In this document: in pieces, positions 1 through 64,000 of the stretch | Layout: every line of letters begins with the position of its first letter | How positions within the stretch are numbered: the stretch's first letter is position 1 | Source: Bacilli bacterium | GTDB lineage: Bacteria > Bacillota_I > Bacilli_A > RF39 > UBA660 | Direction: 5' to 3' | DNA: 64,000 nucleotides | NCBI GenBank assembly: GCA_017428485.1 | Contig: JAFRQT010000026.1 | Span: forward strand, 8,699 to 72,698 | Translations under genes and position numbers: made by a program | The notes under the pieces: model-generated | What the model was told of the DNA's origin: nothing | The model's database searches: none | What the model saw: only the letters and a program-made list of their open reading frames with translations

Positions 1-176
1 TTTTTCCATAAATTACCACCCCTTAAGTGCGTGCTTAATAATGATACACTATTTTGTCCTATTTTTCAAGAAAAAAGTATTCTATTATTTAAAAATATCA
101 CTGAGAGTGTTTTTTTATCATTTTAGGTAAATTGTTAAAAAAAATAAATTTTGGCAAAATATTATTAGGAGTTATT

Positions 177-437
177 ATGGAAGAAGTATATAAATTTGAA
201 AGTGAGAAAAAATTATATTCTATAATTGGAAATAATATAAAATATTACAGAAAATTATATAGTATAACTAAATCTGATATGACTCAAAAAGACTTAGCTA
301 AACTAATCAATGTTTCTACTTCACTAATCGGCAACTTAGAAAGTAAAAACACTTATCAAGGAATAAGTGTTTATAATTTGTATAAAATAAGTAAGGTATT
401 AGAAGTACCAATGGATAATTTTTTTATTAATCACTAA
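177..437 (+). CDS. XRE-family helix-turn-helix transcriptional regulator (small)
   Basis: ORF 132..437. HTH core MTQKDLAKLINVSTSLIGNLES. AGGAG lies 5 nt upstream of ATG 177, favouring it over TTG 132. Paralogous to 427..696 and 797..1045. Confidence 0.7.
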   Translation: MEEVYKFESEKKLYSIIGNNIKYYRKLYSITKSDMTQKDLAKLINVSTSLIGNLESKNTYQGISVYNLYKISKVLEVPMDNFFINH

Positions 438-696
438 CTTCTATACTTTCAAAAAACTTTTCAATAGAAGTATTTAAAACAATAGATATTTTATATAAGG
501 ATAATAATGATAATCCTTCACTACCCTTAGTGCTTTCAAATTTTCTAATAAACTCTGGGGATACACCAATATCAATCGCTAGTTGCTCTTGTGTGATCCC
601 ATTTATTTTTCTGTATTTTATAACATTATATGCTATTGTTTCAATAATATTTTCATCAAAATTAAATTCTCTTTTAAATTTGGTCACATATATCAC
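427..696 (-). CDS. XRE-family helix-turn-helix transcriptional regulator (small)
   Basis: HTH core ITQEQLAIDIGVSPEFIRKFES and a shared C-terminal LYKISIVL motif. Start is uncertain: GTG 696, or GTG 687 which sits behind AGGTGA. Confidence 0.65.
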   Translation of the reverse strand: MIYVTKFKREFNFDENIIETIAYNVIKYRKINGITQEQLAIDIGVSPEFIRKFESTKGSEGLSLLSLYKISIVLNTSIEKFFESIEVSD

Positions 697-796
697 CTAT
701 AGATAATTTTACATTGTTTTAAATATTATTGATGTAGTGCTGTACTATACAAAGAATAAATATTAGTCTATAATATATTTGATAGTGGGTGAAAAC

Positions 797-1045
797 ATGA
801 ATCAAGAAAAACTAAACAGTATAATAGGTAAAAATATTAAAAAATATAGAAAAATTTATAATAAAAATGGAAATAAAATGACTCAAGAAAAATTAGCAGA
901 ATTAATTAATGTTTCTGTTTCACATATAAGTAGTTTAGAAAGCAACAAAACAAAAAAAGGAATAAGTATCTCAAATTTATATAAAATATCAATTGTTTTA
1001 GATGTGCCAATTACTAAATTATTAGAGGAAAATTATGAAGATTAA
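797..1045 (+). CDS. XRE-family helix-turn-helix transcriptional regulator (small)
   Basis: ORF 779..1045, with the in-frame ATG at 797 giving MNQEKLNSIIGKNIKKYRK. HTH core MTQEKLAELINVSVSHISSLES. Its 3' end overlaps the next ORF start by 11 nt. Confidence 0.7.
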   Translation: MNQEKLNSIIGKNIKKYRKIYNKNGNKMTQEKLAELINVSVSHISSLESNKTKKGISISNLYKISIVLDVPITKLLEENYED

Positions 1046-1577
1046 TTCTATATTATTAAAAAATTGCATAAATAATTCCTCTGATATAAAAGTTTTATTA
1101 AAAAATAAAAGCATAAATAGATTATTACGTAATATTGATGCTAAAAAAATTATTAAAGTTAATTCCCACTTAATTCATAAAAAAGATATAACTTTGATTG
1201 AGCAATTCATATTTAATCTTGATAATTATATTAGTTTTATTAAAAATTTATTAAATATTAGCCCCCTTCAAACTAGATATATTATAGATTTAACTTTAGA
1301 TAACAAATACAACAAAATATTATTATCAGATGTGTATTTTTATGATAATAAAGACTATTATATTAACGAATTTAAAAAATTGTTCATGTATAGATATATT
1401 AAAAATGTAAATAAATTAAAAAAATATATTAATATAGACAAACTCGATTTTGATAGTCTTATATTAAAATTAAATTATAATAAAAATAAGGCTCATTTCT
1501 ACTTTGAAGATATAAGTAAAAACTTGCCTTATTATATTGATATTATCGATTATTTAGAAAACACATCTAACATATGA
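1035..1577 (+). CDS. hypothetical protein (180 aa, basic, helical-looking), translationally coupled to the upstream XRE gene
   Basis: Long ORF whose ATG lies inside the XRE stop region. No recognisable motif. Its 3' end overlaps the convergent Fic gene by 28 bp. Confidence 0.45.
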   Translation: MKINSILLKNCINNSSDIKVLLKNKSINRLLRNIDAKKIIKVNSHLIHKKDITLIEQFIFNLDNYISFIKNLLNISPLQTRYIIDLTLDNKYNKILLSDVYFYDNKDYYINEFKKLFMYRYIKNVNKLKKYINIDKLDFDSLILKLNYNKNKAHFYFEDISKNLPYYIDIIDYLENTSNI

Positions 1578-2623
1578 TTATATGAGAAAGTAACTCTATT
1601 AGTTCCTTTCTTTTTTTCTTTTGTTAAATATCCATGTTCTACTAATTTATTTAATACTTTATTTACAGAATTTATGTGTAATTTGCATTCAGTTACAACA
1701 TCATTTGTTGTAAAACACAATTTCTTAACAATGTAAGGATATACTTTATATATAGTTGTTCCTCCAATTACTTTCTTAAATTCTTCTAAATCTTCTTGAT
1801 ATATCTTGTTAAGTTTTTTAATTCTTTTAATATTAATACTGCATTGATCAATTATACATTCTAACATTAATTTTATAAATGCTTCTATGTTATCAGATTC
1901 ATTACTTAATAATGTAAAATAAGTGTTTTTTAAATTATCTATGCTTTCACTAATAAATAATATCGGCGTTTCCTTTTTATAATGTGATATTTGTATCGGA
2001 ATAAACATTCTTCCAAGTTTTCCATTTTCGCTAACATAAGGATGTATTCTCATAATTTGATAATGGGTAATACATGTATCTAAAAACACTTCGCTAGAAT
2101 AGTTATTCATGTAATCACATAAATTTTTCATATACCCATTTAATTCAGTATGTATAGGAGGAATAAATGACACACTTGAGCCAGCAAGACCAGGTTTTAA
2201 AATATAAGTTTGTATTTTTCTTAAATGCCCGCTCCCTTTAGTTTTATTATTTTTAGAACAATTATTAAATATTATTTTATTTATTTTATTAAAGTGATCA
2301 ATTTCATAATTAGTTCCATTAGTTAATGTTACTGCACTAAGTAACGCTAAACGCATGTTATTAAATATAATTGTTTCATTTGATTTATTTTTATATGGTA
2401 TTAAAAACATCTCTTCTTTTTCTAATTTACTATTATCAATTTTAAAAGAATAATATGTATCATTAACAAAAGCAGTTTCTAAAAAGCTTTTATAATCATA
2501 TACCATATCTTTTAGATAGCCCTTATATTCTCCATATGCCTCTCTTGCATTGCATAAAAGTCTTAACAGTTCATCAGAAAAATTATACTTAATTGGTAAT
2601 TTTTGTGCTTTATATGGTTCCAT
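1550..2623 (-). CDS. Fic/DOC family protein with C-terminal winged-helix-like tail; degenerate Fic motif
   Basis: HPYVSENGKLGR sits where the Fic motif HxFx(D/E)GNGRxxR is expected. Fic_N-like N-terminus. AAGGAG RBS upstream of the ATG. Confidence 0.75.
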   Translation of the reverse strand: MEPYKAQKLPIKYNFSDELLRLLCNAREAYGEYKGYLKDMVYDYKSFLETAFVNDTYYSFKIDNSKLEKEEMFLIPYKNKSNETIIFNNMRLALLSAVTLTNGTNYEIDHFNKINKIIFNNCSKNNKTKGSGHLRKIQTYILKPGLAGSSVSFIPPIHTELNGYMKNLCDYMNNYSSEVFLDTCITHYQIMRIHPYVSENGKLGRMFIPIQISHYKKETPILFISESIDNLKNTYFTLLSNESDNIEAFIKLMLECIIDQCSINIKRIKKLNKIYQEDLEEFKKVIGGTTIYKVYPYIVKKLCFTTNDVVTECKLHINSVNKVLNKLVEHGYLTKEKKKGTNRVTFSYNHMLDVFSK

Positions 2624-2663
2624 TTTACATTCTCCTTACATTATAATAATAACATATAATTAT

Positions 2664-2701
2664 AAAAAAATATACATATTTATTTTGAAATATGTATATT
2701 T
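2664..2701 (-). terminator. rho-independent terminator after the 121-aa gene
   Basis: Perfect 14-bp arms AAATATACATATTT / AAATATGTATATTT with a 6-nt loop, followed on the minus strand by a U-run. Confidence 0.5.
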
Positions 2702-3065
2702 AATAAGGGTTTGGATAATCTAGCAGTCCTAGTGCATTGCCTTCTAGCCAATAAATCTTATCATTCTTTATTTCTAATTTATAATAAATTTTATATTTTT
2801 GTGACTCGCCATTCTTATCATAATAGAATATTAAATCTGTAATACCTTCTTTGTTTATCTTGAATGTCCATTTTTTATCCACTTGCTTCATTAATTTCAA
2901 ATTTTCATTATTAATTTCATATGTCCATAACTCTGCAGTAGTATCTTTAAGATTATTATAATCAATAGTAATCTCATTTTCATATTTGTATAAATATTTT
3001 TGTGGATATAATAATATTAAAAGAGCTATTGCAATAGTAACTCCAAATATAATAAAGTATCTCAT
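2700..3065 (-). CDS. hypothetical membrane-anchored/secreted small protein
   Basis: N-terminal hydrophobic segment FIIFGVTIAIALLILL followed by a beta-rich-looking domain. No recognised motif. Confidence 0.5.
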   Translation of the reverse strand: MRYFIIFGVTIAIALLILLYPQKYLYKYENEITIDYNNLKDTTAELWTYEINNENLKLMKQVDKKWTFKINKEGITDLIFYYDKNGESQKYKIYYKLEIKNDKIYWLEGNALGLLDYPNPY

Positions 3066-3639
3066 ATAATCACCATATTAATAATACATTTTTTTGCACC
3101 AAAAAACAACCAGTTCTGATAAAACATGATTGTTTCGAGTTTCTGAAAACGAATTATGAATCATTTATATTAGAAGAGGTTAATCATAACTTAAAAATTA
3201 ATTTAAATTATGAAGAACCAAATTAATATAAACATCTCTAAATATTATCAGTATTTAGCATAATTTCTTATCTTTTTGAGTTTTGCTTTCTCAACGTTAT
3301 AACATTTGTCCTTAGTAGATAAGCATTCTATTTCTTAAATTGATTAAGAAGATTTGATATTTATATAAGGTAATTAATATTATTAAGTAAAATATATATA
3401 AACAATCAATAAATTAATATTAACTATAAATATATATTGAAAAAAAATAATAATATAATTTTATATAAATAAGAAATTTATATAGAATTTTTTCACTAAA
3501 ATAATTAATTTGAATTAAATATAATAAATAATTAAATATAAATATAAAATTTATAGATAAGAATTTAAAATAAATAAAATTAATTATCTATTGGACATTT
3601 ATATATTATCAAATATAAAAATGTATGTCAACACTTTTT

Positions 3640-3683
3640 TTAAAAAAAATAAAAAAATGTCATTTTTTGTAAAATGACATTTT
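3640..3683 (-). terminator. rho-independent terminator after the hydrogenase gene
   Basis: 13-bp arms AAAATGTCATTTT / AAAATGACATTTT (3654-3666 and 3671-3683) with a long U-tract on the minus strand. Confidence 0.6.
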
Positions 3684-5193
3684 AATTAACCTTGTCTTCT
3701 AATAGATAATGCTTATCACTATATGTTGTGTGCAATAGTTTAAAACTCTCTTCGCTTAAAGGTTGATGCAAATAATTTTTATATAATTTTTTTAATTCAT
3801 CATTATCATGAGCACATCTTTTTGCTCTTTGCTTATCTATATTGAATAATCCTTTTGATCTTTCTTCCCTATATTTATCTAAATCTTTTATCGGACATAG
3901 TGGTTGGCCTCCACCACCTACGCAGCCACCCTGACAGTTCATTACTTCAATAAAGTGATATTTCTTGTATTCATTATTTTTTAACAATTCCTCAAGATTT
4001 GACAATTGATGTACAACTGCCACTCTTAGTTTATATTCTCCAATATTTATTGTAGCAGTCTTAATTCCATCATAATTTCTTAATGATGTAAAAACTAGTT
4101 CATCTTTTTTTAGATTTGTTTTCATCATTATTCTATATAATGTTCTTATAACTGATTCGCAAACACCACCTGTAGTTCCAAACATTACTCCACCACCGCT
4201 GCTTTCACCCATTAAGCTATCAAATTTTTCATCTTTTAATGACTCAAATTTAATATCTTCTTCTTTTAATAAAATTGAAAGTTCACTACATGTCATTACA
4301 TAATCTATATTAATTGTATATTCTCTTGCTTCCATTTTTTTAGCAGTGCATGGTGTGATAGCGACTGTTACTATCTTATTTGGATCAAAGCCTTTTTGCT
4401 CACAAAAATAACTTTTTATTATTGCACATTGCATACCTATAGGGCTTTTACAACTTGATAAGTTATTTAATAGTTCTGGATGATATATTTCAGCATATTT
4501 AACCCATGCAGGGCAGCAACTAGTAAATTGTGGTAATGATTTTTTATTTGTTAACCTTGATGCAAATTCAGCAACTTCTTCTAAAATAGTTAAGTCTGCT
4601 CCAAATGCAGTATCAAAGACATAATCAAAACCTAATTCCTTTAATGCAGATACCAATTTTCCTTCGGCGTTCTCACCGTTTTCTAACCCAAAACTTTCTC
4701 CTATAGCTACTCTAACTGCTGGAGATATTAATGCAACAACTATTTTTTCATTAGCATCAATTATTTGTTTAACATCTTTATAACAATATTTTGGCACCAG
4801 TGCACCAGTTGGGCAATTTAATATACATTGACCACATCCTATACATATAGGTTCTTTGCATTTATTTAAATCATATGAGATATTTACTTTGTTTTCACAA
4901 GTGTTTCTACACTGACCACAATTAATACATTTTTCTATTATTCTTGAAATACAATAATTATTATCACTAATTCTTACTTTTTTATCTTCTAATGTGTCAT
5001 TGATTATTTTGCTTTTCTTTTCATTTAATGCATCTTCTAAAACAGAATCTATAATAGAGTCTAAATTATCATATACTGGTTCTGACTCATTAAATTTATC
5101 TTTAGTAGCATTACACATGGGACATATAAAATCTTCTTCTATCTCTTCACTTTCAAAAATATAGCCACAATTTGTACATATATATTTTTTCAT
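3682..5193 (-). CDS. hydA: [FeFe]-hydrogenase catalytic subunit with N-terminal rubredoxin-like Cys4 module and two 4Fe-4S ferredoxin motifs
   Basis: H-cluster motifs FTSCCPAW, TPCTAKKMEA and EVMNCQGGCVGGGGQP. CxxCxxCxxxC motifs CINCGQCRNTC and CIGCGQCILNCP. N-terminal CTNCG..CPMC. Confidence 0.9.
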   Translation of the reverse strand: MKKYICTNCGYIFESEEIEEDFICPMCNATKDKFNESEPVYDNLDSIIDSVLEDALNEKKSKIINDTLEDKKVRISDNNYCISRIIEKCINCGQCRNTCENKVNISYDLNKCKEPICIGCGQCILNCPTGALVPKYCYKDVKQIIDANEKIVVALISPAVRVAIGESFGLENGENAEGKLVSALKELGFDYVFDTAFGADLTILEEVAEFASRLTNKKSLPQFTSCCPAWVKYAEIYHPELLNNLSSCKSPIGMQCAIIKSYFCEQKGFDPNKIVTVAITPCTAKKMEAREYTINIDYVMTCSELSILLKEEDIKFESLKDEKFDSLMGESSGGGVMFGTTGGVCESVIRTLYRIMMKTNLKKDELVFTSLRNYDGIKTATINIGEYKLRVAVVHQLSNLEELLKNNEYKKYHFIEVMNCQGGCVGGGGQPLCPIKDLDKYREERSKGLFNIDKQRAKRCAHDNDELKKLYKNYLHQPLSEESFKLLHTTYSDKHYLLEDKVN

Positions 5194-5217
5194 ATATTTT
5201 TCCTCTCAACTAATTAA

Positions 5218-6612
5218 TTATAGCATATTTTTATTATTAATTTCAAAAAAGAATATAGATCCTTTCCCTTTTACGCTTTTAACACCATATTTGTACTTAT
5301 GACTTTCTAATATTGATTTAACTATTGAAAGCCCTAGCCCTGTTCCAATAGTGCTTCTTTTATGATTTTTTTCATTATGATAGTATTTATTCCAAATATA
5401 TTTTATATCTTTTTGATCTATCCCTTTTCCTGTATCTTTAATTTCTACAATTATTTTTTTATTTTCTTCTTTTATATTAATATATACTTTTTTATCTTCT
5501 CCTGTGTAGTTAATAGCATTGTTTATTAAATTATATATTACTTGTTCTATTCTTTTTTTATCTGCTTCTATATATATTGATTTCTTATTATTATATATGA
5601 ATTCATAACCTTCATTATCTATTAAAATATAATATCTTTTAATAATATTTCTAATTAAATCATCTAAATCAAATTTTTCTATTTTTAATTCATATGTTTT
5701 AGATTGCATTTTAGACAAATCTAATATATCGCTAACTAATACATTTAATCTATCAGTTTCTTCTATAATAATATTTAGATTTTCTTTTTCTTTTTTTTCA
5801 GGTAAATTATCAAAATCACGTGTCATCTCAGCATATGCTTTTATCATAGTTAATGGTGTTTTTAAATCATGTCCTACATTTGCCATTAAATCTCTTCTTA
5901 ATTCTTCAGTTTTTGATAGTTCATTTTTTGCAAGTTCTAATGCATTTGCTAATTCTTTTACTTCCAGAAGATTTGTATTTGTATCAAAAGATACATTAAA
6001 ATTACCGTTTGCTATTTCTTTAGCTGAGTTGCTAAGTTTTATTATAGGCTTAGATATTATTCTAGATAAAACATAACTAATAATTATTGAAACAACTAAT
6101 GTAATTAAAACAATATATCCAAACTGGCTTTTTAAAAGCATTATAGATGCATCTAAAGGCTGCAAAGAACTATTTAAAAAAATATATGTTCTTTCATCAT
6201 ATTTAATTGCTTTAACAATAGTTTTATTTCCAAATCTTCTACTATAAAGAAATAGTGAATCTTCATCCTTTTCACTATTAACAAATCGTTCTATATATTC
6301 TTCGCTTGTTTTTCTATCTCCAATGACGCAGCCCTTATTATAAATGTTTGAAATTGTTTCATTTAAGCCATTCGAATAAACTGATACGCATATTCCATTA
6401 TTAAAAGCTATATCTTCTAATTGACTGGTACTAATATTTTCGGTATTTATTATTTCTTTTTTTATTTTTTCTAATTGTCTAATTTTATAAGACTCATAGA
6501 AATTACCTAAAAGCACAATTTGCATTAAAAAAACGAACAATAAAATAAAGTTTGAAAAAGCAACCAAGCTTATTATTAATATGGTTTTAATTTTATTATT
6601 CTTGTATGTCAA
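5218..6612 (-). CDS. sensor histidine kinase (two TM segments, HAMP, HisKA, HATPase)
   Basis: H-box HDLKTPLT, N-box LINNAINYT, G-boxes DTGKGI and GTGLGLSIV. Overlaps the response regulator gene by 17 nt. Confidence 0.88.
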   Translation of the reverse strand: MTYKNNKIKTILIISLVAFSNFILLFVFLMQIVLLGNFYESYKIRQLEKIKKEIINTENISTSQLEDIAFNNGICVSVYSNGLNETISNIYNKGCVIGDRKTSEEYIERFVNSEKDEDSLFLYSRRFGNKTIVKAIKYDERTYIFLNSSLQPLDASIMLLKSQFGYIVLITLVVSIIISYVLSRIISKPIIKLSNSAKEIANGNFNVSFDTNTNLLEVKELANALELAKNELSKTEELRRDLMANVGHDLKTPLTMIKAYAEMTRDFDNLPEKKEKENLNIIIEETDRLNVLVSDILDLSKMQSKTYELKIEKFDLDDLIRNIIKRYYILIDNEGYEFIYNNKKSIYIEADKKRIEQVIYNLINNAINYTGEDKKVYINIKEENKKIIVEIKDTGKGIDQKDIKYIWNKYYHNEKNHKRSTIGTGLGLSIVKSILESHKYKYGVKSVKGKGSIFFFEINNKNML

Positions 6613-7252
6613 ATTTATACCCCATTCCCCTTACGGTTGTAATTAAATCTCTATATTTACCCAAATTATTTCTTAACATTTTAATATGTGTATCAATTGT
6701 TCTATCATTTCCAATATAATCATAATTCCATATTTTATTTAATAATTGTTCACGTGATAAAGCAATCCCTTTATTATTTATAAAGTAAACTAGCAAATCA
6801 TATTCTTTTGGTGTTAATAACAATTCTTTTTCATTTATATAAGCAGCATGTCCCAAAAAATCTACTTTTAAATCTTTATAGATAAATGTTTCTTCTTCAC
6901 CTTTGTATCTCTTCATAACAGCATTTATTCTCGCAATTAATTCTTTTGGACTAAAAGGTTTTGTCATATAGTCATCAATTCCCAAATCAAAACCAGCAAG
7001 AATATCATATTCCTCACTTCTAGCTGATAATATAATTGTTGGTGTATTATATTTTTCTTTTATTATTTTATATGCAGAAAATCCATCCATTTTAGGCATC
7101 ATTATATCCATAACTATCATATCAGCATCTTTTGCTTTGTCAATCGCATCAATACCATTTTCTGCCTCAATTACATCATAGTTACTGCCAAGGCAATATT
7201 CTTTTATTACATCTCTAATTAATTTTTCATCATCAACAATTAATACTTTCAT
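6596..7252 (-). CDS. OmpR-family response regulator
   Basis: Receiver domain MKVLIVDDE..MDIMMPKMDG and a winged-helix C-terminus ending VRGMGYKF. Confidence 0.9.
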   Translation of the reverse strand: MKVLIVDDEKLIRDVIKEYCLGSNYDVIEAENGIDAIDKAKDADMIVMDIMMPKMDGFSAYKIIKEKYNTPTIILSARSEEYDILAGFDLGIDDYMTKPFSPKELIARINAVMKRYKGEEETFIYKDLKVDFLGHAAYINEKELLLTPKEYDLLVYFINNKGIALSREQLLNKIWNYDYIGNDRTIDTHIKMLRNNLGKYRDLITTVRGMGYKFDIQE

Positions 7253-7323
7253 GAAACACCTCTTAGATATAATATAATACTGTTTTATGAAAATAAAGTG
7301 AAAAATGAAAACATTTTATTAAA

Positions 7324-8115
7324 TTATTTATTATAATACTGAGAACAACTAAAACCTTCGCATGATATTTTATAATTATCTATTATTTTATTATTACTTA
7401 CAACATATACAGAGGGATATATGTCATCATATATTTTATTATCTAAACTAAATTTGTTATTTATTGAATTTAATTCAGATAATATTTCAGTATTTAAAGT
7501 ACTAGAGTCTACATAATAAACATTTTTAGAATAACTTATCCATTTTTCTATAATGTCATATATTAAAGCACATTCTATATTTTTGCAATTTTCTCCTAAA
7601 AATATTATTTTTGAATATTCGCTATCATTTATTACTTCTATAAGTTTATCATTATCGATCTTAATAATATCTAACGTTTGTTTTCTTTTATTCTTATATT
7701 CATCTATTGTCATATTAAAATATTTGTTAAATTCATATTCTCTTGAATATTTTGCATTCTTAAAGAATGTTATTTCTTCATTGTCTATTTCAACATCTAA
7801 TTTATATGAGCCTACATTATCAATCACAATTTTCTTTCCACAATCAAATAGTATTGTTCTTGTAGCTTTATTATATTTATAATCACTGCAAAAACTATAA
7901 TCATTTGTTTGATTATCGTTGTTAGGTTTGTAATATATTATTTCTTCATCGTTGATATATAGTATTTCAGTATATCCATTCTTTTTATTATAATGATACC
8001 ACTTATGATTTAATAAATTTTTATCAAAATTCTTTAGACTTAATACATAAAAAATTGATACTATTACAAATATTATTGTACTAATAATTATAACTAACAT
8101 TCCTTTATTTTTCAT
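7324..8115 (-). CDS. hypothetical membrane-anchored protein
   Basis: N-terminal TM MLVIIISTIIFVIVSIFYVL. No catalytic motif recognised. Lies directly upstream of the two-component genes on the same strand. Confidence 0.5.
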   Translation of the reverse strand: MKNKGMLVIIISTIIFVIVSIFYVLSLKNFDKNLLNHKWYHYNKKNGYTEILYINDEEIIYYKPNNDNQTNDYSFCSDYKYNKATRTILFDCGKKIVIDNVGSYKLDVEIDNEEITFFKNAKYSREYEFNKYFNMTIDEYKNKRKQTLDIIKIDNDKLIEVINDSEYSKIIFLGENCKNIECALIYDIIEKWISYSKNVYYVDSSTLNTEILSELNSINNKFSLDNKIYDDIYPSVYVVSNNKIIDNYKISCEGFSCSQYYNK

Positions 8116-8128
8116 AATATTATGATAC

Positions 8129-8160
8129 CAAAAAACAAGTAATAATTCAATTACTTGTTT
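8129..8160 (-). terminator. rho-independent terminator after the rpmE/88-aa gene pair
   Basis: 11-bp arms AAACAAGTAAT / ATTACTTGTTT with a 6-nt loop and a U-run on the minus strand. Confidence 0.5.
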
Positions 8161-8417
8161 GTGTTTGCATAATAATTAAACTCCGATATTTCTCTTGAAA
8201 TATTTTCAAGTTCATCTGCATCTGGATCATCTTCTAAAACTTCTTCTATTTGAAATAATATATCATCTACTGAGCCACATTTATATGGATTTATATTATA
8301 ATTTAATAGCACTTCACATTGATAATCAGATAAAAATATATTTTTATTTATTTCTTTGTGCATATATTTTTGATCTACCAAATCATCGATATTTATTTCT
8401 TCATTATTTATTATCAT
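8151..8417 (-). CDS. hypothetical small acidic protein
   Basis: 88-aa ORF 25 nt downstream of rpmE on the same strand. No recognised motif. Confidence 0.4.
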   Translation of the reverse strand: MIINNEEINIDDLVDQKYMHKEINKNIFLSDYQCEVLLNYNINPYKCGSVDDILFQIEEVLEDDPDADELENISREISEFNYYANTNK

Positions 8418-8442
8418 AAATTATCCTAAAAGAAAATCACTA

Positions 8443-8643
8443 TTAATCAGTGATTCCATATTTGTCTTTGAATTTTTGTACATTTCCAGTCTTAACAGTT
8501 TTAAATTTACCTGTATAGAATGAATGACATTTATTACATGACTCTAATTGAATTTCATCTTTTGTAGATTTTACTTCAAATTCATTTCCACATGCACATT
8601 TAACCTTGCATACTTTTTGTACAGGATGTATTCCCTTTTTCAT
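8443..8643 (-). CDS. rpmE: 50S ribosomal protein L31 (Zn-ribbon type A)
   Basis: MKKGIHP.. start, CxC..CxxC cysteines and an FYTG motif. GAGGAGG RBS. Confidence 0.92.
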   Translation of the reverse strand: MKKGIHPVQKVCKVKCACGNEFEVKSTKDEIQLESCNKCHSFYTGKFKTVKTGNVQKFKDKYGITD

Positions 8644-8699
8644 AATATTTTCCTCCTCGCCATAACTTATACTAAGTTATAGAAATAACTTCATTGAGT

Positions 8700-8728
8700 A
8701 TTATACATACATTTTTTAATAAAATCAA
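8700..8728 (-). promoter_or_regulatory. sigma-A-like promoter for rpmE
   Basis: On the minus strand: TTGATT, a 17-bp spacer ending in TG, then TATAAT. Confidence 0.45.
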
Positions 8729-8738
8729 GGATTAATTG

Positions 8739-9344
8739 TTATTTTACATAATTATTTATTTTATTATATATATTATATTCAAGATTATTATTCTTATATA
8801 AATTATACATATCATACATATTAATATAATTGTTTTTATATAAATTATTTAATTTATTTGAAACATTAGAATTATATTCAGAACAATAATTTCCAATTAT
8901 TATAATCTTAGCGTCACTTAATTTACTAAGTATTTTTATTAAACTATTCAATTCATAATATTGTTTTAAAATATATTCTTTAATTAATCTGTCATTTTTA
9001 TTACATTTTGACATAAATATTTTATTATTGGCATTTATTATAATAATATCTGATTTTTGTATTTCAATATTTAAATACCTTTTTTCCCCTTTATTATATA
9101 AATAATAATTATTTTTTATTTTGTTTTCTATATCATTATATTTATCGTAATCAGATATAAATTTATCATTAATATTTTTATATTCTTTTTTTAAATAAAA
9201 TAGATAGTTTTTATTATCCAGTTCTAAAAGATGATTATCTCCAAGTATTAATATATTTTTTTCATTATTTTTATATTTTTCATATATCAACATAGTAAAA
9301 GAACAAGCAAACAAAAAAATAATTAGAATATTTATTTTTCTCAT
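8739..9344 (-). CDS. hypothetical membrane-anchored protein (possibly a degenerate SGNH-like fold)
   Basis: N-terminal hydrophobic segment. ILILGDN resembles a GDS(L) block but lacks the Ser. Very N/K/Y-rich. Confidence 0.45.
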   Translation of the reverse strand: MRKINILIIFLFACSFTMLIYEKYKNNEKNILILGDNHLLELDNKNYLFYLKKEYKNINDKFISDYDKYNDIENKIKNNYYLYNKGEKRYLNIEIQKSDIIIINANNKIFMSKCNKNDRLIKEYILKQYYELNSLIKILSKLSDAKIIIIGNYCSEYNSNVSNKLNNLYKNNYINMYDMYNLYKNNNLEYNIYNKINNYVK

Positions 9345-9382
9345 ATAATCACCTAATAAATATTACTAATTATTTTTGTTTA

Positions 9383-10639
9383 TTATTCCTCAGTTATTTC
9401 TATATTAGCACCAACATTTTTTAATTTATTAACTACATCTCCATATCCTCTTAAGATATATTCACTGTTATCTATTGTTGTAGTTCCTTCAGCAATTAAA
9501 CCAGCAATTAAAAGTGATGCCCCTCCCCTTAGATCCGTTGCGATAACATTAGTTCCTTTTAGTTTTCTTGGACCAATTATCTCTAATTTGTTTAATGATA
9601 GTATGTTTGTAATAGCACCCATCCTATTTAAATCATATGTATTTTTAAATCTATTTTCATATAAAGTTTCTTCAATTATTGATTTTCCCTTTGCCTGTGT
9701 AAGTAATGTAGTAATTGGTTGTTGCAAATCAGTTGGAAAGCCAGGAAATACTAATGTTTTAATATATGTAGACTTTATATCATTACATTTTGATATAGTT
9801 AAAGTATCATTGTCAATACTATAATTAATACCTATTTCTTTAATTTTCATTAATAAAGCTTCTATATGTTCTTTAATTATTCCTTTAATTTTTAAATTGT
9901 TACCGAGTAGAGCGCCTATTATTATATAAGTTCCACTTTCAATTCTATCAGGAAATACTTCGACTACTCCATTATCTAATTTTTTATTTCCTTCAATTTC
10001 AATAGTTTTTGTACCGGCGCCATGTATTTTTGCACCCATATTTATTAATAATGATGCTACATTTACAATTTCTGGTTCCATTGCAGCATTTTCAATTATT
10101 GTTGTGCCCTCTGCTCCTATAGCAGCAAGCATAACATTAATTGTAGCTCCTACACTTGGAAAATCGAAATATATCTTTTTACCAATTAGTTTTTCAGCTG
10201 TAATAGTATATCTATTTTTTACTATTTCTACTTTAGCACCTAATTCTTCAAATGCCTTTATATGTATATCTATTGGCCTTGCACCAATATTACATCCTCC
10301 CGGGAAAGATATTTCTACTTTGCCAAACTTAGCAAGAAGAACTCCCATAAAATAATAGGATGCCCTCATTTGTACGCTTAACTCCTCTGGTATAGGTTTA
10401 TTCTCTATTTTTGAGGAATCTATATAAAGTGCATCATTTTTATGTTCGACTTTACAATTTAATAATTCCATTATTTTTATTAAATAATCTATATCTCTTA
10501 TTTCTGGAACATTATAAATAACGCTTTTATTTTCAGAGAGTATAGCAGCTGGTATTAAAGCAACAGCACTATTTTTAGCACCACTTATTTTAATTTCACC
10601 AGATAATTCATGATTACCATCAATAATAATTTTTGACAT
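9383..10639 (-). CDS. murA: UDP-N-acetylglucosamine 1-carboxyvinyltransferase
   Basis: Full-length EPSP/MurA-type sequence (SGAKNSAVALIPAA.., GGCNIGARPID). ATG 10639 is preferred over the upstream TTG 10648. Confidence 0.92.
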   Translation of the reverse strand: MSKIIIDGNHELSGEIKISGAKNSAVALIPAAILSENKSVIYNVPEIRDIDYLIKIMELLNCKVEHKNDALYIDSSKIENKPIPEELSVQMRASYYFMGVLLAKFGKVEISFPGGCNIGARPIDIHIKAFEELGAKVEIVKNRYTITAEKLIGKKIYFDFPSVGATINVMLAAIGAEGTTIIENAAMEPEIVNVASLLINMGAKIHGAGTKTIEIEGNKKLDNGVVEVFPDRIESGTYIIIGALLGNNLKIKGIIKEHIEALLMKIKEIGINYSIDNDTLTISKCNDIKSTYIKTLVFPGFPTDLQQPITTLLTQAKGKSIIEETLYENRFKNTYDLNRMGAITNILSLNKLEIIGPRKLKGTNVIATDLRGGASLLIAGLIAEGTTTIDNSEYILRGYGDVVNKLKNVGANIEITEE

Positions 10640-10713
10640 ATACACCAATGCCTTTCTAATTTAATAATACTATTAAAAATATATTTTATCAATGAAATCA
10701 GTCCTTTTTTACA

Positions 10714-11220
10714 CTAAAATAAATTTTTTATTACTTTGATTAATTTAAAATCATATTTCACTTCTTCATCATCTAAATTTTCATCTATCATACATAATGG
10801 CGGATATAATATACACCAATAATTATTGCCTTTTCCTTCTCCAATTTCTATAACTAAACTTTCGTATTCTCCTTCTTTAAAAATTTGATTATTATACTTT
10901 TTTTTAGGAAAATGATTCATACCATAGCTTATGTTATAGTTCATATTGTAATTATTCTCAGTAAATACTTGATTAATATCATTTTGAATATTCTCAATAT
11001 TATTAATAATATTTTCTCGTGTCATTTCAATGTTATCTTCTTTTTTAAATAGAGTTTTAGATAAAACATTAACTACTTTCATTTTCATAATTATATCAAT
11101 AGAGGAATTACTATTAGCTATTACTCTAAATCTAATAGCATCTTCAGTTAAATTATTTTGATTATCTGATAAGAATATTATTACTAAAATAATAAATAAT
11201 CCTAAAAATATTTTTTTCAT
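10714..11220 (-). CDS. spoIIR: stage II sporulation protein R
   Basis: Signal peptide, IRFRVIANSNS and NYWCILYPPLCMID, matching the SpoIIR signature blocks. Confidence 0.8.
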   Translation of the reverse strand: MKKIFLGLFIILVIIFLSDNQNNLTEDAIRFRVIANSNSSIDIIMKMKVVNVLSKTLFKKEDNIEMTRENIINNIENIQNDINQVFTENNYNMNYNISYGMNHFPKKKYNNQIFKEGEYESLVIEIGEGKGNNYWCILYPPLCMIDENLDDEEVKYDFKLIKVIKNLF

Positions 11221-11266
11221 TAAAAAACCAACCTTTCATATTAATATTGGTTGGTTTCTTTGCTTT

Positions 11267-12007
11267 TTATTCATTAATTATAAAAATATATCTATCTTTT
11301 TGTGACAAGTCTTTTTCTACTATTATTTTAGAGTCATGATAATATTTCTTAGCAATATTACATATTGATTCGGCTTGCCACCATCCTATTTCAAATGCAA
11401 TAATAAATTTTTTATTTAAATATTTCTTTGATTCATCTATTATTTTTTCATAAAAATATAATCCATTATCTTTTGCATATAATGCAAGATGTGGCTCATA
11501 TTTTTTTACACTATCCATTATTTTTTCATCTTCGCTAATATATGGTGGATTACTTATAATAACATCAAATTCTCCCTTAACGTTTGAAAAAACATCGCTT
11601 TCTATAAAATCTATAATTGTTCCATTAATATTTGCATTTTCTTTAGCAACATCTAATGCTTCACTACTAATATCAACAGCCGTTATATTGGACTTTAAAT
11701 TCTTTTTTAGTGCGATTGATATTGCTCCAGAACCTGTTCCTATATCCAAAATATCAACTTTTCTGTCAAATATTTGTTTAACATAATTAATTGTTTTTTC
11801 AACTAGATACTCTGTTTCATATCTGGGTATTAAAACATTTTTATTAACATTTATTTTATATCCATAAAAATCAACATATCCAATTAAATACTGAATAGGA
11901 TAATCATTTAATAATTTATTATAATCTTCATCAATATTTTTACTAACCCTTAATAATTCTTCTGCTTCCCTTTTTGAAATTCCTAAGTCTAGTATTTTAT
12001 TAAGCAT
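11267..12007 (-). CDS. prmC: release-factor glutamine N5-methyltransferase
   Basis: SAM motif ILDIGTGSGAI and NPPY motif ISNPPYIS. Overlaps prfA by 8 nt. Confidence 0.88.
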   Translation of the reverse strand: MLNKILDLGISKREAEELLRVSKNIDEDYNKLLNDYPIQYLIGYVDFYGYKINVNKNVLIPRYETEYLVEKTINYVKQIFDRKVDILDIGTGSGAISIALKKNLKSNITAVDISSEALDVAKENANINGTIIDFIESDVFSNVKGEFDVIISNPPYISEDEKIMDSVKKYEPHLALYAKDNGLYFYEKIIDESKKYLNKKFIIAFEIGWWQAESICNIAKKYYHDSKIIVEKDLSQKDRYIFIINE

Positions 12008-13061
12008 TACTCTCTTCCATTCTCATTTTTTCATCTTCAGCGATAAGAGCTTGAATTAGATCTTCCAAATCGCCTTCCATTATTTTATCAAGATGCATCA
12101 CAGTATAATTAATTCTGTGATCAGTTAATCTATTTTGTGGATAGTTATATGTTCTTATTTTTTCAGATCTATCTCCAGTACCTATTTTGCTTCTTCTTTC
12201 ATTACCAAGTTTTTCATCCTGTTCTCTTTGTTTTAAGTCATACAATCTTGTTTTAAGAATTTGCATAGCTTTTTCTTTATTTTTAATTTGACTTCTTTCT
12301 ACTTGACAATAAACAACTATGCCAGTTGGAATATGTGTTATTCTAACCGCAGAATCTGTAGTATTTACACATTGTCCTCCAGCACCACTACTTCTTGTTA
12401 TATCTACTCTTATATCGCTATCTTTAATTTCTATTTCTACTTCTTCAGCCTCTGGCATAACAAGCACAGTTGCAGTTGAGGTATGTACTCTACCTGCAGA
12501 TTCAGTTTCAGGTACTCTTTGAACTCTATGTGCTCCACTCTCATATTTCATTTTTGAATATACGGCTTCTCCACTTAACATGAATTCAATTTGGGAATAT
12601 CCTCCACTTTCTCCTTCTACTTCATGAGTTACTTCAAGTTTCCATCCCTGCTTTTCTGCATATTTATAATACATTCTGAATAAATCACCAGCAAATATAT
12701 TTCCCTCATCTCCACCAGCAGCACCACGTATTTCAACAATTACGTTTTTCTCATCATTTGGATCTTTTGGTAATAACATTACTTTTAATTTTTTTTCTAA
12801 ATTTTCTTTTTCTAAATGTAATTTATCTAATTCTTCATTGGCAAATTCTTTCATCTCTGGATCTTTTGCCATTTCTTTAGCTGCCTCTATATCATCAATT
12901 ACTGTATTATAATTTTTATATGTAGTAACAATGCTTTCTAAAGAGTTTTTCTCTTTTTGTATTACTTGCATTTTTTTATAATCTTCATATATTTCAGGTT
13001 TCAATAATTCTTGACATAAAATGTCATATCTTTCTTTTATATTATCTAATCTTTCTTTCAT
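12000..13061 (-). CDS. prfA: peptide chain release factor 1
   Basis: GGQ motif SGAGGQCVNTTDSAVRITH and an RF1-type PxT tripeptide (RVPETES). Confidence 0.96.
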   Translation of the reverse strand: MKERLDNIKERYDILCQELLKPEIYEDYKKMQVIQKEKNSLESIVTTYKNYNTVIDDIEAAKEMAKDPEMKEFANEELDKLHLEKENLEKKLKVMLLPKDPNDEKNVIVEIRGAAGGDEGNIFAGDLFRMYYKYAEKQGWKLEVTHEVEGESGGYSQIEFMLSGEAVYSKMKYESGAHRVQRVPETESAGRVHTSTATVLVMPEAEEVEIEIKDSDIRVDITRSSGAGGQCVNTTDSAVRITHIPTGIVVYCQVERSQIKNKEKAMQILKTRLYDLKQREQDEKLGNERRSKIGTGDRSEKIRTYNYPQNRLTDHRINYTVMHLDKIMEGDLEDLIQALIAEDEKMRMEESNA

Positions 13062-13099
13062 ATTTTTTCCTTTCTATTATAATATTTCAGAAAAATCAG

Positions 13100-13594
13100 C
13101 TATAAATCTACCTCGTCTTCATATCCTTCATCAACAATTACTAGATCTTTGTAATCATCATCAGGAGTATCATCATCCATATCATCTATATCATCATAAT
13201 AATTATTATCTTTGTCTTCATCTTCATCATCATCTTCTTGTACTTCTTCTGTTGGCATATCATCTTCTAATTCATTTTCAATTTCATTAATATTAATTTC
13301 TGAAGTATGATTTTCTCTTAAATCAATATACCCTTTTTCTAATTGAATAAATCTTTTCTCTGTAGATATTAATGAAAAGAAATCACCTATTTGTGCTTCA
13401 AAAGCAGCATCTCCTAAGTTTAAAACATTACATATTATTTTAAAAATCTCGCTGACTTTCATTTTTTTACCCTTTTCCTTTAAAATAACATATGCAATAT
13501 CATCAAAAGACATTGTTTCTAAATCTTCTTTATTTATTGTTTTAAATTTCATATTTTGTATAGCCTCCTCAAAGCAATTATTTTCTCTTTCCAT
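13100..13594 (-). CDS. rpoE: DNA-directed RNA polymerase delta subunit
   Basis: N-terminal HARE-HTH-like domain (MSFDDIAYVILKEKGKKMKVSEIF) and a long poly-acidic C-terminal tail. The alternative start ATG 13552 lies behind GAGGAGG. Confidence 0.78.
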   Translation of the reverse strand: MERENNCFEEAIQNMKFKTINKEDLETMSFDDIAYVILKEKGKKMKVSEIFKIICNVLNLGDAAFEAQIGDFFSLISTEKRFIQLEKGYIDLRENHTSEININEIENELEDDMPTEEVQEDDDEDEDKDNNYYDDIDDMDDDTPDDDYKDLVIVDEGYEDEVDL

Positions 13595-13674
13595 TAAAAT
13601 TATACTTATTTTTTTTAATAAATCAAGTATTTTTTATATATTTATTTAGCATAATAATTAATGGGCAAAAATAT

Positions 13675-15618
13675 ATGAAAAAAATAGTTATTTTTATTAA
13701 AATTTTTTTGTTTTTATTGTTTATTTTTATAGTAATTAATTTAGGCTTTTATGTGTACGCTTTTATAACTCCAAAATTCAATATTAATGCATCAAATAAT
13801 ATTATAATGTATGACTCTTCTTTAAATAATATATTAAATGATGAAGAAAAACATGAATTTGTTAAATTAGATGACATAAATGATAATGTGAAAAATGCAA
13901 TCATTTCAATTGAGGATAAAAATTTTTATAATCATAAAGGTTTTGATTATTTAAGAATAATTAAAGCATTAATTGTTAATTTATCGAGTAGGAAAATAAA
14001 ACAAGGAGCATCAACAATATCTCAACAGTATGTTAAAAATTTATATTTAACTTTTGATCAAACTTTAAAAAGAAAACTTCAAGAAGCAATATTAACTATT
14101 GAACTCGAGACACATTATTCAAAAGATGAAATACTAGAAGGTTATTTAAATACAATTAATTTTGGCTCTGGCCAATACGGAATTAAAGCAGCAAGTGAAT
14201 ATTATTTTAATAAAGAACCTAAAAATTTATCATTAGAAGAAGCAAGCATTCTTGTAGGCATCCCTAAAAACCCGACTTATTATAATCCTATAACTAATTA
14301 TGATAATGCTAAAAAAAGACAAAAAGATGTATTAATTTCTATGGTGAAAAATAAATATATATCTAGAACTGAAATGAATAATATTTATAATAAAGAATTA
14401 TCTTTCTATGGGATTAATAACAAAACTGAATTATCAAGTTTAAATTATTATAAAGATGCTGTACTAAATGAACTTAAAACAATTGATAATTTACCTGATT
14501 CAATTACAGAAATTCAGGGTTTAAAAATATATACTAATCTTGATAGAGATACTCAAAAATTATTAGAAAATAATATTAATAACGAAATGAATAATACTAC
14601 CATGGAAGTTGCATCTATAGTTATCAAACCACAAACTGGAAAAATAGTTGCTCTTATTGGAGGAAAAAATTACTCAAATTCACAATATAATAGAGCTATT
14701 TATTCAAAAAGACAAGTTGGCTCAACAATTAAACCATTTCTCTATTATAGTGCTTTAGAGCAAGGTTTTACTCCTTCATCATCTTTTTTAAGTGAAAAAA
14801 CAACTTTTAATCTAGGTAATATAACTTACTCACCTAAAAATGCAGGTAATATATATGCAAACAAAAAAATATCTATGCTTGCAGCAATAGCCTATTCTGA
14901 TAACGTGTATGCATTAAAAACTCATCTTTTTTTAGGAGAAGATGCCTTATCTAGAACTATCAAAAAAGTTAAAATAAGCACACCCGTTTCAGAAAATGCC
15001 TCTTCAGCCCTAGGAACAACTGAAATAAATATAATTGATTATAGTAATGGTTTCATCACTTTAGCAAATGAAGGTAAGCATGAAAATCCCCATTTAATTG
15101 AAAAAATAACTGATATGAATGATAATATCATTTATGAATACAAATATAAAAATGAATACATACTTAACAAAAAATATGTGTATATTTTAAACAATTTATT
15201 AACATCTACATATAATTATTCTTTATTGAATTATACTTCACCTACCCTTATAAGCATCTCAAATGAACTAGACAGTAAATATGCTGTAAAGAGTGGAAGT
15301 ACAAATACTGACTACTGGACAGTAGGATATAACAAAGATTATCTCATCCTAGTATGGGCAGGAAATGATAACAACTCATCTGTTAAAAGTTCAGAATCTA
15401 GAATAACTAAAAAAATATGGGCAAAAACAATTAGTAATATTAGTGATAATAATAAGACATGGTATGAAATACCAAAAGATGTTACTGCGGCAATAATTAA
15501 TCCAATAAGTGGAAATATATCTAAAAATGGCTTTGTTTGCTATTATGAAAAAGGAACTGAACCAACTTATGATTATGATTCTTATTTAGAACTTTTTGTA
15601 ACAAATAAAAAGAAATGA
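13675..15618 (+). CDS. class A penicillin-binding protein (GT51 glycosyltransferase + transpeptidase)
   Basis: EDKNFYNHKGFD and GASTISQQ (GT51). STIKP (SxxK), SDN and KSGS (transpeptidase). The only head-on gene in the left arm. Confidence 0.9.
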   Translation: MKKIVIFIKIFLFLLFIFIVINLGFYVYAFITPKFNINASNNIIMYDSSLNNILNDEEKHEFVKLDDINDNVKNAIISIEDKNFYNHKGFDYLRIIKALIVNLSSRKIKQGASTISQQYVKNLYLTFDQTLKRKLQEAILTIELETHYSKDEILEGYLNTINFGSGQYGIKAASEYYFNKEPKNLSLEEASILVGIPKNPTYYNPITNYDNAKKRQKDVLISMVKNKYISRTEMNNIYNKELSFYGINNKTELSSLNYYKDAVLNELKTIDNLPDSITEIQGLKIYTNLDRDTQKLLENNINNEMNNTTMEVASIVIKPQTGKIVALIGGKNYSNSQYNRAIYSKRQVGSTIKPFLYYSALEQGFTPSSSFLSEKTTFNLGNITYSPKNAGNIYANKKISMLAAIAYSDNVYALKTHLFLGEDALSRTIKKVKISTPVSENASSALGTTEINIIDYSNGFITLANEGKHENPHLIEKITDMNDNIIYEYKYKNEYILNKKYVYILNNLLTSTYNYSLLNYTSPTLISISNELDSKYAVKSGSTNTDYWTVGYNKDYLILVWAGNDNNSSVKSSESRITKKIWAKTISNISDNNKTWYEIPKDVTAAIINPISGNISKNGFVCYYEKGTEPTYDYDSYLELFVTNKKK

Positions 15619-15634
15619 TTTCTCATTTCTTTTA
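15607..15634. terminator. bidirectional hairpin terminator between the convergent PBP and SPFH genes
   Basis: AGAAATGA-TTTC-TCATTTCT flanked by an A-run and a T-run. Confidence 0.5.
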
Positions 15635-16831
15635 TTATTCTTCAATTTTTGTTCCGCATTCACTACAGAACTTTCCAGTAACTACTGCTCCGCAATTTGG
15701 ACAAGTTTTTTCTTCAGATTTTGGCTCTTGTGTTTGTTCATTTGCTTTTTCTTCAGCTGATTCTTCAACTTTTTCTTCTGGTTTTGCAAATAATGTTCCC
15801 ATTTCAGGTTGTTGATTTCCTGGATTGTATGGTGGAACATCGGACCCTTGATTTGCAGCATTCATCATTGCTCCAGCAGCACCTGATGCCATGTTCATTC
15901 CCATGAATCCCATCATAGCGCCATTTGCATTACTTGATGCATTTCTAAGGGCATCTGCAGAAGCAGAAGCCATTAATCCAGATTGTAAATTCTTATTAGA
16001 GAATATTGTTGCTTCATCAATCTTATTAACTTTAACCATTGATTCATCTGTTAAGTTAATATCCCCTAATGCAACATCTGTAACTTCAAGTCCATAATTT
16101 TTTCTCCATGATTCATCTAAACATGTATTCATTTCATCAGAAATATCGCTATTATATAGACCAATATCTCCAAATGAAACTTTATGTTTTCTCATTACAA
16201 TTGATATTGCTTGAGTTAATTTTTCAACAAATTTTGCTTGCAATTGAGTTCCAATTATTTCATCATAAGTTACTGTATCTTTTGGATTTGCTCCAATTAC
16301 ACTATTTACAAGTAATACTGGATCTACAACTTTAAATGCATATTCTCCAAAGAATGTAACCTCTAACATACCATATTTTTCATCAGTTATTTTTTTTGGC
16401 TGTGGTGAACCAAATTTATTACCAGTTATATTTAGTAAATTTACATAGTAAACTCTTTGATCTTTTGCGGCTTGTCCACCATATGTAAAACGTTTACCAA
16501 TTGTTTTAATAGTATTTAAAATTCCTTCACCAAGTCCTCCTGTAAAAATACTTGGTTCACTACCAGTATCAAATGTATATGTTCCACTTTCTGCAGTAAA
16601 TTCTTTTACTTCTCCATTTTCAATGATCATCATTGCCATTCCTTGTGGTACAGCAATTCCACTTCCGTTTGATATTACTCCTTCAGTAGGATTAGTATTT
16701 CCTTTTCCGTGATTTACTACACCTCTTTGAATAAGAACATCTTTTTCAATTGTAGGACAGGTAACAAATTCTTTAAATTGGTCACCTAATGTAGATGATG
16801 CTGCACTTACTAGTGCTTTAATTAATCCCAT
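15635..16831 (-). CDS. SPFH/band-7-like protein with C-terminal zinc ribbon (YdjI/COG4260-like)
   Basis: MGLIKALVSAA.. N-terminus typical of the family. C-terminal CPNCG..CSECG ribbon after a low-complexity linker. Confidence 0.72.
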   Translation of the reverse strand: MGLIKALVSAASSTLGDQFKEFVTCPTIEKDVLIQRGVVNHGKGNTNPTEGVISNGSGIAVPQGMAMMIIENGEVKEFTAESGTYTFDTGSEPSIFTGGLGEGILNTIKTIGKRFTYGGQAAKDQRVYYVNLLNITGNKFGSPQPKKITDEKYGMLEVTFFGEYAFKVVDPVLLVNSVIGANPKDTVTYDEIIGTQLQAKFVEKLTQAISIVMRKHKVSFGDIGLYNSDISDEMNTCLDESWRKNYGLEVTDVALGDINLTDESMVKVNKIDEATIFSNKNLQSGLMASASADALRNASSNANGAMMGFMGMNMASGAAGAMMNAANQGSDVPPYNPGNQQPEMGTLFAKPEEKVEESAEEKANEQTQEPKSEEKTCPNCGAVVTGKFCSECGTKIEE

Positions 16832-16865
16832 AAACTTACCTCTTTTCTATCAAATTAATTATAGC

Positions 16866-16904
16866 AAAAAAGAAAAAAGAAAAAAAGTACTAATTAGTAC
16901 TTTT
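16866..16904 (-). terminator. rho-independent terminator after the noc-like gene
   Basis: 16-bp palindrome AGTACTAATTAGTACT followed on the minus strand by a long U-rich run. Confidence 0.55.
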
Positions 16905-17955
16905 CAATTTCAATTGTTATTTGATATTTATCTGCTAATTCTATTTTTTCTGTTTTAATATTATTTTTTCCAATTGAATAGTTATCAATAATATTACTTA
17001 AATAATTATATATTTCTTCTGAATTATCTTTTTTCTCTATTTCAATTGGTGTAGGTCTTGATTCAATATATTGCTCATCGCTGTTTGTACTCAATTGAAA
17101 TGGATTAATAGCCTCTTCGGTTGAAGTTGTTTCAGTTAATGCTTCGGTATGTTCCTCTTCTATTTTTGTATTTTCTTTTATTATATTTTTTTCATCTTCA
17201 TCTTCTATTGGTTGAATATCAGGTATTCCTATATCGAGAAATTCTATAGTTTCTTCTTTTGCTTCTGGTTTTTGATCATTTTTATTTTCTGGTCTTAAAA
17301 ATCTTTGAATTTCCTCTGGTATATAGTTTTCTTGTTTTATATTATCTCTCATTAATAATAAATTAATTTCTTCTTCTGTTTGTTTAACTGTTAATCTATC
17401 ACTAATTATTTTCTTTAATAAACTTTTTTGTAAATCTTCATTATTTAATGTTAATAAACTTCTAGCGTGCCTTTCAGATATTTGATTGTATAAAAGAGCA
17501 TCTTTTATTTCTTTAGGAAGACTTAACAATCTCATTTTATTAGCTATTGCAGATTGACTTATTCCAAGTTTAGAAGCTATTTCTTCTTGAGTAAATCCTC
17601 TATCTATTAATTTTTTATATGATTGAGCTTCTTCTATTACAGACAAATCTTTTCTTTGCAAATTTTCAAGTAATGCTATTTCTGCACTAGTATTATCATC
17701 TGTATTATTTAGTACTGCTGGTATTGATTTTAAACCAGCTAAACAAGCAGCTTTGTATCTTCTTTCCCCTGCAATTATTTCATATTTTTCGCCAATTTTT
17801 CTAACTACTATTGGCTGAATAACTCCATACTTAATAATAGATTCGGACAAATTATTTAATTCTTGCTCATCAAAAGCAAGCCTAGGTTGAAACCTATTTG
17901 GCAATATGTCTTCAACATTTATATAGTAAATTTTTTCGTTATTATTTTCTTCCAT
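16894..17955 (-). CDS. noc: ParB/Noc-family CTPase DNA-binding protein, Noc-like recognition helix, atypical termini
   Basis: PNRFQPR and GERRYKAA (ParB N-domain/CTP motif). HTH region GISQSAIANKMRLLSLP..ISERHARSL. Position next to rsmG. An in-frame TAG 21 nt upstream of the ATG excludes a longer N-terminus. Confidence 0.8.
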   Translation of the reverse strand: MEENNNEKIYYINVEDILPNRFQPRLAFDEQELNNLSESIIKYGVIQPIVVRKIGEKYEIIAGERRYKAACLAGLKSIPAVLNNTDDNTSAEIALLENLQRKDLSVIEEAQSYKKLIDRGFTQEEIASKLGISQSAIANKMRLLSLPKEIKDALLYNQISERHARSLLTLNNEDLQKSLLKKIISDRLTVKQTEEEINLLLMRDNIKQENYIPEEIQRFLRPENKNDQKPEAKEETIEFLDIGIPDIQPIEDEDEKNIIKENTKIEEEHTEALTETTSTEEAINPFQLSTNSDEQYIESRPTPIEIEKKDNSEEIYNYLSNIIDNYSIGKNNIKTEKIELADKYQITIEIEKY

Positions 17956-18020
17956 AGCCTTTTCCCTTTTATCCTATTCTATTATCATTTTAATTCATTT
18001 TAATTATTTAATCAAGAATA

Positions 18021-18725
18021 TTATTTATAACTTTTCAATATAATATTATAATTTCTTGGATATTTTATATTATTTTTGTTAATTTTTTTATAAATAGGTA
18101 TCGTTCTATTTGCGTTATTAATAGGTAATTTGTATTCGATTTTATTAATAAGTCTAATATTTAATTCTTTTTCTAAATATGAATATTTATTTATTTCTTC
18201 ATCACAGTTTGATTTTAATGGAATTATTAATCCACTTATTTTTAATGAATTAACACTTAATTCTAATATTATAGGTATAGAAGTTACAGCTCTACATGTG
18301 ATTAAATCAAATTTTTCAGTATTCTTTCTACTATAATTTTCCATTCTATCATTTATAACTACCACATTATTTAATTTTAGTTCTTTAATTACTTCATTTA
18401 AAAAAGTGCATTTCTTATTATTTGATTCAATCAGTGTTATTTTTAATTTATTAAATATTATTGCTAGTGCTAATCCTGGAAATCCTGCTCCAGTTCCAAA
18501 ATCGCATAAACTCGAATAATTATTTAAATTTACTGATTTTGAAAGACATAAAGAATCATAAAAGTGTAATAAAAATACTTCTTTTTTTTCTATGATAGTA
18601 GTCATATTAAATTTTTTATTCCATTCAACAAGTAAATTAAAGTACTTTTCAAATTTTAAATATATTTCATCATCTATAATTATATTTATTTTTTTACATT
18701 CACTAATAAACTCTTCTTTATTCAT
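18021..18725 (-). CDS. rsmG: 16S rRNA (guanine527-N7)-methyltransferase
   Basis: GidB-type sequence with SAM motif DFGTGAGFPGL. Conserved position after mnmG. Confidence 0.88.
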   Translation of the reverse strand: MNKEEFISECKKINIIIDDEIYLKFEKYFNLLVEWNKKFNMTTIIEKKEVFLLHFYDSLCLSKSVNLNNYSSLCDFGTGAGFPGLALAIIFNKLKITLIESNNKKCTFLNEVIKELKLNNVVVINDRMENYSRKNTEKFDLITCRAVTSIPIILELSVNSLKISGLIIPLKSNCDEEINKYSYLEKELNIRLINKIEYKLPINNANRTIPIYKKINKNNIKYPRNYNIILKSYK

Positions 18726-20580
18726 TATTATATTCCTTTTTTAAATATACAAGTAACATTGTTATATCAGATGGATTTACTCCACTTATCCTAGAAGCCT
18801 GCCCTATTGTTAAAGGTCTTACTTTTGATAATTTTTGACGCGCTTCAGTAGCTATATTTGATACTCTATCATAATCTATATCATTTGGTATTTTTTTATC
18901 TTCTAGTTTTAGCATTTTTTCTACTTCATTCTTAGCTTTATTAATATAACCTTCATATTTGATTTCTATTTGCACCATATCAGCTATTTTATCATCATAT
19001 TTGTAATTAAAGTAATTAAGAATATCTTCTATTTCTATCTCTGGTCTTTTTATTAAATCTTTTATTGATGTTTTTCCATATATATTTGATGTTCCGATAG
19101 AATCTAAAAATTCATTTATTTCTTTTGTTGGAGTAATATATGTTTCTTCTAAATATTTATTTAAATTAGTCATTTCATTTAACATATTTCTATATATATT
19201 ATATTTTTCATCATCAATTAATCCTACTTTTCTTCCATATTCAGTTAGTCTTAATGATGCATTATCATGTCTTAATAATAATCTAAATTCAGCTCTTGAG
19301 GTGAGTAATCTATAGGGTTCGGTTATTCCTTTATTAATTAAATCATCAATTAGCACTCCTATATATGCTTCATTTCTTTTTAATATAAATGGTTCTTTTC
19401 CTTGTAGATTTAAAACTGCATTTATTCCAGCTATTAAACCCTGAGCAGCAGCTTCTTCATATCCACTTGTTCCATTTATTTGACCTGCAGTATATAAATT
19501 TTTAATTATTTTATTTTCCAATGTCATATTTAATTGAAGTGGATCTATTGCATCATATTCTATAGCATAACCATATTTAGTTATTACTACATTGTGTAAC
19601 CCATCCATAGTCTTTAATAACTTTTCTTGAATATCATGAGGCATTGTTGTTGAAAATCCTCCAACGTAATATTCTATATCATCGCTTCTTTCAGGTTCTA
19701 AGAATATTTGATGTCTTTCTTTATCACTAAACTTGACTACTTTATCTTCAATAGATGGACAATATCTTGGCCCTACTCCTTTAATCATTCCACTATAAAG
19801 AGCACATTTATCTAGGTTGTCCATTATTATTTTATGTGTTTCTTTATTTGTATATGTTAAGTAACATGGAACTTGTTTATTAATGTCATATGTTGCTTTA
19901 TAAAAATTACTAAATGTTAAATATTCATTATCACCTAGTTCTTCTTTCACTTCATTAAAATTAATACTACTTTTTAGTATTCTAGGAGGCGTTCCAGTTT
20001 TTAATCTAATTAATTTAATTCCATTTTCTTCTAAATTCTTACTTAAAAACATTGAATTTTTTTCACCATGAGGTCCACCCTTATACTTATTGTGCCCACA
20101 CATTATGTCAGAATTTAAATAAGTTCCAGTTGTTAATATTACTATCTTTGAATTAATATTTTCACCAGATTCAGTAATTATTCCTTTTACTGTTTTGTCT
20201 TCAACAATTAGTTCTTTTACAGTATCTTCTTTTAATTCTAAATTTTTTGTATTATTTAATGTATTCAACATCTGTTTTGGATAATTAACTTTACAACCTT
20301 GTGCTCTTAAAGAACGCACTCCAGGTCCTTTTTTAACATTCAACATTTTTATTTGAAGTAATGTTCTATCAGCACAATATCCCATCTCTCCACCTAATGC
20401 ATCTATTTCTCTTACAACTATTCCTTTAGCAGAACCTCCAATTGATGGATTACATGGCATATCTGCTATATTATTAAGATTAGTAGTTACTAATAATGTT
20501 TTCATTCCCATTCTTGCACAAGAAAGAGATGCTTCACAACCAGCATGACCTCCACCAACAACTATGATGTCATAATTCAT
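18718..20580 (-). CDS. mnmG: tRNA uridine 5-carboxymethylaminomethyl modification enzyme MnmG (GidA)
   Basis: FAD motif YDIIVVGGGHAGCEA with full-length conservation. ATG 20580 is preferred over TTG 20604. Confidence 0.95.
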   Translation of the reverse strand: MNYDIIVVGGGHAGCEASLSCARMGMKTLLVTTNLNNIADMPCNPSIGGSAKGIVVREIDALGGEMGYCADRTLLQIKMLNVKKGPGVRSLRAQGCKVNYPKQMLNTLNNTKNLELKEDTVKELIVEDKTVKGIITESGENINSKIVILTTGTYLNSDIMCGHNKYKGGPHGEKNSMFLSKNLEENGIKLIRLKTGTPPRILKSSINFNEVKEELGDNEYLTFSNFYKATYDINKQVPCYLTYTNKETHKIIMDNLDKCALYSGMIKGVGPRYCPSIEDKVVKFSDKERHQIFLEPERSDDIEYYVGGFSTTMPHDIQEKLLKTMDGLHNVVITKYGYAIEYDAIDPLQLNMTLENKIIKNLYTAGQINGTSGYEEAAAQGLIAGINAVLNLQGKEPFILKRNEAYIGVLIDDLINKGITEPYRLLTSRAEFRLLLRHDNASLRLTEYGRKVGLIDDEKYNIYRNMLNEMTNLNKYLEETYITPTKEINEFLDSIGTSNIYGKTSIKDLIKRPEIEIEDILNYFNYKYDDKIADMVQIEIKYEGYINKAKNEVEKMLKLEDKKIPNDIDYDRVSNIATEARQKLSKVRPLTIGQASRISGVNPSDITMLLVYLKKEYNNE

Positions 20581-20588
20581 AATATCAT

Positions 20589-21941
20589 CTACTTTCCTAG
20601 GCAAAATTTACTGAATATTTCATTTATTAAATCATCACTACCTACATCTCCAGTAATTTCACTTAATTTTTCCCATAATCTTTTTACATCTATTTCTATC
20701 ATATCAATTTCTAAATTATTTTCTATAGCACTATTGATTTCTTTAATAATGTCTACACAATTATTTAATAAAGCTATTTGACGTGCATTTGAAATATATG
20801 TGTAATTTGATTCTGCTATACTTGATAAATCAAATATATCTGATATTTTTTCTTTTAATTTATCTATCTTTTTAGAATCAAAAGTTGATATATTTAAATG
20901 ATTATATTTTGTTAATTTTTCTTCTGAGTAATTTTCATTTAAATCACTTTTATTGTAAATAACAAGTACTTCTTTATTATTAATTTTATTTAATATTTCT
21001 TCATCTTCATCAGTAAAACCATCGCTACTGTCAATAACAAATAGTACTAAATCCGCATCATTTATTGCATTAACACTTCGAGATACTCCTATACTTTCAA
21101 CAATATCTTCTGTTTTTCTTATTCCTGCTGTATCTAATATATCAATTTTAATACCTTCAATTAATAAATTTCCCTCAACTATATCCCTTGTTGTTCCTTT
21201 AACATCTGTAACAATTGCTTTTTCTTCATTCAATAATGAATTTAATATACTGCTTTTACCTACATTTGGCTTACCTACTATAACTATTTTTAAACCATTT
21301 TTAACTAGTAATCCTTTTTTACTATTTTTTAACAATTTATTTATCTTATTATTAATATATTCAGTATTTTCTTTAATCATTTCTTTAGTTACAACAACTG
21401 CATCTTCATATTCTGGATAATCTATATTTACTTCAATATTAGCTATTAATGATAAAACTTTTTCTTTTAATTCATTTATTATATTGTATATTGTTTTATC
21501 TATTCCTCTTATAGCCATTTTTCTTGAACTTTCACTTTGAGAACTAATTAAATCACTTACGGCTTCAGCCTGTGTTAGATCAATTCTTCCATTTAAAAAA
21601 GCTCTTTTTAGAAATTCACCTGGTTCGGCAAGTCTAGCTCCATTTGATAATAATAATTCCATTACTTTGTTAACGGATGTACTTCCACCATGAGTACTTA
21701 TTTCTACTACATCTTCTCTAGTAAATGTTTTTGGAGATAAAAATACAGTTAGTAATACTTCATCTATTTTTTCATTATTTTCCATAATAAAACCATAATG
21801 TACAGTATGTGATTTTACATTACTTATATCTTTTGAAAATATTTTATTTGCAATATTTATAGATTCTTTTCCACTTAATCTAATAACATTAATAGAACTT
21901 TCACCTACTAATGTTGCAACCGCAGCTATAGTATCTTCCAT
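20589..21941 (-). CDS. mnmE: tRNA modification GTPase MnmE (TrmE)
   Basis: G1 GKPNVGKSS, G3 DTAG, NKSD and a C-terminal CLGK. AAGGAGG lies 6 nt before ATG 21941. Confidence 0.95.
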   Translation of the reverse strand: MEDTIAAVATLVGESSINVIRLSGKESINIANKIFSKDISNVKSHTVHYGFIMENNEKIDEVLLTVFLSPKTFTREDVVEISTHGGSTSVNKVMELLLSNGARLAEPGEFLKRAFLNGRIDLTQAEAVSDLISSQSESSRKMAIRGIDKTIYNIINELKEKVLSLIANIEVNIDYPEYEDAVVVTKEMIKENTEYINNKINKLLKNSKKGLLVKNGLKIVIVGKPNVGKSSILNSLLNEEKAIVTDVKGTTRDIVEGNLLIEGIKIDILDTAGIRKTEDIVESIGVSRSVNAINDADLVLFVIDSSDGFTDEDEEILNKINNKEVLVIYNKSDLNENYSEEKLTKYNHLNISTFDSKKIDKLKEKISDIFDLSSIAESNYTYISNARQIALLNNCVDIIKEINSAIENNLEIDMIEIDVKRLWEKLSEITGDVGSDDLINEIFSKFCLGK

Positions 21942-21981
21942 ATTTTCCTCCTTTTTCTTCACGCTAGATTATAGCATAATA

Positions 21982-22018
21982 TAAAAAAGAATAAAAGTAT
22001 TTTATTACTTTTATTCTT
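21982..22018 (-). terminator. putative terminator/attenuating hairpin between jag and mnmE
   Basis: 13-bp arms AAGAATAAAAGTA / TACTTTTATTCTT with a U-run on the minus strand. Confidence 0.4.
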
Positions 22019-22631
22019 CATTATTTTCAACGTATTTTATAACAACACATCTATTAGGTTCTTCGCCTTCACTTTCGGTTTTAATATATTTAAATCCTTG
22101 AAGTGCAGAGTGAACAACTTTTCTTTCATATGAATTCATTGGATCTAGTTTTACATCTACTTTTGATAATGTTACTTCTCTAGCTATTTTTTTAACTTTT
22201 TTTTCTAAAAAATAATTTTGTTTTTCTTTATATCTTTCAACATCTACAGAAATATTAACGTATAGATCAATTGCATTAAATATTGCTTGTCTTACATATG
22301 TTTGAATTGAATCTAATATATGTCCTTTTTTTCCAATTAATACTGAATTATTTTGTGAAAAAATTTCATATTTAATTTGTGATTCTCTTATTTTTGTTTC
22401 AATATTTGTTTTAATTCCTATATTATTTAGTAATTCTTCTAATATTTCTTTACCTAATGCAGCTACATCACTTAATTTAACTACTTCTAATGTAATTTTT
22501 TTACCGCTAAATAATCCACCTTTTTCTTCATACATTTTTGTTAATACATCTTCTGCTTTTAGATTTAATTCACCAAGTGCTTTATCTAGTAAACCTTCTT
22601 CACTTTTTGCTTGAAATTTGTACTTCTCCAT
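22011..22631 (-). CDS. jag: RNA-binding protein Jag/KhpB (KH + R3H)
   Basis: Jag_N, KH-like (VLIGKKGHILDSIQ) and R3H (LDPMNSYERKVVH) elements. Conserved position after yidC. Confidence 0.85.
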   Translation of the reverse strand: MEKYKFQAKSEEGLLDKALGELNLKAEDVLTKMYEEKGGLFSGKKITLEVVKLSDVAALGKEILEELLNNIGIKTNIETKIRESQIKYEIFSQNNSVLIGKKGHILDSIQTYVRQAIFNAIDLYVNISVDVERYKEKQNYFLEKKVKKIAREVTLSKVDVKLDPMNSYERKVVHSALQGFKYIKTESEGEEPNRCVVIKYVENNEE

Positions 22632-22635
22632 AATA

Positions 22636-23544
22636 CTACAACTTACCTTTCTTTAAAATTAAATTTTGTATTATTGTAAATCCGTTTGAAACAATCCAAT
22701 ATAATGCTATTGATGTTGGTAAAGTAAATGAAACCATAGAAATAAATACTATCATAAATGTACTCATCATTTTCATTTGCTTTGCCTGTTCAGCATTACC
22801 ATTCATATTCATATTTTTAAATGATAAATATGTTGCTCCTATAATTAATAATACAAGAATAATATACCAATAATTACCTGCTTTAAATCCCTCTAATGGT
22901 GTTTGACCTAAATTGAAAACTAAAAAATTGTTTTCAAAAAATGCTGGTACTCTATAAACTGCTTCTAAAAAAGCAAAAAATATTGGTAATTGTAAAAATG
23001 CAAATAAACATCCTGACATTGGACTAATATTATATTTCTTATATATAATCATCATTTCTTGACTCTTAGCCATCATAGATTCTTTATCATTTTTATCTTT
23101 ATATTTTCTTTCTAAGCTATCTAGATCTTTTTGAGCTTTTTTCATATTTTCGCTCATGTTGGTAGATTTTTTAGATAGTGGGAACATTATTGCTCTTAAA
23201 AGAAAACCAACTATCATAATTGCAAGACCATTACTTTTAACCAATAATCCAATTTTTACAATAATCCACGCAAGTGGTTTTACAAATATAGATGTCCACA
23301 ATCCTTCATATCCACCTGAATTAATTTTTAATTTTGGACAGTTTGGTAATTTATCATAATCTACCTTTAGTTGTTCTTTATTTTCTTCATATATTTTCTG
23401 CAATTCTTCACTTTCAGGTTTGCAAATAATATTTGAAACATATGATTTTTGATTTTTACCATCTTCATCTTTTATATTAAATCTTTTAGTACAACCAGAT
23501 AATGTAATTAAGATTAATATAAGAATTAATATTTTCTTTTTCAT
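22636..23544 (-). CDS. yidC: membrane protein insertase YidC/SpoIIIJ (lipoprotein)
   Basis: Lipobox LSGC and an Oxa1-family multi-TM core. Located between rnpA and jag. Confidence 0.9.
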   Translation of the reverse strand: MKKKILILILILITLSGCTKRFNIKDEDGKNQKSYVSNIICKPESEELQKIYEENKEQLKVDYDKLPNCPKLKINSGGYEGLWTSIFVKPLAWIIVKIGLLVKSNGLAIMIVGFLLRAIMFPLSKKSTNMSENMKKAQKDLDSLERKYKDKNDKESMMAKSQEMMIIYKKYNISPMSGCLFAFLQLPIFFAFLEAVYRVPAFFENNFLVFNLGQTPLEGFKAGNYWYIILVLLIIGATYLSFKNMNMNGNAEQAKQMKMMSTFMIVFISMVSFTLPTSIALYWIVSNGFTIIQNLILKKGKL

Positions 23545-23864
23545 TTTGTATTTCCTTTCAATAAATTAATTATTTCATCTCTCATTTCAATATATGTTAG
23601 ACTGATAACACCATTCCTTAATATTATAACATAATCATAAGAACTATCTAGATTATTTTTCATTAATATATCTTTAACTTTTCTTTTTAATAAATTTCTC
23701 ACATTAGCTTTGCCTATTTTTTTGCTCACACTAATACAAAATCTATTATAGTTAAGATTATTAGTATCATAATATATAATAAAATTTTTTCCAACTATCT
23801 TTTTATTACTTTTAATAATCTTTTCAATATCCTGATTTTTTCTTATAATATATTTTTTGTTCAT
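23541..23864 (-). CDS. rnpA: ribonuclease P protein component
   Basis: Small basic protein directly downstream of rpmH, with a FCISVSKKIGKANVRNLLKR (RNR-like) block. Confidence 0.85.
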   Translation of the reverse strand: MNKKYIIRKNQDIEKIIKSNKKIVGKNFIIYYDTNNLNYNRFCISVSKKIGKANVRNLLKRKVKDILMKNNLDSSYDYVIILRNGVISLTYIEMRDEIINLLKGNTK

Positions 23865-23923
23865 AATATTTCCTTTTCGAATAATATTATATAAAAAAAA
23901 TTACTTAATTTAAAGTAATTTAT

Positions 23924-24046
23924 TTATTTTGATAATTCTTTTCTTCCTTTTGCTCTTCTTGATTTTAATACTGAACTACCTCTTCTAGATAAAAAACCTG
24001 ATGTTTTACTTTTTTTACTATTATTAGGTTGAAATGTTCTTTTCAT
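23924..24046 (-). CDS. rpmH: 50S ribosomal protein L34
   Basis: Not in the ORF track. Hand translation gives [48 protein letters not shown] upstream. Confidence 0.93.
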
Positions 24047-24395
24047 AATTTTCCTCCCTTTCTTAATTACTGAATTAGATTATATAATATCAATTTACAA
24101 TTGTCAATTTTTATATTTTTTAAAAATATTATGTTAACTTCTATTTAATTATATTAACAACATATTAACAAAATAAAAAATAGTTATTAACAAATTATCA
24201 ACATAAAAATTATATGTTAATAAAATTTTGTTGATATTGTTGATAACTTATTAAAATACCTATAAATTCGACATAAAATTGTTTACATTATCAACAATTG
24301 TTGTTAATATAAATGTTAATAAAATTTTTTACTTTGACATTGCAAATGGATGATTTATAATTTTATTAGAAGTATTTGAGAAAGGAATTTAGATT
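24047..24395. other. oriC, upstream DnaA-box cluster (rpmH-dnaA spacer)
   Basis: TTATCAACA at 24195-24203 and 24288-24296 (+). TGTTGATAA at 24238-24246 and TGTTGATAT at 24229-24237 (-). Several TTAACA/TTATTAACA variants. The gene-strand switch occurs here. Confidence 0.8.
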
Positions 24396-25787
24396 ATGAG
24401 TAATGATGCTATATGGGAAAAATTTTTAACTAGAATAAAATCTAAAGTTTCTCTGATGTCATTTAATTATATTTTTAAAGATCTTAGACTTTACTCATAT
24501 GAAAATTCAAAAATAACAATAGTTATACCTTCAAATGAGTTGCTACTCCAAAATATAAATAAAAATTATAATGATATAATTGAAGAAATATTAAATGATA
24601 TTACAAATGATACATGTGAGATAAAATATGTTTTTGATAAAGATATAGACAAAATATTATTGGATAATAAAATTGTAAATATTGATGAAATTGAAACTAA
24701 AAAAGAAAAAAATGATTTAGATAAATATAATTATAGTAGCAATTTTAATCCAAAATATACTTTTGATACTTTTATTGTTGGTGAATCTAATAAATTAGCT
24801 TATGGAACAGCATTATCTGTAGCAAAAAATCCTGGTAAATTATACAATCCTTATTTTATATATGCTAAAAGTGGACTTGGTAAAACTCATTTAATGCATG
24901 CTATTGGTAATTATATTGTTAGTCATTCAGATAAAAAAGTTTTATATATTACAGCAGAACAATTTACTATTGATTATAGATCTATTTTAAATTATAAGAA
25001 TAAAAATGATAATAATTTTTCATATTTAGAAGCTTTTAGAGAAAAATATAGAAATGTTGATGTTTTAATGATTGATGACATTCAATTTTTAGAAAATATG
25101 CCTAAATCTCAAGTAGAATTTACAAATACATTTAATAGTTTATATGAAAATGAAAAACAAATAATTATTGCTTCTGATACATCTATTAATGATTATAAGA
25201 AAATTGAAGAAAGACTGAAAACAAGATTTAGATGGGGTTTAACTGAATCAATTAATCCACCTGAAATAGAATTAAAGAAAAATATTATAAGAAATAAAAT
25301 TAAAATTAATAATTATGATTTAGATATTAGTGATAACGTAGTTGATTATATTGCAAATAACTGCGGTAGTGACATTAGAAATTTAGAAGGTGCAGTTGTA
25401 AGAATAATTGCATATAAAGCTACATTTAACATTCCAGTTGTTACTTTAGAAATAGCACAAGAAGCATTAAAAGAATTCGTTCCTACTGTTGTTTATAGTA
25501 CTAATTCTGTTACTAAAATAATTGAAATAGTAGCTAAATACTTTAATTTAGATTCTGCAATGTTAAAAGGCAAAATGAAAAAGAAAAATGTTACAGATGC
25601 TCGTGCAATAGCGATGTATTTAAGTAGAAACATGACTGATGAAAGTTTAGAAAGGATAGGATTAGAATTTGGAGGTAGAGATCATTCAACAGTAATATAT
25701 TCTTATGAGAAAATATCTAATGAATTAAAAACTAATATTCAGTTACAACAAGAAATAAAAAAATTAAAAGATAAAATTTGTGAATAA
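24396..25787 (+). CDS. dnaA: chromosomal replication initiator protein DnaA
   Basis: AAA+ Walker A GKSGLGKTHL, Walker B LMIDDIQF, and a domain IV DnaA signature (GGRDHSTVIYS). Confidence 0.97.
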   Translation: MSNDAIWEKFLTRIKSKVSLMSFNYIFKDLRLYSYENSKITIVIPSNELLLQNINKNYNDIIEEILNDITNDTCEIKYVFDKDIDKILLDNKIVNIDEIETKKEKNDLDKYNYSSNFNPKYTFDTFIVGESNKLAYGTALSVAKNPGKLYNPYFIYAKSGLGKTHLMHAIGNYIVSHSDKKVLYITAEQFTIDYRSILNYKNKNDNNFSYLEAFREKYRNVDVLMIDDIQFLENMPKSQVEFTNTFNSLYENEKQIIIASDTSINDYKKIEERLKTRFRWGLTESINPPEIELKKNIIRNKIKINNYDLDISDNVVDYIANNCGSDIRNLEGAVVRIIAYKATFNIPVVTLEIAQEALKEFVPTVVYSTNSVTKIIEIVAKYFNLDSAMLKGKMKKKNVTDARAIAMYLSRNMTDESLERIGLEFGGRDHSTVIYSYEKISNELKTNIQLQQEIKKLKDKICE

Positions 25788-25912
25788 ATGTTAACAAATT
25801 AACATAATTATATTCACTAAAAAATATAGTAATTAAAATAAAAAATAGAAGTTATCAACAAACTAACATCTATAATAATATAATAAATAATAAAAAAAAG
25901 GAGGATTTTATT
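25788..25912. other. oriC, downstream part (dnaA-dnaN spacer): DnaA box plus AT-rich candidate unwinding element
   Basis: TTATCAACA at 25852-25860, followed by the nearly pure A/T run CTATAATAATATAATAAATAATAAAAAAAA. Confidence 0.5.
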
Positions 25913-27031
25913 ATGAAGATGATAATTGAAAAAAGAATTTTAATGGAAGGATTAAATAATGTAAGTAGAGCACTTAGTACAAGAAATATAATACCAGTAC
26001 TTAATGGAATTAAATTTGAATTAACTAAAAAAGGTTTATATTTAACTGCTACAGATAATGATATTACTATCAATGATTTTATTGATAAGAAAAATATAAT
26101 AAGTATAGAAGAAACAGGATGTACTATTATATATGGAAAAACATTATTAACTACTATTAGTAAATTACAAAATACTAATATTATTGTTGAAAATTTTGAA
26201 AATAATGAAGTTTCTTTTCAAACTGAAACAGGAGGTATTTATAATTTTCCATGTTTTAATGAAGAAGATTTTCCAAATATAACTTTAGAAGAATCAAAAA
26301 CACCTATTATATTAGATGGCTTAAAGTTTAAAGAAATCATTAACAATACATCATTTGCATGTTCATTACAAGAAAGCAGACCGCTTTTAACAGGTGTTAA
26401 TATAAAATTAATTGGAAATTTATTTGAATGTGTTGCTACTGACTCATATAGATTATCAAAGGTAAGTATTAATTTAGATCAAATATATAGTGAAAATATT
26501 AATATAGTAATTCCAGCTAGAAATATAAATGAACTTTCAAAAATAATTGATAATGAAGATAAAATTGAAATTCATGTTTTTTCTAATAAGGCATTATTTA
26601 AATTTGGAAATATAATGTTTCAAACATCATTATTAAATGGTACTTATCCTAATACAGATAATTCAATCCCAAAAGAATTTAAATATAGAATTAAAGCTAA
26701 TTTAAAAGATTTCTATAATTTATTAGATACAGCATCTTCTTTAACACAATCAAAAGAAAAAAATATAGTAGATTTAGAAATTAATAATAATAATTTAATA
26801 GTTAGTGCAAGCAGTTTAGAAGGAAAAGGCAAAGATAAAATTGAAATTGAAAACGAATTAAATAATAATATAAAAATATCATTTAGTGTTAGATATATGT
26901 TAGATGCTTTAAAGGTATTTAATAATGAATATGTATATATTTTATTAAATGGTGAGATAAGTCCAATAATTTTAAAAGAAGTGAATAATGATGAATTAAT
27001 TGAATTAATTTTACCTATGAAAACATATTAA
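25913..27031 (+). CDS. dnaN: DNA polymerase III beta sliding clamp
   Basis: Typical length, three-domain pattern and position after dnaA. AAGGAGG RBS. Confidence 0.95.
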   Translation: MKMIIEKRILMEGLNNVSRALSTRNIIPVLNGIKFELTKKGLYLTATDNDITINDFIDKKNIISIEETGCTIIYGKTLLTTISKLQNTNIIVENFENNEVSFQTETGGIYNFPCFNEEDFPNITLEESKTPIILDGLKFKEIINNTSFACSLQESRPLLTGVNIKLIGNLFECVATDSYRLSKVSINLDQIYSENINIVIPARNINELSKIIDNEDKIEIHVFSNKALFKFGNIMFQTSLLNGTYPNTDNSIPKEFKYRIKANLKDFYNLLDTASSLTQSKEKNIVDLEINNNNLIVSASSLEGKGKDKIEIENELNNNIKISFSVRYMLDALKVFNNEYVYILLNGEISPIILKEVNNDELIELILPMKTY

Positions 27032-27057
27032 AAAACGAATTTTTCGTTTTTTTTTTT
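27030..27057 (+). terminator. rho-independent terminator after dnaN
   Basis: AAACGAA-TTT-TTCGTTT followed by a T10 run. Confidence 0.6.
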
Positions 27058-27070
27058 AATTTTTTTATAA

Positions 27071-27121
27071 ATTTGACAAAATTCGATAAATATCGACAAA
27101 TGCTATATGTTATTGTATAAA
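27071..27121 (+). promoter_or_regulatory. three phased 10-bp direct repeats overlapping a promoter for the ComK-family gene
   Basis: ATTTGACAAA / ATTCGATAAA / TATCGACAAA at 27071-27100. TCGACA (27093-27098), a 17-bp spacer, then the extended -10 TGTATAAA (27114-27121). Confidence 0.45.
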
Positions 27122-27148
27122 ACATTATTTAAGAAAGGGGGAAAATTC

Positions 27149-27607
27149 ATGAATTACGAAATTAATTATGATACACAGCTTATTATGCCCATAAATGAAC
27201 AGCAATCTAAAATCATAGAAAATGAAGATGAATATATTATTAATAATACAACTCTTGAAATAATGGAGCATAGTTGTGAATATTTTGGCAGTTCATTTCA
27301 GGGAAGAAAAGATGGAACTAAAAAATTACTTGGTATTACTCATAAGTCACCTATAATAGTTGAAGAAAGTAATAAAGTAATATTTTTTCCTACTGTTTCG
27401 CCTGAAAATGAGGAATGTTCTTGGATAAATTTAGAATCTATTGATAAGTATTATAAAATTAATTCTAACAAATCAGCCATATTATTTAAAAATGGAACTT
27501 TGATAGAATTTAATATTTCTTATGGCTCTTTAAGTAATCAAATTTTAAGAGCAACTAGATTAAAATATGTACTTGAAGAAAGAACAGAAAAAAAGAGTAA
27601 TTTTTAA
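27149..27607 (+). CDS. comK: ComK-family competence transcription factor homologue
   Basis: SCEYFGSSFQGRKDGT..THKSPIIV..IFFPTVSP..CSWI..ISYGSLSNQILRA parallels the B. subtilis ComK blocks. GGGGG RBS before ATG 27149. Confidence 0.78.
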   Translation: MNYEINYDTQLIMPINEQQSKIIENEDEYIINNTTLEIMEHSCEYFGSSFQGRKDGTKKLLGITHKSPIIVEESNKVIFFPTVSPENEECSWINLESIDKYYKINSNKSAILFKNGTLIEFNISYGSLSNQILRATRLKYVLEERTEKKSNF

Positions 27608-27711
27608 AATTATTCTTTTTTTAATACCTATTTTGTGATATAATTATTATGTGTGTAGGAGTACATAAAAAGATAAAAAATAAAATTTGGGGTCAAAAAT
27701 GAGGTTTAAAA

Positions 27712-28794
27712 ATGAATATCACAAAAATAGAATTACTTAATTTTAGAAATTATACCAAAAAAGTTTTTGATAATTTTTCAAATTTAAATATTATAATTGG
27801 AAAAAATGGAATAGGAAAAACAAGTATTCTTGAAGCAATTTATTTAGGAAGTCTTGCTAAATCATTTAAAACTACTAATGAAAGTTCAATTATAAAAGAA
27901 AATGAATCTTTTTTTAAGATTAAAATACATTATTTTGATTATTTACCCAAAAAAAACTTAGAAATATATCTTGATAAGAATGGTAAAAAAACAAAAATAA
28001 ATGATAAAATTCAAAGTAAATTAAGTGATTTCATTTCCCAATATAGAATAATACTATTATCACCAGATGAATTAAAATTAATTAAATCTTCTCCTAACAC
28101 AAGAAGAAATTATTTAAACATTCAAATATCTCAATTACATAAAGAATACATTTATTATCTAAATAATTATAATAATTTAATTAAAAATAAAAATGATTAT
28201 TTAAAAAAATTAATGTTAAATAATAATCTAGATCAAAGATATTTAGATGTTTTGGATGAAAAAATAGTTGATGAGGGTATAAAAATTTATAATTATAGAA
28301 AAAAATATATAGATTTAATAAATGAAAATATTAACAACATATTTAAAAATTATATAAAAAATCAAATAATAAGAATTGATTATGAATCAGATTATAAATT
28401 AAATGATAAAGAAAAATTAATCAAAGAATTAAAAAGAAATAGGAAAAAAGAAATAAATTTAGGAATGACTGATTTTGGAATACATAGAGATGATTATGTA
28501 TTCTGTCAAAATGAAAATAATTGTAAAGAATTTAGTTCACAAGGAATACAAAAATTAATAATATTGGCAATGAAATTATCTGAAGTTAATATTTTTATTA
28601 ATAATTATGATATAAAACCAATTTTATTATTAGATGATTTATTTAGTGAATTAGATATGAAAAATAGAAATAATATTTTTAAATCACTAGATAAAAAAAT
28701 ACAAATATTTATAACAACTACTGATTTAAAAAATATTGATAAAAAGATAATAGAAAAAGCTAAAATATTTAATTTAGATGAGAAGGTGAAATAA
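27712..28794 (+). CDS. recF: DNA replication and repair protein RecF
   Basis: Walker [14 protein letters not shown], an SMC-like signature SQGIQK and Walker [12 protein letters not shown]. Confidence 0.9.
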
Positions 28795-30713
28795 TGAAGG
28801 AAGAATATGGAGTAAATGATATACAGGTATTAGAAGGATTAGAAGCAGTTAGAAAAAGACCTGGTATGTATATAGGAACAACTGATTTAAAAGGATTACA
28901 TCATTTGGTATGGGAAATTGTTGATAATTCAATTGATGAAGCTTTAGCTGGATACTGTAAAAATATAGAAATAATTATTAATAAAGATAATTCAATTACA
29001 GTTAAAGATGATGGACGTGGTATTCCGGTAGGAATACATCCAAAAACAGGTATTTCAACAGTAGAAACAGTTTATACTGTTCTTCATGCTGGTGGAAAAT
29101 TCGGTGGTGGAGGATATAAAGTAAGTGGTGGCCTTCATGGTGTAGGAGCTTCTGTTGTTAATGCTTTATCAAAATGGGTAACTGTAACAGTATATAAAGA
29201 TGGAAAAATATATGAAACAAAATTTGAAAATGGCGGAAAAACCGTACAAAAATTAACAGTTATTGGGGAATGTGATAAGGATAGAAGCGGTACAACTGTA
29301 TCATTTAAACCAGATCCAGATATTTTTGATTCAGAAATATATGATTATGAAACATTAAAAGTAAGAACTAGAGAATTAGCATTCTTAAATAAAGGACTAC
29401 AACTTACATTAAGAGATGATAGAGATGAAGAAGATACACAAGGAGAAAAATTCTTATATGAGGGTGGTATCAGTGAATACGTAAAATTCATTAATCAAGG
29501 AAAAACACCTCTTCATGAAAGAGTTATCCATTTGAATGGTGAAAAAGATGGAATAGCATTTGAAGTAGCATTTCAATATAACACTGGATATAATGAAAAT
29601 ATATATTCATTTGTAAATAATATTAATACTCATGATGGTGGTACTCATGAAGAAGGAGTAAAAAGAGCATTAGTAAGAATTACAAATAGTTATGCTAGAA
29701 AAAATAATATATTAAAAGAAAAAGATGAAAATTTAACAATAGATGATGTAAAAGAAGGACTTACAATGATTATTTCTTGTAAGCATCCTAATCCTCAATT
29801 TGAAGGGCAAACTAAAGGAAGATTAGGAAATTCCGAAGTAAAAAATTTAGCTGATAGTGTATTTGCTGAGGGATATGAACAATTTTTATTAGAAAATCCT
29901 GATGAAGCAAGAACTATTGTAGGAAAATCTATTTTGGCTAGAAATGCTAGAATGGCTGCTAAAAGAGCAAGGGAAGCAACAAGAAAAAGTGACTTAGCTA
30001 CAACAAATTTCTTTGGTAAATTATCAGATTGTAAGAGTAAGGACCCAACAATATCAGAGATATTTATTGTCGAGGGAGATAGTGCTGGCGGGTCTGCAAA
30101 AAAAGGTAGAGATTCTATGACTCAAGCTATCCTACCTTTAAGAGGAAAAATATTAAATGTAGAAAAAGCAAGACAAGATAAGGCTCTTGCTAATGAAGAA
30201 ATTAGAACAATTATTACAGCATTTGGAACGGGAATTGGTGAATATTTTGATTTGTCAAAATTAAGATATGACAAAATAATAATAATGACCGATGCCGATG
30301 TTGATGGATCACATATCAGAGTACTATTATTAACATTATTTTATAGATTTTTTAGACCAATCGTTGAAGCAGGACACGTGTATGCTGCACAACCACCTTT
30401 ATATAGAATTATGCATGGAAAAACTAGAAAATATGTTCTTAATGATGATGAACTTAATGCTTATATGAATTCTCTTCCTGAAAATATACGTTCAAGAGCA
30501 GAAGTTGCACGTATGAAAGGTTTAGGAGAGATGGATGCTGAAGAACTTAATGAAACAACAATGGATATTAATAAGAGAGTACTTAGAAAAATAACTGTTG
30601 AAGATTGTATCGCAGCAGATGCTATATTTGAAAAATTAATGGGCGATGAAGTAGAACCTAGAAGAAAATTTATTGAAGAAAATGCTGGATACGTACAAAA
30701 TTTAGATATTTAG
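28794..30713 (+). CDS. gyrB: DNA gyrase subunit B
   Basis: GHKL ATPase ([17 protein letters not shown]), Toprim ([23 protein letters not shown]) and DADVDGSHI. Confidence 0.97.
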
Positions 30714-30723
30714 GAGGTTTAAA

Positions 30724-33252
30724 ATGGAAGAAGATATTAAAGAAAATGAAAATACTGAAGAAGAATTTGAAAATATTGATAAAGTAAGTATTGACAATAA
30801 TAACTTCAGTGGATATTTTCATGAAAGAGATAGATTAGATCATAATAATATAGTTGATGAAGTAAAAACATCTTTTATGGAATATTCAATGAGTGTTATT
30901 GCTTCTCGTGCACTTCCTGATTTAAGAGATGGTTTAAAACCAGTTCACAGAAGAATTTTATGGTCAATGTATGAATCAGGTTATACACCAGATAAACCTC
31001 ATAGAAAAAGTGCAAAAACTGTTGGTGAAGTTATGGGTAATTATCACCCACACGGAGATTCATCAATATATGAAGCAATGGTTCGTTTAGCACAAGATTT
31101 CAACCAAAGATATATGTTAATAGATGGACATGGAAACTTTGGTAATATTGAGGGTGATGGAGCAGCTGCAATGCGTTATACAGAATCAAGATTAGCAAAA
31201 ATATCACTAGAATTATTAAGAGATATTAATAAAGATACAGTTGATATGGATGATAATTTTGATGTTACAAGAAAAGAACCAAAAGTATTGCCATCAAGAT
31301 TTCCAAATGTTTTAGTAAATGGCTCTATGGGTATAGCGGTTGGTATGGCAACAAATATACCACCACATAATCTTGGTGAAGTTATAGATGGATGTGTTGC
31401 TTATATTGATAATCCAAATATAGATGTGCTTGGATTAATGGATTATATAAAAGGTCCTGATTTTCCAACTGGCGGAATAATTTTAGGTAATTCGGGAATA
31501 AAAAAAGCATACGAAACTGGACGAGGATCAATTACTATTCGTGGTAAAGCAACAATTGAGGAATCTGATGGACATAATACTATAGTATTTACTGAAGTTC
31601 CATATGGTGTTAATACAATGGAATTAAAAAATAAAGTAGCTGAATTAGTTCATACGAAAGTAATTGATGGAATTTCTGATTATCACACTGATTTAAAAGA
31701 TGGTGTTAAGATAACAATAACATTAAAGAAAGATGCAAATCCACAAGTAGTTTTAAATAATCTATATAAGCATACCGCATTTCAAGTAAATTATGGAATT
31801 ATATTCTTAGTGTTAGATGGTTTAACTCCTAAAACACTTGGTCTAAAAGATATAATTGCTAAATATATAGATCATCAAAAAGAAGTAATAATTAGAAGAA
31901 CTAAGTTTGATTTAATAAAAGATGAAAAAAGAGTTCATATTCTAGAAGGTTATAAAATTGCTTTAGATCATATAGATGAAGTAGTTAAAATAATAAGGAA
32001 TGCTAAAACAGATGAAGAAGCTAAAACAAATTTAATAGATAAATTTGGATTAGATATGATTCAAGCAGAAGCAATTCTTGAATTGAAGTTGAGAAGATTA
32101 ACTGGATTAGAAAGAGACAAAATTGAAAATGAACTAGCTGAATTATTAAAAGAAATTGAAGAATTAAAATCAATTTTAGCTAGCGAGGAAAAAGTGTTAC
32201 AAATTATTAAGAAAGAAATGTTGGAAATTAAAGATAGATATGCCGATGAAAGACGTACAACAATTGATAATACAGCAATAGAATATATTGAAGATGAGTC
32301 TTTAATTCCACAAGAAGAAATAATAGTTACTATTACCAATAAGAATTATATTAAGAGAATATCTAAAGATACTTATAGAGTACAACATAGAGGTGGAGTT
32401 GGTATTAAAGGAATGACAACTACAGAAGAAGATTTCGTAGAACAATTAATATCACTAAATACTCATGATCATATATTATTCTTTACTAACAAAGGAAAAG
32501 TATATAGACTAAAAGGTTATAAAATACCAGAATACTCTCGTACTGCAAAAGGATTACCAATTATTAACTTATTGCCTATTGATAAAGAAGAAAAAGTAAA
32601 CGCAATGATTAAGATAAGTAATAACGACACGTACAAATGTTTGATATTTGCAACAAAAAAAGGCTTAATTAAACGTACTTTAGTTAGTGAATTCGATAAT
32701 ATAAGGCAAACAGGTAAAATAGCTATCACTTTAAAAGAAGATGATGAACTAATATCTGTAAAAAAGACAACTGGTGAAGATCAAGTTCTAATGTGTTCAT
32801 CAAATGGTAGAATGGCTAGGTTTGACGAAAATGAAATTAGAATAATGGGAAGAACAGCTGCTGGAGTAAGAGGAATTAATCTTACTAATGATGAGTGCGT
32901 TGGAATGGAAATATCAGATCCTGAAAAATTACTATTAGTTGTTACAGAAAAAGGATACGGTAAAAAAACAGTAATTGATGAATATAGACAAACAAAACGT
33001 GGAAGCAAAGGAGTTAAAACTCTAAACATTTCAGAAAAGAATGGAAAGATAGTTAGTTTCAAAGCAACTGACAATAATAAAGACTTATTACTTATCACAA
33101 AAAACGGAATGATTATTAGAATAAGTGTAGAATCAGTATCTCAAATGGGAAGAGTTACAAAAGGTGTTAGATTGATCAATTTAAAAGACAACAATGAGGT
33201 AGCGTCTATTTCTGTTATTGAAAAAGAAGAAGAAAAAGAAGATGAAGAATAA
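30724..33252 (+). CDS. gyrA: DNA gyrase subunit A
   Basis: Active-site region AAMRYTE, a QRDR-like HPHGDSSIYEA, and a C-terminal beta-pinwheel with an acidic tail. Confidence 0.97.
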   Translation: MEEDIKENENTEEEFENIDKVSIDNNNFSGYFHERDRLDHNNIVDEVKTSFMEYSMSVIASRALPDLRDGLKPVHRRILWSMYESGYTPDKPHRKSAKTVGEVMGNYHPHGDSSIYEAMVRLAQDFNQRYMLIDGHGNFGNIEGDGAAAMRYTESRLAKISLELLRDINKDTVDMDDNFDVTRKEPKVLPSRFPNVLVNGSMGIAVGMATNIPPHNLGEVIDGCVAYIDNPNIDVLGLMDYIKGPDFPTGGIILGNSGIKKAYETGRGSITIRGKATIEESDGHNTIVFTEVPYGVNTMELKNKVAELVHTKVIDGISDYHTDLKDGVKITITLKKDANPQVVLNNLYKHTAFQVNYGIIFLVLDGLTPKTLGLKDIIAKYIDHQKEVIIRRTKFDLIKDEKRVHILEGYKIALDHIDEVVKIIRNAKTDEEAKTNLIDKFGLDMIQAEAILELKLRRLTGLERDKIENELAELLKEIEELKSILASEEKVLQIIKKEMLEIKDRYADERRTTIDNTAIEYIEDESLIPQEEIIVTITNKNYIKRISKDTYRVQHRGGVGIKGMTTTEEDFVEQLISLNTHDHILFFTNKGKVYRLKGYKIPEYSRTAKGLPIINLLPIDKEEKVNAMIKISNNDTYKCLIFATKKGLIKRTLVSEFDNIRQTGKIAITLKEDDELISVKKTTGEDQVLMCSSNGRMARFDENEIRIMGRTAAGVRGINLTNDECVGMEISDPEKLLLVVTEKGYGKKTVIDEYRQTKRGSKGVKTLNISEKNGKIVSFKATDNNKDLLLITKNGMIIRISVESVSQMGRVTKGVRLINLKDNNEVASISVIEKEEEKEDEE

Positions 33253-33265
33253 TCTTCTTTTTTAA

Positions 33266-33281
33266 TGTTCCACGTGGAACA
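33266..33281. promoter_or_regulatory. parS site 1 (perfect symmetric TGTTCCACGTGGAACA)
   Basis: Exact 16-mer embedded in a 32-bp perfect palindrome at 33258-33289, 6 bp after the gyrA stop. Confidence 0.8.
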
Positions 33282-33298
33282 TTAAAAAATATACAAAA

Positions 33299-33314
33299 TA
33301 TTTCCCGGGAAATA
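33299..33314. promoter_or_regulatory. Noc-binding-site-like palindrome 1 (TATTTCCCGGGAAATA)
   Basis: Exact 16-mer within a 24-bp perfect palindrome at 33295-33318. Matches the B. subtilis NBS consensus ATTTCCCGGGAAAT. Confidence 0.7.
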
Positions 33315-33357
33315 TTTTATAGTAGAATACTACTAAAGTGTAAGACAAAGAAAACAA

Positions 33358-33373
33358 AGTTCCACGTGGAACA
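33358..33373. promoter_or_regulatory. parS site 2 (AGTTCCACGTGGAACA, one mismatch)
   Basis: 15 of 16 positions match the symmetric parS. Confidence 0.7.
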
Positions 33374-33468
33374 TTATTTTCTTTAATTATAAAGTTGTTA
33401 AATTAGTTATTTATATAGCTAGTTTGTTATAACATATTATTAAGTTGATAATATAATTTTATTTTTAA

Positions 33469-33484
33469 TGTTCCACGTGGAACA
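33469..33484. promoter_or_regulatory. parS site 3 (perfect)
   Basis: Exact 16-mer within a 30-bp perfect palindrome at 33462-33491. Confidence 0.8.
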
Positions 33485-33606
33485 TTAAAAATAATACTTT
33501 TGTTAATTACTTATTCGATAGTATATTAAATAATAATTATAATTTTTTAATATAATAATCATTTTTATATGATTAATTGCTTAATAATATATTATTATAT
33601 AACTAA

Positions 33607-33622
33607 TGTTCCACGTGGAACA
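33607..33622. promoter_or_regulatory. parS site 4 (perfect)
   Basis: Exact 16-mer within a 28-bp perfect palindrome at 33601-33628. Confidence 0.8.
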
Positions 33623-33830
33623 TTAGTTTTCTTTTTCAATAAACTAGATCAAATACAGTTATTTTATATATGATGTTTTATATTTTAACTACCGCATTAA
33701 TAATCTATATAGATTATATTTTTAATTTACATCTAAATTAAATATTAACTTATTATATTTACATTAGTATCATTTATATATATTTACAGATACTTTTCAT
33801 GTTAAATATTGTATAAAAATTATTGAAAAT

Positions 33831-33846
33831 TATTTCCCGGGAAATA
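33831..33846. promoter_or_regulatory. Noc-binding-site-like palindrome 2 (TATTTCCCGGGAAATA)
   Basis: Second exact copy of the 16-mer, about 530 bp from the first. Confidence 0.7.
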
Positions 33847-33938
33847 TTTTTTTAAATATTATGTTAACTTTTAATATTTAATTACTAAAAAATGAAATAA
33901 TACTTGATTATTAAAATAAAATAATATAAAATAATTTT

Positions 33939-34010
33939 GTGCAATGAGAAATAAATGAAACAGGTCAGAATCGGAAGATAGCAGCCTTAAATTTGTTTCT
34001 CATGTGCACA
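33939..34010 (+). ncRNA. ffs: signal recognition particle RNA, short 4.5S-type (no Alu domain)
   Basis: Single hairpin with an 18-bp closing stem (GTGCAATGAGAAATAAAT / ATTTGTTTCTCATGTGCAC). Apical CAGGTCAGAATCGGAAGATAGCAGCC is the domain IV consensus with a GGAA tetraloop. TTGATT-17-TAAAAT promoter at 33904-33932 and a T-run at 34013-34018. Confidence 0.75.
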
Positions 34011-34044
34011 TATTTTTTATATAAGGATGCGAATAAGTGTTTGT

Positions 34045-34446
34045 ATGAATAAAATTAGTATATTAAAAAAATTAAATAAAAAAGCAATAGAAAATGGTGA
34101 TGTTCCTGTATCTTGTATAATAGAAAAAAATAATAAAATTATTGCTACAGGATATAACATGAGAGAAAAAAATAATAATCCTCTTTTGCATGCTGAAATT
34201 GTTGCTATACAAAAAGCAGCTAAAAAATTAAAAACATGGAATTTAAGTGATTGTAATCTTTTAGTTACATTAAAACCATGTGATATGTGCGTTGAAGTTA
34301 TTAAGATGGCTAAAATAAAAAAAATAGATTATATTTTAGAAAATGAAAAAATTATTAATAATAAACTTATTTTAAATAAAATAAATATAGATGACCAGAA
34401 ATATTTTATAAATGAAATTAAAGATTTTTTTGCTGACAAAAGATAG
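34045..34446 (+). CDS. tadA: tRNA-specific adenosine deaminase
   Basis: CDA zinc motifs HAEIVAI and PCDMCVEVI. ATG 34045 is preferred and ATG 34027 is possible. Confidence 0.85.
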   Translation: MNKISILKKLNKKAIENGDVPVSCIIEKNNKIIATGYNMREKNNNPLLHAEIVAIQKAAKKLKTWNLSDCNLLVTLKPCDMCVEVIKMAKIKKIDYILENEKIINNKLILNKINIDDQKYFINEIKDFFADKR

Positions 34447-34490
34447 TAATCAATATATAATTTTGATATAATTAAATGAGGAGGTTCACT

Positions 34491-36107
34491 ATGGCATACA
34501 TATCATTGTACAGAAAATATAGACCAAAAAGTTTTGCTGAAGTTGTAGGTCAGGAAGTTGTTGTCAAAATATTAAAAAATAGTATTACAAATAATAAAAT
34601 TGGCCATGCATATATATTTAGTGGACCAAGAGGAACTGGAAAAACAAGTATTGCTAAAATTTTTTCAAAAGCCGTAAATTGTTTATCAAATAAAGATGGT
34701 GATTTATGTGGTAAATGCGATGTTTGTAAATTAAATTTTGATGATGAAATTGATATTATAGAAATAGATGCTGCCAGCAATAATGGTGTTGATGAAATAA
34801 GAGAAATTAGAAATAACGTTAAATTAATGCCATCCCATTTAAAATATAAAGTATATATAATAGACGAAGTTCACATGCTTTCAACCAGTGCATTTAATGC
34901 ATTATTAAAAACACTAGAAGAACCACCTAAAAATATAATATTTATTCTAGCAACAACTGAATTTAACAAAATTCCCGCTACTGTTGTATCAAGATGCCAA
35001 AAATTTGATTTCAAAAAATTAACAAATAAACAAATAATAGATAGATTAAAATATATATTAAAAAAAGAAGAAAAGAAGCTAGATGATGAAGTAATTGAAT
35101 TGATTTCAAATTTAAGCGATGGTGGTATGAGAGATGCAATAAATATGCTAGATCAAGTATTATCACTAGAAAAAGATATTATTACTGTTGATGATGTCTA
35201 CTATCTAGTAGGAGATACCTCAGAAGAGACAATATTTAATTTATTAGATAATATAATTAGTGGAGATATAAAGGAATTATTAAAATGTATAAATATTCTT
35301 TATGAAGAGGGTAAAAATTTTGTTAATATATCTGATAGACTCCAAATGCTTATAAGAAATATAATTATCTTTTGCAATACTAAAAAATATTTTACAAAAG
35401 AATATGAAGAAAAATTATCAAAATATTCAAATATAGAGATAGATTTATTATTAAAATTATCCGAAGAAATATTTAAATTAATAAATGATATTAAAAAAAC
35501 AACGAATCAAAAAATAATAATGGAAATATATTCAATTAAAATGACATTATTATTTAGAAATATTGAAAAAGAAGAAAAAAAAGAAATTAAGCAGGAAGAA
35601 ATTATAGAGAAAAAAATAGAAAAAGAAATTGAAACATCTGAGGAAAGCAATCAGATGAAAGATATTAAAATAAATAATGCTTTATCAGCGGCAAACAAAG
35701 AATTAAAAGAAGAATTCTTAAATAAATATATAATATTAAATGAATATGTTTCAAATAAAGAATATAATTCGTTAGCTAATTTATTATTAAAAGCTATACC
35801 TGAAGTTGTATCAAATAAAAATATTATTTTTACATTTAAAAATAAATTAGAAATAGTATTATTTGATAAAAATGAGGAAGATATTCAAAAATTTTTAAAG
35901 AAAATATATGGTAAAAATTATTCTATTGTAGCAATTACAAATGAGGAATGGTTAAAAATAAGAGAAGAATACATATCTAATACAAAAAAAGGTATTAAAT
36001 ATGAATATATCGAAGAAAAATTAAAATCAAAAAATGCAAAGAAAAATACGGAATTAGAAAATACTGTAGAAGATTTATTCGGTGAAGAATTAATAAAAGT
36101 AGATTGA
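34491..36107 (+). CDS. dnaX: DNA polymerase III subunit gamma/tau
   Basis: GPRGTGKTS Walker A, Zn module CGKCDVC, DEVHML and SRCQKFDF. GAGGAGG RBS before ATG 34491. Confidence 0.94.
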   Translation: MAYISLYRKYRPKSFAEVVGQEVVVKILKNSITNNKIGHAYIFSGPRGTGKTSIAKIFSKAVNCLSNKDGDLCGKCDVCKLNFDDEIDIIEIDAASNNGVDEIREIRNNVKLMPSHLKYKVYIIDEVHMLSTSAFNALLKTLEEPPKNIIFILATTEFNKIPATVVSRCQKFDFKKLTNKQIIDRLKYILKKEEKKLDDEVIELISNLSDGGMRDAINMLDQVLSLEKDIITVDDVYYLVGDTSEETIFNLLDNIISGDIKELLKCINILYEEGKNFVNISDRLQMLIRNIIIFCNTKKYFTKEYEEKLSKYSNIEIDLLLKLSEEIFKLINDIKKTTNQKIIMEIYSIKMTLLFRNIEKEEKKEIKQEEIIEKKIEKEIETSEESNQMKDIKINNALSAANKELKEEFLNKYIILNEYVSNKEYNSLANLLLKAIPEVVSNKNIIFTFKNKLEIVLFDKNEEDIQKFLKKIYGKNYSIVAITNEEWLKIREEYISNTKKGIKYEYIEEKLKSKNAKKNTELENTVEDLFGEELIKVD

Positions 36108-36121
36108 AAGGATGATAAATT

Positions 36122-36415
36122 ATGAATATGCAAGCTATAATGGCGCAAGCTAGAAAATTACAAGGAGAATTAGAAAAAACAACTAAAGAAATTGATAATA
36201 CAATATTTAATTATGAGAATGATAATATTTTAGTTGAATGTAATGGAAAAAATGAAATAAAAAAAATTACAATTAAAAATGAGGATGTTCTAGAAGATAG
36301 AGAAATGCTAGAAGACATTGTTTTAGTTGCAGTTAATAATGTGTTAGAAAAAGTAAAAACAGAGAAAGATAAAAAATTAGGTAAATATACTAATGGTCTT
36401 GGAGGATTGTTTTAG
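36122..36415 (+). CDS. ybaB: nucleoid-associated protein YbaB/EbfC
   Basis: MNMQAIMAQARKLQ start, about 97 aa, conserved dnaX-ybaB-recR context. Confidence 0.85.
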   Translation: MNMQAIMAQARKLQGELEKTTKEIDNTIFNYENDNILVECNGKNEIKKITIKNEDVLEDREMLEDIVLVAVNNVLEKVKTEKDKKLGKYTNGLGGLF

Positions 36416-36418
36416 TTA

Positions 36419-37018
36419 ATGACAACACCTAAGAGTTTTACAAATTTGGTGAATAATTTATCCATATTACCAGGTGTTGGTGAAAAAACAGCTGAAAGAT
36501 ATGTATATTCTCTTTTTGAAAAGGAAGATGATGAGGTTGAAGCACTAGCACAATCTTTGTTAGATTTTAAAAAAAATATAAAAAAATGTTCAATATGTGG
36601 TTCCTTAACTGATAATGATATATGTGATATCTGTAATGATGAAAGTAGAGACAGAAGTACACTATGTATAGTTGAGGATTCAAAAAGTTTATTTTTCATA
36701 GAAAAAACAAAAAAATATAATGGTTTATATCATGTATTAAATGGATTAATATCGCCAATTGAAGGAAAAAATCCTGAAGATCTAAATATATCATCACTGA
36801 TGAATAATAGAATAAATACTGAATTGAAAGAAATAATAATTGCTTTGAATCCATCAATTGAAGGCGATGTAACATCTATGTATATTCAAAAATTATTAGA
36901 AAAAAAAGATATTAAAGTATCTAGATTGTCATACGGAATTCCTATGGGAAGTGATATAGAATATTTAGATCCTATAATGATTTCAAAAGCATGGGATGAT
37001 AGAAAAGTAATATCATAA
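36419..37018 (+). CDS. recR: recombination protein RecR
   Basis: HhH LPGVGEKTAERY, a C4 zinc finger CSICG..CDIC, and Toprim (LCIVEDSKS). Confidence 0.94.
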   Translation: MTTPKSFTNLVNNLSILPGVGEKTAERYVYSLFEKEDDEVEALAQSLLDFKKNIKKCSICGSLTDNDICDICNDESRDRSTLCIVEDSKSLFFIEKTKKYNGLYHVLNGLISPIEGKNPEDLNISSLMNNRINTELKEIIIALNPSIEGDVTSMYIQKLLEKKDIKVSRLSYGIPMGSDIEYLDPIMISKAWDDRKVIS

Positions 37019-37049
37019 ATATTTCATCATAAATTATTATGAGGTTATT

Positions 37050-37226
37050 ATGACATTATTTATTATTAAAAAAATAGTATATACTTTATGTTTATTGTAC
37101 ACAGTAAATATATTTATTAGCAAACAAAATAAAATAATACCAATAAACATATATACGGTTTTATTGGTATATTTTTATGATTTATTTGCAATTCTTATGA
37201 TAATTTTCTTAAAATATTATTGCTGA
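37050..37226 (+). CDS. possible small membrane protein (58 aa), not in the ORF track
   Basis: Hand translation MTLFIIKKIVYTLCLLYTVNIFISKQNKIIPINIYTVLLVYFYDLFAILMIIFLKYYC shows two hydrophobic segments. GAGG lies 6 nt upstream. Its stop overlaps the holB RBS. Confidence 0.35.
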   Translation: MTLFIIKKIVYTLCLLYTVNIFISKQNKIIPINIYTVLLVYFYDLFAILMIIFLKYYC

Positions 37227-37237
37227 AGGAGGATTTT

Positions 37238-38032
37238 TTGAATAATTTAAAAAGTTATTTTAAAAAAATTGATAATTTATCACATGCATTTCTTATTGGA
37301 AATGTTGTTTTTGATGAAATAGAAAAAGATCTAGAAGAAATAGTAGAAAAGAGAATAATGTTTAAAGATAGTATAAATCTAAGAGAAAATCCAGATATAT
37401 ATTATTATGATCAAGATGAAAAATTAATAAAAAAAGAGGAGATAAAAGAGTTATTAGAAAATTTGTCAATAACATCTCAAATAAGTAATTCTAAAATATA
37501 TATAATAAACGGAAGTGAAAAACTATCAGATGTTGTTGCAAATGCAATATTAAAAACATTAGAAGAACCTGCAAGTAACATATATGCATTTTTAATAACA
37601 AAAAATGTAGATTCTGTAAAAGAAACAATTAAAAGTAGATGTCAAAAAATAATAATTAATTCATCAAACTATAATAAAAAATATGATGAAAAAGAATCCG
37701 AAATCGCAGACTATTTAATTAAGAGTATAGAAAATAATAATATTAAAAGCATTGCTTTAAATGCGGATATTTATAATAAAATAGAAAGTCGAGAAATGTT
37801 TAAAAAAATTATGGAAATATTATTAGATAAATATAACAATATTTTAAACATAATTATTGCAAATGATACAAATTATAAAGAAAATAGTGAAATTATATTA
37901 AATAATGATATAATAACGTTGTCAAAGAAATTATTAGTTATTAATAATTTTCAAGAATTATTGGATAATTATTTAAATAAAAATTCGATAATAGATAGAT
38001 TTATTATAGAAATGTGGAGATGTAATAAATGA
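37238..38032 (+). CDS. holB: DNA polymerase III delta-prime subunit
   Basis: SHAFLIGN, ILKTLEEP and SRCQKI blocks. TTG 37238 lies 5 nt after AAGGAGGA and is in frame with track ORF 37220..38032. Confidence 0.8.
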   Translation: MNNLKSYFKKIDNLSHAFLIGNVVFDEIEKDLEEIVEKRIMFKDSINLRENPDIYYYDQDEKLIKKEEIKELLENLSITSQISNSKIYIINGSEKLSDVVANAILKTLEEPASNIYAFLITKNVDSVKETIKSRCQKIIINSSNYNKKYDEKESEIADYLIKSIENNNIKSIALNADIYNKIESREMFKKIMEILLDKYNNILNIIIANDTNYKENSEIILNNDIITLSKKLLVINNFQELLDNYLNKNSIIDRFIIEMWRCNK

Positions 38033-38829
38033 AGTGCATAGGAGTAGAATTTAAAGAAAAAGGTAAACAATATACTTTTGATATTAATAATTTAGATATA
38101 AACATCGGCGATGATGTAATTGTAGAAACAGAAAGAGGTTTACAATTTGGTAAAGCAGTTGTTTATTATGGTGAAATTAATGATGGAAAAGAACATGCAA
38201 AAGTATTAAAGGTAGCAACAAAAAAGGATGCCGAACAAAATAAAAAAAACATTTTCGAAGCTGCTAAAGCATTAGAAAAAGCACAATCATTAGCAGATGA
38301 ATTATCTCTTGATATGAAATTTTTAGAATCATTTTATACATTTGATAGAAAGCAATTAGTATTTCAATTTTTAGCCGATAATAGAGTTGATTTTAGAGAA
38401 CTTGCCAAATCATTAGCGGCAATATATAAAACAAGGATTGAATTAAGGCAAGTTGGAGTTCGTGATAAAGCAAAAGAAATATCTGGAATAGGACCTTGTG
38501 GTAGAAAACTTTGCTGCTCAAATTTTTTAAATGATTTAGATTCTGTTGGTATAGCTCAAGTAAAAAATCAAAATCTAGCATTAAATCCAAGTAAAATAAA
38601 TGGTTTATGTGGAAGATTGTTGTGCTGTTTAAAATTTGAAGATGATTTATATACTGAATTTAGAAGAGATTTGCCTGAAATAGGTGATACTGTAAAAAAT
38701 GGTGATGATGAAGGAACTGTAACTAGCGTTGACATTCCAAATAGAAAGTATACATTTATAACTGAAGATGGAAATAAAATAGAAGTAAAGGTGCCATTTA
38801 AGAATGAATGCAGAAGAAAAGGTAATTAA
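38029..38829 (+). CDS. ricT: PSP1-domain protein YaaT/RicT (stage 0 sporulation regulator complex)
   Basis: PSP1 core with a Cys cluster GPCGRKLCCSNFL..LCGRLLCCLKFE. Conserved position after holB. Confidence 0.85.
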   Translation: MKCIGVEFKEKGKQYTFDINNLDINIGDDVIVETERGLQFGKAVVYYGEINDGKEHAKVLKVATKKDAEQNKKNIFEAAKALEKAQSLADELSLDMKFLESFYTFDRKQLVFQFLADNRVDFRELAKSLAAIYKTRIELRQVGVRDKAKEISGIGPCGRKLCCSNFLNDLDSVGIAQVKNQNLALNPSKINGLCGRLLCCLKFEDDLYTEFRRDLPEIGDTVKNGDDEGTVTSVDIPNRKYTFITEDGNKIEVKVPFKNECRRKGN

Positions 38830-39538
38830 TGATTTAGTTTATTTTAAAAATATTAAAATAGTTCAAAATAAAAACTATTTTAATTTTAGTTTGGACTCAA
38901 TATTATTACCTAACTTTGTAGTTTTAAATCCAAGTACAAAAAAGATAATTGATTTGTGTACTGGAAATATTCCAGTTCCATTAATATTATCTTTAATGAC
39001 TGATGCTGAAATATATGCAGTAGAATTACAAAAAGAAATATATGATTTAGCAAAAGAAACATTAAAGATAAATTGTTTAGAAGATAGAATCAAACTATTA
39101 AATATTGATGTTAAAGATGTATCAACAAAATTTGAAACAGATTCATTTGATATTATTACATGTAATCCTCCGTATTTTAAAAAAGATGAAAAAAGTATTA
39201 TTAATGATAATGAAATTAAATCCATTGCTAGACATGAAATAAAACTTACTTTGGAAGATATAATTAAGGTTAGTAAGAAACTATTAAAAAATGGTGGTTC
39301 TTTAAATATTATACATAGGACAGACAGATTAATCGAAATAATAGATTTGATGAAGAAAAATAACATTGAGCCAAAAAGAATAAGATTTATATATCCTAAA
39401 TTAAATAGTGAATCTAATTTAGTTTTGATAGATGGAAGAAAAAATGGAAAAACCGGTTTAAAAATACTACCACCTTTATATGTACATAATGAAGATGGCA
39501 GTTACACTGACGAAGTAATGAAGATGTTTGGGAAGTGA
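38804..39538 (+). CDS. SAM-dependent N6-adenine methyltransferase, YabB/TrmN6-like
   Basis: The ITCNPPYF (NPPY) motif and the position between yaaT and rsmI. Confidence 0.72.
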   Translation: MNAEEKVINDLVYFKNIKIVQNKNYFNFSLDSILLPNFVVLNPSTKKIIDLCTGNIPVPLILSLMTDAEIYAVELQKEIYDLAKETLKINCLEDRIKLLNIDVKDVSTKFETDSFDIITCNPPYFKKDEKSIINDNEIKSIARHEIKLTLEDIIKVSKKLLKNGGSLNIIHRTDRLIEIIDLMKKNNIEPKRIRFIYPKLNSESNLVLIDGRKNGKTGLKILPPLYVHNEDGSYTDEVMKMFGK

Positions 39539-39542
39539 TAAT

Positions 39543-40379
39543 ATGCAAAAAAGTTATGAAAATAGTATATATGGAAAACTATATATAATACCAACTCCAA
39601 TAGGTAATTTAGATGATATTACCATAAGAGCAATTAATACATTAAAGGAAGTAGATATTATTTATGCTGAAGATACTAGAGAAACACTAAATTTATTAAA
39701 AAAATTAAATATAACAAAAAAGGTTGAATCTTGTCATAAATATACTGAAATGCTACATTTAGAAAAAATAATTAATATATTAAAAAGCGGTCAAAATATA
39801 GGATATGTAACAGATAGAGGAACTCCTCTTATAAGTGATCCTGGCAATTATATTGTTGAAAATGCAATAAAAGAAAACATCACAGTTATTGCATTGCCTG
39901 GAGCTAGTGCTTTATTACCAGCATTAAATATGTCTGGTCTTTCTAATGAAAGATTTTTGTTTTATGGTTTTCTAGATAGTAAACCTAATATTGCTAAACA
40001 AGAATTAATAAACATTAAAGATATAAAATACACAATTATATTTTATGAATCTCCACATAGAATAGAAAGAACATTGAATCTAATGTTAAATGTTCTAGGA
40101 GATAGAAAAATAGCAATAGTTAGAGAAATATCAAAAATATATGAAGAAGTAATTAGAGATAATATTAGTAATATAATAAAAATATGTGATAAAATAATAG
40201 GTGAAATAGTAATAGTAATTGAAGGCAGTAAAGAAGAAGAAAAGAATATTAATTACAAAGATAAAATAGATGAATTAATAAATAAAGGGTATTCTAAAAA
40301 AGATGCCGTAAAGGAAATTGCTGATTGCTATAACATTAGTAAAAATAAATTATATAATGAATATATAAAGGAGCATTAG
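39543..40379 (+). CDS. rsmI: 16S rRNA (cytidine1402-2'-O)-methyltransferase
   Basis: Tetrapyrrole-methylase fold blocks LYIIPTPIGNLDDIT, AEDTR and ISDPG. Confidence 0.9.
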   Translation: MQKSYENSIYGKLYIIPTPIGNLDDITIRAINTLKEVDIIYAEDTRETLNLLKKLNITKKVESCHKYTEMLHLEKIINILKSGQNIGYVTDRGTPLISDPGNYIVENAIKENITVIALPGASALLPALNMSGLSNERFLFYGFLDSKPNIAKQELINIKDIKYTIIFYESPHRIERTLNLMLNVLGDRKIAIVREISKIYEEVIRDNISNIIKICDKIIGEIVIVIEGSKEEEKNINYKDKIDELINKGYSKKDAVKEIADCYNISKNKLYNEYIKEH

Positions 40380-40380
40380 C

Positions 40381-40944
40381 ATGAAGTTAATTGTAGGATT
40401 GGGTAATCCAGATAAAAAGTATGAAAAAACAAGACACAATTGTGGGTTTAGAGCAATTGATTTTTATGCTGAAAAAAACAACCTTACATTCAAGAGTAAA
40501 TATAATGGACTATATTCAGAGAATATTATAAATGGTGAAAAAATATTATTATTAAAGCCTCAAACATATATGAATTTATCAGGTACTTCAGTTATTAAAT
40601 ATATGAAATTTTATAATTTAGATTTAAAAGATTTATTAGTGATTTATGATGATGTGGATTTTGAAATAGGCACATTTAAAATTAAAAGAGGAGGATCTTC
40701 TGGTGGACATAATGGAATGAAAAATATAATTGACAATTTAAAAACGGAAGACATTCAAAGAGTAAGAATTGGTATTTCTAAAAATAATATAGAGTTAATG
40801 GACTATGTATTAGGAAAATTTTCAAAATCAGAGGATAAATTATTAAATGCAATATTGCCTACTATATCAGATATTATCGATGATTTTTCTAATTATGATA
40901 TTGATAAATTAATGGAGAAATATAATAAAAATAATGAAAAATAG
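40381..40944 (+). CDS. pth: peptidyl-tRNA hydrolase
   Basis: MKLIVGLGNP..Y..TRHN and GGHNGMKNI motifs. Confidence 0.94.
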   Translation: MKLIVGLGNPDKKYEKTRHNCGFRAIDFYAEKNNLTFKSKYNGLYSENIINGEKILLLKPQTYMNLSGTSVIKYMKFYNLDLKDLLVIYDDVDFEIGTFKIKRGGSSGGHNGMKNIIDNLKTEDIQRVRIGISKNNIELMDYVLGKFSKSEDKLLNAILPTISDIIDDFSNYDIDKLMEKYNKNNEK

Positions 40945-43900
40945 TCTATATTTAGATTTATTTAATTTTGATATTAACAGCTTTAAAAAAGTATATGTTA
41001 GTAAGAATGAAATATATAATCAATTCATGTTATATATGTTTTTTTCTTATAATAAAAATATTTTATTAGTAGTTCCTACGTTAAATGAAGCAACTGAAAT
41101 ATATAATGAATTAAAAAAATATATTGAGGAAGTATATTTATTTCCTGAAGATGACTTTATGACTAAAAAAGCAATAGCAAGTTCTCCTGAATTTTTATTT
41201 ATGAGAGCTAACTTATTGAATAAATTTAGTAATAATGATAAAAAGATAATAATAGTTCATTTAAATAGTTTTATTAAAAAGATACCAGATATTAAAGAAT
41301 ATAAATCAAAAAAAATAAAAATTAATACTGGTGATAAAATTAATAGAGATGAATTAATCAAGAAATTATTGGAAATTGGTTATAAAAAAGAAAGTATGGT
41401 ATATGATACATCTGACTTTTCAGTTAGAGGTTTTGTAATAGATATATTTCCAATTAATAAAGATAAACCGATAAGAATAGAATTTTTTGATGATGAAGTA
41501 GAGAAAATAAAATTTTTTGACACAATTACTCAAAAAGCTATTAAAGAAATAAGTAATGTTGAAATATGTTCTATAAAAGACGATTTCGGATCTAATAATT
41601 CTACTATAAGAGATTATATAGATGATGGCATGGTTTTATTCCATAATTATCATCAATTACTTAACCAAGAGAAGATGATTAAACCACAATTAAAATATTT
41701 AAATATTGAAAATGAAATTGTAAGTGTATCTAACTTAGTAGATAAAAAGAAAGATATTTTTATAGATACTATTAATAATAAAGATAAAGATTTAAGTATT
41801 GAGGCAAAAAGTATTGATAATTATAATTCAAATAAAGAATTGTTCTTAAGTGACTTATCAAAAAATAATGCAGTTATATATAGTAAAAATAAACAGCTTA
41901 ACAAAGAAATTAATAAATATGATAAAAATATTAATATAGTTGAAGATAATTTAAATCATGGATTTATATACAATAAAAAATATTATTATTCTGAATTTGA
42001 TTTATATGAAAATAGTTATAAAAAAGACATATTTAAGAGTTCAAACTATGGAAGTAAAATAAGTTCCATAGATAATATTAATGTAGGAGATTATGTAGTT
42101 CATAGAAAATCAGGAATCGGAATATATATGGGGATTACTACAATAGAGAAAAATGGATTAAAAAAAGATTATTTATTAATTCAATATAAAGGTAATGATA
42201 AATTATATATGCCAGTAGAAGATATATCTAAATTATATAAGTATTCTGCTAAAGAAGGCGCAAAACCAACAATTAATAAATTGAATAGTATTGAATGGAC
42301 TAAAACAAAATTAAAAATCAAAGAAAGAATTAAGAATATAACTGGTGAATTACTTAAAATATATAAAGAAAGAAATAAAGCTACAGTTGAAGGATTTAAA
42401 CCGGATGATGAAGAGCAAATAATGTTTGAATCAGAGTTTCAATATGAAGAAACTACTGATCAATTAAAATGTTCTGAAGAAATTAAAAAGGATCTTGAAA
42501 ATAATAGACCAATGGAAAGGCTATTATGTGGTGATGTTGGATATGGTAAAACAGAAGTAATATTTAGAGCAATATTTAAAACTATTATGAATGGCAAACA
42601 AGTAGCATATCTATGTCCTACAACACTACTTTCTCATCAACAATATGATTCAGCTAAAGAAAGATTTAAAAATTATGGAATAAATATAGATATCATTAAT
42701 AGGCATTATACTAATAAGCAAGTTCAAGAAAAAATAAAAAAACTAAAAGAAGGAAAAACCGATTTAGTTTTTGGGACACATAGGTTATTAAGTAATGATG
42801 TTGGTTATAAAGATTTAGGCCTTCTTGTTATAGATGAAGAACATCGTTTTGGTGTAGAACAAAAAGAAAAAATAAAGCAATTAAAATCTAATGTCCATGT
42901 TTTATCTGTATCAGCAACACCTATACCAAGATCATTACAAATGTCTTTAGTTGGTATAAGAGATTTATCATTAATTGAAAGTGCACCTAAAAATAGATAT
43001 CCGGTTCAGACATATGTTATTGAATATAATGAAATGCTTTTAAGGGAAGTAATACTCAATGAGAAGTCTAGAGGTGGGCAAGCATTTATTTTGTACAATA
43101 ATATTACAAATATGAGTGAACTTTTAAAAAAATATGAGAAACTTATTCCTGAAGCAAGATTCTGTTTTGCCCATGGAAAAATGGCGAAAGATGAAATGCA
43201 AGATGTTATATATGACTTTACTAATAAAAAATATGATGTTTTAATTAGTACCACAATAATAGAAAATGGAATAGATATTCCAAATGCTAATACTATTATT
43301 GTTATTGATAGTGATAGATTTGGATTAAGTCAGTTATATCAAATTAGAGGTAGAGTTGGAAGAAGTGATAGGATTGCTTACGCTTATTTAATGTATAAAA
43401 AAGAAAAAATACTTAATAGTACTGCCATTAAAAGACTTGAAGCAATTAAGGAATTTACTGAACTTGGAAGTGGATATAAAATATCATTAAGAGATCTTGC
43501 TATTAGGGGAGCAGGGGATATTTTGGGTAAAGAACAGGCAGGATTTATTGATTCTGTTGGTGTAAATATGTATTTAGATTTAATAAATGAGGAAGTAAAT
43601 GGAATAAATTTGGATGATGAAAAGGAAGAAAAAGATGTAATACCTATAGATGTTGAAACACATATTGGAAAAGAGTATAGTGATGAAAGCGATATTATTA
43701 TTGAATTACATAAAAAGATAAATGGTATTACAAATAAAAAAGAACTAAGTGAAGTGCTAAGTGAAATAAAGGATAGATTTGGTATTACAAATGAAAAATT
43801 AATATTATATGCACATGAAAAGTATATTGAAAAACTATTATCAATAACAACAATAAAAATAGTTGAAAATGATAAACTAAAATGTGTATTAAAAATTAAT

Positions 43901-44092
43901 AAAGAAACAGTAGATACTTTAAATGTTGAAAAATTGTTTGTTGAATCAACAAAAATAACTACTAAATTTAACTTTGCTTATAAGAGCAATAGTATATTTA
44001 TAACATTACTAAAAGCTAATTTAGAAAAGAATTATATGTACTATATTGAAGATCTATTAGAAGTTATTTATAAGCAGAAATTCTTAGTATAA
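40934..44092 (+). CDS. mfd: transcription-repair coupling factor
   Basis: CarD/RID domain (GDYVVHRKSGIG), SF2 helicase motifs GDVGYGKTEV, DEEHRFG and QLYQIRGRVGRS, plus a TRG motif region. Confidence 0.95.
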   Translation: MKNSLYLDLFNFDINSFKKVYVSKNEIYNQFMLYMFFSYNKNILLVVPTLNEATEIYNELKKYIEEVYLFPEDDFMTKKAIASSPEFLFMRANLLNKFSNNDKKIIIVHLNSFIKKIPDIKEYKSKKIKINTGDKINRDELIKKLLEIGYKKESMVYDTSDFSVRGFVIDIFPINKDKPIRIEFFDDEVEKIKFFDTITQKAIKEISNVEICSIKDDFGSNNSTIRDYIDDGMVLFHNYHQLLNQEKMIKPQLKYLNIENEIVSVSNLVDKKKDIFIDTINNKDKDLSIEAKSIDNYNSNKELFLSDLSKNNAVIYSKNKQLNKEINKYDKNINIVEDNLNHGFIYNKKYYYSEFDLYENSYKKDIFKSSNYGSKISSIDNINVGDYVVHRKSGIGIYMGITTIEKNGLKKDYLLIQYKGNDKLYMPVEDISKLYKYSAKEGAKPTINKLNSIEWTKTKLKIKERIKNITGELLKIYKERNKATVEGFKPDDEEQIMFESEFQYEETTDQLKCSEEIKKDLENNRPMERLLCGDVGYGKTEVIFRAIFKTIMNGKQVAYLCPTTLLSHQQYDSAKERFKNYGINIDIINRHYTNKQVQEKIKKLKEGKTDLVFGTHRLLSNDVGYKDLGLLVIDEEHRFGVEQKEKIKQLKSNVHVLSVSATPIPRSLQMSLVGIRDLSLIESAPKNRYPVQTYVIEYNEMLLREVILNEKSRGGQAFILYNNITNMSELLKKYEKLIPEARFCFAHGKMAKDEMQDVIYDFTNKKYDVLISTTIIENGIDIPNANTIIVIDSDRFGLSQLYQIRGRVGRSDRIAYAYLMYKKEKILNSTAIKRLEAIKEFTELGSGYKISLRDLAIRGAGDILGKEQAGFIDSVGVNMYLDLINEEVNGINLDDEKEEKDVIPIDVETHIGKEYSDESDIIIELHKKINGITNKKELSEVLSEIKDRFGITNEKLILYAHEKYIEKLLSITTIKIVENDKLKCVLKINKETVDTLNVEKLFVESTKITTKFNFAYKSNSIFITLLKANLEKNYMYYIEDLLEVIYKQKFLV

Positions 44093-44131
44093 AAAGATAA
44101 AATGATATCACAATATAACTAGGGTGATTGA

Positions 44132-44629
44132 ATGAATCAAACTGGTATCATAAGAAAAATAGATGATTTAGGGCGTATAGTATTACCAAAAGAATTAAGA
44201 AAGCATTTAAATATTAATTCAGGCGATGACTTTCAAATTTTATTAGATGGTGAAAGAATAATTTTAGAAAAATATTCATATTTAAAAAAATATAATAAAG
44301 AACTATTAAAAATAATAGATTGTTTCAATGAAATTAAAAATTATGATATAAATTTGATAATAAATAATAAAATAATTAATAAAGACAACATTGTAATAAA
44401 TAATAAATATATTGATATTATTAAGGAAAGAAAAATATATATAAATGATTTAGTTTCAAAAATAGAAATATCTAAAAACATAATTAAAGAGGGAAAATTA
44501 GTAATATATCCAATTGTAATAAATAGTGATTTACTGGGTTCAATATTAATAATATCTAATGATAAAATAGAAAACGTATTAAACTATGCTAAAGTAATTA
44601 ACAATTTGATTAAGAACTATTATATATAA
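44132..44629 (+). CDS. spoVT: stage V sporulation protein T (AbrB-type N-domain + GAF-like C-domain)
   Basis: TGIIRKIDDLGRIVLPKELRK SpoVT/AbrB swapped-hairpin motif. Length and position after mfd are as in Bacillus. Confidence 0.8.
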   Translation: MNQTGIIRKIDDLGRIVLPKELRKHLNINSGDDFQILLDGERIILEKYSYLKKYNKELLKIIDCFNEIKNYDINLIINNKIINKDNIVINNKYIDIIKERKIYINDLVSKIEISKNIIKEGKLVIYPIVINSDLLGSILIISNDKIENVLNYAKVINNLIKNYYI

Positions 44630-44716
44630 TGTAAAAAAATGTAAAATTTTTGATTATTTTGTCTTTCATATTGAAAATGAAAATGCTAAAATGATAAAAT
44701 TTCAATGTGATTATTT

Positions 44717-44914
44717 ATGAATAAAATTAAAGATGTAGTAAAAAAACATGCATTATTTTTATTTGTAGTATCTAATATAATTGTTGCAATAGTATTTGGA
44801 GTAATAATAATAAAATATAAGTTGATACTATTTCATATCTTATCAATTTCTATTGTGATATATTATATATTTAAAGTTATATATTATAAGATATTTGGAG
44901 TTTTAGATGATTGA
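44717..44914 (+). CDS. hypothetical small membrane protein
   Basis: 65-aa ORF with two hydrophobic segments. Overlaps the tatD start by 8 nt, suggesting coupling. Confidence 0.35.
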   Translation: MNKIKDVVKKHALFLFVVSNIIVAIVFGVIIIKYKLILFHILSISIVIYYIFKVIYYKIFGVLDD

Positions 44915-45647
44915 TTCTCATGCGCATATTTTAAATGAATATTATGACAATATTTATTCACTGATAATAGATTTAAAAGAAAAGAATGTTATTAATGTAA
45001 TAAATTGTGCAGATAATATTAATACTTCAAAAGAAGTGATTGAGTCATATGATAAATATGATAATTTTTTATTGCCTGCAGTTGGAATACATCCACAAAA
45101 CGTGTACAACTATAATATTAATGAATTAGAGGAATTAATTAAAAATAATAAAGTATATGCAATTGGTGAGATAGGATTAGATTATTATTATGATAAAGAA
45201 AGTAAAGATGATCAAATAAAATTATTTAATCTTCAATTAGGTCTTGCGGAAAAATACAAATTACCAATAATAGTTCATACAAGAGATTCAATACAAGATT
45301 GTTTTGATATATTAAAAAAACATAAATTAAAAGGTGTTATTCATTGTTTTAGTGGCAGTTATGAGATGGCTAAGGAATTTATAAAAATAGGATATAAACT
45401 TGGAATAGGTGGAGTATTAACTTTTAAAAATTCAAAACTATATGAAGTGATTGAAAAAATTAATTTAAAAGATATTTTATTAGAGACAGATAGTCCTTAT
45501 CTTTCACCCGAACCATATAGAGGTAAAAAAAATAATCCATATAATATATATTATGTTGCTAAAAAAATAGCAGAAATTAAAAATATATCAATTGATGAAG
45601 TGATTAATGAAACAACTCGTAATTGTAGGGAGATTTTTGACATTTAA
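44907..45647 (+). CDS. tatD: TatD-family metal-dependent DNase/hydrolase
   Basis: DSHAH start motif, GEIGLDYYY, HTRD, and LLETDSPYL. Confidence 0.88.
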   Translation: MIDSHAHILNEYYDNIYSLIIDLKEKNVINVINCADNINTSKEVIESYDKYDNFLLPAVGIHPQNVYNYNINELEELIKNNKVYAIGEIGLDYYYDKESKDDQIKLFNLQLGLAEKYKLPIIVHTRDSIQDCFDILKKHKLKGVIHCFSGSYEMAKEFIKIGYKLGIGGVLTFKNSKLYEVIEKINLKDILLETDSPYLSPEPYRGKKNNPYNIYYVAKKIAEIKNISIDEVINETTRNCREIFDI

Positions 45648-45684
45648 TATTTCTTATTATATAATTTAGTTACGGAGAAGTAGC

Positions 45685-46239
45685 ATGAAAAAATATATAA
45701 TAAACAATATTATTAAGACAATTGAAACAATAGTCATTTTTACTATACTAATGTTTATTAATGATACGACTTTCACTGAAAAGTCTCTTTCTGTTGCAAT
45801 GAATGATAATCTTGAAAAAACAGTTGATAAGAATGTTATTCAAGCTTCTCAGGACGAATTATATAAAGAAGGAATATATAATCCTATATATACATTTATG
45901 GGTGAATTAACTGGATATGCTGGTGACTGTGCATTGTGTACAGGATACTTAGCTTGCCCACCAAGAACCAATGTGTTAAAAAAAGGTATTTATTATAATG
46001 ATAAAACTTATGGAACTGTTCGTATAGTTGCCAGCAGTAGAAATTATCCTTGTGGAACTATACTTAAATTTAATGTAAAAAAACTATCAGATGAACCTAT
46101 TATTGCAATTATTCTTGATAGAGGTGTTGGTGGCAATGTAATAGATTTATTAACTGAGAGTGAAGATTATGCCATTAAACACGTTGGAAGAGTTAGAAAA
46201 CTCGAGTTTGAAGTATTGAGAGAAGGATGGAAAAAATAA
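45685..46239 (+). CDS. 3D-domain (DPBB, MltA/YabE-like) secreted protein
   Basis: N-terminal TM segment. C-terminal TGYAGDCALCTG..VASS..PCGT..DRG pattern typical of 3D domains. Same position as yabE. Confidence 0.62.
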   Translation: MKKYIINNIIKTIETIVIFTILMFINDTTFTEKSLSVAMNDNLEKTVDKNVIQASQDELYKEGIYNPIYTFMGELTGYAGDCALCTGYLACPPRTNVLKKGIYYNDKTYGTVRIVASSRNYPCGTILKFNVKKLSDEPIIAIILDRGVGGNVIDLLTESEDYAIKHVGRVRKLEFEVLREGWKK

Positions 46240-47012
46240 TGAATTTTGATTTCAAAAAATCATTAGGCCAAAATTTTTTAAGAGATAATAATATTATTAA
46301 AAAAATATCAGATACAATTGATTCAAATAAAGATGATTTAATTATAGAAATTGGTCCAGGTGCTGGAGCATTAACAAAAGAATTGGTAAAAAAAGAATCT
46401 GATATTATTTGTTTTGAAATAGATGAAAGGTTAAAAAGTGTATTGTCTGAAATCAAATCAGATAAATTAAGCATTGTATTTAAAGATTTTTTAAAAATAA
46501 ACATAAGCGATTATATTAATAAGGAATATAAAAGAATTTTTTTTGTTGGTAATTTACCATACTATATAACTACAGCGATTATTAATAAAATAGTATTTGA
46601 AAGTAACCCATATGAAATAATAATAATGATTCAAAAAGAAGTAGCGGAGAGATTTATGGCAAAACCAAATTCAAAAGAATATGGTTCTTTAAGTGTATTT
46701 CTACAATATAATTTTGATATTGAAAAAATAAGCTTAGTTAGTAAGAATTGCTTTATACCTGTTCCAAAAGTTGACAGCATGGTTATTAAACTTAAAAATA
46801 ATAAAAAAACCGGTATTAAAAATGAAGAAAAATTTTATAAGTTAGTTAAAGATGCATTTAAACAAAAGAGAAAAAATTTAAGAAACAATTTAAAAAATTA
46901 TAATTTAGATAATATAGAAAAAATACTAAATAGTTTTAATAAAGACTTAACATATAGGGCTGAAGAAATAACATTAGATGAATTTATGGAAATATCTAAT
47001 CATATTGATTAG
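46239..47012 (+). CDS. rsmA: 16S rRNA (adenine1518/1519-N6)-dimethyltransferase
   Basis: KKSLGQNFL, EIGPGAGALT and GNLPYYITT. ATG 46239 overlaps the upstream TAA (TAATG). Confidence 0.9.
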   Translation: MNFDFKKSLGQNFLRDNNIIKKISDTIDSNKDDLIIEIGPGAGALTKELVKKESDIICFEIDERLKSVLSEIKSDKLSIVFKDFLKINISDYINKEYKRIFFVGNLPYYITTAIINKIVFESNPYEIIIMIQKEVAERFMAKPNSKEYGSLSVFLQYNFDIEKISLVSKNCFIPVPKVDSMVIKLKNNKKTGIKNEEKFYKLVKDAFKQKRKNLRNNLKNYNLDNIEKILNSFNKDLTYRAEEITLDEFMEISNHID

Positions 47013-47068
47013 ATTTTTTTATTGTAATTATTCCATTTATAAAACATATAAATAAATTAGGGGTACAT

Positions 47069-47818
47069 ATGTTTAAAATTGGAGATTATGTGACAAGAAG
47101 AAAACATAATAATGATATAGTTTTTAAAATAGTTAAAATAGATAAAAATATTGTTTATTTAATGGGGGCAGATGTAAGACTTTTCGCTAATTCAACAATA
47201 GATGATTTAGTAGAATGCAAATATTGTAAAAAAAAAGAAAATTTTGACATAAAAAGAGAATTAAATATAAGCAAGTATTTCTATATTCCGGGCAAAGTGC
47301 TACATGTTGATACAGATGAAGAATATATGGATAGATGTGAAAAATATTATCGAAGTCAAAAAGTAAGATGTTTTGTCTATCACTTCAATATTAAAGACTT
47401 TGAAAAAAATATTATTAATCTGATAGAAAAAAATAATCCTGATATAGTAGTTATAACTGGACATGATGCATATTATAAAAATGAGAATAAATATTTGAAC
47501 AGTGATTACTATATTAGAACAGTTAAGAAAATAAGACAAAAATATAAAAATTATAATGATTTAATAATTATTGCCGGAGCCTGTCAAAGCAATTATGAGG
47601 GATTAATGATGTCTGGAGCAAATTTTGCATCAAGCCCAACACATTCAAATATACATGCCCTTGATCCTGCAATAATTGCTGCAGACGTTTCATATTCAAA
47701 TATTGACAAAAAAATAGACATAGAGAAAATATTAAATGATACTAACTACGGCAGTAAAGGTTTTGGTGGAATAATAATTAATGGAATAATGAAGTATGGA
47801 TTTCCAAGAAAGGAATAA
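47069..47818 (+). CDS. yabG: sporulation-specific peptidase YabG
   Basis: MFKIGDYVTRRKHNNDIVFKIV.. N-terminus and VVITGHDA..GACQS blocks characteristic of YabG. Confidence 0.85.
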   Translation: MFKIGDYVTRRKHNNDIVFKIVKIDKNIVYLMGADVRLFANSTIDDLVECKYCKKKENFDIKRELNISKYFYIPGKVLHVDTDEEYMDRCEKYYRSQKVRCFVYHFNIKDFEKNIINLIEKNNPDIVVITGHDAYYKNENKYLNSDYYIRTVKKIRQKYKNYNDLIIIAGACQSNYEGLMMSGANFASSPTHSNIHALDPAIIAADVSYSNIDKKIDIEKILNDTNYGSKGFGGIIINGIMKYGFPRKE

Positions 47819-47820
47819 AA

Positions 47821-48036
47821 TTGAATATTGATAAAATAAAAAATAAAATTATAAATATCAAAGATGAAAAACTAAAGATTAAAGTAAACATAGGCAGAAA
47901 TAAATATGAATATTATGAAGGCACAATAGATAAAATATATCAAAATATTTTTACTGTTAGTACTAATAAAGGAATTAAGTCTTTTTCATATTCTGACATA
48001 GCAACAAAGGCAGTGATATTGAGCAAATTTAATTAA
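47821..48036 (+). CDS. veg: Veg protein
   Basis: 71 aa with a TTG start. The G.I..Y...F.V....G..SFSYSDI pattern and the position before spoVG. Confidence 0.78.
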   Translation: MNIDKIKNKIINIKDEKLKIKVNIGRNKYEYYEGTIDKIYQNIFTVSTNKGIKSFSYSDIATKAVILSKFN

Positions 48037-48041
48037 AAATA

Positions 48042-48070
48042 TTGCTATTAAAAAAGAATTGTATTATAAT
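48042..48070 (+). promoter_or_regulatory. sigma-A-like promoter upstream of spoVG
   Basis: TTGCTA, a 17-bp spacer, then TATAAT, about 30 nt before the AAGGAGG RBS. Confidence 0.45.
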
Positions 48071-48099
48071 TATAGTAGCTAAATGTTAAGGAGGTACTT

Positions 48100-48387
48100 A
48101 TGGAAATTACATCAGTAAAAATTCGTAAGGTTGAGAGAGAAAATTCTCGTATGAAAGGAATTGCATCTGTTGTTGTTGACAATGCTATTGCTATTCATGA
48201 TATCAGAATTATTGAAGGAGATAATGGTTTATTTATCGCAATGCCTAGTCGTAAAACTCCTGTTGGAGAATATAAAGACATTGCTCATCCAATCAACCAA
48301 GAAGTAAGAACTATGTTTGAAAAAGAAATTCTAGATGCTTATGATAAAGCAGAAGATGTTCAAACTTCAGAACCTGAAGAAGAATAA
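48100..48387 (+). CDS. spoVG: septation protein SpoVG
   Basis: [49 protein letters not shown] is highly conserved. Confidence 0.96.
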
Positions 48388-48397
48388 TTAGTAAATT

Positions 48398-48418
48398 AAG
48401 ACCTACATGGTCTTTTTT
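48398..48418 (+). terminator. rho-independent terminator after spoVG
   Basis: AAGACC-TACAT-GGTCTT followed by a T-run. Confidence 0.6.
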
Positions 48419-48490
48419 AATTATTAGTATTTAAATAGCTTATAAAATATTGTATAATGTATACAATGATATGATTATAGGAGAAATATT

Positions 48491-49381
48491 ATGATGGAAA
48501 ATGAAAATATTGCAAAATTACAGCATGAGTACGGTGATGAAATACAAAAAATATCACCTAGAATATATGCCAATAAAAAATTTAGAGAATTATTGGAAAA
48601 AGCAGCCAATTTAATGTATGAAGAATTCAATCCATCATATGTTAATCAAAATGGTCCAGTAACAAGAGGCGTTATGCATAGTAATGATTATTATTTTAGG
48701 GTTTCTGATGATGGTAATTCTATAAACTATGGTTATTCCCAATCTAATCCTAGCGCAATAAACAATGGATATACAGCTCAACATATTGCATATGGATTTG
48801 AAATATCATTAAATGATGAAGGTAATTTAGTTGTTACTTCTAAGGGTGGAAGTTTTGATGAAAAAATAGATAATAGTAATAAAGATCAAAATACGTATAT
48901 GGAATATACTGGAACAATATATGATAAGAATGGAAATATTATTAAGATTGTATCAATAGATAAGATAACCGCACTATCAGATGTTAATTTGAAAGAATTT
49001 ACAAATCAAGTTAATTATCATCACTGCCCTGACTTTGGTGATCAATTTAGACCATTAAATAGTTCGAAAGCTGGAGAATATGCTGCATCTTCAACAAAAA
49101 AATATAAATTTAGTTCTGTTGAAAGAAACATGTTAAATCCATCACTTGTTCATTATATTGATTCAGAGAGAACAGATGGTAGAGACTTTAGCACATTATA
49201 TTTTGGATATCCTGAATCTTTTTGGACAATACAAATAGACTCACAATTTCCTGATAGATTATATCACTACCCATCTATTCCAGAAGAATATAAAAAAGAT
49301 AGAATTACACAAGACTTACTAGATAGAGCAGCAGTAGTAGAAAGTGAAATATATAAGTCAACTGAAGAAAGGATACTATAA
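48491..49381 (+). CDS. hypothetical protein (296 aa), no recognised domain
   Basis: Clean ORF with a GGAG RBS, its own extended -10 (TGTATAAT 48451-48458) and its own terminator. No signal peptide or TM segment. Confidence 0.55.
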   Translation: MMENENIAKLQHEYGDEIQKISPRIYANKKFRELLEKAANLMYEEFNPSYVNQNGPVTRGVMHSNDYYFRVSDDGNSINYGYSQSNPSAINNGYTAQHIAYGFEISLNDEGNLVVTSKGGSFDEKIDNSNKDQNTYMEYTGTIYDKNGNIIKIVSIDKITALSDVNLKEFTNQVNYHHCPDFGDQFRPLNSSKAGEYAASSTKKYKFSSVERNMLNPSLVHYIDSERTDGRDFSTLYFGYPESFWTIQIDSQFPDRLYHYPSIPEEYKKDRITQDLLDRAAVVESEIYKSTEERIL

Positions 49382-49385
49382 TAAT

Positions 49386-49406
49386 AGACGTGAAAGCGTC
49401 TTTTTT
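49386..49406 (+). terminator. rho-independent terminator after the 296-aa gene
   Basis: AGACG-TGAAAG-CGTCT followed by T6. Confidence 0.55.
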
Positions 49407-49448
49407 CATATAATAATAAATCCTTCATATAATTAATTGGGTGAAAAA

Positions 49449-49745
49449 ATGGAAAAGACACAAAATTCAACAAATAGTATAGTTTTAAATCATAATATAA
49501 CAATAGCTGAAAGAAAAAATATAGTATTAACAGGAGTAAAGAAATTAAATAGTTTTGATGATACAGAATTCTTTATTGATTCAGTTATGGGTTCTATATT
49601 AATAAAAGGAGATAAGTTAGAACTATTAAATCTAGACACATATACAGGTAAATTGTCCATTAAAGGAAAAATGATATCACTTAGTTATTTAGATGACAAT
49701 AAAAAAATAAAAGCTGATAATATTATCTCAAGGCTATTTAAATAA
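49449..49745 (+). CDS. yabP: sporulation protein YabP
   Basis: HNITIAERKNIVLTGVKKLNSFDDTEFFIDSVMGSILIKG matches the YabP family pattern. ATG 49449 lies behind GGGTGA. Confidence 0.85.
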   Translation: MEKTQNSTNSIVLNHNITIAERKNIVLTGVKKLNSFDDTEFFIDSVMGSILIKGDKLELLNLDTYTGKLSIKGKMISLSYLDDNKKIKADNIISRLFK

Positions 49746-50038
49746 TGAGTCTAACTGAACAAGCAGTATCGATTCTATTTTCTTTTTTATATGGAATATT
49801 AATATATTTTGCATATAAAATATCATATAAGTATTTATATGCAAATAAAAAAATATATTCATTCTTTAACTCTTTATTATTTGTTGTTGATAGTACATTA
49901 GTTTATTTCATTATTATGTATAAAATCAATGAAGGAATAATTAATATATTATTTATTTTGATAACATTGATTACTTTTTTATTATTAAATTACTTTAATT
50001 TACAAAAAAAATGTAAAAATATGACTAATCGATTGTAA
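49745..50038 (+). CDS. yabQ: spore cortex biosynthesis protein YabQ
   Basis: Small multi-TM protein overlapping the yabP stop (ATAATG). The yabP-yabQ-divIC order is conserved. Confidence 0.62.
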   Translation: MSLTEQAVSILFSFLYGILIYFAYKISYKYLYANKKIYSFFNSLLFVVDSTLVYFIIMYKINEGIINILFILITLITFLLLNYFNLQKKCKNMTNRL

Positions 50039-50089
50039 ATAAAATACTTAGTAATATATAATTATATTAATAATAATATGGGGTAGAAT

Positions 50090-50380
50090 ATGAAAAAAAT
50101 GAGTCAAAAAACGAAATTTAGAGTGACATTTTTATCAATAGCATTTATAATATCTATTGTAGTTTTTGTGTCTACTGCTTTTTCATATTTTTCTCAAATT
50201 ATGAAAAATAATAAAGAAATAGAGAATTTAAAAAAAATATATAGTGAAAAATTAGTAGATGAAGAAAAATTAAAAGATGAAATAAACAAACTACAAGATC
50301 CTGAATATATGGCAAAATATGCAAGAGAAAAATACTTATATTCTAAGAACGGGGAAATAATAATAAAAATCGAAGAATAA
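50090..50380 (+). CDS. divIC: septum formation initiator DivIC/FtsB family
   Basis: One TM segment, a coiled coil, and the DPEYMAKYAREKYLYSKNGE block. Confidence 0.75.
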   Translation: MKKMSQKTKFRVTFLSIAFIISIVVFVSTAFSYFSQIMKNNKEIENLKKIYSEKLVDEEKLKDEINKLQDPEYMAKYAREKYLYSKNGEIIIKIEE

Positions 50381-50394
50381 TAGAAAGGCTTGAT

Positions 50395-51720
50395 ATGGAA
50401 GAGGTATATAGATTTATTAGTGATGAAATTAATCTTAAGACAGACGATATTGTGGTTGTAGGTGTATCTGGTGGACCAGATTCAATGGCTCTTTTATATA
50501 TATTAAATGAATTTAAAAAGAAAATAGGTTTTAAGATAGTTTGCGCTCATGTTAACCATAATAAAAGAGTGGAAAGTGAGCAAGAAAAAATAGATTTAGA
50601 GAAGTATTGTAAAGAAAACAATATTATTTTTGAGTATAAAAAAATTGAGTCATGGGGAGATGACAATTTTCACAATGAAGCAAGAAGCGTAAGATATAAC
50701 TTCTTTGAAGATTTAGTTGAGGGTTATTCTGCAAAATATTTAATGACAGCACATCAAGGTGATGATTTAATTGAAACAATATTAATGAGAATTGTAAGAG
50801 GTTCAACATTAAAAGGATATAGTGGATTTAGTAGAATAGTCGACAAAGGAGACTACAAAATTGTAAGACCATTAATCACTGTAACTAAAGATGAAATTAA
50901 TGAATTTAATAAAAAAAATAATATTAAGTATGCAATAGATTCTTCTAATAATGAAGATCATTACACTAGAAATAGGTATAGACATATAGTTTTGCCATTC
51001 TTAAAGAATGAAGAAAAAAATGTGCATAAAAAGTTCTTAAAGTTTAGTGAAACGTTATTAGAAAATAATAATTATATTGATAATGAAGCTAGAAAAGTGT
51101 TTAATAAAGTGTTTCAGGATGGATCGCTATTTATTGATAAATTTATTCAGCTTGATAATGTAATTCAAACTAAAATAATATATAGTATTTTAGAAAAAAT
51201 ATATGGTGATGATTTACTTATTATTGGAGATGCGCATGTTGATTTAATATTTGGATTAATCAATTCAAATAAATCTAATAGTATTGTCCATTTACCTAAT
51301 AATGTTATTGTTATTAAATCATATAATGAATTAATATTCTCTTATGATGAAGAAGAATATGGTTCATATGAAATAGAAATAAATAAACTGGTTAATTTAC
51401 CAAATGGTAAAATAATCGAAGAAATAGATGATATTAATGACACTTCTAATTTTACAATTAGACTAAATAGTAAAGAATTAAATATGCCTTTATATGTAAG
51501 AAATAGAAAAGATGGAGACAAAATAATAATAAAAGGTATGAGTGGGCATAAAAAGGTAAGCGAAATATTTATTAATGAAAAAATAAAAATCAGCGATAGA
51601 AAGTTATGGCCAATAGTATTAGATTCAAAAGATAACATTGTATGGATACCTGGTGTTAAAAAATCAAAGTTTGACAAAACAGGTGGCAAAGAGTATGATA
51701 TTATCTTAAGATATTATTAA
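50395..51720 (+). CDS. tilS: tRNA(Ile)-lysidine synthase
   Basis: PP-loop VGVSGGPDS and a TilS C-terminal domain (RNRKDGDKI..G..KKV). Confidence 0.9.
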   Translation: MEEVYRFISDEINLKTDDIVVVGVSGGPDSMALLYILNEFKKKIGFKIVCAHVNHNKRVESEQEKIDLEKYCKENNIIFEYKKIESWGDDNFHNEARSVRYNFFEDLVEGYSAKYLMTAHQGDDLIETILMRIVRGSTLKGYSGFSRIVDKGDYKIVRPLITVTKDEINEFNKKNNIKYAIDSSNNEDHYTRNRYRHIVLPFLKNEEKNVHKKFLKFSETLLENNNYIDNEARKVFNKVFQDGSLFIDKFIQLDNVIQTKIIYSILEKIYGDDLLIIGDAHVDLIFGLINSNKSNSIVHLPNNVIVIKSYNELIFSYDEEEYGSYEIEINKLVNLPNGKIIEEIDDINDTSNFTIRLNSKELNMPLYVRNRKDGDKIIIKGMSGHKKVSEIFINEKIKISDRKLWPIVLDSKDNIVWIPGVKKSKFDKTGGKEYDIILRYY

Positions 51721-51736
51721 TGAAAGGAAGACGATT

Positions 51737-53653
51737 ATGAATATAAAAAAACCTAAAAAAACAATGAATTTTTTACCTTATATACTGCTATTTGTGGTTA
51801 TTTTTGGTTCTTATTTCTATGTCAATAGGTTAAGTTCTAAAATAAATAATATTGATTATAATAAATTAACTATTGAATTAGAAAGTAATAATGTTAAAGA
51901 ATTAAATGTAACTCCAAAGAATAGTTCTGGTATTTATGTAATTACTGGTAAACTTAATTCATATGCAAAGAATGAATCATTTAAATTAAGTGTACCACTA
52001 ACTGATACTTTAATATCTTCAATATATGATAAAGCAAAAGAAAACAATTTAGAAGTTACAACTAATAGTAATCCTGAAAATAGTCTATGGTTGAACATTT
52101 TAATAAATGTAGTTCCAATTTTAATGATAGGTGGGTTATTATATTATACTTTTGTTAAACTAGGAAGTAATGGAAAAGGTACTTTTGATTTTGGAAAAAG
52201 TAGAGCTAAACTTTCTGAAGAAGGTGGAACAAAAACATTTAAAGATGTTGCTGGACTTGTTGAAGAAAAAGAAGAAGTACAAGAATTAATAGATTTTTTA
52301 AGAAATCCTAAAAAGTTTACTAAAATGGGAGCAAGAATCCCAAAAGGAGTACTACTTGTTGGTCCTCCTGGAACAGGAAAAACATTACTTGCTAAAGCAG
52401 TTGCTGGTGAAGCAAAAGTTCCATTCTTCTATATTAGTGGTTCTGATTTTGTAGAACTATTTGTAGGAGTTGGAGCATCTCGTGTAAGAGATATGTTTAA
52501 ACAAGCAAAACAAACAGCACCATGTTTAATATTTATTGATGAAATTGATGCAGTAGGACGTGAAAGAGGTACTGGTTTAGGTGGAGGACATGATGAAAGA
52601 GAACAAACACTAAATCAACTGCTATCTGAAATGGATGGATTTGGTGAAAATGAAGGAATTATCATTATTGCAGCAACTAACAGACCTGATGTACTTGATC
52701 CTGCATTACTTCGTCCAGGAAGATTTGATAGACAAGTTACTGTTGATCTTCCAGATGTAAGAGAAAGAGAAGCAATATTAAAAGTACATGCTAAAAACAA
52801 GATATTAGCTCCTTCTGTAAAACTTGAATATTTAGCAAAAAGAACCCCAGGATTTAGCGGAGCTGGGTTAGAAAACTTACTTAATGAAGCTGCATTGCTT
52901 GCTGTTAGAAGAAATAAAAGTGCAATTACTATGAGCGAAATAGATGAAGCAACTGATAGAGTTATAGCAGGACCTGCTAAAATATCAAGAAAATATACGG
53001 ATCGTGAAAAGAAGGTTGTTGCATACCATGAAGCTGGACATGCAGTAATTGGAATTAAACTATCACATGCCGATATAGTTCAAAAGATTACTATAATACC
53101 TAGGGGTAATGCTGGTGGTTATAACCTAATGATGCCAAGCGAGGAAACATATCTTTCTACTAAAACTGAATTATTAGAAAGAATAACTGGTTTACTTGGA
53201 GGAAGAACTTCTGAAGAATTAGAATTCAATGAGGTAACTACTGGTGCTCATAATGATTTTGAAAAAGCTACTAAGATTGCAAGAGCAATGGTAACCGAAT
53301 ATGGTATGAGTAATCTAGGACTTGTTCAATTAGAGCAACAAGAAGGTGGAGTGTTCCTTGGAAGAGATTACAATAAATCTCGTAATTTTTCTAATGAAAT
53401 GGCCCATGAAATAGATGAAGAAGTACGAAAAATTATGGATGACTGCCATAAAAAAGCAAAAGAAATATTAACTAAAAATAAAAATCTGGTTAAATTAATT
53501 GCAGATGCACTTCTTGAATATGAAACTCTTACTAAAGAAGAAATTGATTCTTTAGTTGAAACAGGACATATGCCTGAAGAAGACAATTCAAAGAAAGAGG
53601 AAGTTGAAACTAAAAAAACTTCTAAGAAAGAAGAAGTAAAAGAAAATGAATAG
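51737..53653 (+). CDS. ftsH: ATP-dependent zinc metalloprotease FtsH
   Basis: Walker [12 protein letters not shown] region and HEAGHA zinc motif. Confidence 0.97.
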
Positions 53654-53684
53654 AAGATTGCATTTTTTACAATCTTCTTTTATT
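53652..53684 (+). terminator. rho-independent terminator after ftsH
   Basis: 9-bp arms AGAAGATTG / CAATCTTCT followed by a T-rich tail. Confidence 0.6.
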
Positions 53685-53707
53685 ATATAGTTATAAGGAA
53701 GGTATAT

Positions 53708-54604
53708 ATGAAAGATAAAACATTATTAATACTAGCTGCTGGTATGGGAAGCAGATTTGGCGGACTTAAACAAGCAGAAAAATTTGGACCAAATGGGGAA
53801 TATATTATTGATTATTCAATATATGATGCGATAAGATGTGGGTTTAATAAAGTAGTATTTATTATTAAAGAAGAAAATTATGACTTGTTTAGGGAAACCG
53901 TTGGTAAAAGAATAGAGGGACATATTAAAGTTGAATATGTATTTCAAAATAATGATAATGTTCCTGAAAAGTATAAAATTCCAGAAGATAGAATTAAACC
54001 ATTAGGAACTGCTCATGCTGTATTGTGTGCAAAGAATGCAGTTAATGAACCATTTGTAATGATTAATTCAGATGATTTTTATGGATATGATGCGTTTAAA
54101 GTTGCAAGTGAGTACTTAGATAATGGTAATGAAAATAGTATTGCTATAGTTGGATATAATGTAGAAAATACTATTACTGAAACTGGTGCTGTAAAAAGAG
54201 GCATTATGAAAGAACTAAATGGAAAATTACTTGAAATAGTTGAAAGTAGTATAGAAAAACAAAATGATAAAATATATGCTACTCCTCTTGGAACAACAAA
54301 TATTAAAGAAATAAGTAAAGATACAAAAGTTTCAATGAATATGATAACTTTCTTGCCAGATATTTTTGGATTCATAGAGAAAAACTTTGAAGGATTTTTA
54401 AAAAATAGTAATTTAGAAAAAGATGAATATTTAATTCCTAATATAGTAATGAAAGCGGTTGATAGTAATTATTGTCCTGTAAAAGTACTTAATACAACTG
54501 CTAAATGGGTGGGAGTAACATATAAAGAAGATAAACAAAGTGTTACTGATTATATTAATATGTTAATTGAAAAAGGCGAATATAAGAGCAACCTATGGAA
54601 TTGA
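53708..54604 (+). CDS. sugar-phosphate nucleotidyltransferase family protein (specificity unknown)
   Basis: N-terminal LILAAGMGSRFGG signature of the NTP_transferase fold. Confidence 0.7.
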   Translation: MKDKTLLILAAGMGSRFGGLKQAEKFGPNGEYIIDYSIYDAIRCGFNKVVFIIKEENYDLFRETVGKRIEGHIKVEYVFQNNDNVPEKYKIPEDRIKPLGTAHAVLCAKNAVNEPFVMINSDDFYGYDAFKVASEYLDNGNENSIAIVGYNVENTITETGAVKRGIMKELNGKLLEIVESSIEKQNDKIYATPLGTTNIKEISKDTKVSMNMITFLPDIFGFIEKNFEGFLKNSNLEKDEYLIPNIVMKAVDSNYCPVKVLNTTAKWVGVTYKEDKQSVTDYINMLIEKGEYKSNLWN

Positions 54605-54667
54605 CAAATATTATTATAATAGTATAATATGACTTTGCTAAATTAATTAGAGAAAAGAGGTTGGCAT

Positions 54668-55213
54668 ATGATACTTTTTATTGATACACATGATGAATTA
54701 ATTACAATAGCTATTAAGAATAATGATAAATTATATGTAAAAACTAAATTGAGTGAATATAGTCATTCAGTTTTTACTATGCCAATGATTGAAGAATTAT
54801 TTGATGAAAATAAATTAGATATAAAAGATTTAAAAAAGATAATTGTTGTTAACGGACCAGGAAGTTTTACAGGTATAAGAATTGGACTTTCTATTGCTAA
54901 AACAATGGCATATGCTTTAAATATAGAAATAAATACAATATCAAGCTTAACGGCTTATTTAATAAGTAGTGATTTAGAATGTGATAGAATGGCTGTTATA
55001 GAAGATAATAAAGGCTATTATATATCTGTTTTTGATAGTAATAATAAAAGTATTGTTGAGGAACAATACGTAACAGAAAATAATTATAATTATGCTGAAG
55101 TAGAGAAAAAACTAAATATTAATAAAATAATAGATTATTGCGAAAATTTACCATCAGAAAATCCACATCATATTAAAGCAAATTATATTAAGAAAATTGA
55201 GGTGGAAAAATAA
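54668..55213 (+). CDS. tsaB: tRNA t6A37 biosynthesis protein TsaB
   Basis: YeaZ-type N-terminus MILFIDT.. and the GPGSFTGIRIG motif. Confidence 0.85.
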   Translation: MILFIDTHDELITIAIKNNDKLYVKTKLSEYSHSVFTMPMIEELFDENKLDIKDLKKIIVVNGPGSFTGIRIGLSIAKTMAYALNIEINTISSLTAYLISSDLECDRMAVIEDNKGYYISVFDSNNKSIVEEQYVTENNYNYAEVEKKLNINKIIDYCENLPSENPHHIKANYIKKIEVEK

Positions 55214-55545
55214 TGATAGAAAAAGAAATATTAAGTGATACTGATTCAATTTATAATTATATGGATAATGATATGGTGGTTGGTTATTTAGAAATAAGGC
55301 TTGTAGATGGTGTTTTAGATATAATGAACTTATTTGTTAATGAAGAAAATAGACATCAAGGAATTGCTACTAAATTAATGAATGAAATGTTTGAAAAAGA
55401 AAAATATAATAGAATAATGCTTGAAGTTAATGAAAATAATAGTAATGCTTTGAAACTATACCAAAAACTAGGATTTAAAGAAATAAGTTTCAGGGATAGA
55501 TATTATGGTGATGATACTGCGATTATTATGGAGAAGGTGAAATAA
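55213..55545 (+). CDS. rimI: short GNAT acetyltransferase (RimI position)
   Basis: Acetyl-CoA motif RHQGIATKLM. Lies between tsaB and tsaD. Only 110 aa. Confidence 0.62.
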   Translation: MIEKEILSDTDSIYNYMDNDMVVGYLEIRLVDGVLDIMNLFVNEENRHQGIATKLMNEMFEKEKYNRIMLEVNENNSNALKLYQKLGFKEISFRDRYYGDDTAIIMEKVK

Positions 55546-56555
55546 TGAAAGATGTATACATTTTAGCTATTGAGTCTTCTTGTGATGAAACTAGTGTTAG
55601 CATCATAAAAAATGGACACGATGATATAGCAACAATCATTAATTCACAAATAGATGTACACACTAAATATGGTGGTGTGGTGCCAGAAGTTGCCAGTAGA
55701 TTACATTTGGAAAACATAACTATGGTAATAGATGAGTGCTTGGAAAAAGCAAATATGAAATTAGAAGATATGGATGCGTTTGCATGTACATATGCTCCAG
55801 GTCTTCTTGGTAGTTTATTAGTTGGTGTAGAAGCTACTAAAGTACTTTCATTTATTTATAAAAAACCATTTATAGCGGTAAATCATATGATGGGACATAT
55901 ATGTGCTAATATGATTGGAAATGATTTAAAATATCCACTTTTATCATTAATAGTATCCGGAGGACATACAGATTTAATATTAATGGAGAGTGAAACTAAA
56001 TTTAATTACTTGGGTCAAACATTAGATGATGCAATAGGTGAAGCATATGATAAGGTTGCCAGAATATTAGATTTACCTTATCCAGGTGGCCCAAATGTTG
56101 AAAAATATGCATCAATGGGAAAGCCAACATATAACATGCCTCAGATTTTAAATGATGACTCGTTTAATTTTAGTTTTAGTGGAATAAAAAGTCATGTTAA
56201 TAATTTGGCTCATAATGCTGAACAAAGAAAAGAAGAAATAAATAAATATAATCTTGCTTGTTCATTTCAAAACTGTGTTACTAATCACTTAGTTGATAAA
56301 ACAAAAAAAGCGTTATTAAAATATGATCTTAAAACGCTATTAATAAGTGGCGGTGTTGCAAGTAACTCATTTATTAGAAACTCATTAAAAGAGATGTGTG
56401 ATTCAATAAATGTAACAATGCATATGCCTGATAAAAAATATTGTACAGATAATGCTGCAATGATCGGAGCAGCAGCTTACATCTTATATAAGAATAAGCA
56501 ATTCTCTAAGTTAGATGTAAATGCAAAAAGTAATGTTCAATTAAAAAGTATGTAA
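55545..56555 (+). CDS. tsaD: tRNA N6-adenosine threonylcarbamoyltransferase TsaD
   Basis: ILAIESSCDETS, HMMGHI, and SGGHT blocks. Confidence 0.95.
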   Translation: MKDVYILAIESSCDETSVSIIKNGHDDIATIINSQIDVHTKYGGVVPEVASRLHLENITMVIDECLEKANMKLEDMDAFACTYAPGLLGSLLVGVEATKVLSFIYKKPFIAVNHMMGHICANMIGNDLKYPLLSLIVSGGHTDLILMESETKFNYLGQTLDDAIGEAYDKVARILDLPYPGGPNVEKYASMGKPTYNMPQILNDDSFNFSFSGIKSHVNNLAHNAEQRKEEINKYNLACSFQNCVTNHLVDKTKKALLKYDLKTLLISGGVASNSFIRNSLKEMCDSINVTMHMPDKKYCTDNAAMIGAAAYILYKNKQFSKLDVNAKSNVQLKSM

Positions 56556-56588
56556 AAAAAATAAGATTTATTTAAATCTTATTTTTTT
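56554..56588. terminator. bidirectional hairpin terminator between tsaD and the convergent membrane-protein gene
   Basis: TAAGATTT-ATTT-AAATCTTA flanked by an A-run and a T-run. Confidence 0.5.
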
Positions 56589-56989
56589 GATTTATTATTT
56601 AGTTCAACTACATTTTCATGAATTGATAAAATAACTAATGAAAATTCATACATGATTCTTAATCCTAAATTACCAAGAATTAATAATCCAAAGAATGCAA
56701 GTGGACTAGTTATTAATGCAAATGAGAATAATGTAATGAATATAGCAGTAATCATATAAGTAATTTTTAAAATTGTTGCTGCAAACATCTTTTTGAACTT
56801 AACAAAATCATATAACCAAGCCATGAAACCTTTGTATTTACCTTCATTCTTTTTACTGAAAACAGTAAAGTATAAGCAAATACCTCCGATAATAGCAATA
56901 ACTAGTGCAATTATCATCCAAATTGCTGCTCCACCACTAATTGATGAGCTTGGTGCATTATAACCTGTTGTCATACCATAATAATTCAT
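56579..56989 (-). CDS. hypothetical integral membrane protein
   Basis: 136 aa with three or four hydrophobic segments. No catalytic motif. Confidence 0.5.
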   Translation of the reverse strand: MNYYGMTTGYNAPSSSISGGAAIWMIIALVIAIIGGICLYFTVFSKKNEGKYKGFMAWLYDFVKFKKMFAATILKITYMITAIFITLFSFALITSPLAFFGLLILGNLGLRIMYEFSLVILSIHENVVELNNKSKK

Positions 56990-57043
56990 ACGTATACCTC
57001 CTAAAAATATAATAACACAAAATATATTATATGTGTATATTTT

Positions 57044-57913
57044 TTATAAATAATTTTCATCTATTCCAATTATTTCTTTTATTATATATGTTTGGTTTGA
57101 CTTTATTATGCACAGTGATTTGGTCAAATAGTTGCATAATACGCCTATAACTATAAAATTAATTCCACTATTTAGTAATAATATAAATATTAATAATGAT
57201 ATTTTATTAAGTGAGAATATAAACATATATATCATATAAAAGATTGAGATAGTAGTTAAAATGTATCCAAAAATAGTTACAAATTTCGATGGTCTATCTG
57301 AATATCTAAATATATAATTTGTCAAACTATCTTTATTAGTTTCACCCATATATGTATTATCATAATATATATTAAAACCTATTTTGCTAAATATAGCATT
57401 AGAGTAACCATATTTATTAGATAAATCCATTATTCCTGTTAACATATTTTTTCTAAACATCTTTAATGTTGATAATTCATCAAGATTATTAATATCAGTA
57501 TTTCTTTTTGTATATTTAATTGCTATCTTTCTGAAAATATTGTTTTTTACGTTTTTATTACAATTGCATACGCAATCATAATCTTTATTTTCATTTAAAA
57601 ATTTATACATTTTTAATACATGAGATAGATTATCTTCAATATTCATTACACATATAAGATCACTCTTAGTATATTTTAGCCCAATGTGAATCAAATCATT
57701 TTCGGTGTAGGATTTTGACAAACTAATTATCTTAATATGATCGTCATCACTTTTATAAATTTTTCTTAAGGCGTTTAAAGAATCATCTGTTGATGAATTA
57801 TCCACAAAAATAAAATTATATTTAATATTTTTAAGTATTTCTTTTACATCATCATAGAATTTATTTATTTGTTTTTCATTATTATTAATTGGTATAATTA
57901 TATCTAATTTCAT
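57044..57913 (-). CDS. family 2 glycosyltransferase with C-terminal TM segments (polyprenol-phosphate GT-like)
   Basis: N-terminal IIIPINNNE..VDNSSTDDS GT-A pattern and two C-terminal TM helices. Confidence 0.78.
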   Translation of the reverse strand: MKLDIIIPINNNEKQINKFYDDVKEILKNIKYNFIFVDNSSTDDSLNALRKIYKSDDDHIKIISLSKSYTENDLIHIGLKYTKSDLICVMNIEDNLSHVLKMYKFLNENKDYDCVCNCNKNVKNNIFRKIAIKYTKRNTDINNLDELSTLKMFRKNMLTGIMDLSNKYGYSNAIFSKIGFNIYYDNTYMGETNKDSLTNYIFRYSDRPSKFVTIFGYILTTISIFYMIYMFIFSLNKISLLIFILLLNSGINFIVIGVLCNYLTKSLCIIKSNQTYIIKEIIGIDENYL

Positions 57914-58037
57914 TTACTACTCCTAATATTTTGAACGTACTAAATAAATTGTATCATTATTTTAATATAAATAAAATAACTAACTTGTATTTTTTATACT
58001 TAATAGTTATAATTATTATGATAATAGGGGTGAAAAA

Positions 58038-59714
58038 GTGAAACAACATATCATTAGAATATTAAAGGGTACAAAAAAAGAAATAGCTTTAGAATTTTTT
58101 GTTTGTTTGGTATTAAGAGCAATTTTATTAATTGTTCCTATTTTGTATAGTGATATGATTAATTATGTTTCTACTTCATATTTTAACAAAGCAATTAAGG
58201 TTTTAATAATATATGTAATATTAATTAGTATATATAAGTTATTTGAATATTTTAGACAATATACATATTATTTTGTTTATAATAAGCTTTATAAAGAGTA
58301 CACTTCTTTAGGAATGGATTATACATATAAAAATTCAATATTCAGTTTATCTAGATTCACTTCTGGTGGGTACTTAAATATTATGAATAGCGATATTGAT
58401 ATAATATGTAGCTTTTTTTCAAATGCTATATATAGAATTGCTCAAATGGGTGAGTTTATATTTATTTTCTATTACTTTCTTAAAATTAATACTGCATTAT
58501 TTATAGTTACATTATCTTCTTCAGTAATTGTACTAATGTTTATTATTTTATTTAGCGATAAGGTCCAAAAATATAACAAGAATAGAAAAGAATCATATGA
58601 TAAGAAAACAAGTACTATAAGCGATATATTTAGTGGTATAAAAGAAATTAAAGGTTTTAATATAGGAAGACATATTAATGCTAGGGCTATTACAGATACA
58701 AATAAATATGCTTCAGATAATGCAAAATATTCAACTATGTATAATATAGTTAATATTATTTCTGTATATGTATTTGAATTATTAAGATTAATATTACTTA
58801 TATATGGAGTATTTCAAATATCAAATGGTAATTTAGAAATAGGCATTTTAGTAATTATATATAGTTATTATCAAAAAATAATTGACAATTCATCTTTAGT
58901 GACAACTTTAAATTTAGAATATAAAAATTTAAAAATCTCCTTAGCAAGATTTAATAAATTATTCGAATATGCATCAGATAATAAAGATGATAAAATACAA
59001 GTTGAAAATATTAAAGGACAAATTGAGTTTAATCATGTTTTATATGGATATAGGCATGACCCTGTACTAAATGATTTTTCACTAGTGATTAGCCCCAATA
59101 GTATTTCAGCCATTACGGGTAAAACTGGAAGTGGTAAAACCGGTGTTGTTGATTTACTTATGAAAATGAATAGGCAAATACAGGGTGGTATAATGATTGA
59201 TAATATTGATATATCAACTATTGACGATGAATCATATTATAATTTAATATCGGTAGCCAGAAAAAATCCTTTCTTCTTTAATTGTAGTATTAAAGATAAC
59301 TTAATGATTATAGGAAAAAGTATTGATGAAATAGAAGAAGTTTGTAAAAAACTAGGAATACACGAAAGAATAAAATCATTAGAAAAAGGATATGATACAA
59401 TAATATCAAATGATGGTAGTTTGTTATCATCATCTGACAAAAGATTATTAGCAATAGCTAGAGTTCTTCTTAAAGATACGAGAATATATTTATTCGATGA
59501 AATAATTGAGACTTTAGACAAAGCAAATAGGGAAATTGTTATGAAAATATTAAATGAGAAAAAGAAAAATCATACTATACTTATAATATCTAGAGACTCT
59601 AAAATACTAAAATTAATGGATAATGTAATCCTTATGGATAGTGGTGAATTAATAGAGACTGGTACTCATGATGAATTACTTAAGAGAAATGAGTTGTATA
59701 AAGAAATAAGTTAA
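58038..59714 (+). CDS. ABC exporter half-transporter (TMD-NBD) with degenerate NBD motifs
   Basis: Six-TM N-domain. Walker A GKTGSGKTG and Walker B IYLFDE. Signature is LSSSD rather than LSGGQ, and R sits at the H-loop position. GTG start behind GGGGTGA. Confidence 0.85.
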   Translation: MKQHIIRILKGTKKEIALEFFVCLVLRAILLIVPILYSDMINYVSTSYFNKAIKVLIIYVILISIYKLFEYFRQYTYYFVYNKLYKEYTSLGMDYTYKNSIFSLSRFTSGGYLNIMNSDIDIICSFFSNAIYRIAQMGEFIFIFYYFLKINTALFIVTLSSSVIVLMFIILFSDKVQKYNKNRKESYDKKTSTISDIFSGIKEIKGFNIGRHINARAITDTNKYASDNAKYSTMYNIVNIISVYVFELLRLILLIYGVFQISNGNLEIGILVIIYSYYQKIIDNSSLVTTLNLEYKNLKISLARFNKLFEYASDNKDDKIQVENIKGQIEFNHVLYGYRHDPVLNDFSLVISPNSISAITGKTGSGKTGVVDLLMKMNRQIQGGIMIDNIDISTIDDESYYNLISVARKNPFFFNCSIKDNLMIIGKSIDEIEEVCKKLGIHERIKSLEKGYDTIISNDGSLLSSSDKRLLAIARVLLKDTRIYLFDEIIETLDKANREIVMKILNEKKKNHTILIISRDSKILKLMDNVILMDSGELIETGTHDELLKRNELYKEIS

Positions 59715-59740
59715 AAAGACTATTTTAGTCTTTTTTTTAT
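59713..59740 (+). terminator. rho-independent terminator after the ABC gene
   Basis: AAGACT-ATTTT-AGTCTT followed by T8. Confidence 0.55.
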
Positions 59741-59761
59741 TTACTTGAATATAATTTATTA

Positions 59762-62335
59762 ATGAAGACTAATATTAAAACAGGTTTAAATAGTGAAGAA
59801 ATAAAGTCATCTTTAAAAAAATATGGATATAATATAATTAATATTAAGAAAAAGAATAGTTTTTTAAAGTTAGTGTTAGAGTCTCTTGGAGATCCAATTA
59901 TTAAAATACTTATAATAGCATTAGCTATTAAAATAATATTTTTATTTAAAGATTCAAATATATATGAAACATTAGGTATATTTATAGCTATTTTTTTGGC
60001 ATCATTTATTTCTGCTATATCAGAATATGGTAGTGAAAAAGCATTCGAAAAACTAAATGAAGAAAATTCCATTATCAAAGTAAAGGTAATAAGAAATTCA
60101 AAAAAAGTAATTATTAATATGGATGAAATAGTTGTTGGCGATATAGTAATTTTAGAAAGTGGAGATAAAGTTCCAGCAGATGGAATAATATTAAGCGGTG
60201 AAATAACAATAGATGAGAGTATGCTAACTGGAGAAACCAAAGAAAAATATAAAGATATATATAACTCCAATTTAATGATGGGTTCAATAGTAACTGAAAA
60301 AAACGCTATTATGCAAGTTACTAGAGTAGGAGAAAAAACTGTTTATGGAAGCATTGCTAAGGGAATACAAGAAAACACTTTAGAAAGTCCATTACGATCA
60401 AGGCTTAGAGTCTTGGCTAATCAAATAAGTAAATTTGGTTATATTGGCGCCTTTTTAATATTAATTTCATATATGTTTAATGCTATAGTAATAAAGAATA
60501 ATTTTGATATTAATAAAATATTAGAGTTTAAAGATTTTATACCTCATTTAATTTATGCATTAACACTAAGTGTTGCGGTAGTTGTAATGGCAGTACCAGA
60601 AGGTCTTCCAATGATGATTACTCTTGTATTATCTTCTAATATGAAAAGATTATTAAAAAAGAATGTGCTTGTTAAAAAATTAGTTGGTATTGAAACGGCA
60701 GGGTCTTTAAATATATTATTTACGGATAAAACTGGTACATTAACTGAAGGCAAATTAAGAGTCATTTCATTTTGCGATTCTGAATTTAATGAATATAATA
60801 GCATTAATAAAATAAATAGTAATTTATACGATTTAGTATATCAATCTTTAGTATATAATAATGATTCCTTTTTTTATGATAATAGAATTGAAGGTGGAAA
60901 TACTACCGATAAAGCAATATTGTTATTTTGTAAAACAGATAATAAAAGTAAATATAATATCATTGAAAAAATACCATTCAATAGCCAAAATAAGTATTCA
61001 AGTATAACTACAAATTATAATGGTAAAACTACATTTATAAAGGGCGCATATGAAAAAATAATTTCGATGTGCAATAAATATATTAAAAGTAGTGGTGAAG
61101 TAAGAGCTTTTATTAACAAAGAAAAGGCAATTAATTTTATTGAGAATAAAGCATCTAGTGGCCAAAGAGTATTAGCATTGTGTTATAGAAATGAAATTAC
61201 TAAAGATAATATACTAATCGGATTTGTTTTTTTGAAGGATAACATAAGAGATAAATCATATGAAGGAATTAATTTAATAAAAAAAGCAGGAATACATGTT
61301 GTGATGGTTACTGGAGATTCCAAAGAGACTGCCCTTTCCATAGCAAGAGAGTTAAAAATATTAGATGGTGAAAATGATTTAGTGTTAACAAGTGAAGAAT
61401 TCAATAGAATAAAAGATGAAGATGCAATAAAAATACTACCTAAATTAAAAATATTAAGTAGAAGTCTTCCGGCTGACAAAAATAGACTTGTTAAATTAGC
61501 ACAGGCATCCGGATTGATAGTGGGTATGACAGGGGATGGTGTTAATGATGCACCTGCACTCAAAAAAAGTGATGTTGGTTTTTGTATGGGTAGTGGAACT
61601 GAAGTTGCTAAAGAATCAAGTGATATAGTAATTCTTGATAACAATATAATGTCAATAACAAGTGCAATACTATATGGAAGAACAATATTTAAAAGTATTA
61701 GAAAGTTTGTAATATTTCAATTAAGTGTGAATGTATGTGCAGTTCTACTTAGCATAATTGGACCTTTTATTGGAATACTATCTCCAATAACAATTATACA
61801 AATGCTGTGGATAAATATGGTTATGGATACATTTGCTGGACTTGCTTTTTCTTTTGAACCAGCTTTATATGAATATATGGAAGAGATGCCTAAAAAAAGA
61901 AATGAAAAAATTATAAATAAATATATGATTAATCAAATTATATGTAATGGTCTTTATTCTACAGCTATATGTATATTATTCTTAAAATCTAATTTTATTA
62001 AAGCAATATATAATTATGATATATCCGATGCCTATTTAATGACAGCTTTCTTTGGATTATTTATATTTTTAGCTATATTTAATGCATTTAATGCCAGAAC
62101 TCATAGAATAAATATATTCTCCAACATTTTAAAAAATAAAGTATTTATATTTATCATTTTATTTATAACCATTGTTCAAATAGTACTCATATATTTTGGA
62201 GGAGAAATATTTAGAACAACTGGTTTAACTCTTTATCAATTTGAATTTATGTTATTGATAGCATTTTCAATAATACCATTTGATTTTATGAGAAAAATTA
62301 TATTAAAGAAAAATAAAATAGTTAGAGGTGTCTAA
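59762..62335 (+). CDS. P-type ATPase, calcium-transporting (P2A/P2B-like)
   Basis: TGES region (MLTGETK), DKTGTLT phosphorylation site, MVTGDS, GDGVNDAPALKK, and 10-TM topology. Confidence 0.93.
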   Translation: MKTNIKTGLNSEEIKSSLKKYGYNIINIKKKNSFLKLVLESLGDPIIKILIIALAIKIIFLFKDSNIYETLGIFIAIFLASFISAISEYGSEKAFEKLNEENSIIKVKVIRNSKKVIINMDEIVVGDIVILESGDKVPADGIILSGEITIDESMLTGETKEKYKDIYNSNLMMGSIVTEKNAIMQVTRVGEKTVYGSIAKGIQENTLESPLRSRLRVLANQISKFGYIGAFLILISYMFNAIVIKNNFDINKILEFKDFIPHLIYALTLSVAVVVMAVPEGLPMMITLVLSSNMKRLLKKNVLVKKLVGIETAGSLNILFTDKTGTLTEGKLRVISFCDSEFNEYNSINKINSNLYDLVYQSLVYNNDSFFYDNRIEGGNTTDKAILLFCKTDNKSKYNIIEKIPFNSQNKYSSITTNYNGKTTFIKGAYEKIISMCNKYIKSSGEVRAFINKEKAINFIENKASSGQRVLALCYRNEITKDNILIGFVFLKDNIRDKSYEGINLIKKAGIHVVMVTGDSKETALSIARELKILDGENDLVLTSEEFNRIKDEDAIKILPKLKILSRSLPADKNRLVKLAQASGLIVGMTGDGVNDAPALKKSDVGFCMGSGTEVAKESSDIVILDNNIMSITSAILYGRTIFKSIRKFVIFQLSVNVCAVLLSIIGPFIGILSPITIIQMLWINMVMDTFAGLAFSFEPALYEYMEEMPKKRNEKIINKYMINQIICNGLYSTAICILFLKSNFIKAIYNYDISDAYLMTAFFGLFIFLAIFNAFNARTHRINIFSNILKNKVFIFIILFITIVQIVLIYFGGEIFRTTGLTLYQFEFMLLIAFSIIPFDFMRKIILKKNKIVRGV

Positions 62336-64000
62336 CTATTTTTTTAAATGTAATGCTCTAATATATTCTGAGCTTAGTAGAGAAAGTTCTCTTTCTCTTT
62401 GATTAAAATATTCCACTAATTCTTCAAGGTCGTCTAGATTGATATCATCCCTTTTTAAAAAATGAAATTTTGTAAATAAGTATTGATTATACATGGAAAC
62501 ATATTTGCGGCCAACGCCAGAGGAGTGGGAATAACAATCGAAACCTAGACCAGCATGCTGAATTGGTTTTGTAGAATACCTACTATCTAAATATATAAAT
62601 GAAACTATTCTCTTAGTTTTACTATTTAGCTGAATGCCCATATCTTCCATCATTTCAGATATATATTCTTTATCCTTTCCTCTATAAATATATGCGTAAC
62701 CATGATCTCTTGCATATTCAGGGAAAGTTTTATTATATAGAATCATAAATTCACTTATTATTCTTTCACTATGATATGTTGTTCTTATATTATCTGTATC
62801 AGAATTATCTTTTAATTTCCAATAATTATTCTTTTTCTTATTCTTATTACGAAGTGCTTTGGAAAGTGAATCTAACGTGTGTAAAAAATAATATGGACTA
62901 TCTTTCTTAGCAACTTTTAATAGTTTATCAGCATACCCATATGATAAGTTATCTTTAACAGCAATAGTGTCTCTTCTTATTTTTGAGTCTATTATTTCTC
63001 CATTACTATTCATATAAACATCTAAAACATATACTTTTCTAACTCTGTTTTTGTTTAATGAAATATTATTTTCAATACTTCTGTCTAGCATTGAAATCTT
63101 TCTTTGTGGAAGATATAGACTTTTAAAATTTTTAAGAGCATTTAAGTCAACAGGACTACCTCTTCGTATTATTGTACTTAAATCAGTCATATAAATACTT
63201 ACTATATATATATTTCCATCTCTTCTTAAACTAATTGCATCATCTCTTAAAGATGTATTATCGCCATCTATTGTAATAATATTACCTTTAGGACTACTGT
63301 TAAATGAAGATTTAATTATAATTGTAGGATGGCTTTCAGATATTCCATATTTATCTAATACTGTATCTTCATCATATGGCCTTCTATTCCCAGATAAAAT
63401 ACATTTAATTTCATCAACAAAGATGTTGCTTTTAAAGTTATATATCTTATTTATGTAATTATTTCTATTAACTTTTGAATTATAAAATATTTTTAAAAGT
63501 GTAATGTAATAATAAATATCTCTACTACTTTCTTCTAATGCCACAATAGCTTTATCAAATGTATAATCAAATAAGACAGTATTGTTAGTTTTTACTACTT
63601 TATTTAAGTTTACTACTTTTTTAATAATATTGACATCTTCTTGCTTATCTATCAATTTAATTATTAATTTCTGTAATAAGCTAGGATCAATATCCTTTTC
63701 TAATACTATTTCGTCTAATAAGTTAATTGATTTTAATATTAAATTGTTTTCTGCTGAATATGGATATAATAAGTCTCTTGCTTTTTTGATACTTAATTTA
63801 TTTGACTCTATTTCTTCATTATCAAAGCTTTCCATTGAACAAAGAATTAAGATTAATCTTATTATACCATATATTATTTCATTATTGGAATCTGATCCAT
63901 CATATTTTTTAATACAATAATTTAATAAATCAAAATAATCACGTATCAGACCTTTATACGTGGAATTTGTATCACTTACTAAATAATCTATATCATGAAT
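62336..64000 (-). CDS. divergent RNB-domain (RNase II/R-like) protein, 5' end beyond the window
   Basis: ITIDGDNTSLRDDAISL resembles RNB motif I. HAGLGFDCYSHSSGVGRKY sits where HxGL..Y.HFTSPIRRY is expected. The frame stays open from 63835 to 64000, so the track start (M at 63835) is probably internal. Confidence 0.6.
   Translation of the reverse strand: MHDIDYLVSDTNSTYKGLIRDYFDLLNYCIKKYDGSDSNNEIIYGIIRLILILCSMESFDNEEIESNKLSIKKARDLLYPYSAENNLILKSINLLDEIVLEKDIDPSLLQKLIIKLIDKQEDVNIIKKVVNLNKVVKTNNTVLFDYTFDKAIVALEESSRDIYYYITLLKIFYNSKVNRNNYINKIYNFKSNIFVDEIKCILSGNRRPYDEDTVLDKYGISESHPTIIIKSSFNSSPKGNIITIDGDNTSLRDDAISLRRDGNIYIVSIYMTDLSTIIRRGSPVDLNALKNFKSLYLPQRKISMLDRSIENNISLNKNRVRKVYVLDVYMNSNGEIIDSKIRRDTIAVKDNLSYGYADKLLKVAKKDSPYYFLHTLDSLSKALRNKNKKKNNYWKLKDNSDTDNIRTTYHSERIISEFMILYNKTFPEYARDHGYAYIYRGKDKEYISEMMEDMGIQLNSKTKRIVSFIYLDSRYSTKPIQHAGLGFDCYSHSSGVGRKYVSMYNQYLFTKFHFLKRDDINLDDLEELVEYFNQRERELSLLSSEYIRALHLKK

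What the first reader, a model, noticed from the sequence alone, without database searches (positions are those of the whole stretch)
15635..18725. Orphan Noc-like ParB-family protein: no soj/spo0J neighbours, no N-terminal membrane helix, ~100-aa acidic insertion
Seen in sequence:
- The only ParB-family gene in the window (16894-17955) sits directly after rsmG.
- It is followed by a terminator and then an SPFH/Zn-ribbon gene, not by soj-spo0J as in the canonical rsmG-noc-soj-spo0J arrangement.
- Its motifs PNRFQPR, GISQSAIANKMRLLSLP and ISERHARSL resemble B. subtilis Noc. As I recall it, Noc has PNRFQPR, GKGQSTIANKLRLLKLP and ITERHARAL, whereas Spo0J has PNPYQPR, GKSRPHIANHLRLLTLP and LSMGHGR.
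- At the four positions reported to switch parS versus NBS specificity (ParB R/T/A/G versus Noc Q/K/K/R, from memory of published mutational work), this protein reads Q, K, S, R.
- The protein starts MEENNNEKIYYINVEDILPNRFQPR, and an in-frame TAG 21 nt upstream forbids any extension. It therefore lacks both the Noc amphipathic membrane-targeting helix and the ParB ParA-interacting peptide.
- About 100 acidic, low-complexity residues separate the DNA-binding core from a Noc-like C-terminal end (KYQITIEIEKY).

Inference: either a Spo0J/Soj pair is encoded elsewhere, or this single protein serves both the adjacent parS and NBS sites. Membrane tethering, if any, must work differently from B. subtilis Noc.
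Basis: partly seen in the sequence, partly recalled or inferred. Interest (0 to 1): 0.75.

Follow-up and report, generated by a model that had tools for sequence, protein, structure and literature searches.

The report
Helix-less, long-linker Noc orthologue
[quoted passage not shown] It is not a hybrid protein doing two jobs.

Summary
ORF 16894-17955(-) is the only ParB-family gene in the window and in 81 kb around oriC. No ParA/Soj gene lies there. It follows rsmG and precedes an SPFH gene. It cannot be extended at its N-terminus. It carries a ~110-aa acidic, disordered insert.

I read it as a true Noc orthologue:
- Its best sequence and structure matches are to Noc.
- Its C-terminal domain is Noc-type (hhalign 97%).
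- It groups with Noc in a tree, not with Spo0J.
- 16 of 66 related loci show rsmG-noc-soj-spo0J.
- Two perfect NBS sites lie 15 kb away.

The Q-K-S-R pattern is not a hybrid signature. The whole clade reads Q-K-[N/S/T/A]-R, including relatives with a canonical Spo0J next door. Published mutagenesis shows one lysine suffices for NBS binding, and parS binding needs R173.

The four conserved parS sites therefore imply a separate Spo0J elsewhere in the genome. I could not confirm this.

The notable point is clade-wide. About 80 relatives all lack the N-terminal membrane-targeting helix, reported as conserved in every Noc examined and required for function. All complete ones (74) have a long acidic linker in place of the short basic one. 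This is a new variant of a known kind, of moderate interest.

The parts
16894..17955 (-). noc orthologue ('long Noc'), 353 aa
   Evidence: ORF. TIGR04285 nucleoid_noc is the best NCBIfam hit at 266.7 bits, below the 315 cut-off. Best PDB sequence hit is G. thermoleovorans Noc, 192.7 bits, against 165 for B. subtilis Spo0J. Foldseek top hit is 7nfu Noc. It groups with Noc in an NJ tree.
17656..17937 (-). ParB_N CTPase domain (residues 7-100) with PNRFQPR, GERRYKA and ENLQR boxes
   Evidence: Pfam PF02195, E 5e-32. These boxes are invariant in the family alignment. pLDDT is mostly 77-84 across this domain.
17362..17652 (-). HTH DNA-binding domain (residues 102-198) with specificity residues Q134, K140, S145, R162
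   Evidence: Pfam PF17762. Alignment to Noc and Spo0J. DBD against the Noc-NBS co-crystal 6y93 gives TMt 0.91-0.94 and rmsd 1.1-1.5 A.
17026..17358 (-). acidic, disordered linker (residues 200-310), including the short amphipathic helix IPEEIQRFLRP (212-222) and the INPFQ motif
   Evidence: pLDDT below 50 for 225-309. 28% D+E, net charge -18, and the highest hydrophobic moment in the protein at 211-222. Both motifs are conserved only in the closest relatives.
16897..17025 (-). Noc-type C-terminal domain (residues 311-353; helix, strand, strand)
   Evidence: AF2 predicts H312-327, E333-339, E344-350 with pLDDT about 75. hhalign of the family CTD against the Bacillus Noc CTD gives probability 97.3%, E 2.5e-11. 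No HMM library hit.
16866..16905 (-). AU-rich hairpin plus U-run overlapping the stop codon: probable intrinsic terminator
   Evidence: RNA fold -9.1 kcal/mol, z -2.83. Not found by the GC-dependent scan.
18021..18725 (-). rsmG (gidB), the upstream neighbour
   Evidence: TIGR00138, 147.9 bits, above cut-off. rsmG followed by noc is seen in nearly every related locus that holds enough upstream sequence.
15635..16831 (-). SPFH/Band_7_1 protein with C-terminal zinc ribbon, the downstream neighbour
   Evidence: Pfam PF13421, E 4e-20. Adjacent to noc only in the closest relatives: L004-L006, L208, L210.
33300..33313 (.). perfect Noc-binding site ATTTCCCGGGAAAT, within the 18-bp palindrome ATATTTCCCGGGAAATAT
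   Evidence: By my own arithmetic, about 2e-4 perfect sites are expected by chance at 24% GC.
33832..33845 (.). second perfect Noc-binding site
33266..33622 (.). cluster of four parS palindromes TGTTCCACGTGGAACA (33266, 33358 with one mismatch, 33469, 33607), between gyrA and the SRP RNA gene
   Evidence: none of 100 shuffles reached this count. One search shows the sequence. A similar cluster sits at the same gyrA | SRP-RNA-like sequence - tadA-like gene - dnaX position in relatives L164 and L102.

Best explanation
The gene is the noc orthologue of an uncultured, roughly 24% GC, spore-forming gut member of the Bacilli.

Shown by computation here:
- It has an intact ParB-type CTPase domain.
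- It has a Noc-type DNA-binding domain with the NBS-reading residues Q and R plus one permissive lysine.
- It has a Noc-type C-terminal domain.
- Its cognate NBS sites exist in the genome.
- It belongs to a large clade of 'long Noc' proteins. They have no N-terminal membrane-targeting helix and no helix alpha-2. They carry a 76-477-aa acidic linker where Bacillus Noc has a short basic one of about 25 aa.

Inferred:
- The protein loads as a dimer at NBS sites, binds CTP and closes into a sliding clamp that spreads onto neighbouring DNA, as B. subtilis Noc does.
- It cannot tether that DNA to the membrane by the B. subtilis route. [quoted passage not shown] In B. subtilis, deleting just the first 10 residues (N-delta-10) still allows CTP binding and clamping but abolishes function and membrane binding.
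- Whatever it does to division or origin organisation must therefore go through the acidic disordered linker, either by bulk or charge exclusion or by recruiting a partner, or through a partner protein.

The local absence of soj-spo0J is a lineage-specific gene order, not a sign that this protein replaced Spo0J. The conserved parS cluster is most likely served by a separate R173-type Spo0J encoded outside the 81 kb examined. That last point is inferred, not shown.
For: - Best family, PDB and fold matches are all to Noc.
- The C-terminal domain is homologous to the Bacillus Noc C-terminal domain (sequences).
- In an NJ tree the clade sits beside canonical Noc, apart from both the relatives' Spo0J and B. 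subtilis Spo0J.
- Positional orthology: nearly every related locus with enough upstream sequence has rsmG followed by this gene. 16 of the 66 with at least 2.5 kb downstream also hold soj-spo0J; 15 of these (plus L060, cut off after soj) have the pair immediately downstream and L017 has it 8 kb upstream.
- Specificity residues are Q-K-x-R throughout the clade, and the co-resident Spo0J proteins read R at position 173 and mostly G at 201.
- There are two perfect NBS sites in the window and 11 in 1.3 Mb of relatives' loci, all at 25-32% GC.
- Published data: one K at position 179 or 184 suffices, Q173 reads A1 and R201 reads C6 (PMC7383237).
- The N-terminus is short in all ~80 relatives, and the linker is acidic in 74 of 74 complete proteins.
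- NocN-delta-10 still binds CTP and clamps but does not bind membrane or function (PMC8429893, PMC4331003).
- parS clusters are conserved at the same locus in two distant relatives.
Against: - The score is below NCBI's curated Noc cut-off (266.7 against 315).
- The defining membrane-targeting helix is absent.
- No Spo0J or Soj was found in the 81 kb around oriC, where Bacilli usually keep them.
- A profile search for Spo0J gave no hit traceable to an orphan-Noc contig. That search listed only 120 near-identical top hits, so it is uninformative.
- The tree has no bootstrap support.
- CTP binding, NBS binding and dimerisation are inferred from conserved residues, not measured.
- Both NBS sites lie inside the parS cluster. 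That placement is unusual and unexplained.
Confidence: 0.8

Rival explanations
1. This is the only ParB-family protein in the genome and it serves both the NBS and the parS sites. It would combine Noc and Spo0J roles without ParA.
For: - No second ParB or ParA lies in 81 kb around oriC.
- Position 184 is S, not K.
- The parS and NBS sites sit within one 600-bp intergenic region, with NBS1 18 bp from parS1.
Against: - Q at position 173 and R at 201 are invariant in the clade, and the relatives with an adjacent canonical Spo0J have the same recognition residues.
- In the published combinatorial screen, parS-specific variants always have R173, and R173Q removes the contact to parS G1.
- Here the parS and NBS half-sites differ at three positions, not two.
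- The protein has no ParA-binding peptide.
Confidence: 0.07
2. The protein still bridges DNA to the membrane, but by a relocated or indirect anchor. Candidates are the amphipathic mini-helix IPEEIQRFLRP in the linker and the SPFH membrane-microdomain protein encoded immediately downstream.
For: - Residues 211-222 have the highest helical hydrophobic moment in the protein (0.86) and fold as a short helix in the model.
- The motif is conserved among relatives down to about 53% identity.
- noc-SPFH adjacency is conserved in the nearest relatives.
Against: - The mini-helix is only about 8 residues between two prolines, has net charge 0 and sits in an acidic region.
- Neither the motif nor the SPFH neighbour is found in most of the helix-less clade. 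Neither can therefore be the general solution.
- The SPFH gene lies after a probable terminator.
Confidence: 0.15
3. The clade's Noc does not perform nucleoid occlusion at all. It acts on the origin region instead, for example in control of replication initiation or in origin organisation, as reported for S. aureus Noc.
For: - The only NBS sites in 64 kb are about 9 kb from dnaA, inside the parS cluster.
- In several relatives an NBS recurs at the origin-proximal mnmE/mnmG junction.
- S. aureus Noc is reported to control initiation (PMC5540599; title and abstract seen).
Against: - Only origin-proximal DNA was available, so apparent origin enrichment is a sampling artefact until whole genomes are scanned.
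- The NBS density seen, about 1 site per 120 kb in the relatives' loci, is no higher than I recall for the whole B. subtilis chromosome (roughly 70 sites in 4.2 Mb).
Confidence: 0.2
4. It is a decaying noc remnant with no function, left behind after loss of the partition operon.
For: Missing N-terminal segment, low-complexity insert, and a score below the family cut-off.
Against: - The ORF is intact, and 117 invariant columns, nearly all in the N-terminal 222 residues, are shared by 21 homologues with 61-79% identity to the window protein.
- All CTPase boxes are present.
- The C-terminal domain is conserved.
- The same architecture is kept in relatives that retain soj-spo0J.
- Perfect NBS sites are maintained.
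Confidence: 0.02

Closest known systems
Nucleoid occlusion protein Noc (YyaA) of Bacillus subtilis and Geobacillus thermoleovorans (NCBIfam TIGR04285; PDB 7NFU, 7NG0, 7OL9, 6Y93)
   Same: - ParB_N CTPase domain with the PNRFQPR, GERR and ENLQR boxes.
- HTH domain with Q173 and R201 plus a permissive lysine.
- Noc-type C-terminal domain.
- Position directly after rsmG.
- Perfect ATTTCCCGGGAAAT sites in the genome.
- 45-50% identity over the 200-residue core.
   Different: [quoted passage not shown] The protein starts about 20 residues later.
- The DBD-CTD linker is 111 aa and acidic (net -18), against about 25 aa and basic (+8).
- Position 184 is S instead of K.
- soj-spo0J do not follow the gene.
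- The score is below the curated family cut-off.
Engineered NocN-delta-10 and NocN-delta-26 truncations (Adams 2015, PMC4331003; Jalal 2021, PMC8429893)
   Same: They lack the membrane-targeting sequence and keep the CTPase and DNA-binding domains. The window protein aligns from Geobacillus Noc chain residue 21 onward (7nfu numbering), close to the N-delta-26 boundary.
   Different: Those are laboratory constructs, and N-delta-10 is non-functional in B. subtilis. This is a natural protein, conserved across a whole clade, and it also has the long acidic linker.
Chromosomal ParB/Spo0J (TIGR00180; PDB 6SDK, 1VZ0)
   Same: Same overall fold and CTP-clamp boxes, with 44-46% identity over the aligned core.
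   Different: - Has Q/R instead of R/G at positions 173 and 201.
- Has PNRFQPR rather than PNPYQPR.
- No LG(R/K)GL ParA-binding peptide.
- No ParB-type C-terminal domain.
- No adjacent parA.
- The relatives' true Spo0J proteins form a separate clade.
Incomplete partition systems of S. aureus (Noc plus Spo0J, no Soj) and S. pneumoniae (ParB only)
   Same: They are precedents for Bacilli in which the noc-soj-spo0J trio is broken up and ParA is absent.
   Different: In those genomes a Spo0J is known to be present. From memory, S. aureus Noc keeps the N-terminal helix. Here the presence of Spo0J is unverified.

Membership tests
Noc (nucleoid occlusion protein, TIGR04285) | ParB-type N-terminal CTPase domain with conserved boxes I-III | tested here: met
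   Pfam ParB_N, E 5e-32. FQPR, GERR and ENLQR are invariant in the family alignment.
Noc (nucleoid occlusion protein, TIGR04285) | NBS-specificity residues Q173 and R201, with K/R at position 179 and/or 184 | tested here: met
   Q134, K140, S145, R162. The rule comes from PMC7383237.
Noc (nucleoid occlusion protein, TIGR04285) | Cognate NBS sites (ATTTCCCGGGAAAT) present in the genome | tested here: met
   Two perfect sites in the window and 11 in relatives' loci. Their genome-wide distribution is unknown.
Noc (nucleoid occlusion protein, TIGR04285) | Noc-type C-terminal domain | tested here: met
   hhalign probability 97.3%, E 2.5e-11 over 48 columns. The predicted fold is helix, strand, strand.
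Noc (nucleoid occlusion protein, TIGR04285) | N-terminal amphipathic membrane-targeting helix (residues 1-10), required for function in B. subtilis | tested here: not met
   - Only 18 residues precede PNRFQPR, with an in-frame stop 21 nt upstream.
- The N-terminal hydrophobic moment is 0.1-0.2, against 0.4-0.55 in B. subtilis Noc.
- The helix is absent in all ~80 relatives.
Noc (nucleoid occlusion protein, TIGR04285) | Score at or above NCBIfam's curated cut-off | tested here: not met
   266.7 bits against a cut-off of 315. The match covers profile positions 2-202 of 255.
Noc (nucleoid occlusion protein, TIGR04285) | Orthologous position rsmG-noc(-soj-spo0J) and placement in the Noc clade | tested here: met
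   - rsmG-noc is present here, with no soj-spo0J.
- The full arrangement occurs in 15 related loci, plus L060 where the contig ends after soj.
- The NJ tree places the protein beside canonical Noc, without bootstrap support.
Noc (nucleoid occlusion protein, TIGR04285) | CTP-dependent clamping, membrane recruitment of DNA, inhibition of division over the nucleoid | not testable with these tools
   Needs biochemistry and cell biology.
Chromosomal ParB/Spo0J | parS-specificity residues (R173; G or a small residue at 201) | tested here: not met
   The protein has Q134 and R162.
Chromosomal ParB/Spo0J | N-terminal ParA-interacting motif (L/F/I)G(K/R)G(L/F/I) | tested here: not met
   The N-terminus reads MEENNNEKIYYI. 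The relatives' Spo0J proteins have RRALGRGLEELF.
Chromosomal ParB/Spo0J | Adjacent parA/soj gene | tested here: not met
   No ParA-type ATPase in the window or the flanks fetched.

The most novel reading that the evidence does not exclude
The lineage has truly lost Spo0J and Soj. This helix-less Noc-type protein would then be its only ParB-family clamp, organising the origin through the interleaved NBS and parS sites without ParA and without a membrane anchor. Either it would have acquired parS binding despite Q173, or an unknown factor would read parS.
Probability: 0.07. Interest if true: 0.85.

Novelty: new variant of a known kind. Interest (0 to 1): 0.5.

Why it matters
The current model holds that Noc blocks division by physically bridging NBS-bound DNA to the membrane. 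The bridge is an N-terminal amphipathic helix released by CTP. Adams et al. 2015 found that helix conserved in every Noc they examined, and its deletion abolished function.

Here a large clade of Noc orthologues from gut Bacilli naturally lacks the helix and helix alpha-2. It has swapped the short basic linker for a long acidic disordered one. NBS-reading residues and NBS sites are kept.

Two readings follow. Either nucleoid occlusion can work without direct membrane tethering, or Noc has a second, perhaps older, role. Expressing a 'long Noc' in a B. subtilis noc minCD background, together with liposome and CTP assays, would test this directly.

The work also shows that a non-lysine residue at specificity position 184 is common in natural Noc proteins. 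This agrees with the published 'one permissive lysine is enough' rule.

Tried and rejected
- Finding a second ParB in the source genome. I walked 10 kb beyond each end of the window on the 228-kb source contig and found none. One look-up failed because the ORF start differed from the called gene.
- Spo0J profile search of the 5.8-billion-protein set. I hoped to match contig lengths to orphan-Noc contigs. The 120 listed hits were all near-identical Spo0J of the soj-spo0J-bearing relatives, so the search was uninformative.
- Metagenome scan for the extended parS site. Most hits were unrelated high-GC organisms. Only L102 and L164 were relatives, and neither carried a ParB gene.
- parS search in 83 relatives' loci. 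None was found, even where spo0J is present, so those loci say nothing about parS.
- HMM searches of the linker and C-terminal domain against Pfam and NCBIfam found nothing. The domain was identified only by profile-profile comparison.
- Supplementary tables of Jalal 2020 were searched for the QKSR, QKNR, QKTR and QKAR variants. The tables are not held.
- SPFH neighbour as a conserved partner. Rejected as a general explanation, because it is adjacent only in the nearest relatives.
- Apparent 'KGLI' peptides upstream of some relatives' start codons. I rejected these as a read-through translation of the Shine-Dalgarno region, by inspection.
- Taxonomy look-ups gave no useful placement. Cluster look-ups gave no names.
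Full report
**Setting.** The window is about 24% GC. GC skew flips near position 24000 and dnaA lies at 24396-25787, so the window spans oriC. The leftward strand carries rnpA, yidC, jag, mnmE, mnmG and rsmG, then the ORF in question at 16894-17955(-). After it come an SPFH/Band_7_1 gene with a zinc ribbon, a convergent PBP1A gene, rpoE and prfA. The sequence comes from a 228,751-bp metagenome scaffold. The same protein and gene order recur in two other assemblies.

**The observation.**
- The ORF is 353 aa. The stop-to-stop frame adds only six codons upstream of the ATG.
- Pfam places ParB_N on residues 7-100 and HTH_ParB on 102-198, and nothing on 200-353.
- The gene calls and their Pfam hits for the 10 kb beyond each end of the window list none either, which makes 81 kb around oriC in all.
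- The quoted Noc and Spo0J motifs match the real sequences.
- The four specificity positions read Q134, K140, S145, R162.
- A 10-bp AU-rich hairpin followed by a U-run overlaps the stop codon.

**Noc or ParB?** All comparisons point to Noc.
- The best NCBIfam model is nucleoid_noc at 266.7 bits. This is below the curated 315, because only profile positions 2-202 of 255 align.
- The best solved structure by sequence is G. thermoleovorans Noc at 192.7 bits, against 165 for B. subtilis Spo0J.
- An AlphaFold model has pLDDT mostly between 77 and 88 for the two N-terminal domains. Its top fold match is Noc 7NFU. Its DNA-binding domain overlays the Noc-NBS co-crystal at 1.1-1.5 A.
- The last 43 residues fold as helix, strand, strand. 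They hit no HMM library. A profile of this region from 27 relatives aligns with a profile of Bacillus Noc C-terminal domains at 97.3% probability, E 2.5e-11.
- In a neighbour-joining tree of the 200-residue core, the window protein and its relatives sit beside canonical Noc. B. subtilis Spo0J and the relatives' own Spo0J proteins form a separate branch (no bootstrap).

**Relatives and gene order.** The protein has thousands of homologues of 340-420 aa in gut metagenomes. A scan of species-representative genomes returned 80 loci. Nearly all are uncultured 'Bacilli', 'Tenericutes' or 'Erysipelotrichaceae' MAGs at 25-32% GC.
- Nearly every locus that holds enough upstream sequence has rsmG immediately upstream.
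- Of the 66 loci with at least 2.5 kb downstream, 16 hold soj and spo0J: 15 have the pair directly after the Noc-like gene and one (L017) has it 8 kb upstream. A further locus (L060) ends within soj.
- Those Spo0J proteins are canonical. They have RRALGRGLEELF, PNPYQPR, KSRSHITN, SMGHAR and a ParB-type C-terminus.
- About 35 loci, the window among them, instead run noc, PBP1A(-), rpoE, prfA. The SPFH gene is inserted only in the window's closest relatives.

So the gene occupies the noc slot of the classical rsmG-noc-soj-spo0J arrangement. The missing partners reflect a lineage-specific gene order, not a mis-assembly.

**The specificity residues.** Across the clade the pattern is Q-K-[N/S/T/A]-R, and only two proteins have K at the third position. 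The pattern is the same whether or not a Spo0J (R at 173, G or occasionally S at 201) is encoded next door. The consensus of the whole recognition region is also the same in both groups.

Jalal et al. 2020 showed the following.
- Q173 reads adenine 1 and R201 reads cytosine 6 of NBS.
- A single lysine at position 179 or 184 is sufficient.
- parS-specific variants invariably keep R173.
- The QKAR variant appears in none of their non-functional, hybrid or promiscuous lists.

Perfect ATTTCCCGGGAAAT sites exist both in the window (33300 and 33832) and in ten relatives' loci, despite the low GC. The protein is therefore predicted to be NBS-specific. The S at position 184 is not evidence for dual specificity.

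**The parS cluster.** The gyrA-ffs intergenic region (33253-33932) holds four TGTTCCACGTGGAACA palindromes as well as both NBS sites. Two distant relatives from other metagenomes carry two to four copies of the same extended parS. One has GyrA 65% identical to the window's. In both, the copies sit at the same position beside an SRP-RNA-like sequence, a tadA-like gene and dnaX, and in L164 directly after gyrA. Sites conserved this well need a reader. I therefore think a Spo0J, with or without Soj, is encoded elsewhere (about 80%). I could not show it, because the collection scans were exhausted and the Spo0J profile search was saturated by near-identical hits.

**What is unusual.** Two features depart from canonical Noc.
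- B. subtilis Noc begins MKHSFSRFFG. This amphipathic helix is the membrane anchor. Adams et al. 2015 found the first 15 residues extremely conserved in all Noc homologues they examined, and NocN-delta-10 was non-functional. Jalal et al. 2021 showed that CTP releases the helix. The window protein starts about 20 residues later, roughly where helix alpha-2 of Geobacillus Noc ends. All ~80 relatives share this short N-terminus, including those with soj-spo0J.
- The DBD-CTD linker is about 25 aa and strongly basic in Bacillus. Here it is 111 aa, 28% acidic, net charge -18 and predicted disordered. In the clade it ranges from 76 to 477 aa and is acidic in 74 of 74 complete proteins.

The only amphipathic element outside the folded domains is a short helix, IPEEIQRFLRP. 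It has the highest hydrophobic moment in the protein. It has zero net charge and is conserved only among close relatives.

**Mechanism.**
- Shown by computation: intact CTPase boxes, an NBS-type recognition surface, a Noc-type C-terminal domain, and NBS sites in the genome.
- Inferred: NBS-nucleated, CTP-dependent clamping and spreading as in Noc.
- Inferred: no direct membrane tethering by the known route. Any effect on division or on the origin must go through the acidic linker or through a partner.

The rival explanations are a dual parS/NBS role, a relocated or SPFH-mediated anchor, an origin-specific role, and gene decay. They are weighed in their own section of this report.

**Verdict.** The finding is real. 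As an orphan hybrid ParB it is over-interpreted. It is a Noc orthologue of a previously undescribed helix-less, long-acidic-linker clade. That makes it a new variant of a known kind, of moderate interest.

Noticed in passing
window 33253-33932: One 680-bp intergenic region between gyrA and the SRP RNA gene holds four parS palindromes and both perfect NBS sites. NBS1 lies 18 bp from parS1. A parS cluster at the same position occurs in relatives L164 (four copies) and L102 (at least two copies, with an NBS inside dnaX). Loading sites for two different ParB-family clamps are interleaved, which is unusual and unexplained.
   Followed up: partly
L060:4305, L062:3179, L063:7213, L074:7272, L075:7330: In several relatives that keep soj-spo0J, a perfect NBS sits at the mnmE/mnmG junction, within about 60 nt of the mnmG start and about 2.7 kb upstream of noc. 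The window has no NBS there.
   Followed up: partly
window 17290-17325 (protein residues 211-222): The short helix YIPEEIQRFLRP has the highest helical hydrophobic moment in the protein. It loosely recalls the FSRFF core of the B. subtilis Noc membrane helix. It is conserved only among relatives down to about 53% identity, as are the INPFQ and FNPYKF motifs further along the linker.
   Followed up: partly
window 15635-16831 (-): The SPFH/Band_7_1 protein has a Gly/Ala/Met-rich segment, an acidic tail and a C-terminal CxxC...CxxC zinc ribbon. No NCBIfam family matches it. It is inserted between noc and PBP1A only in the window's closest relatives.
   Followed up: partly
window 33933-34018 (+): Small bacterial SRP RNA (Rfam RF00169, 59.5 bits), followed by a tadA-like deaminase gene, dnaX and recR.
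   Followed up: yes
window 27107-27607 (+) and 10714-11220 (-): A ComK-family ORF lies between dnaN and recF, and a SpoIIR gene lies nearby (Pfam hits on the source contig). This suggests a spore-forming lineage. One circular relative MAG is only 1.2 Mb (L037).
   Followed up: no
window 1035-3065 and L084:11047-12447: A Fic-domain protein sits beside a cluster of small HTH_3 regulators, which may be a toxin-antitoxin or mobile module. Further left on the contig there is a gene for a 3281-aa protein with no Pfam hit.
   Followed up: no
L208:2336-3799: In the 884-kb Hadza relative, a 487-aa ORF with no Pfam hit lies between dnaA and rpmH, inside the expected oriC region. The window has nothing there.
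   Followed up: no

What the first reader, a model, noticed from the sequence alone, without database searches (positions are those of the whole stretch)
33258..33628. Tight cluster of four symmetric parS centromere sites in a non-coding tract just downstream of gyrA
Seen in sequence:
- TGTTCCACGTGGAACA occurs perfectly at 33266-33281, 33469-33484 and 33607-33622.
- AGTTCCACGTGGAACA (one mismatch) occurs at 33358-33373.
- Centre-to-centre spacings are 92, 111 and 138 bp.
- In three copies the palindrome extends to 28-32 bp through A/T arms, for example TTTTTTAATGTTCCAC|GTGGAACATTAAAAAA.
- These are almost the only G/C-containing elements in a tract otherwise nearly pure A/T.

Established knowledge: the Bacillus-type parS consensus is TGTTNCACGTGAAACA. 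It is bound by Spo0J/ParB, which then recruits SMC near oriC.

Inference: this is a dedicated chromosomal centromere about 9 kb from dnaA. It is unusual because Firmicute parS sites are normally single and dispersed over the origin-proximal region, often inside genes. Here four fully symmetric sites are packed into about 370 bp of intergenic DNA, resembling a plasmid centromere.
Basis: partly seen in the sequence, partly recalled or inferred. Interest (0 to 1): 0.7.

Follow-up and report, generated by a model that had tools for sequence, protein, structure and literature searches.

The report
Origin centromere mixing ParB and Noc sites
The four palindromes are real chromosome-partition (parS) sites next to the replication origin, and they sit interleaved with binding sites for a second, Noc-type protein, an arrangement conserved across a clade of uncultured gut bacteria and not described before as far as I could find.

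Summary
There are three exact copies of TGTTCCACGTGGAACA and one 1-mismatch copy at 33266-33622, against 0 expected by chance, and no other copy in the 64 kb window.

The composite is conserved. All 29 related gut-Bacilli MAGs whose locus reaches this tract carry 2-9 parS plus 1-7 NBS there, and none elsewhere in about 0.5 Mb of origin-proximal DNA. Against the closest relative, site columns are 97% identical and the rest of the tract 68%.

The only ParB-family gene near the origin, next to rsmG, has Noc-type specificity residues (Q173, K179, R201). It lacks Noc's N-terminal membrane-targeting helix and belongs to a large subfamily with the same traits.

In a metagenome scan, 91% of 215 flanked NBS lay among origin-region genes, so these sites are origin-restricted rather than dispersed.

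Sites form two discrete classes with no parS/NBS hybrids, which argues for two separate readers. A canonical ParB was found in three outgroup lineages but not in this clade.

Verdict: this is a genuine centromere and a new variant, a dual parS/NBS loading zone. All binding is inferred, not shown.

The parts
33253..33932 (.). Non-coding, AT-rich tract (GC about 0.19) between the gyrA stop codon and the SRP RNA gene. It holds all the parS and NBS sites and is the composite centromere.
   Evidence: Across 26 orthologous tracts the only conserved 10-mers are NBS (26/26), parS (25/26) and SRP RNA.
33266..33281 (.). parS-1, TGTTCCACGTGGAACA (exact). It is the core of a 32-bp perfect palindrome at 33258-33289.
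33299..33314 (.). NBS-1, TATTTCCCGGGAAATA, a perfect 16-bp Noc-binding-site consensus. Its centre is 33 bp from the centre of parS-1.
   Evidence: The parS-NBS-parS triplet at the gyrA-proximal end is the commonest arrangement in relatives.
33358..33373 (.). parS-2, AGTTCCACGTGGAACA (1 mismatch at position 1).
33469..33484 (.). parS-3, exact. It is the core of a 36-bp palindrome at 33459-33494.
33607..33622 (.). parS-4, exact. It is the core of a 28-bp palindrome at 33601-33628.
33831..33846 (.). NBS-2, TATTTCCCGGGAAATA (perfect), about 90 bp upstream of the SRP RNA gene.
   Evidence: It is conserved at the same position in the closest relative, L004.
16894..17955 (-). Noc-like ParB-family gene (353 aa), the predicted reader of the NBS sites. 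It has ParB_N and HTH_ParB domains, the GERR and ENLQR CTP-binding boxes, specificity residues Q-K-S-R, no N-terminal amphipathic helix, and an acidic linker before its C-terminal domain.
18021..18725 (-). rsmG (gidB), the syntenic marker upstream of noc in Bacillus-type origin regions.
15635..16831 (-). SPFH/Band-7 plus zinc-ribbon gene immediately downstream of the Noc-like gene. It occupies the position where outgroup lineages have soj-spo0J. A functional link to the Noc-like protein is speculative.
30724..33252 (+). gyrA, the left boundary of the tract.
33933..34018 (+). Small SRP RNA (ffs), the right boundary of the tract. It is followed by tadA, dnaX, ybaB and recR.
23865..24395 (.). The rnpA/rpmH-to-dnaA intergenic region at the GC-skew minimum, the presumed oriC. 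It lies about 9 kb from the site cluster.

Best explanation
The gyrA-to-ffs intergenic tract is the main loading zone for ParB-family proteins on this chromosome. It is an origin-proximal centromere built from two kinds of 16-bp palindromes.

The parS sites (TGTT[C/T]CACGTG[G/A]AACA) are nucleation sites for a canonical ParB/Spo0J. The interleaved NBS sites (TATTTCCCGGGAAATA) are nucleation sites for the rsmG-linked Noc-like protein.

That protein is a Noc-lineage paralogue. It keeps the CTP-binding boxes and the NBS-reading residues Q173, K179 and R201, but it has no N-terminal membrane-targeting helix. Each protein would load as a homodimer at its own palindrome, typically 22-36 bp from a site of the other kind. 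Each would then spread or slide over the origin region, so that together they form one composite partition or origin-organising complex.

Shown here:
- The sites exist, form two discrete classes, are confined to this tract, and are under selection across the clade.
- The Noc-like protein carries NBS-type residues and lacks the helix.
- NBS sites in this group of lineages are concentrated at the origin.

Inferred:
- Actual binding, CTP-dependent clamping and spreading, and SMC recruitment.
- That a canonical ParB is encoded elsewhere in this clade's genomes.
For: Sites are real and non-random:
- 4 parS against 0 expected.
- 2 perfect NBS, where only 0.14 are expected even when 2 mismatches are allowed.

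Conservation:
- In every one of 29 related genomes (DnaA 67-97% identical) whose locus reaches the tract, 2-9 parS and 1-7 NBS lie between gyrA and tadA/dnaX, and none lie elsewhere in the roughly 21 kb loci. The total is 145 parS and 48 NBS.
- Against the closest relative, site columns are 97% identical and the rest of the tract 68%, with sites gained and lost between the two.
- No other conserved motif exists in the tract apart from the SRP RNA.

Two readers rather than one:
- There are 126 pure parS and 46 pure NBS palindromes, and 0 that join a parS half to an NBS half.

The NBS reader:
- All 24 rsmG-linked orthologues have Q173, K or R at 179, N/S/V at 184, and R201.
- Jalal et al. 2020 (PMC7383237) show that Q173 reads A1 and R201 reads C6 of NBS, that one Lys at 179 or 184 suffices, and that R173/G201 are absolutely conserved in ParB.
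- The best matches among solved structures are Noc (174-193 bits), ahead of Spo0J (165 bits). The residue-by-residue alignment confirms the mapping.

Origin restriction of NBS:
- Of 215 NBS found in 120 metagenome contigs, 91% lie in or next to genes of this window's origin gene set, and about 48% lie in the gyrA-tadA tract, mostly alongside parS arrays.
- The nearest parS-to-NBS centre distance peaks at 22-36 bp.

Coexistence with canonical ParAB:
- Three outgroup lineages encode rsmG, a Noc-like protein (QK[S/A]R, short N-terminus), ParA, and a ParB with R173 and G or S at 201.
- In this clade the block that follows the Noc-like gene in those outgroups is missing from that position. That block includes the essential genes rpsF, ssb, rpsR, rplI and dnaB, so it must lie elsewhere in the genome. 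Relocation of ParAB with it is therefore plausible.
Against: - No canonical ParB and no ParA was found in about 81 kb of the source scaffold or within 10 kb either side of dnaA in any clade genome. Two bait searches failed to reach this clade. The parS reader is therefore unidentified here.
- The Noc-like protein lacks K184, and in this clade it also lacks K171, a DNA-contacting residue otherwise conserved in both ParB and Noc. Its real specificity could differ from the prediction.
- No whole genome of the clade could be scanned.
- There are no binding, localisation or Hi-C data.
Confidence: 0.7

Rival explanations
1. Single-reader centromere. This clade has lost the canonical ParB, and the Noc-like protein alone binds both palindromes, so the tract is the centromere of a one-protein system.
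For: - There is only one ParB-family gene and no ParA anywhere in the sequence available for the clade.
- The ancestral soj-spo0J slot is occupied by an SPFH gene throughout the clade.
- The protein differs from classical Noc at K184 and K171, so altered or relaxed specificity is conceivable.
Against: - Q173 and R201 are the NBS-specifying residues, and parS-binding variants invariably need R173 (PMC7383237).
- Zero parS/NBS hybrid palindromes occur among 172 exact sites. A relaxed reader should tolerate hybrids.
- The same subfamily coexists with canonical ParAB in three outgroup lineages.
- The block missing next to the Noc-like gene contains essential genes, so it was moved rather than deleted.
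Confidence: 0.13
2. Plain parS centromere plus ordinary nucleoid occlusion. The parS array is the centromere. The NBS sites are simply the origin-nearest members of a chromosome-wide set used by a conventional Noc, with no functional coupling to parS.
For: [quoted passage not shown]
- No complete genome of the clade could be scanned.
- The metagenome pattern carried A/T flanks that favour intergenic sites.
Against: - 91% of 215 sampled NBS lie within the gene set found about 30 kb either side of the origin, and about half lie in this one tract. A dispersed set would put only a few percent there.
- There are zero NBS outside the tract in about 0.5 Mb of clade origin regions.
- parS and NBS are tightly paired at 22-36 bp, and some contigs carry strictly alternating tandem arrays.
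- The protein lacks the N-terminal amphipathic helix that is extremely conserved in Noc and required for its function (PMC4331003).
Confidence: 0.12
3. The palindromes are intrinsic transcription terminators or REP-like structural repeats, not protein-binding sites.
For: Three parS palindromes followed by T-runs score as terminator-like, 5 sites against 0.1 expected. They lie between the convergently ending gyrA gene and the ffs promoter.
Against: - The 16-bp cores are invariant in sequence across genomes whose flanks have diverged. A terminator would show compensatory stem changes instead.
- The cores match two known protein-binding consensus sequences exactly.
- Up to 9 copies occur in one tract, and none occur at other gene ends in about 0.6 Mb.
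- The NBS sites have no T-run context.
Confidence: 0.03

Closest known systems
Chromosomal ParABS centromere of Bacillus subtilis (Spo0J/ParB with parS, TGTTNCACGTGAAACA)
   Same: The 16-bp palindrome is identical. Variation is confined to the N position and its mirror. The sites are origin-proximal. The presumed role is ParB nucleation, CTP-dependent spreading and SMC loading.
   Different: - B. subtilis has about 10 single sites spread over the origin-proximal region, several of them inside genes (established knowledge; PMC7022226). Here 2-9 sites are packed into 0.1-1.1 kb of one intergenic tract.
- No ParA or ParB gene is found near the origin in this clade.
- The sites are interleaved with a second palindrome class.
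Noc-NBS nucleoid-occlusion system of B. subtilis and S. aureus
   Same: - The NBS 16-mer (TATTTCCCGGGAAATA) is identical.
- The protein sits next to rsmG, as noc does.
- It shares Q173, K179 and R201 and the CTP-binding boxes.
- Its best structural-database matches are Noc.
   Different: - It has no N-terminal amphipathic membrane-targeting helix, with about 16 residues before the PNRFQPR box against 39 in Noc.
- K184 is replaced by N, S or V.
- It has a long, variable acidic linker, with total lengths of 242-848 aa across the subfamily.
- It scores below the NCBIfam Noc cutoff (266.7 against 315).
- Its NBS sites are concentrated at the origin and paired with parS, instead of about 40-70 sites scattered over half to two-thirds of the chromosome (PMC5540599).
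Clustered chromosomal parS sites: P. aeruginosa parS1-4, the Caulobacter, S. coelicolor and C. glutamicum clusters, and gut Firmicutes with several parS per 5 kb
   Same: Several parS sites are grouped close to oriC and form one ParB nucleoprotein complex (PMC4368675, PMC5815017, PMC7083940, PMC10197239).
   Different: - Those clusters span kilobases to tens of kilobases and contain only parS.
- Here the array is denser, with 60-230 bp spacing, and purely intergenic.
- It is mixed with sites for a paralogous protein.
Iterated plasmid centromeres (for example F sopC; recalled from memory, not tested here)
   Same: Multiple closely spaced copies of one binding site lie in a short non-coding segment. 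In some metagenome contigs they form true tandem repeats of 105-123 bp.
   Different: - This array is chromosomal and uses the chromosomal parS sequence.
- In the window the spacing is irregular and the DNA between sites is not repeated.
- Two site types alternate.

Membership tests
Chromosomal ParABS centromere (parS) | A 16-bp palindrome matching TGTTNCACGTGAAACA | tested here: met
   3 exact copies and one 1-mismatch copy in the window. 145 sites in 29 relatives, with variation only at position 5 and its mirror.
Chromosomal ParABS centromere (parS) | Location close to oriC | tested here: met
   The cluster lies 8.9 kb from the dnaA start, and the GC-skew sign switch is at about 24 kb.
Chromosomal ParABS centromere (parS) | A cognate ParB with R173 and G201 encoded in the genome | tested here: inconclusive
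   None was found in about 81 kb of the source scaffold or within 10 kb either side of dnaA in the clade's genomes. One is present in three outgroup lineages. No whole genome of the clade could be scanned.
Chromosomal ParABS centromere (parS) | ParA (Soj) partner ATPase | tested here: inconclusive
   There is no Soj homologue in the window, the scaffold extensions or the clade loci. Some Firmicutes with ParB naturally lack ParA (S. aureus has an incomplete partition system, per the abstract listed), so absence is not disqualifying.
Chromosomal ParABS centromere (parS) | ParB occupancy, spreading and SMC loading at the sites | not testable with these tools
   This needs ChIP-seq, in-vitro CTP-dependent loading assays and Hi-C.
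Noc-NBS nucleoid occlusion system | NBS palindrome ATTTCCCGGGAAAT (16-mer TATTTCCCGGGAAATA) | tested here: met
   2 perfect copies in the window. 47 of the 48 copies in relatives are perfect, with T and A flanks at 97-100%.
Noc-NBS nucleoid occlusion system | Specificity residues Q173, K179, K184 and R201 | tested here: inconclusive
   Q, K (or R) and R are present in 24 of 24 orthologues and 149 of 150 subfamily representatives. Position 184 is N, S or V rather than K. Jalal et al. report that one Lys at 179 or 184 suffices, but the exact QKNR and QKSR combinations were not found in the supplementary files held.
Noc-NBS nucleoid occlusion system | N-terminal amphipathic membrane-targeting helix, required for Noc function | tested here: not met
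   The protein starts MEENNNEKIYY, with charge -2 and hydrophobic moment 0.13. An in-frame stop lies 7 codons upstream. About 16 residues precede the PNRFQPR box, against 39 in Noc. The same holds for nearly all of 150 representatives. The requirement comes from PMC4331003.
Noc-NBS nucleoid occlusion system | NBS scattered over the origin-proximal half to two-thirds of the chromosome | tested here: not met
   All NBS in the clade loci lie in one tract. 91% of 215 metagenomic NBS lie among origin-region genes. Caveat: no complete genome was scanned, and the search pattern carried A/T flanks.
Noc-NBS nucleoid occlusion system | Curated family model score (NCBIfam TIGR04285 nucleoid_noc, cutoff 315 bits) | tested here: not met
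   266.7 bits. It is the best-scoring model but falls below the cutoff.
Noc-NBS nucleoid occlusion system | Gene position next to rsmG and upstream of soj-spo0J | tested here: met
   The gene is adjacent to rsmG in the window and in all relatives. soj-spo0J follow it in the outgroup lineages but not in this clade.
Intrinsic terminator or REP element | The stem is conserved as structure, through compensatory changes, rather than as sequence; or the element is dispersed at high copy | tested here: not met
   The cores are invariant in sequence while the flanks diverge. No copies occur outside the tract.

The most novel reading that the evidence does not exclude
The rsmG-linked protein represents a large, unrecognised branch of the Noc lineage. 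This branch reads NBS but is not a membrane-tethering nucleoid-occlusion factor. It works instead at the centromere, side by side with ParB, or in this clade possibly in place of ParB.

If so, two paralogous CTP-dependent clamps load 20-40 bp apart on the same DNA. This could be a surviving intermediate of the ParB-to-Noc neofunctionalisation: DNA specificity has already switched, the sites are still at the centromere, and no membrane helix has yet been acquired. Alternatively it could be a secondary re-targeting in reduced-genome gut Bacilli.
Probability: 0.4. Interest if true: 0.8.

Novelty: new variant of a known kind. Interest (0 to 1): 0.65.

Why it matters
ParB and Noc are the textbook pair for how a DNA-binding protein duplicates and acquires a new specificity and a new cellular job. 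The known examples keep the two systems spatially separate: a few parS at the origin, and dozens of NBS spread over the chromosome.

Here a widespread group of uncultured gut Bacilli places both site types in one dense array at the origin. It also carries a Noc-type reader that lacks the feature that defines Noc's mechanism, the membrane-targeting helix.

If the prediction holds, this offers several things:
- A natural system for studying how two paralogous CTP clamps share, compete for, or insulate the same DNA.
- A candidate evolutionary intermediate, or a reversal, in the ParB-to-Noc transition discussed by Jalal et al. 2020.
- A practical marker (gyrA, then the parS/NBS array, then ffs) for locating centromeres and origins in MAGs of this group.
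- A warning that automatic annotation of these proteins as either "ParB" or "Noc" is misleading.

Tried and rejected
Searches for a canonical ParB or ParA in this clade:
- tblastn of the window and all loci found one ParB-family gene per locus and no Soj.
- Scaffold extensions of about 8 kb beyond each window edge found nothing. The right-edge ORF at 62336-63835 was not on record.
- The exhaustive representative search returned only the Noc-like subfamily in its top 150.
- A bait search with a canonical ParB taken from L102 was saturated by that lineage, with all hits at least 76% identical and no contig-length match to the clade's MAG contigs.
- A bait search with the slowly evolving neighbour YchF reached down to 77% identity but again gave no contig-length match. 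Its neighbourhoods only revealed further outgroups with the ancestral order.

Names and taxonomy:
- Cluster look-ups gave no source names.
- "Candidatus Scybalousia" resolved to a homonym and was uninformative.

Literature and supplementary data:
- The Jalal et al. supplementary files held do not list the QKNR, QKSR, QRNR or QKVR variants.
- Livny et al. 2007 is not in the held library.
- Searches for prior descriptions of helix-less Noc or mixed parS/NBS arrays found nothing relevant.

Hypotheses rejected:
- A DnaA-box cluster or a second origin in the tract. Tracts hold 0-5 boxes with up to one mismatch, inconsistently, and the window has none.
- Terminators or REP elements (see the rival explanations).
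- A hidden N-terminal extension of the Noc-like gene. An in-frame stop lies 7 codons upstream.
- A basic amphipathic helix at the N-terminus. The N-terminus is acidic, with low hydrophobic moment.
Full report
**1. The observation**

The sequence is as described. TGTTCCACGTGGAACA occurs exactly at 33266, 33469 and 33607, and with one mismatch (AGTT...) at 33358. Dinucleotide-preserving shuffles give 0.00 expected matches. Even at three mismatches to TGTTNCACGTGNAACA, nothing comparable occurs elsewhere in the window. Three of the copies sit inside longer A/T-armed palindromes of 28-36 bp.

The tract runs from the gyrA stop codon (33252) to a small SRP RNA gene at 33933-34018. That gene is followed by tadA, dnaX, ybaB and recR. 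GC skew changes sign at about 24 kb, between rnpA/rpmH and dnaA, so the cluster lies about 9 kb from oriC.

**2.

The same tract contains two perfect copies of ATTTCCCGGGAAAT, at 33300 and 33832, and both extend to the 16-mer TATTTCCCGGGAAATA. This is the Noc-binding site (NBS) of B. subtilis and S. aureus (PMC7383237, PMC5540599). The tract is therefore a mixed parS and NBS array, not a pure parS cluster.

**3. Conservation**

A DnaA-based scan of GTDB species representatives returned 36 loci. All are uncultured gut Bacilli, "Mollicutes" or "Clostridium sp. CAG" MAGs with GC of 22-27%.

- In every one of the 29 loci that reach past gyrA, the gyrA-to-tadA/dnaX tract carries 2-9 parS and 1-7 NBS. 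No site occurs anywhere else in those roughly 21 kb loci. The totals are 145 parS and 48 NBS.
- The commonest layout is parS, NBS, parS immediately after gyrA, followed by parS every 100-230 bp.
- Some genomes are NBS-rich. L028 has 7 NBS and 2 parS.
- The parS logo is A|TGTT[C/T]CACGTG[G/A]AACA|T. The NBS logo is T|ATTTCCCGGGAAAT|A.
- Across 26 tracts, the only conserved 10-mers are NBS, parS and the SRP RNA.
- Against the nearest relative (DnaA 97% identical), site columns are 97% identical and the rest of the tract 68%. Individual sites have been gained and lost between the two genomes.

This is the pattern expected of protein-binding sites under purifying selection. It is not the pattern of structure-only elements such as terminators, although three of the parS palindromes do score as terminator-like.

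**4. Who reads the sites**

The window, plus about 17 kb of additional scaffold, encodes exactly one ParB-family protein and no ParA. The gene is at 16894-17955 on the minus strand, directly downstream of rsmG, which is the position of noc in Bacillus.

- It has ParB_N and HTH_ParB domains and the GERR and ENLQR boxes.
- Its best NCBIfam model is nucleoid_noc, at 266.7 bits against a cutoff of 315.
- Its best solved-structure relatives are Noc (7NFU, 7NG0, 7OL9; 174-193 bits), ahead of Spo0J (165 bits).
- At the four positions that Jalal et al. 2020 showed to encode the choice between parS and NBS, it reads Q, K, S, R. All 24 clade orthologues read Q, then K or R, then N, S or V, then R. In that study Q173 recognises A1 and R201 recognises C6 of NBS. 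A single Lys at 179 or 184 is sufficient. [quoted passage not shown] The protein is therefore predicted to read NBS and not parS.

The protein also lacks Noc's defining N-terminal amphipathic helix.

- It begins MEENNNEKIYY, only about 16 residues before the PNRFQPR box. B. subtilis Noc has 39 residues there.
- An in-frame stop lies 7 codons upstream of the start.
- Adams et al. 2015 found the helix extremely conserved among Noc proteins and essential for function.

An exhaustive search of 1.8 billion representative proteins shows this is not a one-off. 149 of the best 150 representatives share Q173, K or R at 179, and R201. 113 of them read exactly QKNR. Nearly all have the short N-terminus, and their lengths range from 242 to 848 aa because of a variable acidic linker.

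**5. One reader or two**

Across all loci I classified every palindrome that matches the union of the parS and NBS patterns. There were 126 pure parS, 46 pure NBS, and none that combine a parS half-site with an NBS half-site. A single protein with relaxed specificity should tolerate such hybrids. Two strict homodimers would not.

The subfamily also coexists with canonical partners elsewhere. Three outgroup lineages (L102; L164-167; L168 and L170) have MnmG about 60% identical to the window, against 77% or more within the clade. All three have the ancestral order: rsmG, Noc-like (QK[S/A]R, short N-terminus), ParA, ParB (R173, G or S at 201, with the N-terminal RRALGRGLEELF motif), then ychF, rpsF, ssb, rpsR, rplI and dnaB.

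In this clade that whole block is missing from the position after the Noc-like gene and is replaced by a conserved SPFH/Band-7 gene. The block contains essential genes, so it must have moved rather than been deleted. That makes a relocated ParAB plausible.

I could not find it, however. Bait searches with an outgroup ParB and with YchF never reached this clade. I put about 0.8 on a canonical ParB being encoded elsewhere and about 0.13 on the single-reader alternative.

**6. Are the NBS sites origin-restricted?**

In B. subtilis and S. aureus, NBS are scattered over the origin-proximal half to two-thirds of the chromosome, with 41 loci mapped in S. aureus.

I scanned the metagenome collection for the NBS with this clade's A/T flanks.

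- Of the 215 NBS they contain, 91% lie in or next to genes that belong to this window's origin gene set.
- About 48% lie in the gyrA-tadA tract, usually with parS arrays.
- The rest recur at a few spots: inside dnaX, between recF and gyrB, and around mnmE.
- Several contigs carry strictly alternating parS/NBS tandem arrays with 105-123 bp units, or repeated parS-NBS pairs.
- The nearest parS-to-NBS centre distance peaks at 22-36 bp and is never below 18 bp.

**7. Mechanism proposed**

The tract is a dual loading zone. A canonical ParB nucleates at parS, and the Noc-like protein nucleates at NBS. Both keep the CTP-binding boxes, so both presumably close into clamps and spread over the origin region, forming one composite complex that organises and segregates the origin.

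Without a membrane helix, the Noc-like protein is unlikely to act by classical nucleoid occlusion. Other possible roles are open:
- Co-organising the origin.
- Bounding ParB spreading.
- Controlling replication initiation, as S. aureus Noc does (PMC5540599).
- Tethering through the conserved SPFH neighbour.

All binding and all downstream steps are inferred.

**8. Comparison with what is known, and novelty**

Origin-proximal parS clusters are well documented (PMC4368675, PMC5815017, PMC7083940, PMC7022226), including "several parS in the same 5 kb window" in gut Firmicutes (PMC10197239). The parS array on its own is therefore a denser, purely intergenic member of a known kind.

I found no description of three things:
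- Interleaving of parS with NBS.
- Restriction of NBS to the origin.
- A large helix-less Noc-type subfamily.

The protein fails three membership tests for Noc: the helix, dispersed NBS, and the curated model cutoff. It meets three others: the NBS sequence, the Q/K/R residues, and synteny with rsmG. I file the whole as a new variant of known systems and score interest at 0.65.

Noticed in passing
window 15635-16831 (-); clade loci L004-L037: The gene trio rsmG, Noc-like, SPFH/Band-7 plus zinc ribbon is conserved in nearly all clade genomes, with the SPFH protein 77-94% identical. It occupies the slot where outgroups have soj-spo0J. It could be a membrane-associated partner for the helix-less Noc-like protein, but that is speculation.
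   Followed up: partly
L050, L091, L081, L062, L052, L107 (metagenome contigs): These contigs carry strictly alternating parS/NBS tandem arrays with units of 119, 123 and 105 bp, or parS-NBS pairs about 29 bp apart repeated every 200-270 bp. This suggests that a parS+NBS module is amplified as a unit.
   Followed up: partly
L164 10001-10882; L170 6982-7869: The canonical ParB of two outgroup lineages has Ser at position 201 (LSMSHAR, ISMSHAR) where ParB normally has a Gly reported as invariant. Jalal et al. associate S or T at 201 with dual-specificity variants.
   Followed up: no
metagenome loci L044-L163: In the wider lineages, NBS recur at secondary positions: inside dnaX (21), between recF and gyrB (8), jag/mnmE (9), mnmE/mnmG (7) and pth/rsmI (5). 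All of these are within the origin gene neighbourhood.
   Followed up: partly
window 16894-17955 (-), residue equivalent to ParB K171: K171 contacts DNA and is reported as conserved in both ParB and Noc. It is I, V or L in this clade and in about half of the subfamily representatives.
   Followed up: no
window 27107-27607 (+): A comK-family gene lies between dnaN and recF. Together with spoIIR (10714-11220), a SpoVT-like gene (44132-44629) and yabG (47069-47818), it indicates that competence and sporulation genes are retained in a genome of about 24% GC that is probably small.
   Followed up: no
window 3238-3330 (-): A PGK RNA motif (Rfam RF03040, 85.5 bits) lies upstream of an [FeFe]-hydrogenase gene at 3682-5193.
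   Followed up: no
L040 20671-21074 (about 8 kb left of the window on the source scaffold): This is the start of a very large called gene (3281 aa) with no Pfam hit on record.
   Followed up: no
L035 (CP091739.1) 1217-1850: In the one closed genome of the clade, the Noc-like gene appears frameshifted or truncated, with two tblastn pieces and a 205-aa ORF. This may be an assembly error or a pseudogene.
   Followed up: no

Follow-up and report, generated by a model that had tools for sequence, protein, structure and literature searches.

In the DNA analysed here, four parS sites and two exact Noc-binding sites (NBS) are located together in one non-coding spacer of 680 bp, between the 3′ end of gyrA and the SRP RNA gene. 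The two NBS palindromes probably are genuine loading sites of the organism's own Noc-type CTP-dependent clamp, situated within a conserved composite parS centromere. For this reading, which draws on motif identity, conservation and predicted DNA-reading residues, we estimate a probability of about 0.75. Chances seem about even that the Noc-type protein would have an origin-resident role rather than one in chromosome-wide nucleoid occlusion.

Two site classes in the spacer downstream of gyrA

The window, i.e., the whole stretch of 64 kb that was analysed, contains the following features in and around the spacer:

30724-33252 (+): gyrA, the left boundary of the spacer (Pfam DNA_topoisoIV and DNA_gyraseA_C)
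33266-33281: parS-1, TGTTCCACGTGGAACA, 13 bp past the gyrA stop codon
33299-33314: NBS-1, TATTTCCCGGGAAATA, exact 16-mer, the core of a 24-bp palindrome
33358-33373: parS-2, AGTTCCACGTGGAACA, with one outer-base mismatch
33469-33484: parS-3, TGTTCCACGTGGAACA, within a 30-bp palindrome
33607-33622: parS-4, TGTTCCACGTGGAACA
33831-33846: NBS-2, TATTTCCCGGGAAATA, exact 16-mer, with the SRP RNA gene 87 bp downstream
33933-34018 (+): SRP RNA (ffs), the right boundary of the spacer (Rfam RF00169, 59.5 bits)

The two palindromes are identical to the published NBS core, ATTTCCCGGGAAAT, with adenine at position 1 and cytosine at position 6 of each half-site (PMC7383237, PMC8429893), and both fall within one 550-bp block. 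NBS-1 is enclosed by the 24-bp perfect palindrome AAAATATTTCCCGGGAAATATTTT (33295-33318) and starts 17 bp beyond the end of parS-1, ahead of parS-2. Each of the four parS sites of the window deviates by no more than one or two mismatches from the degenerate consensus TGTTNCACGTGAAACA. The preliminary description had reported the two exact NBS, the position of the first inside the palindrome after parS-1 and before parS-2, and the position of the second ahead of the SRP RNA; all of this was confirmed by the motif search of the window and, for the last point, by the RF00169 match.

With up to two mismatches allowed, TATTTCCCGGGAAATA was found nowhere else in the 64-kb window, and the search gave no further NBS or parS in the 81 kb surrounding oriC, which comprise the window and approximately 9-10 kb past each of its ends on a 228-kb metagenome scaffold. 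By chance, 0.03 copies of TATTTCCCGGGAAATA are expected in the window and none of 100 shuffles contained two or more, so that a chance occurrence was rejected. The hexamer CCCGGG occurs three times in the 64-kb window, two of the occurrences being the NBS copies.

Position relative to the replication origin

The window has a GC content of 24%. The sign of its GC skew switches near 24 kb, at the divergent genes rnpA and dnaA, the latter beginning at 24396. The origin was delimited there as follows:

23865-24395: oriC region upstream of dnaA (GC-skew sign change and DnaA-box scan)
24195, 24238 and 24288: DnaA boxes TTATCAACA (DnaA-box scan)

By the skew switch, dnaA and the DnaA boxes flanking it, the site cluster lies right of oriC and about 9 kb from it. 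The claim that parS and NBS share one non-coding block near the origin holds, at about this distance from dnaA.

Further features of the region concern its gene content. An ORF of the ComK family lies between dnaN and recF (27107-27607, +) and is kept in relatives (Pfam PF06338 in L001 and L172). The Rfam PGK RNA motif (RF03040, 85.5 bits) was found at 3238-3330 (−). SpoIIR and SpoVT/AbrB-like genes are present at 10714-11220 (−) and 44132-44629 (+), from which this organism of small genome and 24% GC may be able to sporulate. A possible sporulation makes an origin-marking role in asymmetric division conceivable.

Conservation of the composite spacer in relatives

Scanning the GTDB species genomes with DnaN as seed yielded 17 loci, from Clostridium sp. 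CAG:524 and from Mollicutes, Mycoplasmatota, Bacilli and Erysipelotrichaceae MAGs, 15 of which reach the gyrA 3′ spacer. The DnaN proteins of these relatives are 76-95% identical to that of the window, mostly about 80%. In all 15 relatives reaching it, the spacer contains three to eight parS and one to three NBS, the latter all perfect save one copy with a single mismatch. An NBS is located at the parS-1 end of the cluster in each of the 15 and starts 26-36 bp past the first parS in 13 of them; a parS-1 at the equivalent place, with at most one mismatch, is likewise present in 13 of 15. Among the relatives, just L004, the nearest one, and L017 have additional copies like NBS-2, with three NBS each, and no NBS was found outside the spacer in the 21-kb loci of the relatives. 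The spacing from NBS to parS is variable (21-69 bp), which speaks for no fixed protein-protein geometry and argues against a rigid heteromeric contact.

Among the relatives, the parS and NBS 16-mers are invariant while the flanks have diverged. For the NBS, this invariance without compensatory changes points to recognition by a sequence-specific protein. The parS of the clade is nearly always TGTTCCAC, which differs from the NBS at three positions per half-site and not at two, the extra difference being position 4. Hybrid dimers of one parS half and one NBS half were found in none of the loci; together with the third half-site difference, this fits two proteins which need discrimination between their sites. 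The juxtaposition of parS and NBS was in this respect understated by the preliminary description, since it is conserved through a large clade of uncultured bacteria, apparently of the gut, with very low GC content, in which NBS also seem to be limited to the surroundings of the origin.

Metagenomic occurrence, tandem arrays and apparent origin restriction

A metagenome scan with the perfect NBS 16-mer yielded at least 120 loci, with 56 listed below 31.5% GC and 64 above 31% GC. Among the matches listed, a parS is also present in about 30 of the 56 low-GC loci, and within 250 bp of the NBS in 0 of the 64 loci above 31% GC. When the low-GC loci with parS from the window, the GTDB genomes and the metagenome matches listed were pooled, 56 of their 91 NBS were located at most 100 bp and 37 at most 40 bp from a parS. 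The low-GC metagenome loci alone contain 91 perfect NBS among the matches listed, with 42 in the gyrA-tadA spacer, 12 at dnaX and 8 at rsmI.

Mapping of the window proteins assigned 41 of the 56 low-GC loci listed to the block dnaA-dnaN-recF-gyrB-gyrA-tadA-dnaX-recR and 9 to the adjacent syntenic genes jag/mnmE or MTase-rsmI-pth-mfd-tatD. The remaining ones are a Halanaerobiales noc-soj-spo0J locus and five loci without placement. Among the matches listed, about 50 of the 56 low-GC NBS loci lie in one origin-proximal block of about 25 kb, from jag to mfd. The concentration of about 90% of a location-blind sample in one such block argues that the NBS are confined to the origin region, and the NBS of the clade appear to be origin-restricted as far as perfect 16-mers and the matches listed are concerned. 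In B. subtilis and S. aureus, NBS are spread over megabase-scale regions (PMC5540599).

In several lineages the two site classes form arrays. An NBS/parS pair with an offset of 29 bp is repeated four to five times in L076 and L118. In L073, parS and NBS alternate in a 119-bp tandem repeat (L073:2838-3330), and parS/NBS pairs are contained in a 105-bp repeat of L160 (L160:2468-3010) and a 55-bp repeat of L145 (L145:7218-7420). The copy number of the two sites in L073, L160 and L145 grew by duplication of the unit; some copies in these repeats carry single mismatches.

A DnaA-box-like 9-mer, TTATNNACA, abuts parS with a spacer of exactly 1 nt in the relatives L005-L020, L073 and L118. It was found at 48 of 404 parS flanks among the loci listed, compared to 0.2 expected. 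In L118 (e.g., 209-253) the unit parS-T-TGTGGATAA-AAT-NBS, containing a perfect DnaA box, is present five times, and TTATCAACA, the box type of the window oriC, was found seven times. No DnaA-box-like 9-mer lies beside parS in the window spacer (33253-33932). The pattern suggests three-component arrays of DnaA box, parS and NBS in some lineages.

Two further observations were made outside of the clade's arrays. L117 (PDWJ01001389.1, 50% GC) encodes a ParB next to Soj (3109-3750) with the residues R-K-N-R and contains the hybrid site TGTTTCCCGGGAAACA at 1207-1222, with guanine at position 1 and cytosine at position 6. Such a G1/C6 hybrid is the type of site which was found for R173/R201 variants (Jalal 2020, PMC7383237), and this ParB with its site may, judging by these residues, represent a natural intermediate between parS and NBS. 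A scan of viral contigs for NBS gave 27 unrelated loci. Three perfect NBS 16-mers (L039, L040 and L041) are present on the putative viral contig IMGVR_UViG_3300048835_000741, and two on IMGVR_UViG_3300037504_001072.

The Noc-type protein

Within the 81 kb around oriC, a single gene belongs to the ParB family. It encodes a Noc-type protein and is followed by a gene for an SPFH protein:

16894-17955 (−): Noc-type ParB-family gene, 353 aa, directly after rsmG (Pfam ParB_N, PF02195, and HTH_ParB, PF17762)
15635-16831 (−): SPFH/Band_7_1 protein with a C-terminal zinc ribbon

The best NCBIfam match of the Noc-type protein is TIGR04285 (nucleoid_noc), with 266.7 bits compared to a cut-off of 315 bits; the score stays below the cut-off because only positions 2-202 of the 255 model positions align. 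A small NJ tree calculated from the NTD and DBD groups the protein with Noc at a bootstrap value of 100%. The tree did not support a basal branching of the clade, as would correspond to an ancestral state; the clade nests within Noc, with weak internal support. The CTP motifs GERRYKA and ENLQRK are present and are invariant among 24 orthologues.

The DNA specificity of this family was assigned to four residues, which are R173/T179/A184/G201 in ParB and Q/K/K/R in Noc (Jalal 2020, PMC7383237). Q173 is the residue that recognizes adenine 1, whereas cytosine 6 is recognized by R201, given a lysine at position 179 or 184 (PMC7383237). The Noc-type protein reads GISQSAIANKMRLLSLP...ISERHAR, corresponding to Q173, K179, S184 and R201. 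Q173 and R201 are shared by all of the best 120 homologues from the database, whose identity is 52-99%, and position 179 is K or R throughout. Position 184 is occupied by N, T, S, V or A in the orthologues, as opposed to the nearly invariant K in known Noc, and the combination QKSR does not occur in the accessible part of the supplementary variant data of PMC7383237. Following the published residue code, the protein is predicted to read NBS and not parS. The proposal that the palindromes are Noc-binding sites is supported by their identity to NBS, by a Noc-type gene with Q173, K179 and R201, and by the invariance of the 16-mer.

The N-terminus of the protein is short. The ORF begins with MEENNNEKIYY, the PNRFQPR motif follows only 18 residues on, and an in-frame stop 7 codons upstream leaves no possible N-terminal extension. 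Its net charge is −2 and its hydrophobic moment 0.17, compared to +2 and 0.50 in B. subtilis Noc, and the N-termini of the listed orthologues are equally short before PNRFQPR and nearly all acidic. In B. subtilis Noc, an N-terminal amphipathic helix of about 10 aa is needed for membrane binding and nucleoid occlusion (PMC8429893). The Noc-type protein is by these measures predicted to be without an N-terminal membrane-targeting helix. An (L/F/I)G(K/R)G(L/F/I) ParA-binding motif (PMC12704722) was also not found at its N-terminus.

In the structure model, the NTD and DBD are folded and are followed by a linker of approximately 90 aa (pLDDT mostly <50) and a Noc-like C-terminal domain. The linker is acidic and carries a conserved INPFQ (residues 283-287). 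Behind the DBD, the conserved and amphipathic stretch IPEEIQRFL (residues 212-220) has the highest hydrophobic moment of the whole protein, and the orthologues P0033 and P0097 contain four to five NPF repeats. By their appearance, IPEEIQRFL and INPFQ look like partner-binding motifs.

The neighbourhood of the gene is stable. The rsmG-noc synteny is also present in the contexts of relatives, the SPFH/zinc-ribbon gene always follows the Noc-type gene, and the order rsmG-noc-SPFH/zinc-ribbon-PBP is kept in every context seen, including two distant orthologues. That the SPFH/zinc-ribbon protein could be a membrane-associated partner of the Noc-type protein is pure speculation.

Which protein reads parS

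Firmicutes normally carry soj-spo0J around oriC. Here, tblastn with Spo0J, Soj and Noc as queries detected only the Noc-type gene in the window, and tblastn for ParB/ParA on the 17 GTDB loci had the same outcome. Neither ParB nor ParA was found on the scaffold within about 9-10 kb past each window end, and a canonical ParB (R173, G201) or ParA is likewise absent from the 81 kb around oriC and from the loci of the relatives. No canonical ParB/ParA lies near the noc genes of the two distant orthologues, where the rsmG-noc-SPFH-PBP order is found instead. A database search with a low-GC ParB, for which the seed was from Halanaerobiales, retrieved only relatives of the seed itself and did not reach the clade. 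We infer a parS reader because parS is strongly conserved, and as only about 5% of the approximately 1.5-Mb genome is covered, a ParB gene elsewhere is entirely possible.

The single ParB-family gene in the 81 kb around oriC, and likewise in the loci of the relatives, could also mean that the canonical ParB was lost and that the Noc-type protein, by itself or after a change of specificity, is the sole centromere protein, acting on both parS and NBS. Variants with such dual specificity exist, as 82 of 362 NBS binders in the mutational scan belong to this type (PMC7383237), and residue 184 of the Noc-type protein departs from the Noc consensus. However, parS-specific variants always retain R173 (PMC7383237), whereas the best 120 orthologues all have Q173, and according to the crystal structures a glutamine is unable to form a bond with guanine 1 (PMC7383237). 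Moreover, Noc of B. subtilis does not load on parS (PMC8429893), and neither the lack of hybrid parS/NBS dimers nor the extra parS difference at position 4 is in favor of a shared reader. Together with the small part of the genome covered, this makes the use of one protein for both sites improbable. The preliminary description had offered two clamps or one protein reading both sequences; of these, two clamps are favored by Q173 in the homologues, the lack of hybrid dimers and the behavior of B. subtilis Noc.

Other explanations for the palindromes

The NBS could belong to an ordinary nucleoid occlusion system, with many sites scattered as in B. subtilis and S. aureus and two of them merely lying in the centromere spacer. 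The sampling outside the window, which covers perfect 16-mers only, leaves some room for this. It is, however, at odds with the NBS kept beside parS-1 in all 15 relatives, with the location of about 50 of the 56 low-GC loci listed in one 25-kb block and with the tandem repetition of parS/NBS units in several lineages, and the Noc-type protein has no predicted membrane helix as is required for occlusion (PMC8429893). We regard ordinary occlusion as unlikely.

Far less probable still is a palindrome that has nothing to do with Noc, whether it would form a terminator or another RNA hairpin, serve as operator for some unrelated regulator or be an artefact of the CCCGGG restriction site. A perfect palindrome right after gyrA, containing a SmaI/XmaI site, would be compatible with this. 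But gyrA appears to have its own hairpin and T-run upstream of parS-1, and the terminator scan marks parS hairpins and not the NBS. As the 16-mer is also invariant instead of covarying across diverged genomes, the hairpin or terminator reading was rejected. The restriction-site artefact was rejected as well, since conservation and the match to NBS extend over all 16 bases, beyond the CCCGGG core. In addition, a predicted cognate reader is encoded nearby. The preferred reading remains that the palindromes are loading sites of the Noc-type protein.

Comparison with known systems

The 16-bp NBS is the same as in the Noc-NBS systems of B. subtilis and S. aureus (Wu 2009; Adams 2015, PMC4331003; Jalal 2021, PMC8429893; Pang 2017, PMC5540599). 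The protein shares with the Noc of these species Q173, K179 and R201, the CTP motifs, the neighbouring rsmG (gidB) and a Noc-like C-terminal domain. In contrast to them, it has no amphipathic helix, contains an acidic linker of about 90 aa with IQRFL and NPF, has K184 replaced and scores below the TIGR04285 cut-off. The site distribution differs as well: B. subtilis and S. aureus have about 40-70 NBS, which extend across half to two-thirds of the chromosome on the side of the origin, whereas the clade described here has one to seven NBS per genome, in or near the parS cluster.

As in the ParB-parS clusters of B. subtilis (Spo0J), Caulobacter, Corynebacterium and Myxococcus, several near-perfect parS are grouped in about 1 kb of DNA at a distance of a few kb from oriC, and a ParB might be expected to load and slide there. 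These known clusters consist of parS only, while here parS and sites of a second, paralogous class follow one another in turn, which in some relatives takes the form of fixed repeats of 55, 105 or 119 bp, and unlike in the known clusters no parAB operon lies beside the origin.

Origin-proximal palindromes are also used by RacA-ram in B. subtilis, where they anchor the region relative to the division apparatus. Similarly, in B. subtilis RefZ-RBM origin-proximal palindromes let a dedicated protein mark or tether the region relative to the division apparatus (10.1101/459685). RacA (MerR-like) and RefZ (TetR-like) belong to unrelated families, and their sites are not known to be interleaved with parS, nor the proteins to be CTP clamps. 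By analogy, the parS/NBS element may work like the origin marking of RacA-ram and RefZ-RBM.

S. aureus Noc is a regulator of replication initiation (PMC5540599), which offers a parallel for a Noc acting at or near the origin. The DnaA-box-like 9-mers abutting parS in relatives hint at a link to DnaA that could be compared to this function (PMC5540599); the window spacer itself is without a DnaA box. In S. aureus, however, the ChIP peaks on either side of dnaA are minor ones, the major sites being dispersed, and there are no composite arrays (PMC5540599).

Proposed role and significance

In the proposed mechanism, a dimer of the Noc-type protein would nucleate on an NBS and close into a CTP clamp, while a separate ParB would nucleate on parS, at closest 5-20 bp from an NBS (minimum 5-6 bp). 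Both clamps would occupy the same approximately 1 kb of DNA and form a mixed partition complex. ParB sliding can be blocked by DNA-bound proteins (PMC7053999), so that mutual restriction of the ParB and Noc-type clamps, or their assembly into a mixed complex, is to be expected. The Noc-type protein would then be an origin- or centromere-resident factor and not a chromosome-wide nucleoid-occlusion factor; it might tether or mark the origin region, bound the sliding of ParB, or couple segregation to division or initiation through the conserved linker motifs.

The odds seem balanced for a wider reading, in which Noc would have been repurposed in this clade as a second centromere-resident clamp of the ParB family. 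Its sites would have become interleaved with parS, in some lineages as fixed units of parS, DnaA box and NBS, and the protein would have lost the helix and gained a disordered linker, resulting in a composite centromere that links segregation to the control of division or replication.

Full-text literature searches on Noc, NBS and parS returned no description of a juxtaposition or interleaving of parS and NBS, nor of Noc in Mollicutes-like bacteria, in agreement with the preliminary description, which knew of no such juxtaposition. While Noc, NBS and parS are known already, their composite arrangement, the apparent confinement of NBS to the origin region and a Noc without the helix seem to be new.

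In the textbook view, Noc arose as a duplicate of ParB that gained another DNA specificity and, with nucleoid occlusion via membrane tethering, another function. Here the changed specificity is kept, yet the sites have stayed within the centromere and the protein is without the membrane helix, which bears on the divergence of ParB and Noc and on the role of Noc outside Bacillus and Staphylococcus. The arrangement also poses a physical problem, namely whether two paralogous CTP clamps, which would load 5-20 bp apart, block each other, bypass each other or co-condense. The conserved parS/NBS arrays are ready substrates for in vitro work and heterologous ChIP, and natural compact cassettes for orthogonal two-colour labelling with ParB and Noc. 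If the proposed reading is true, these bacteria would possess a new kind of composite bacterial centromere, in which segregation is coupled with division or replication control.
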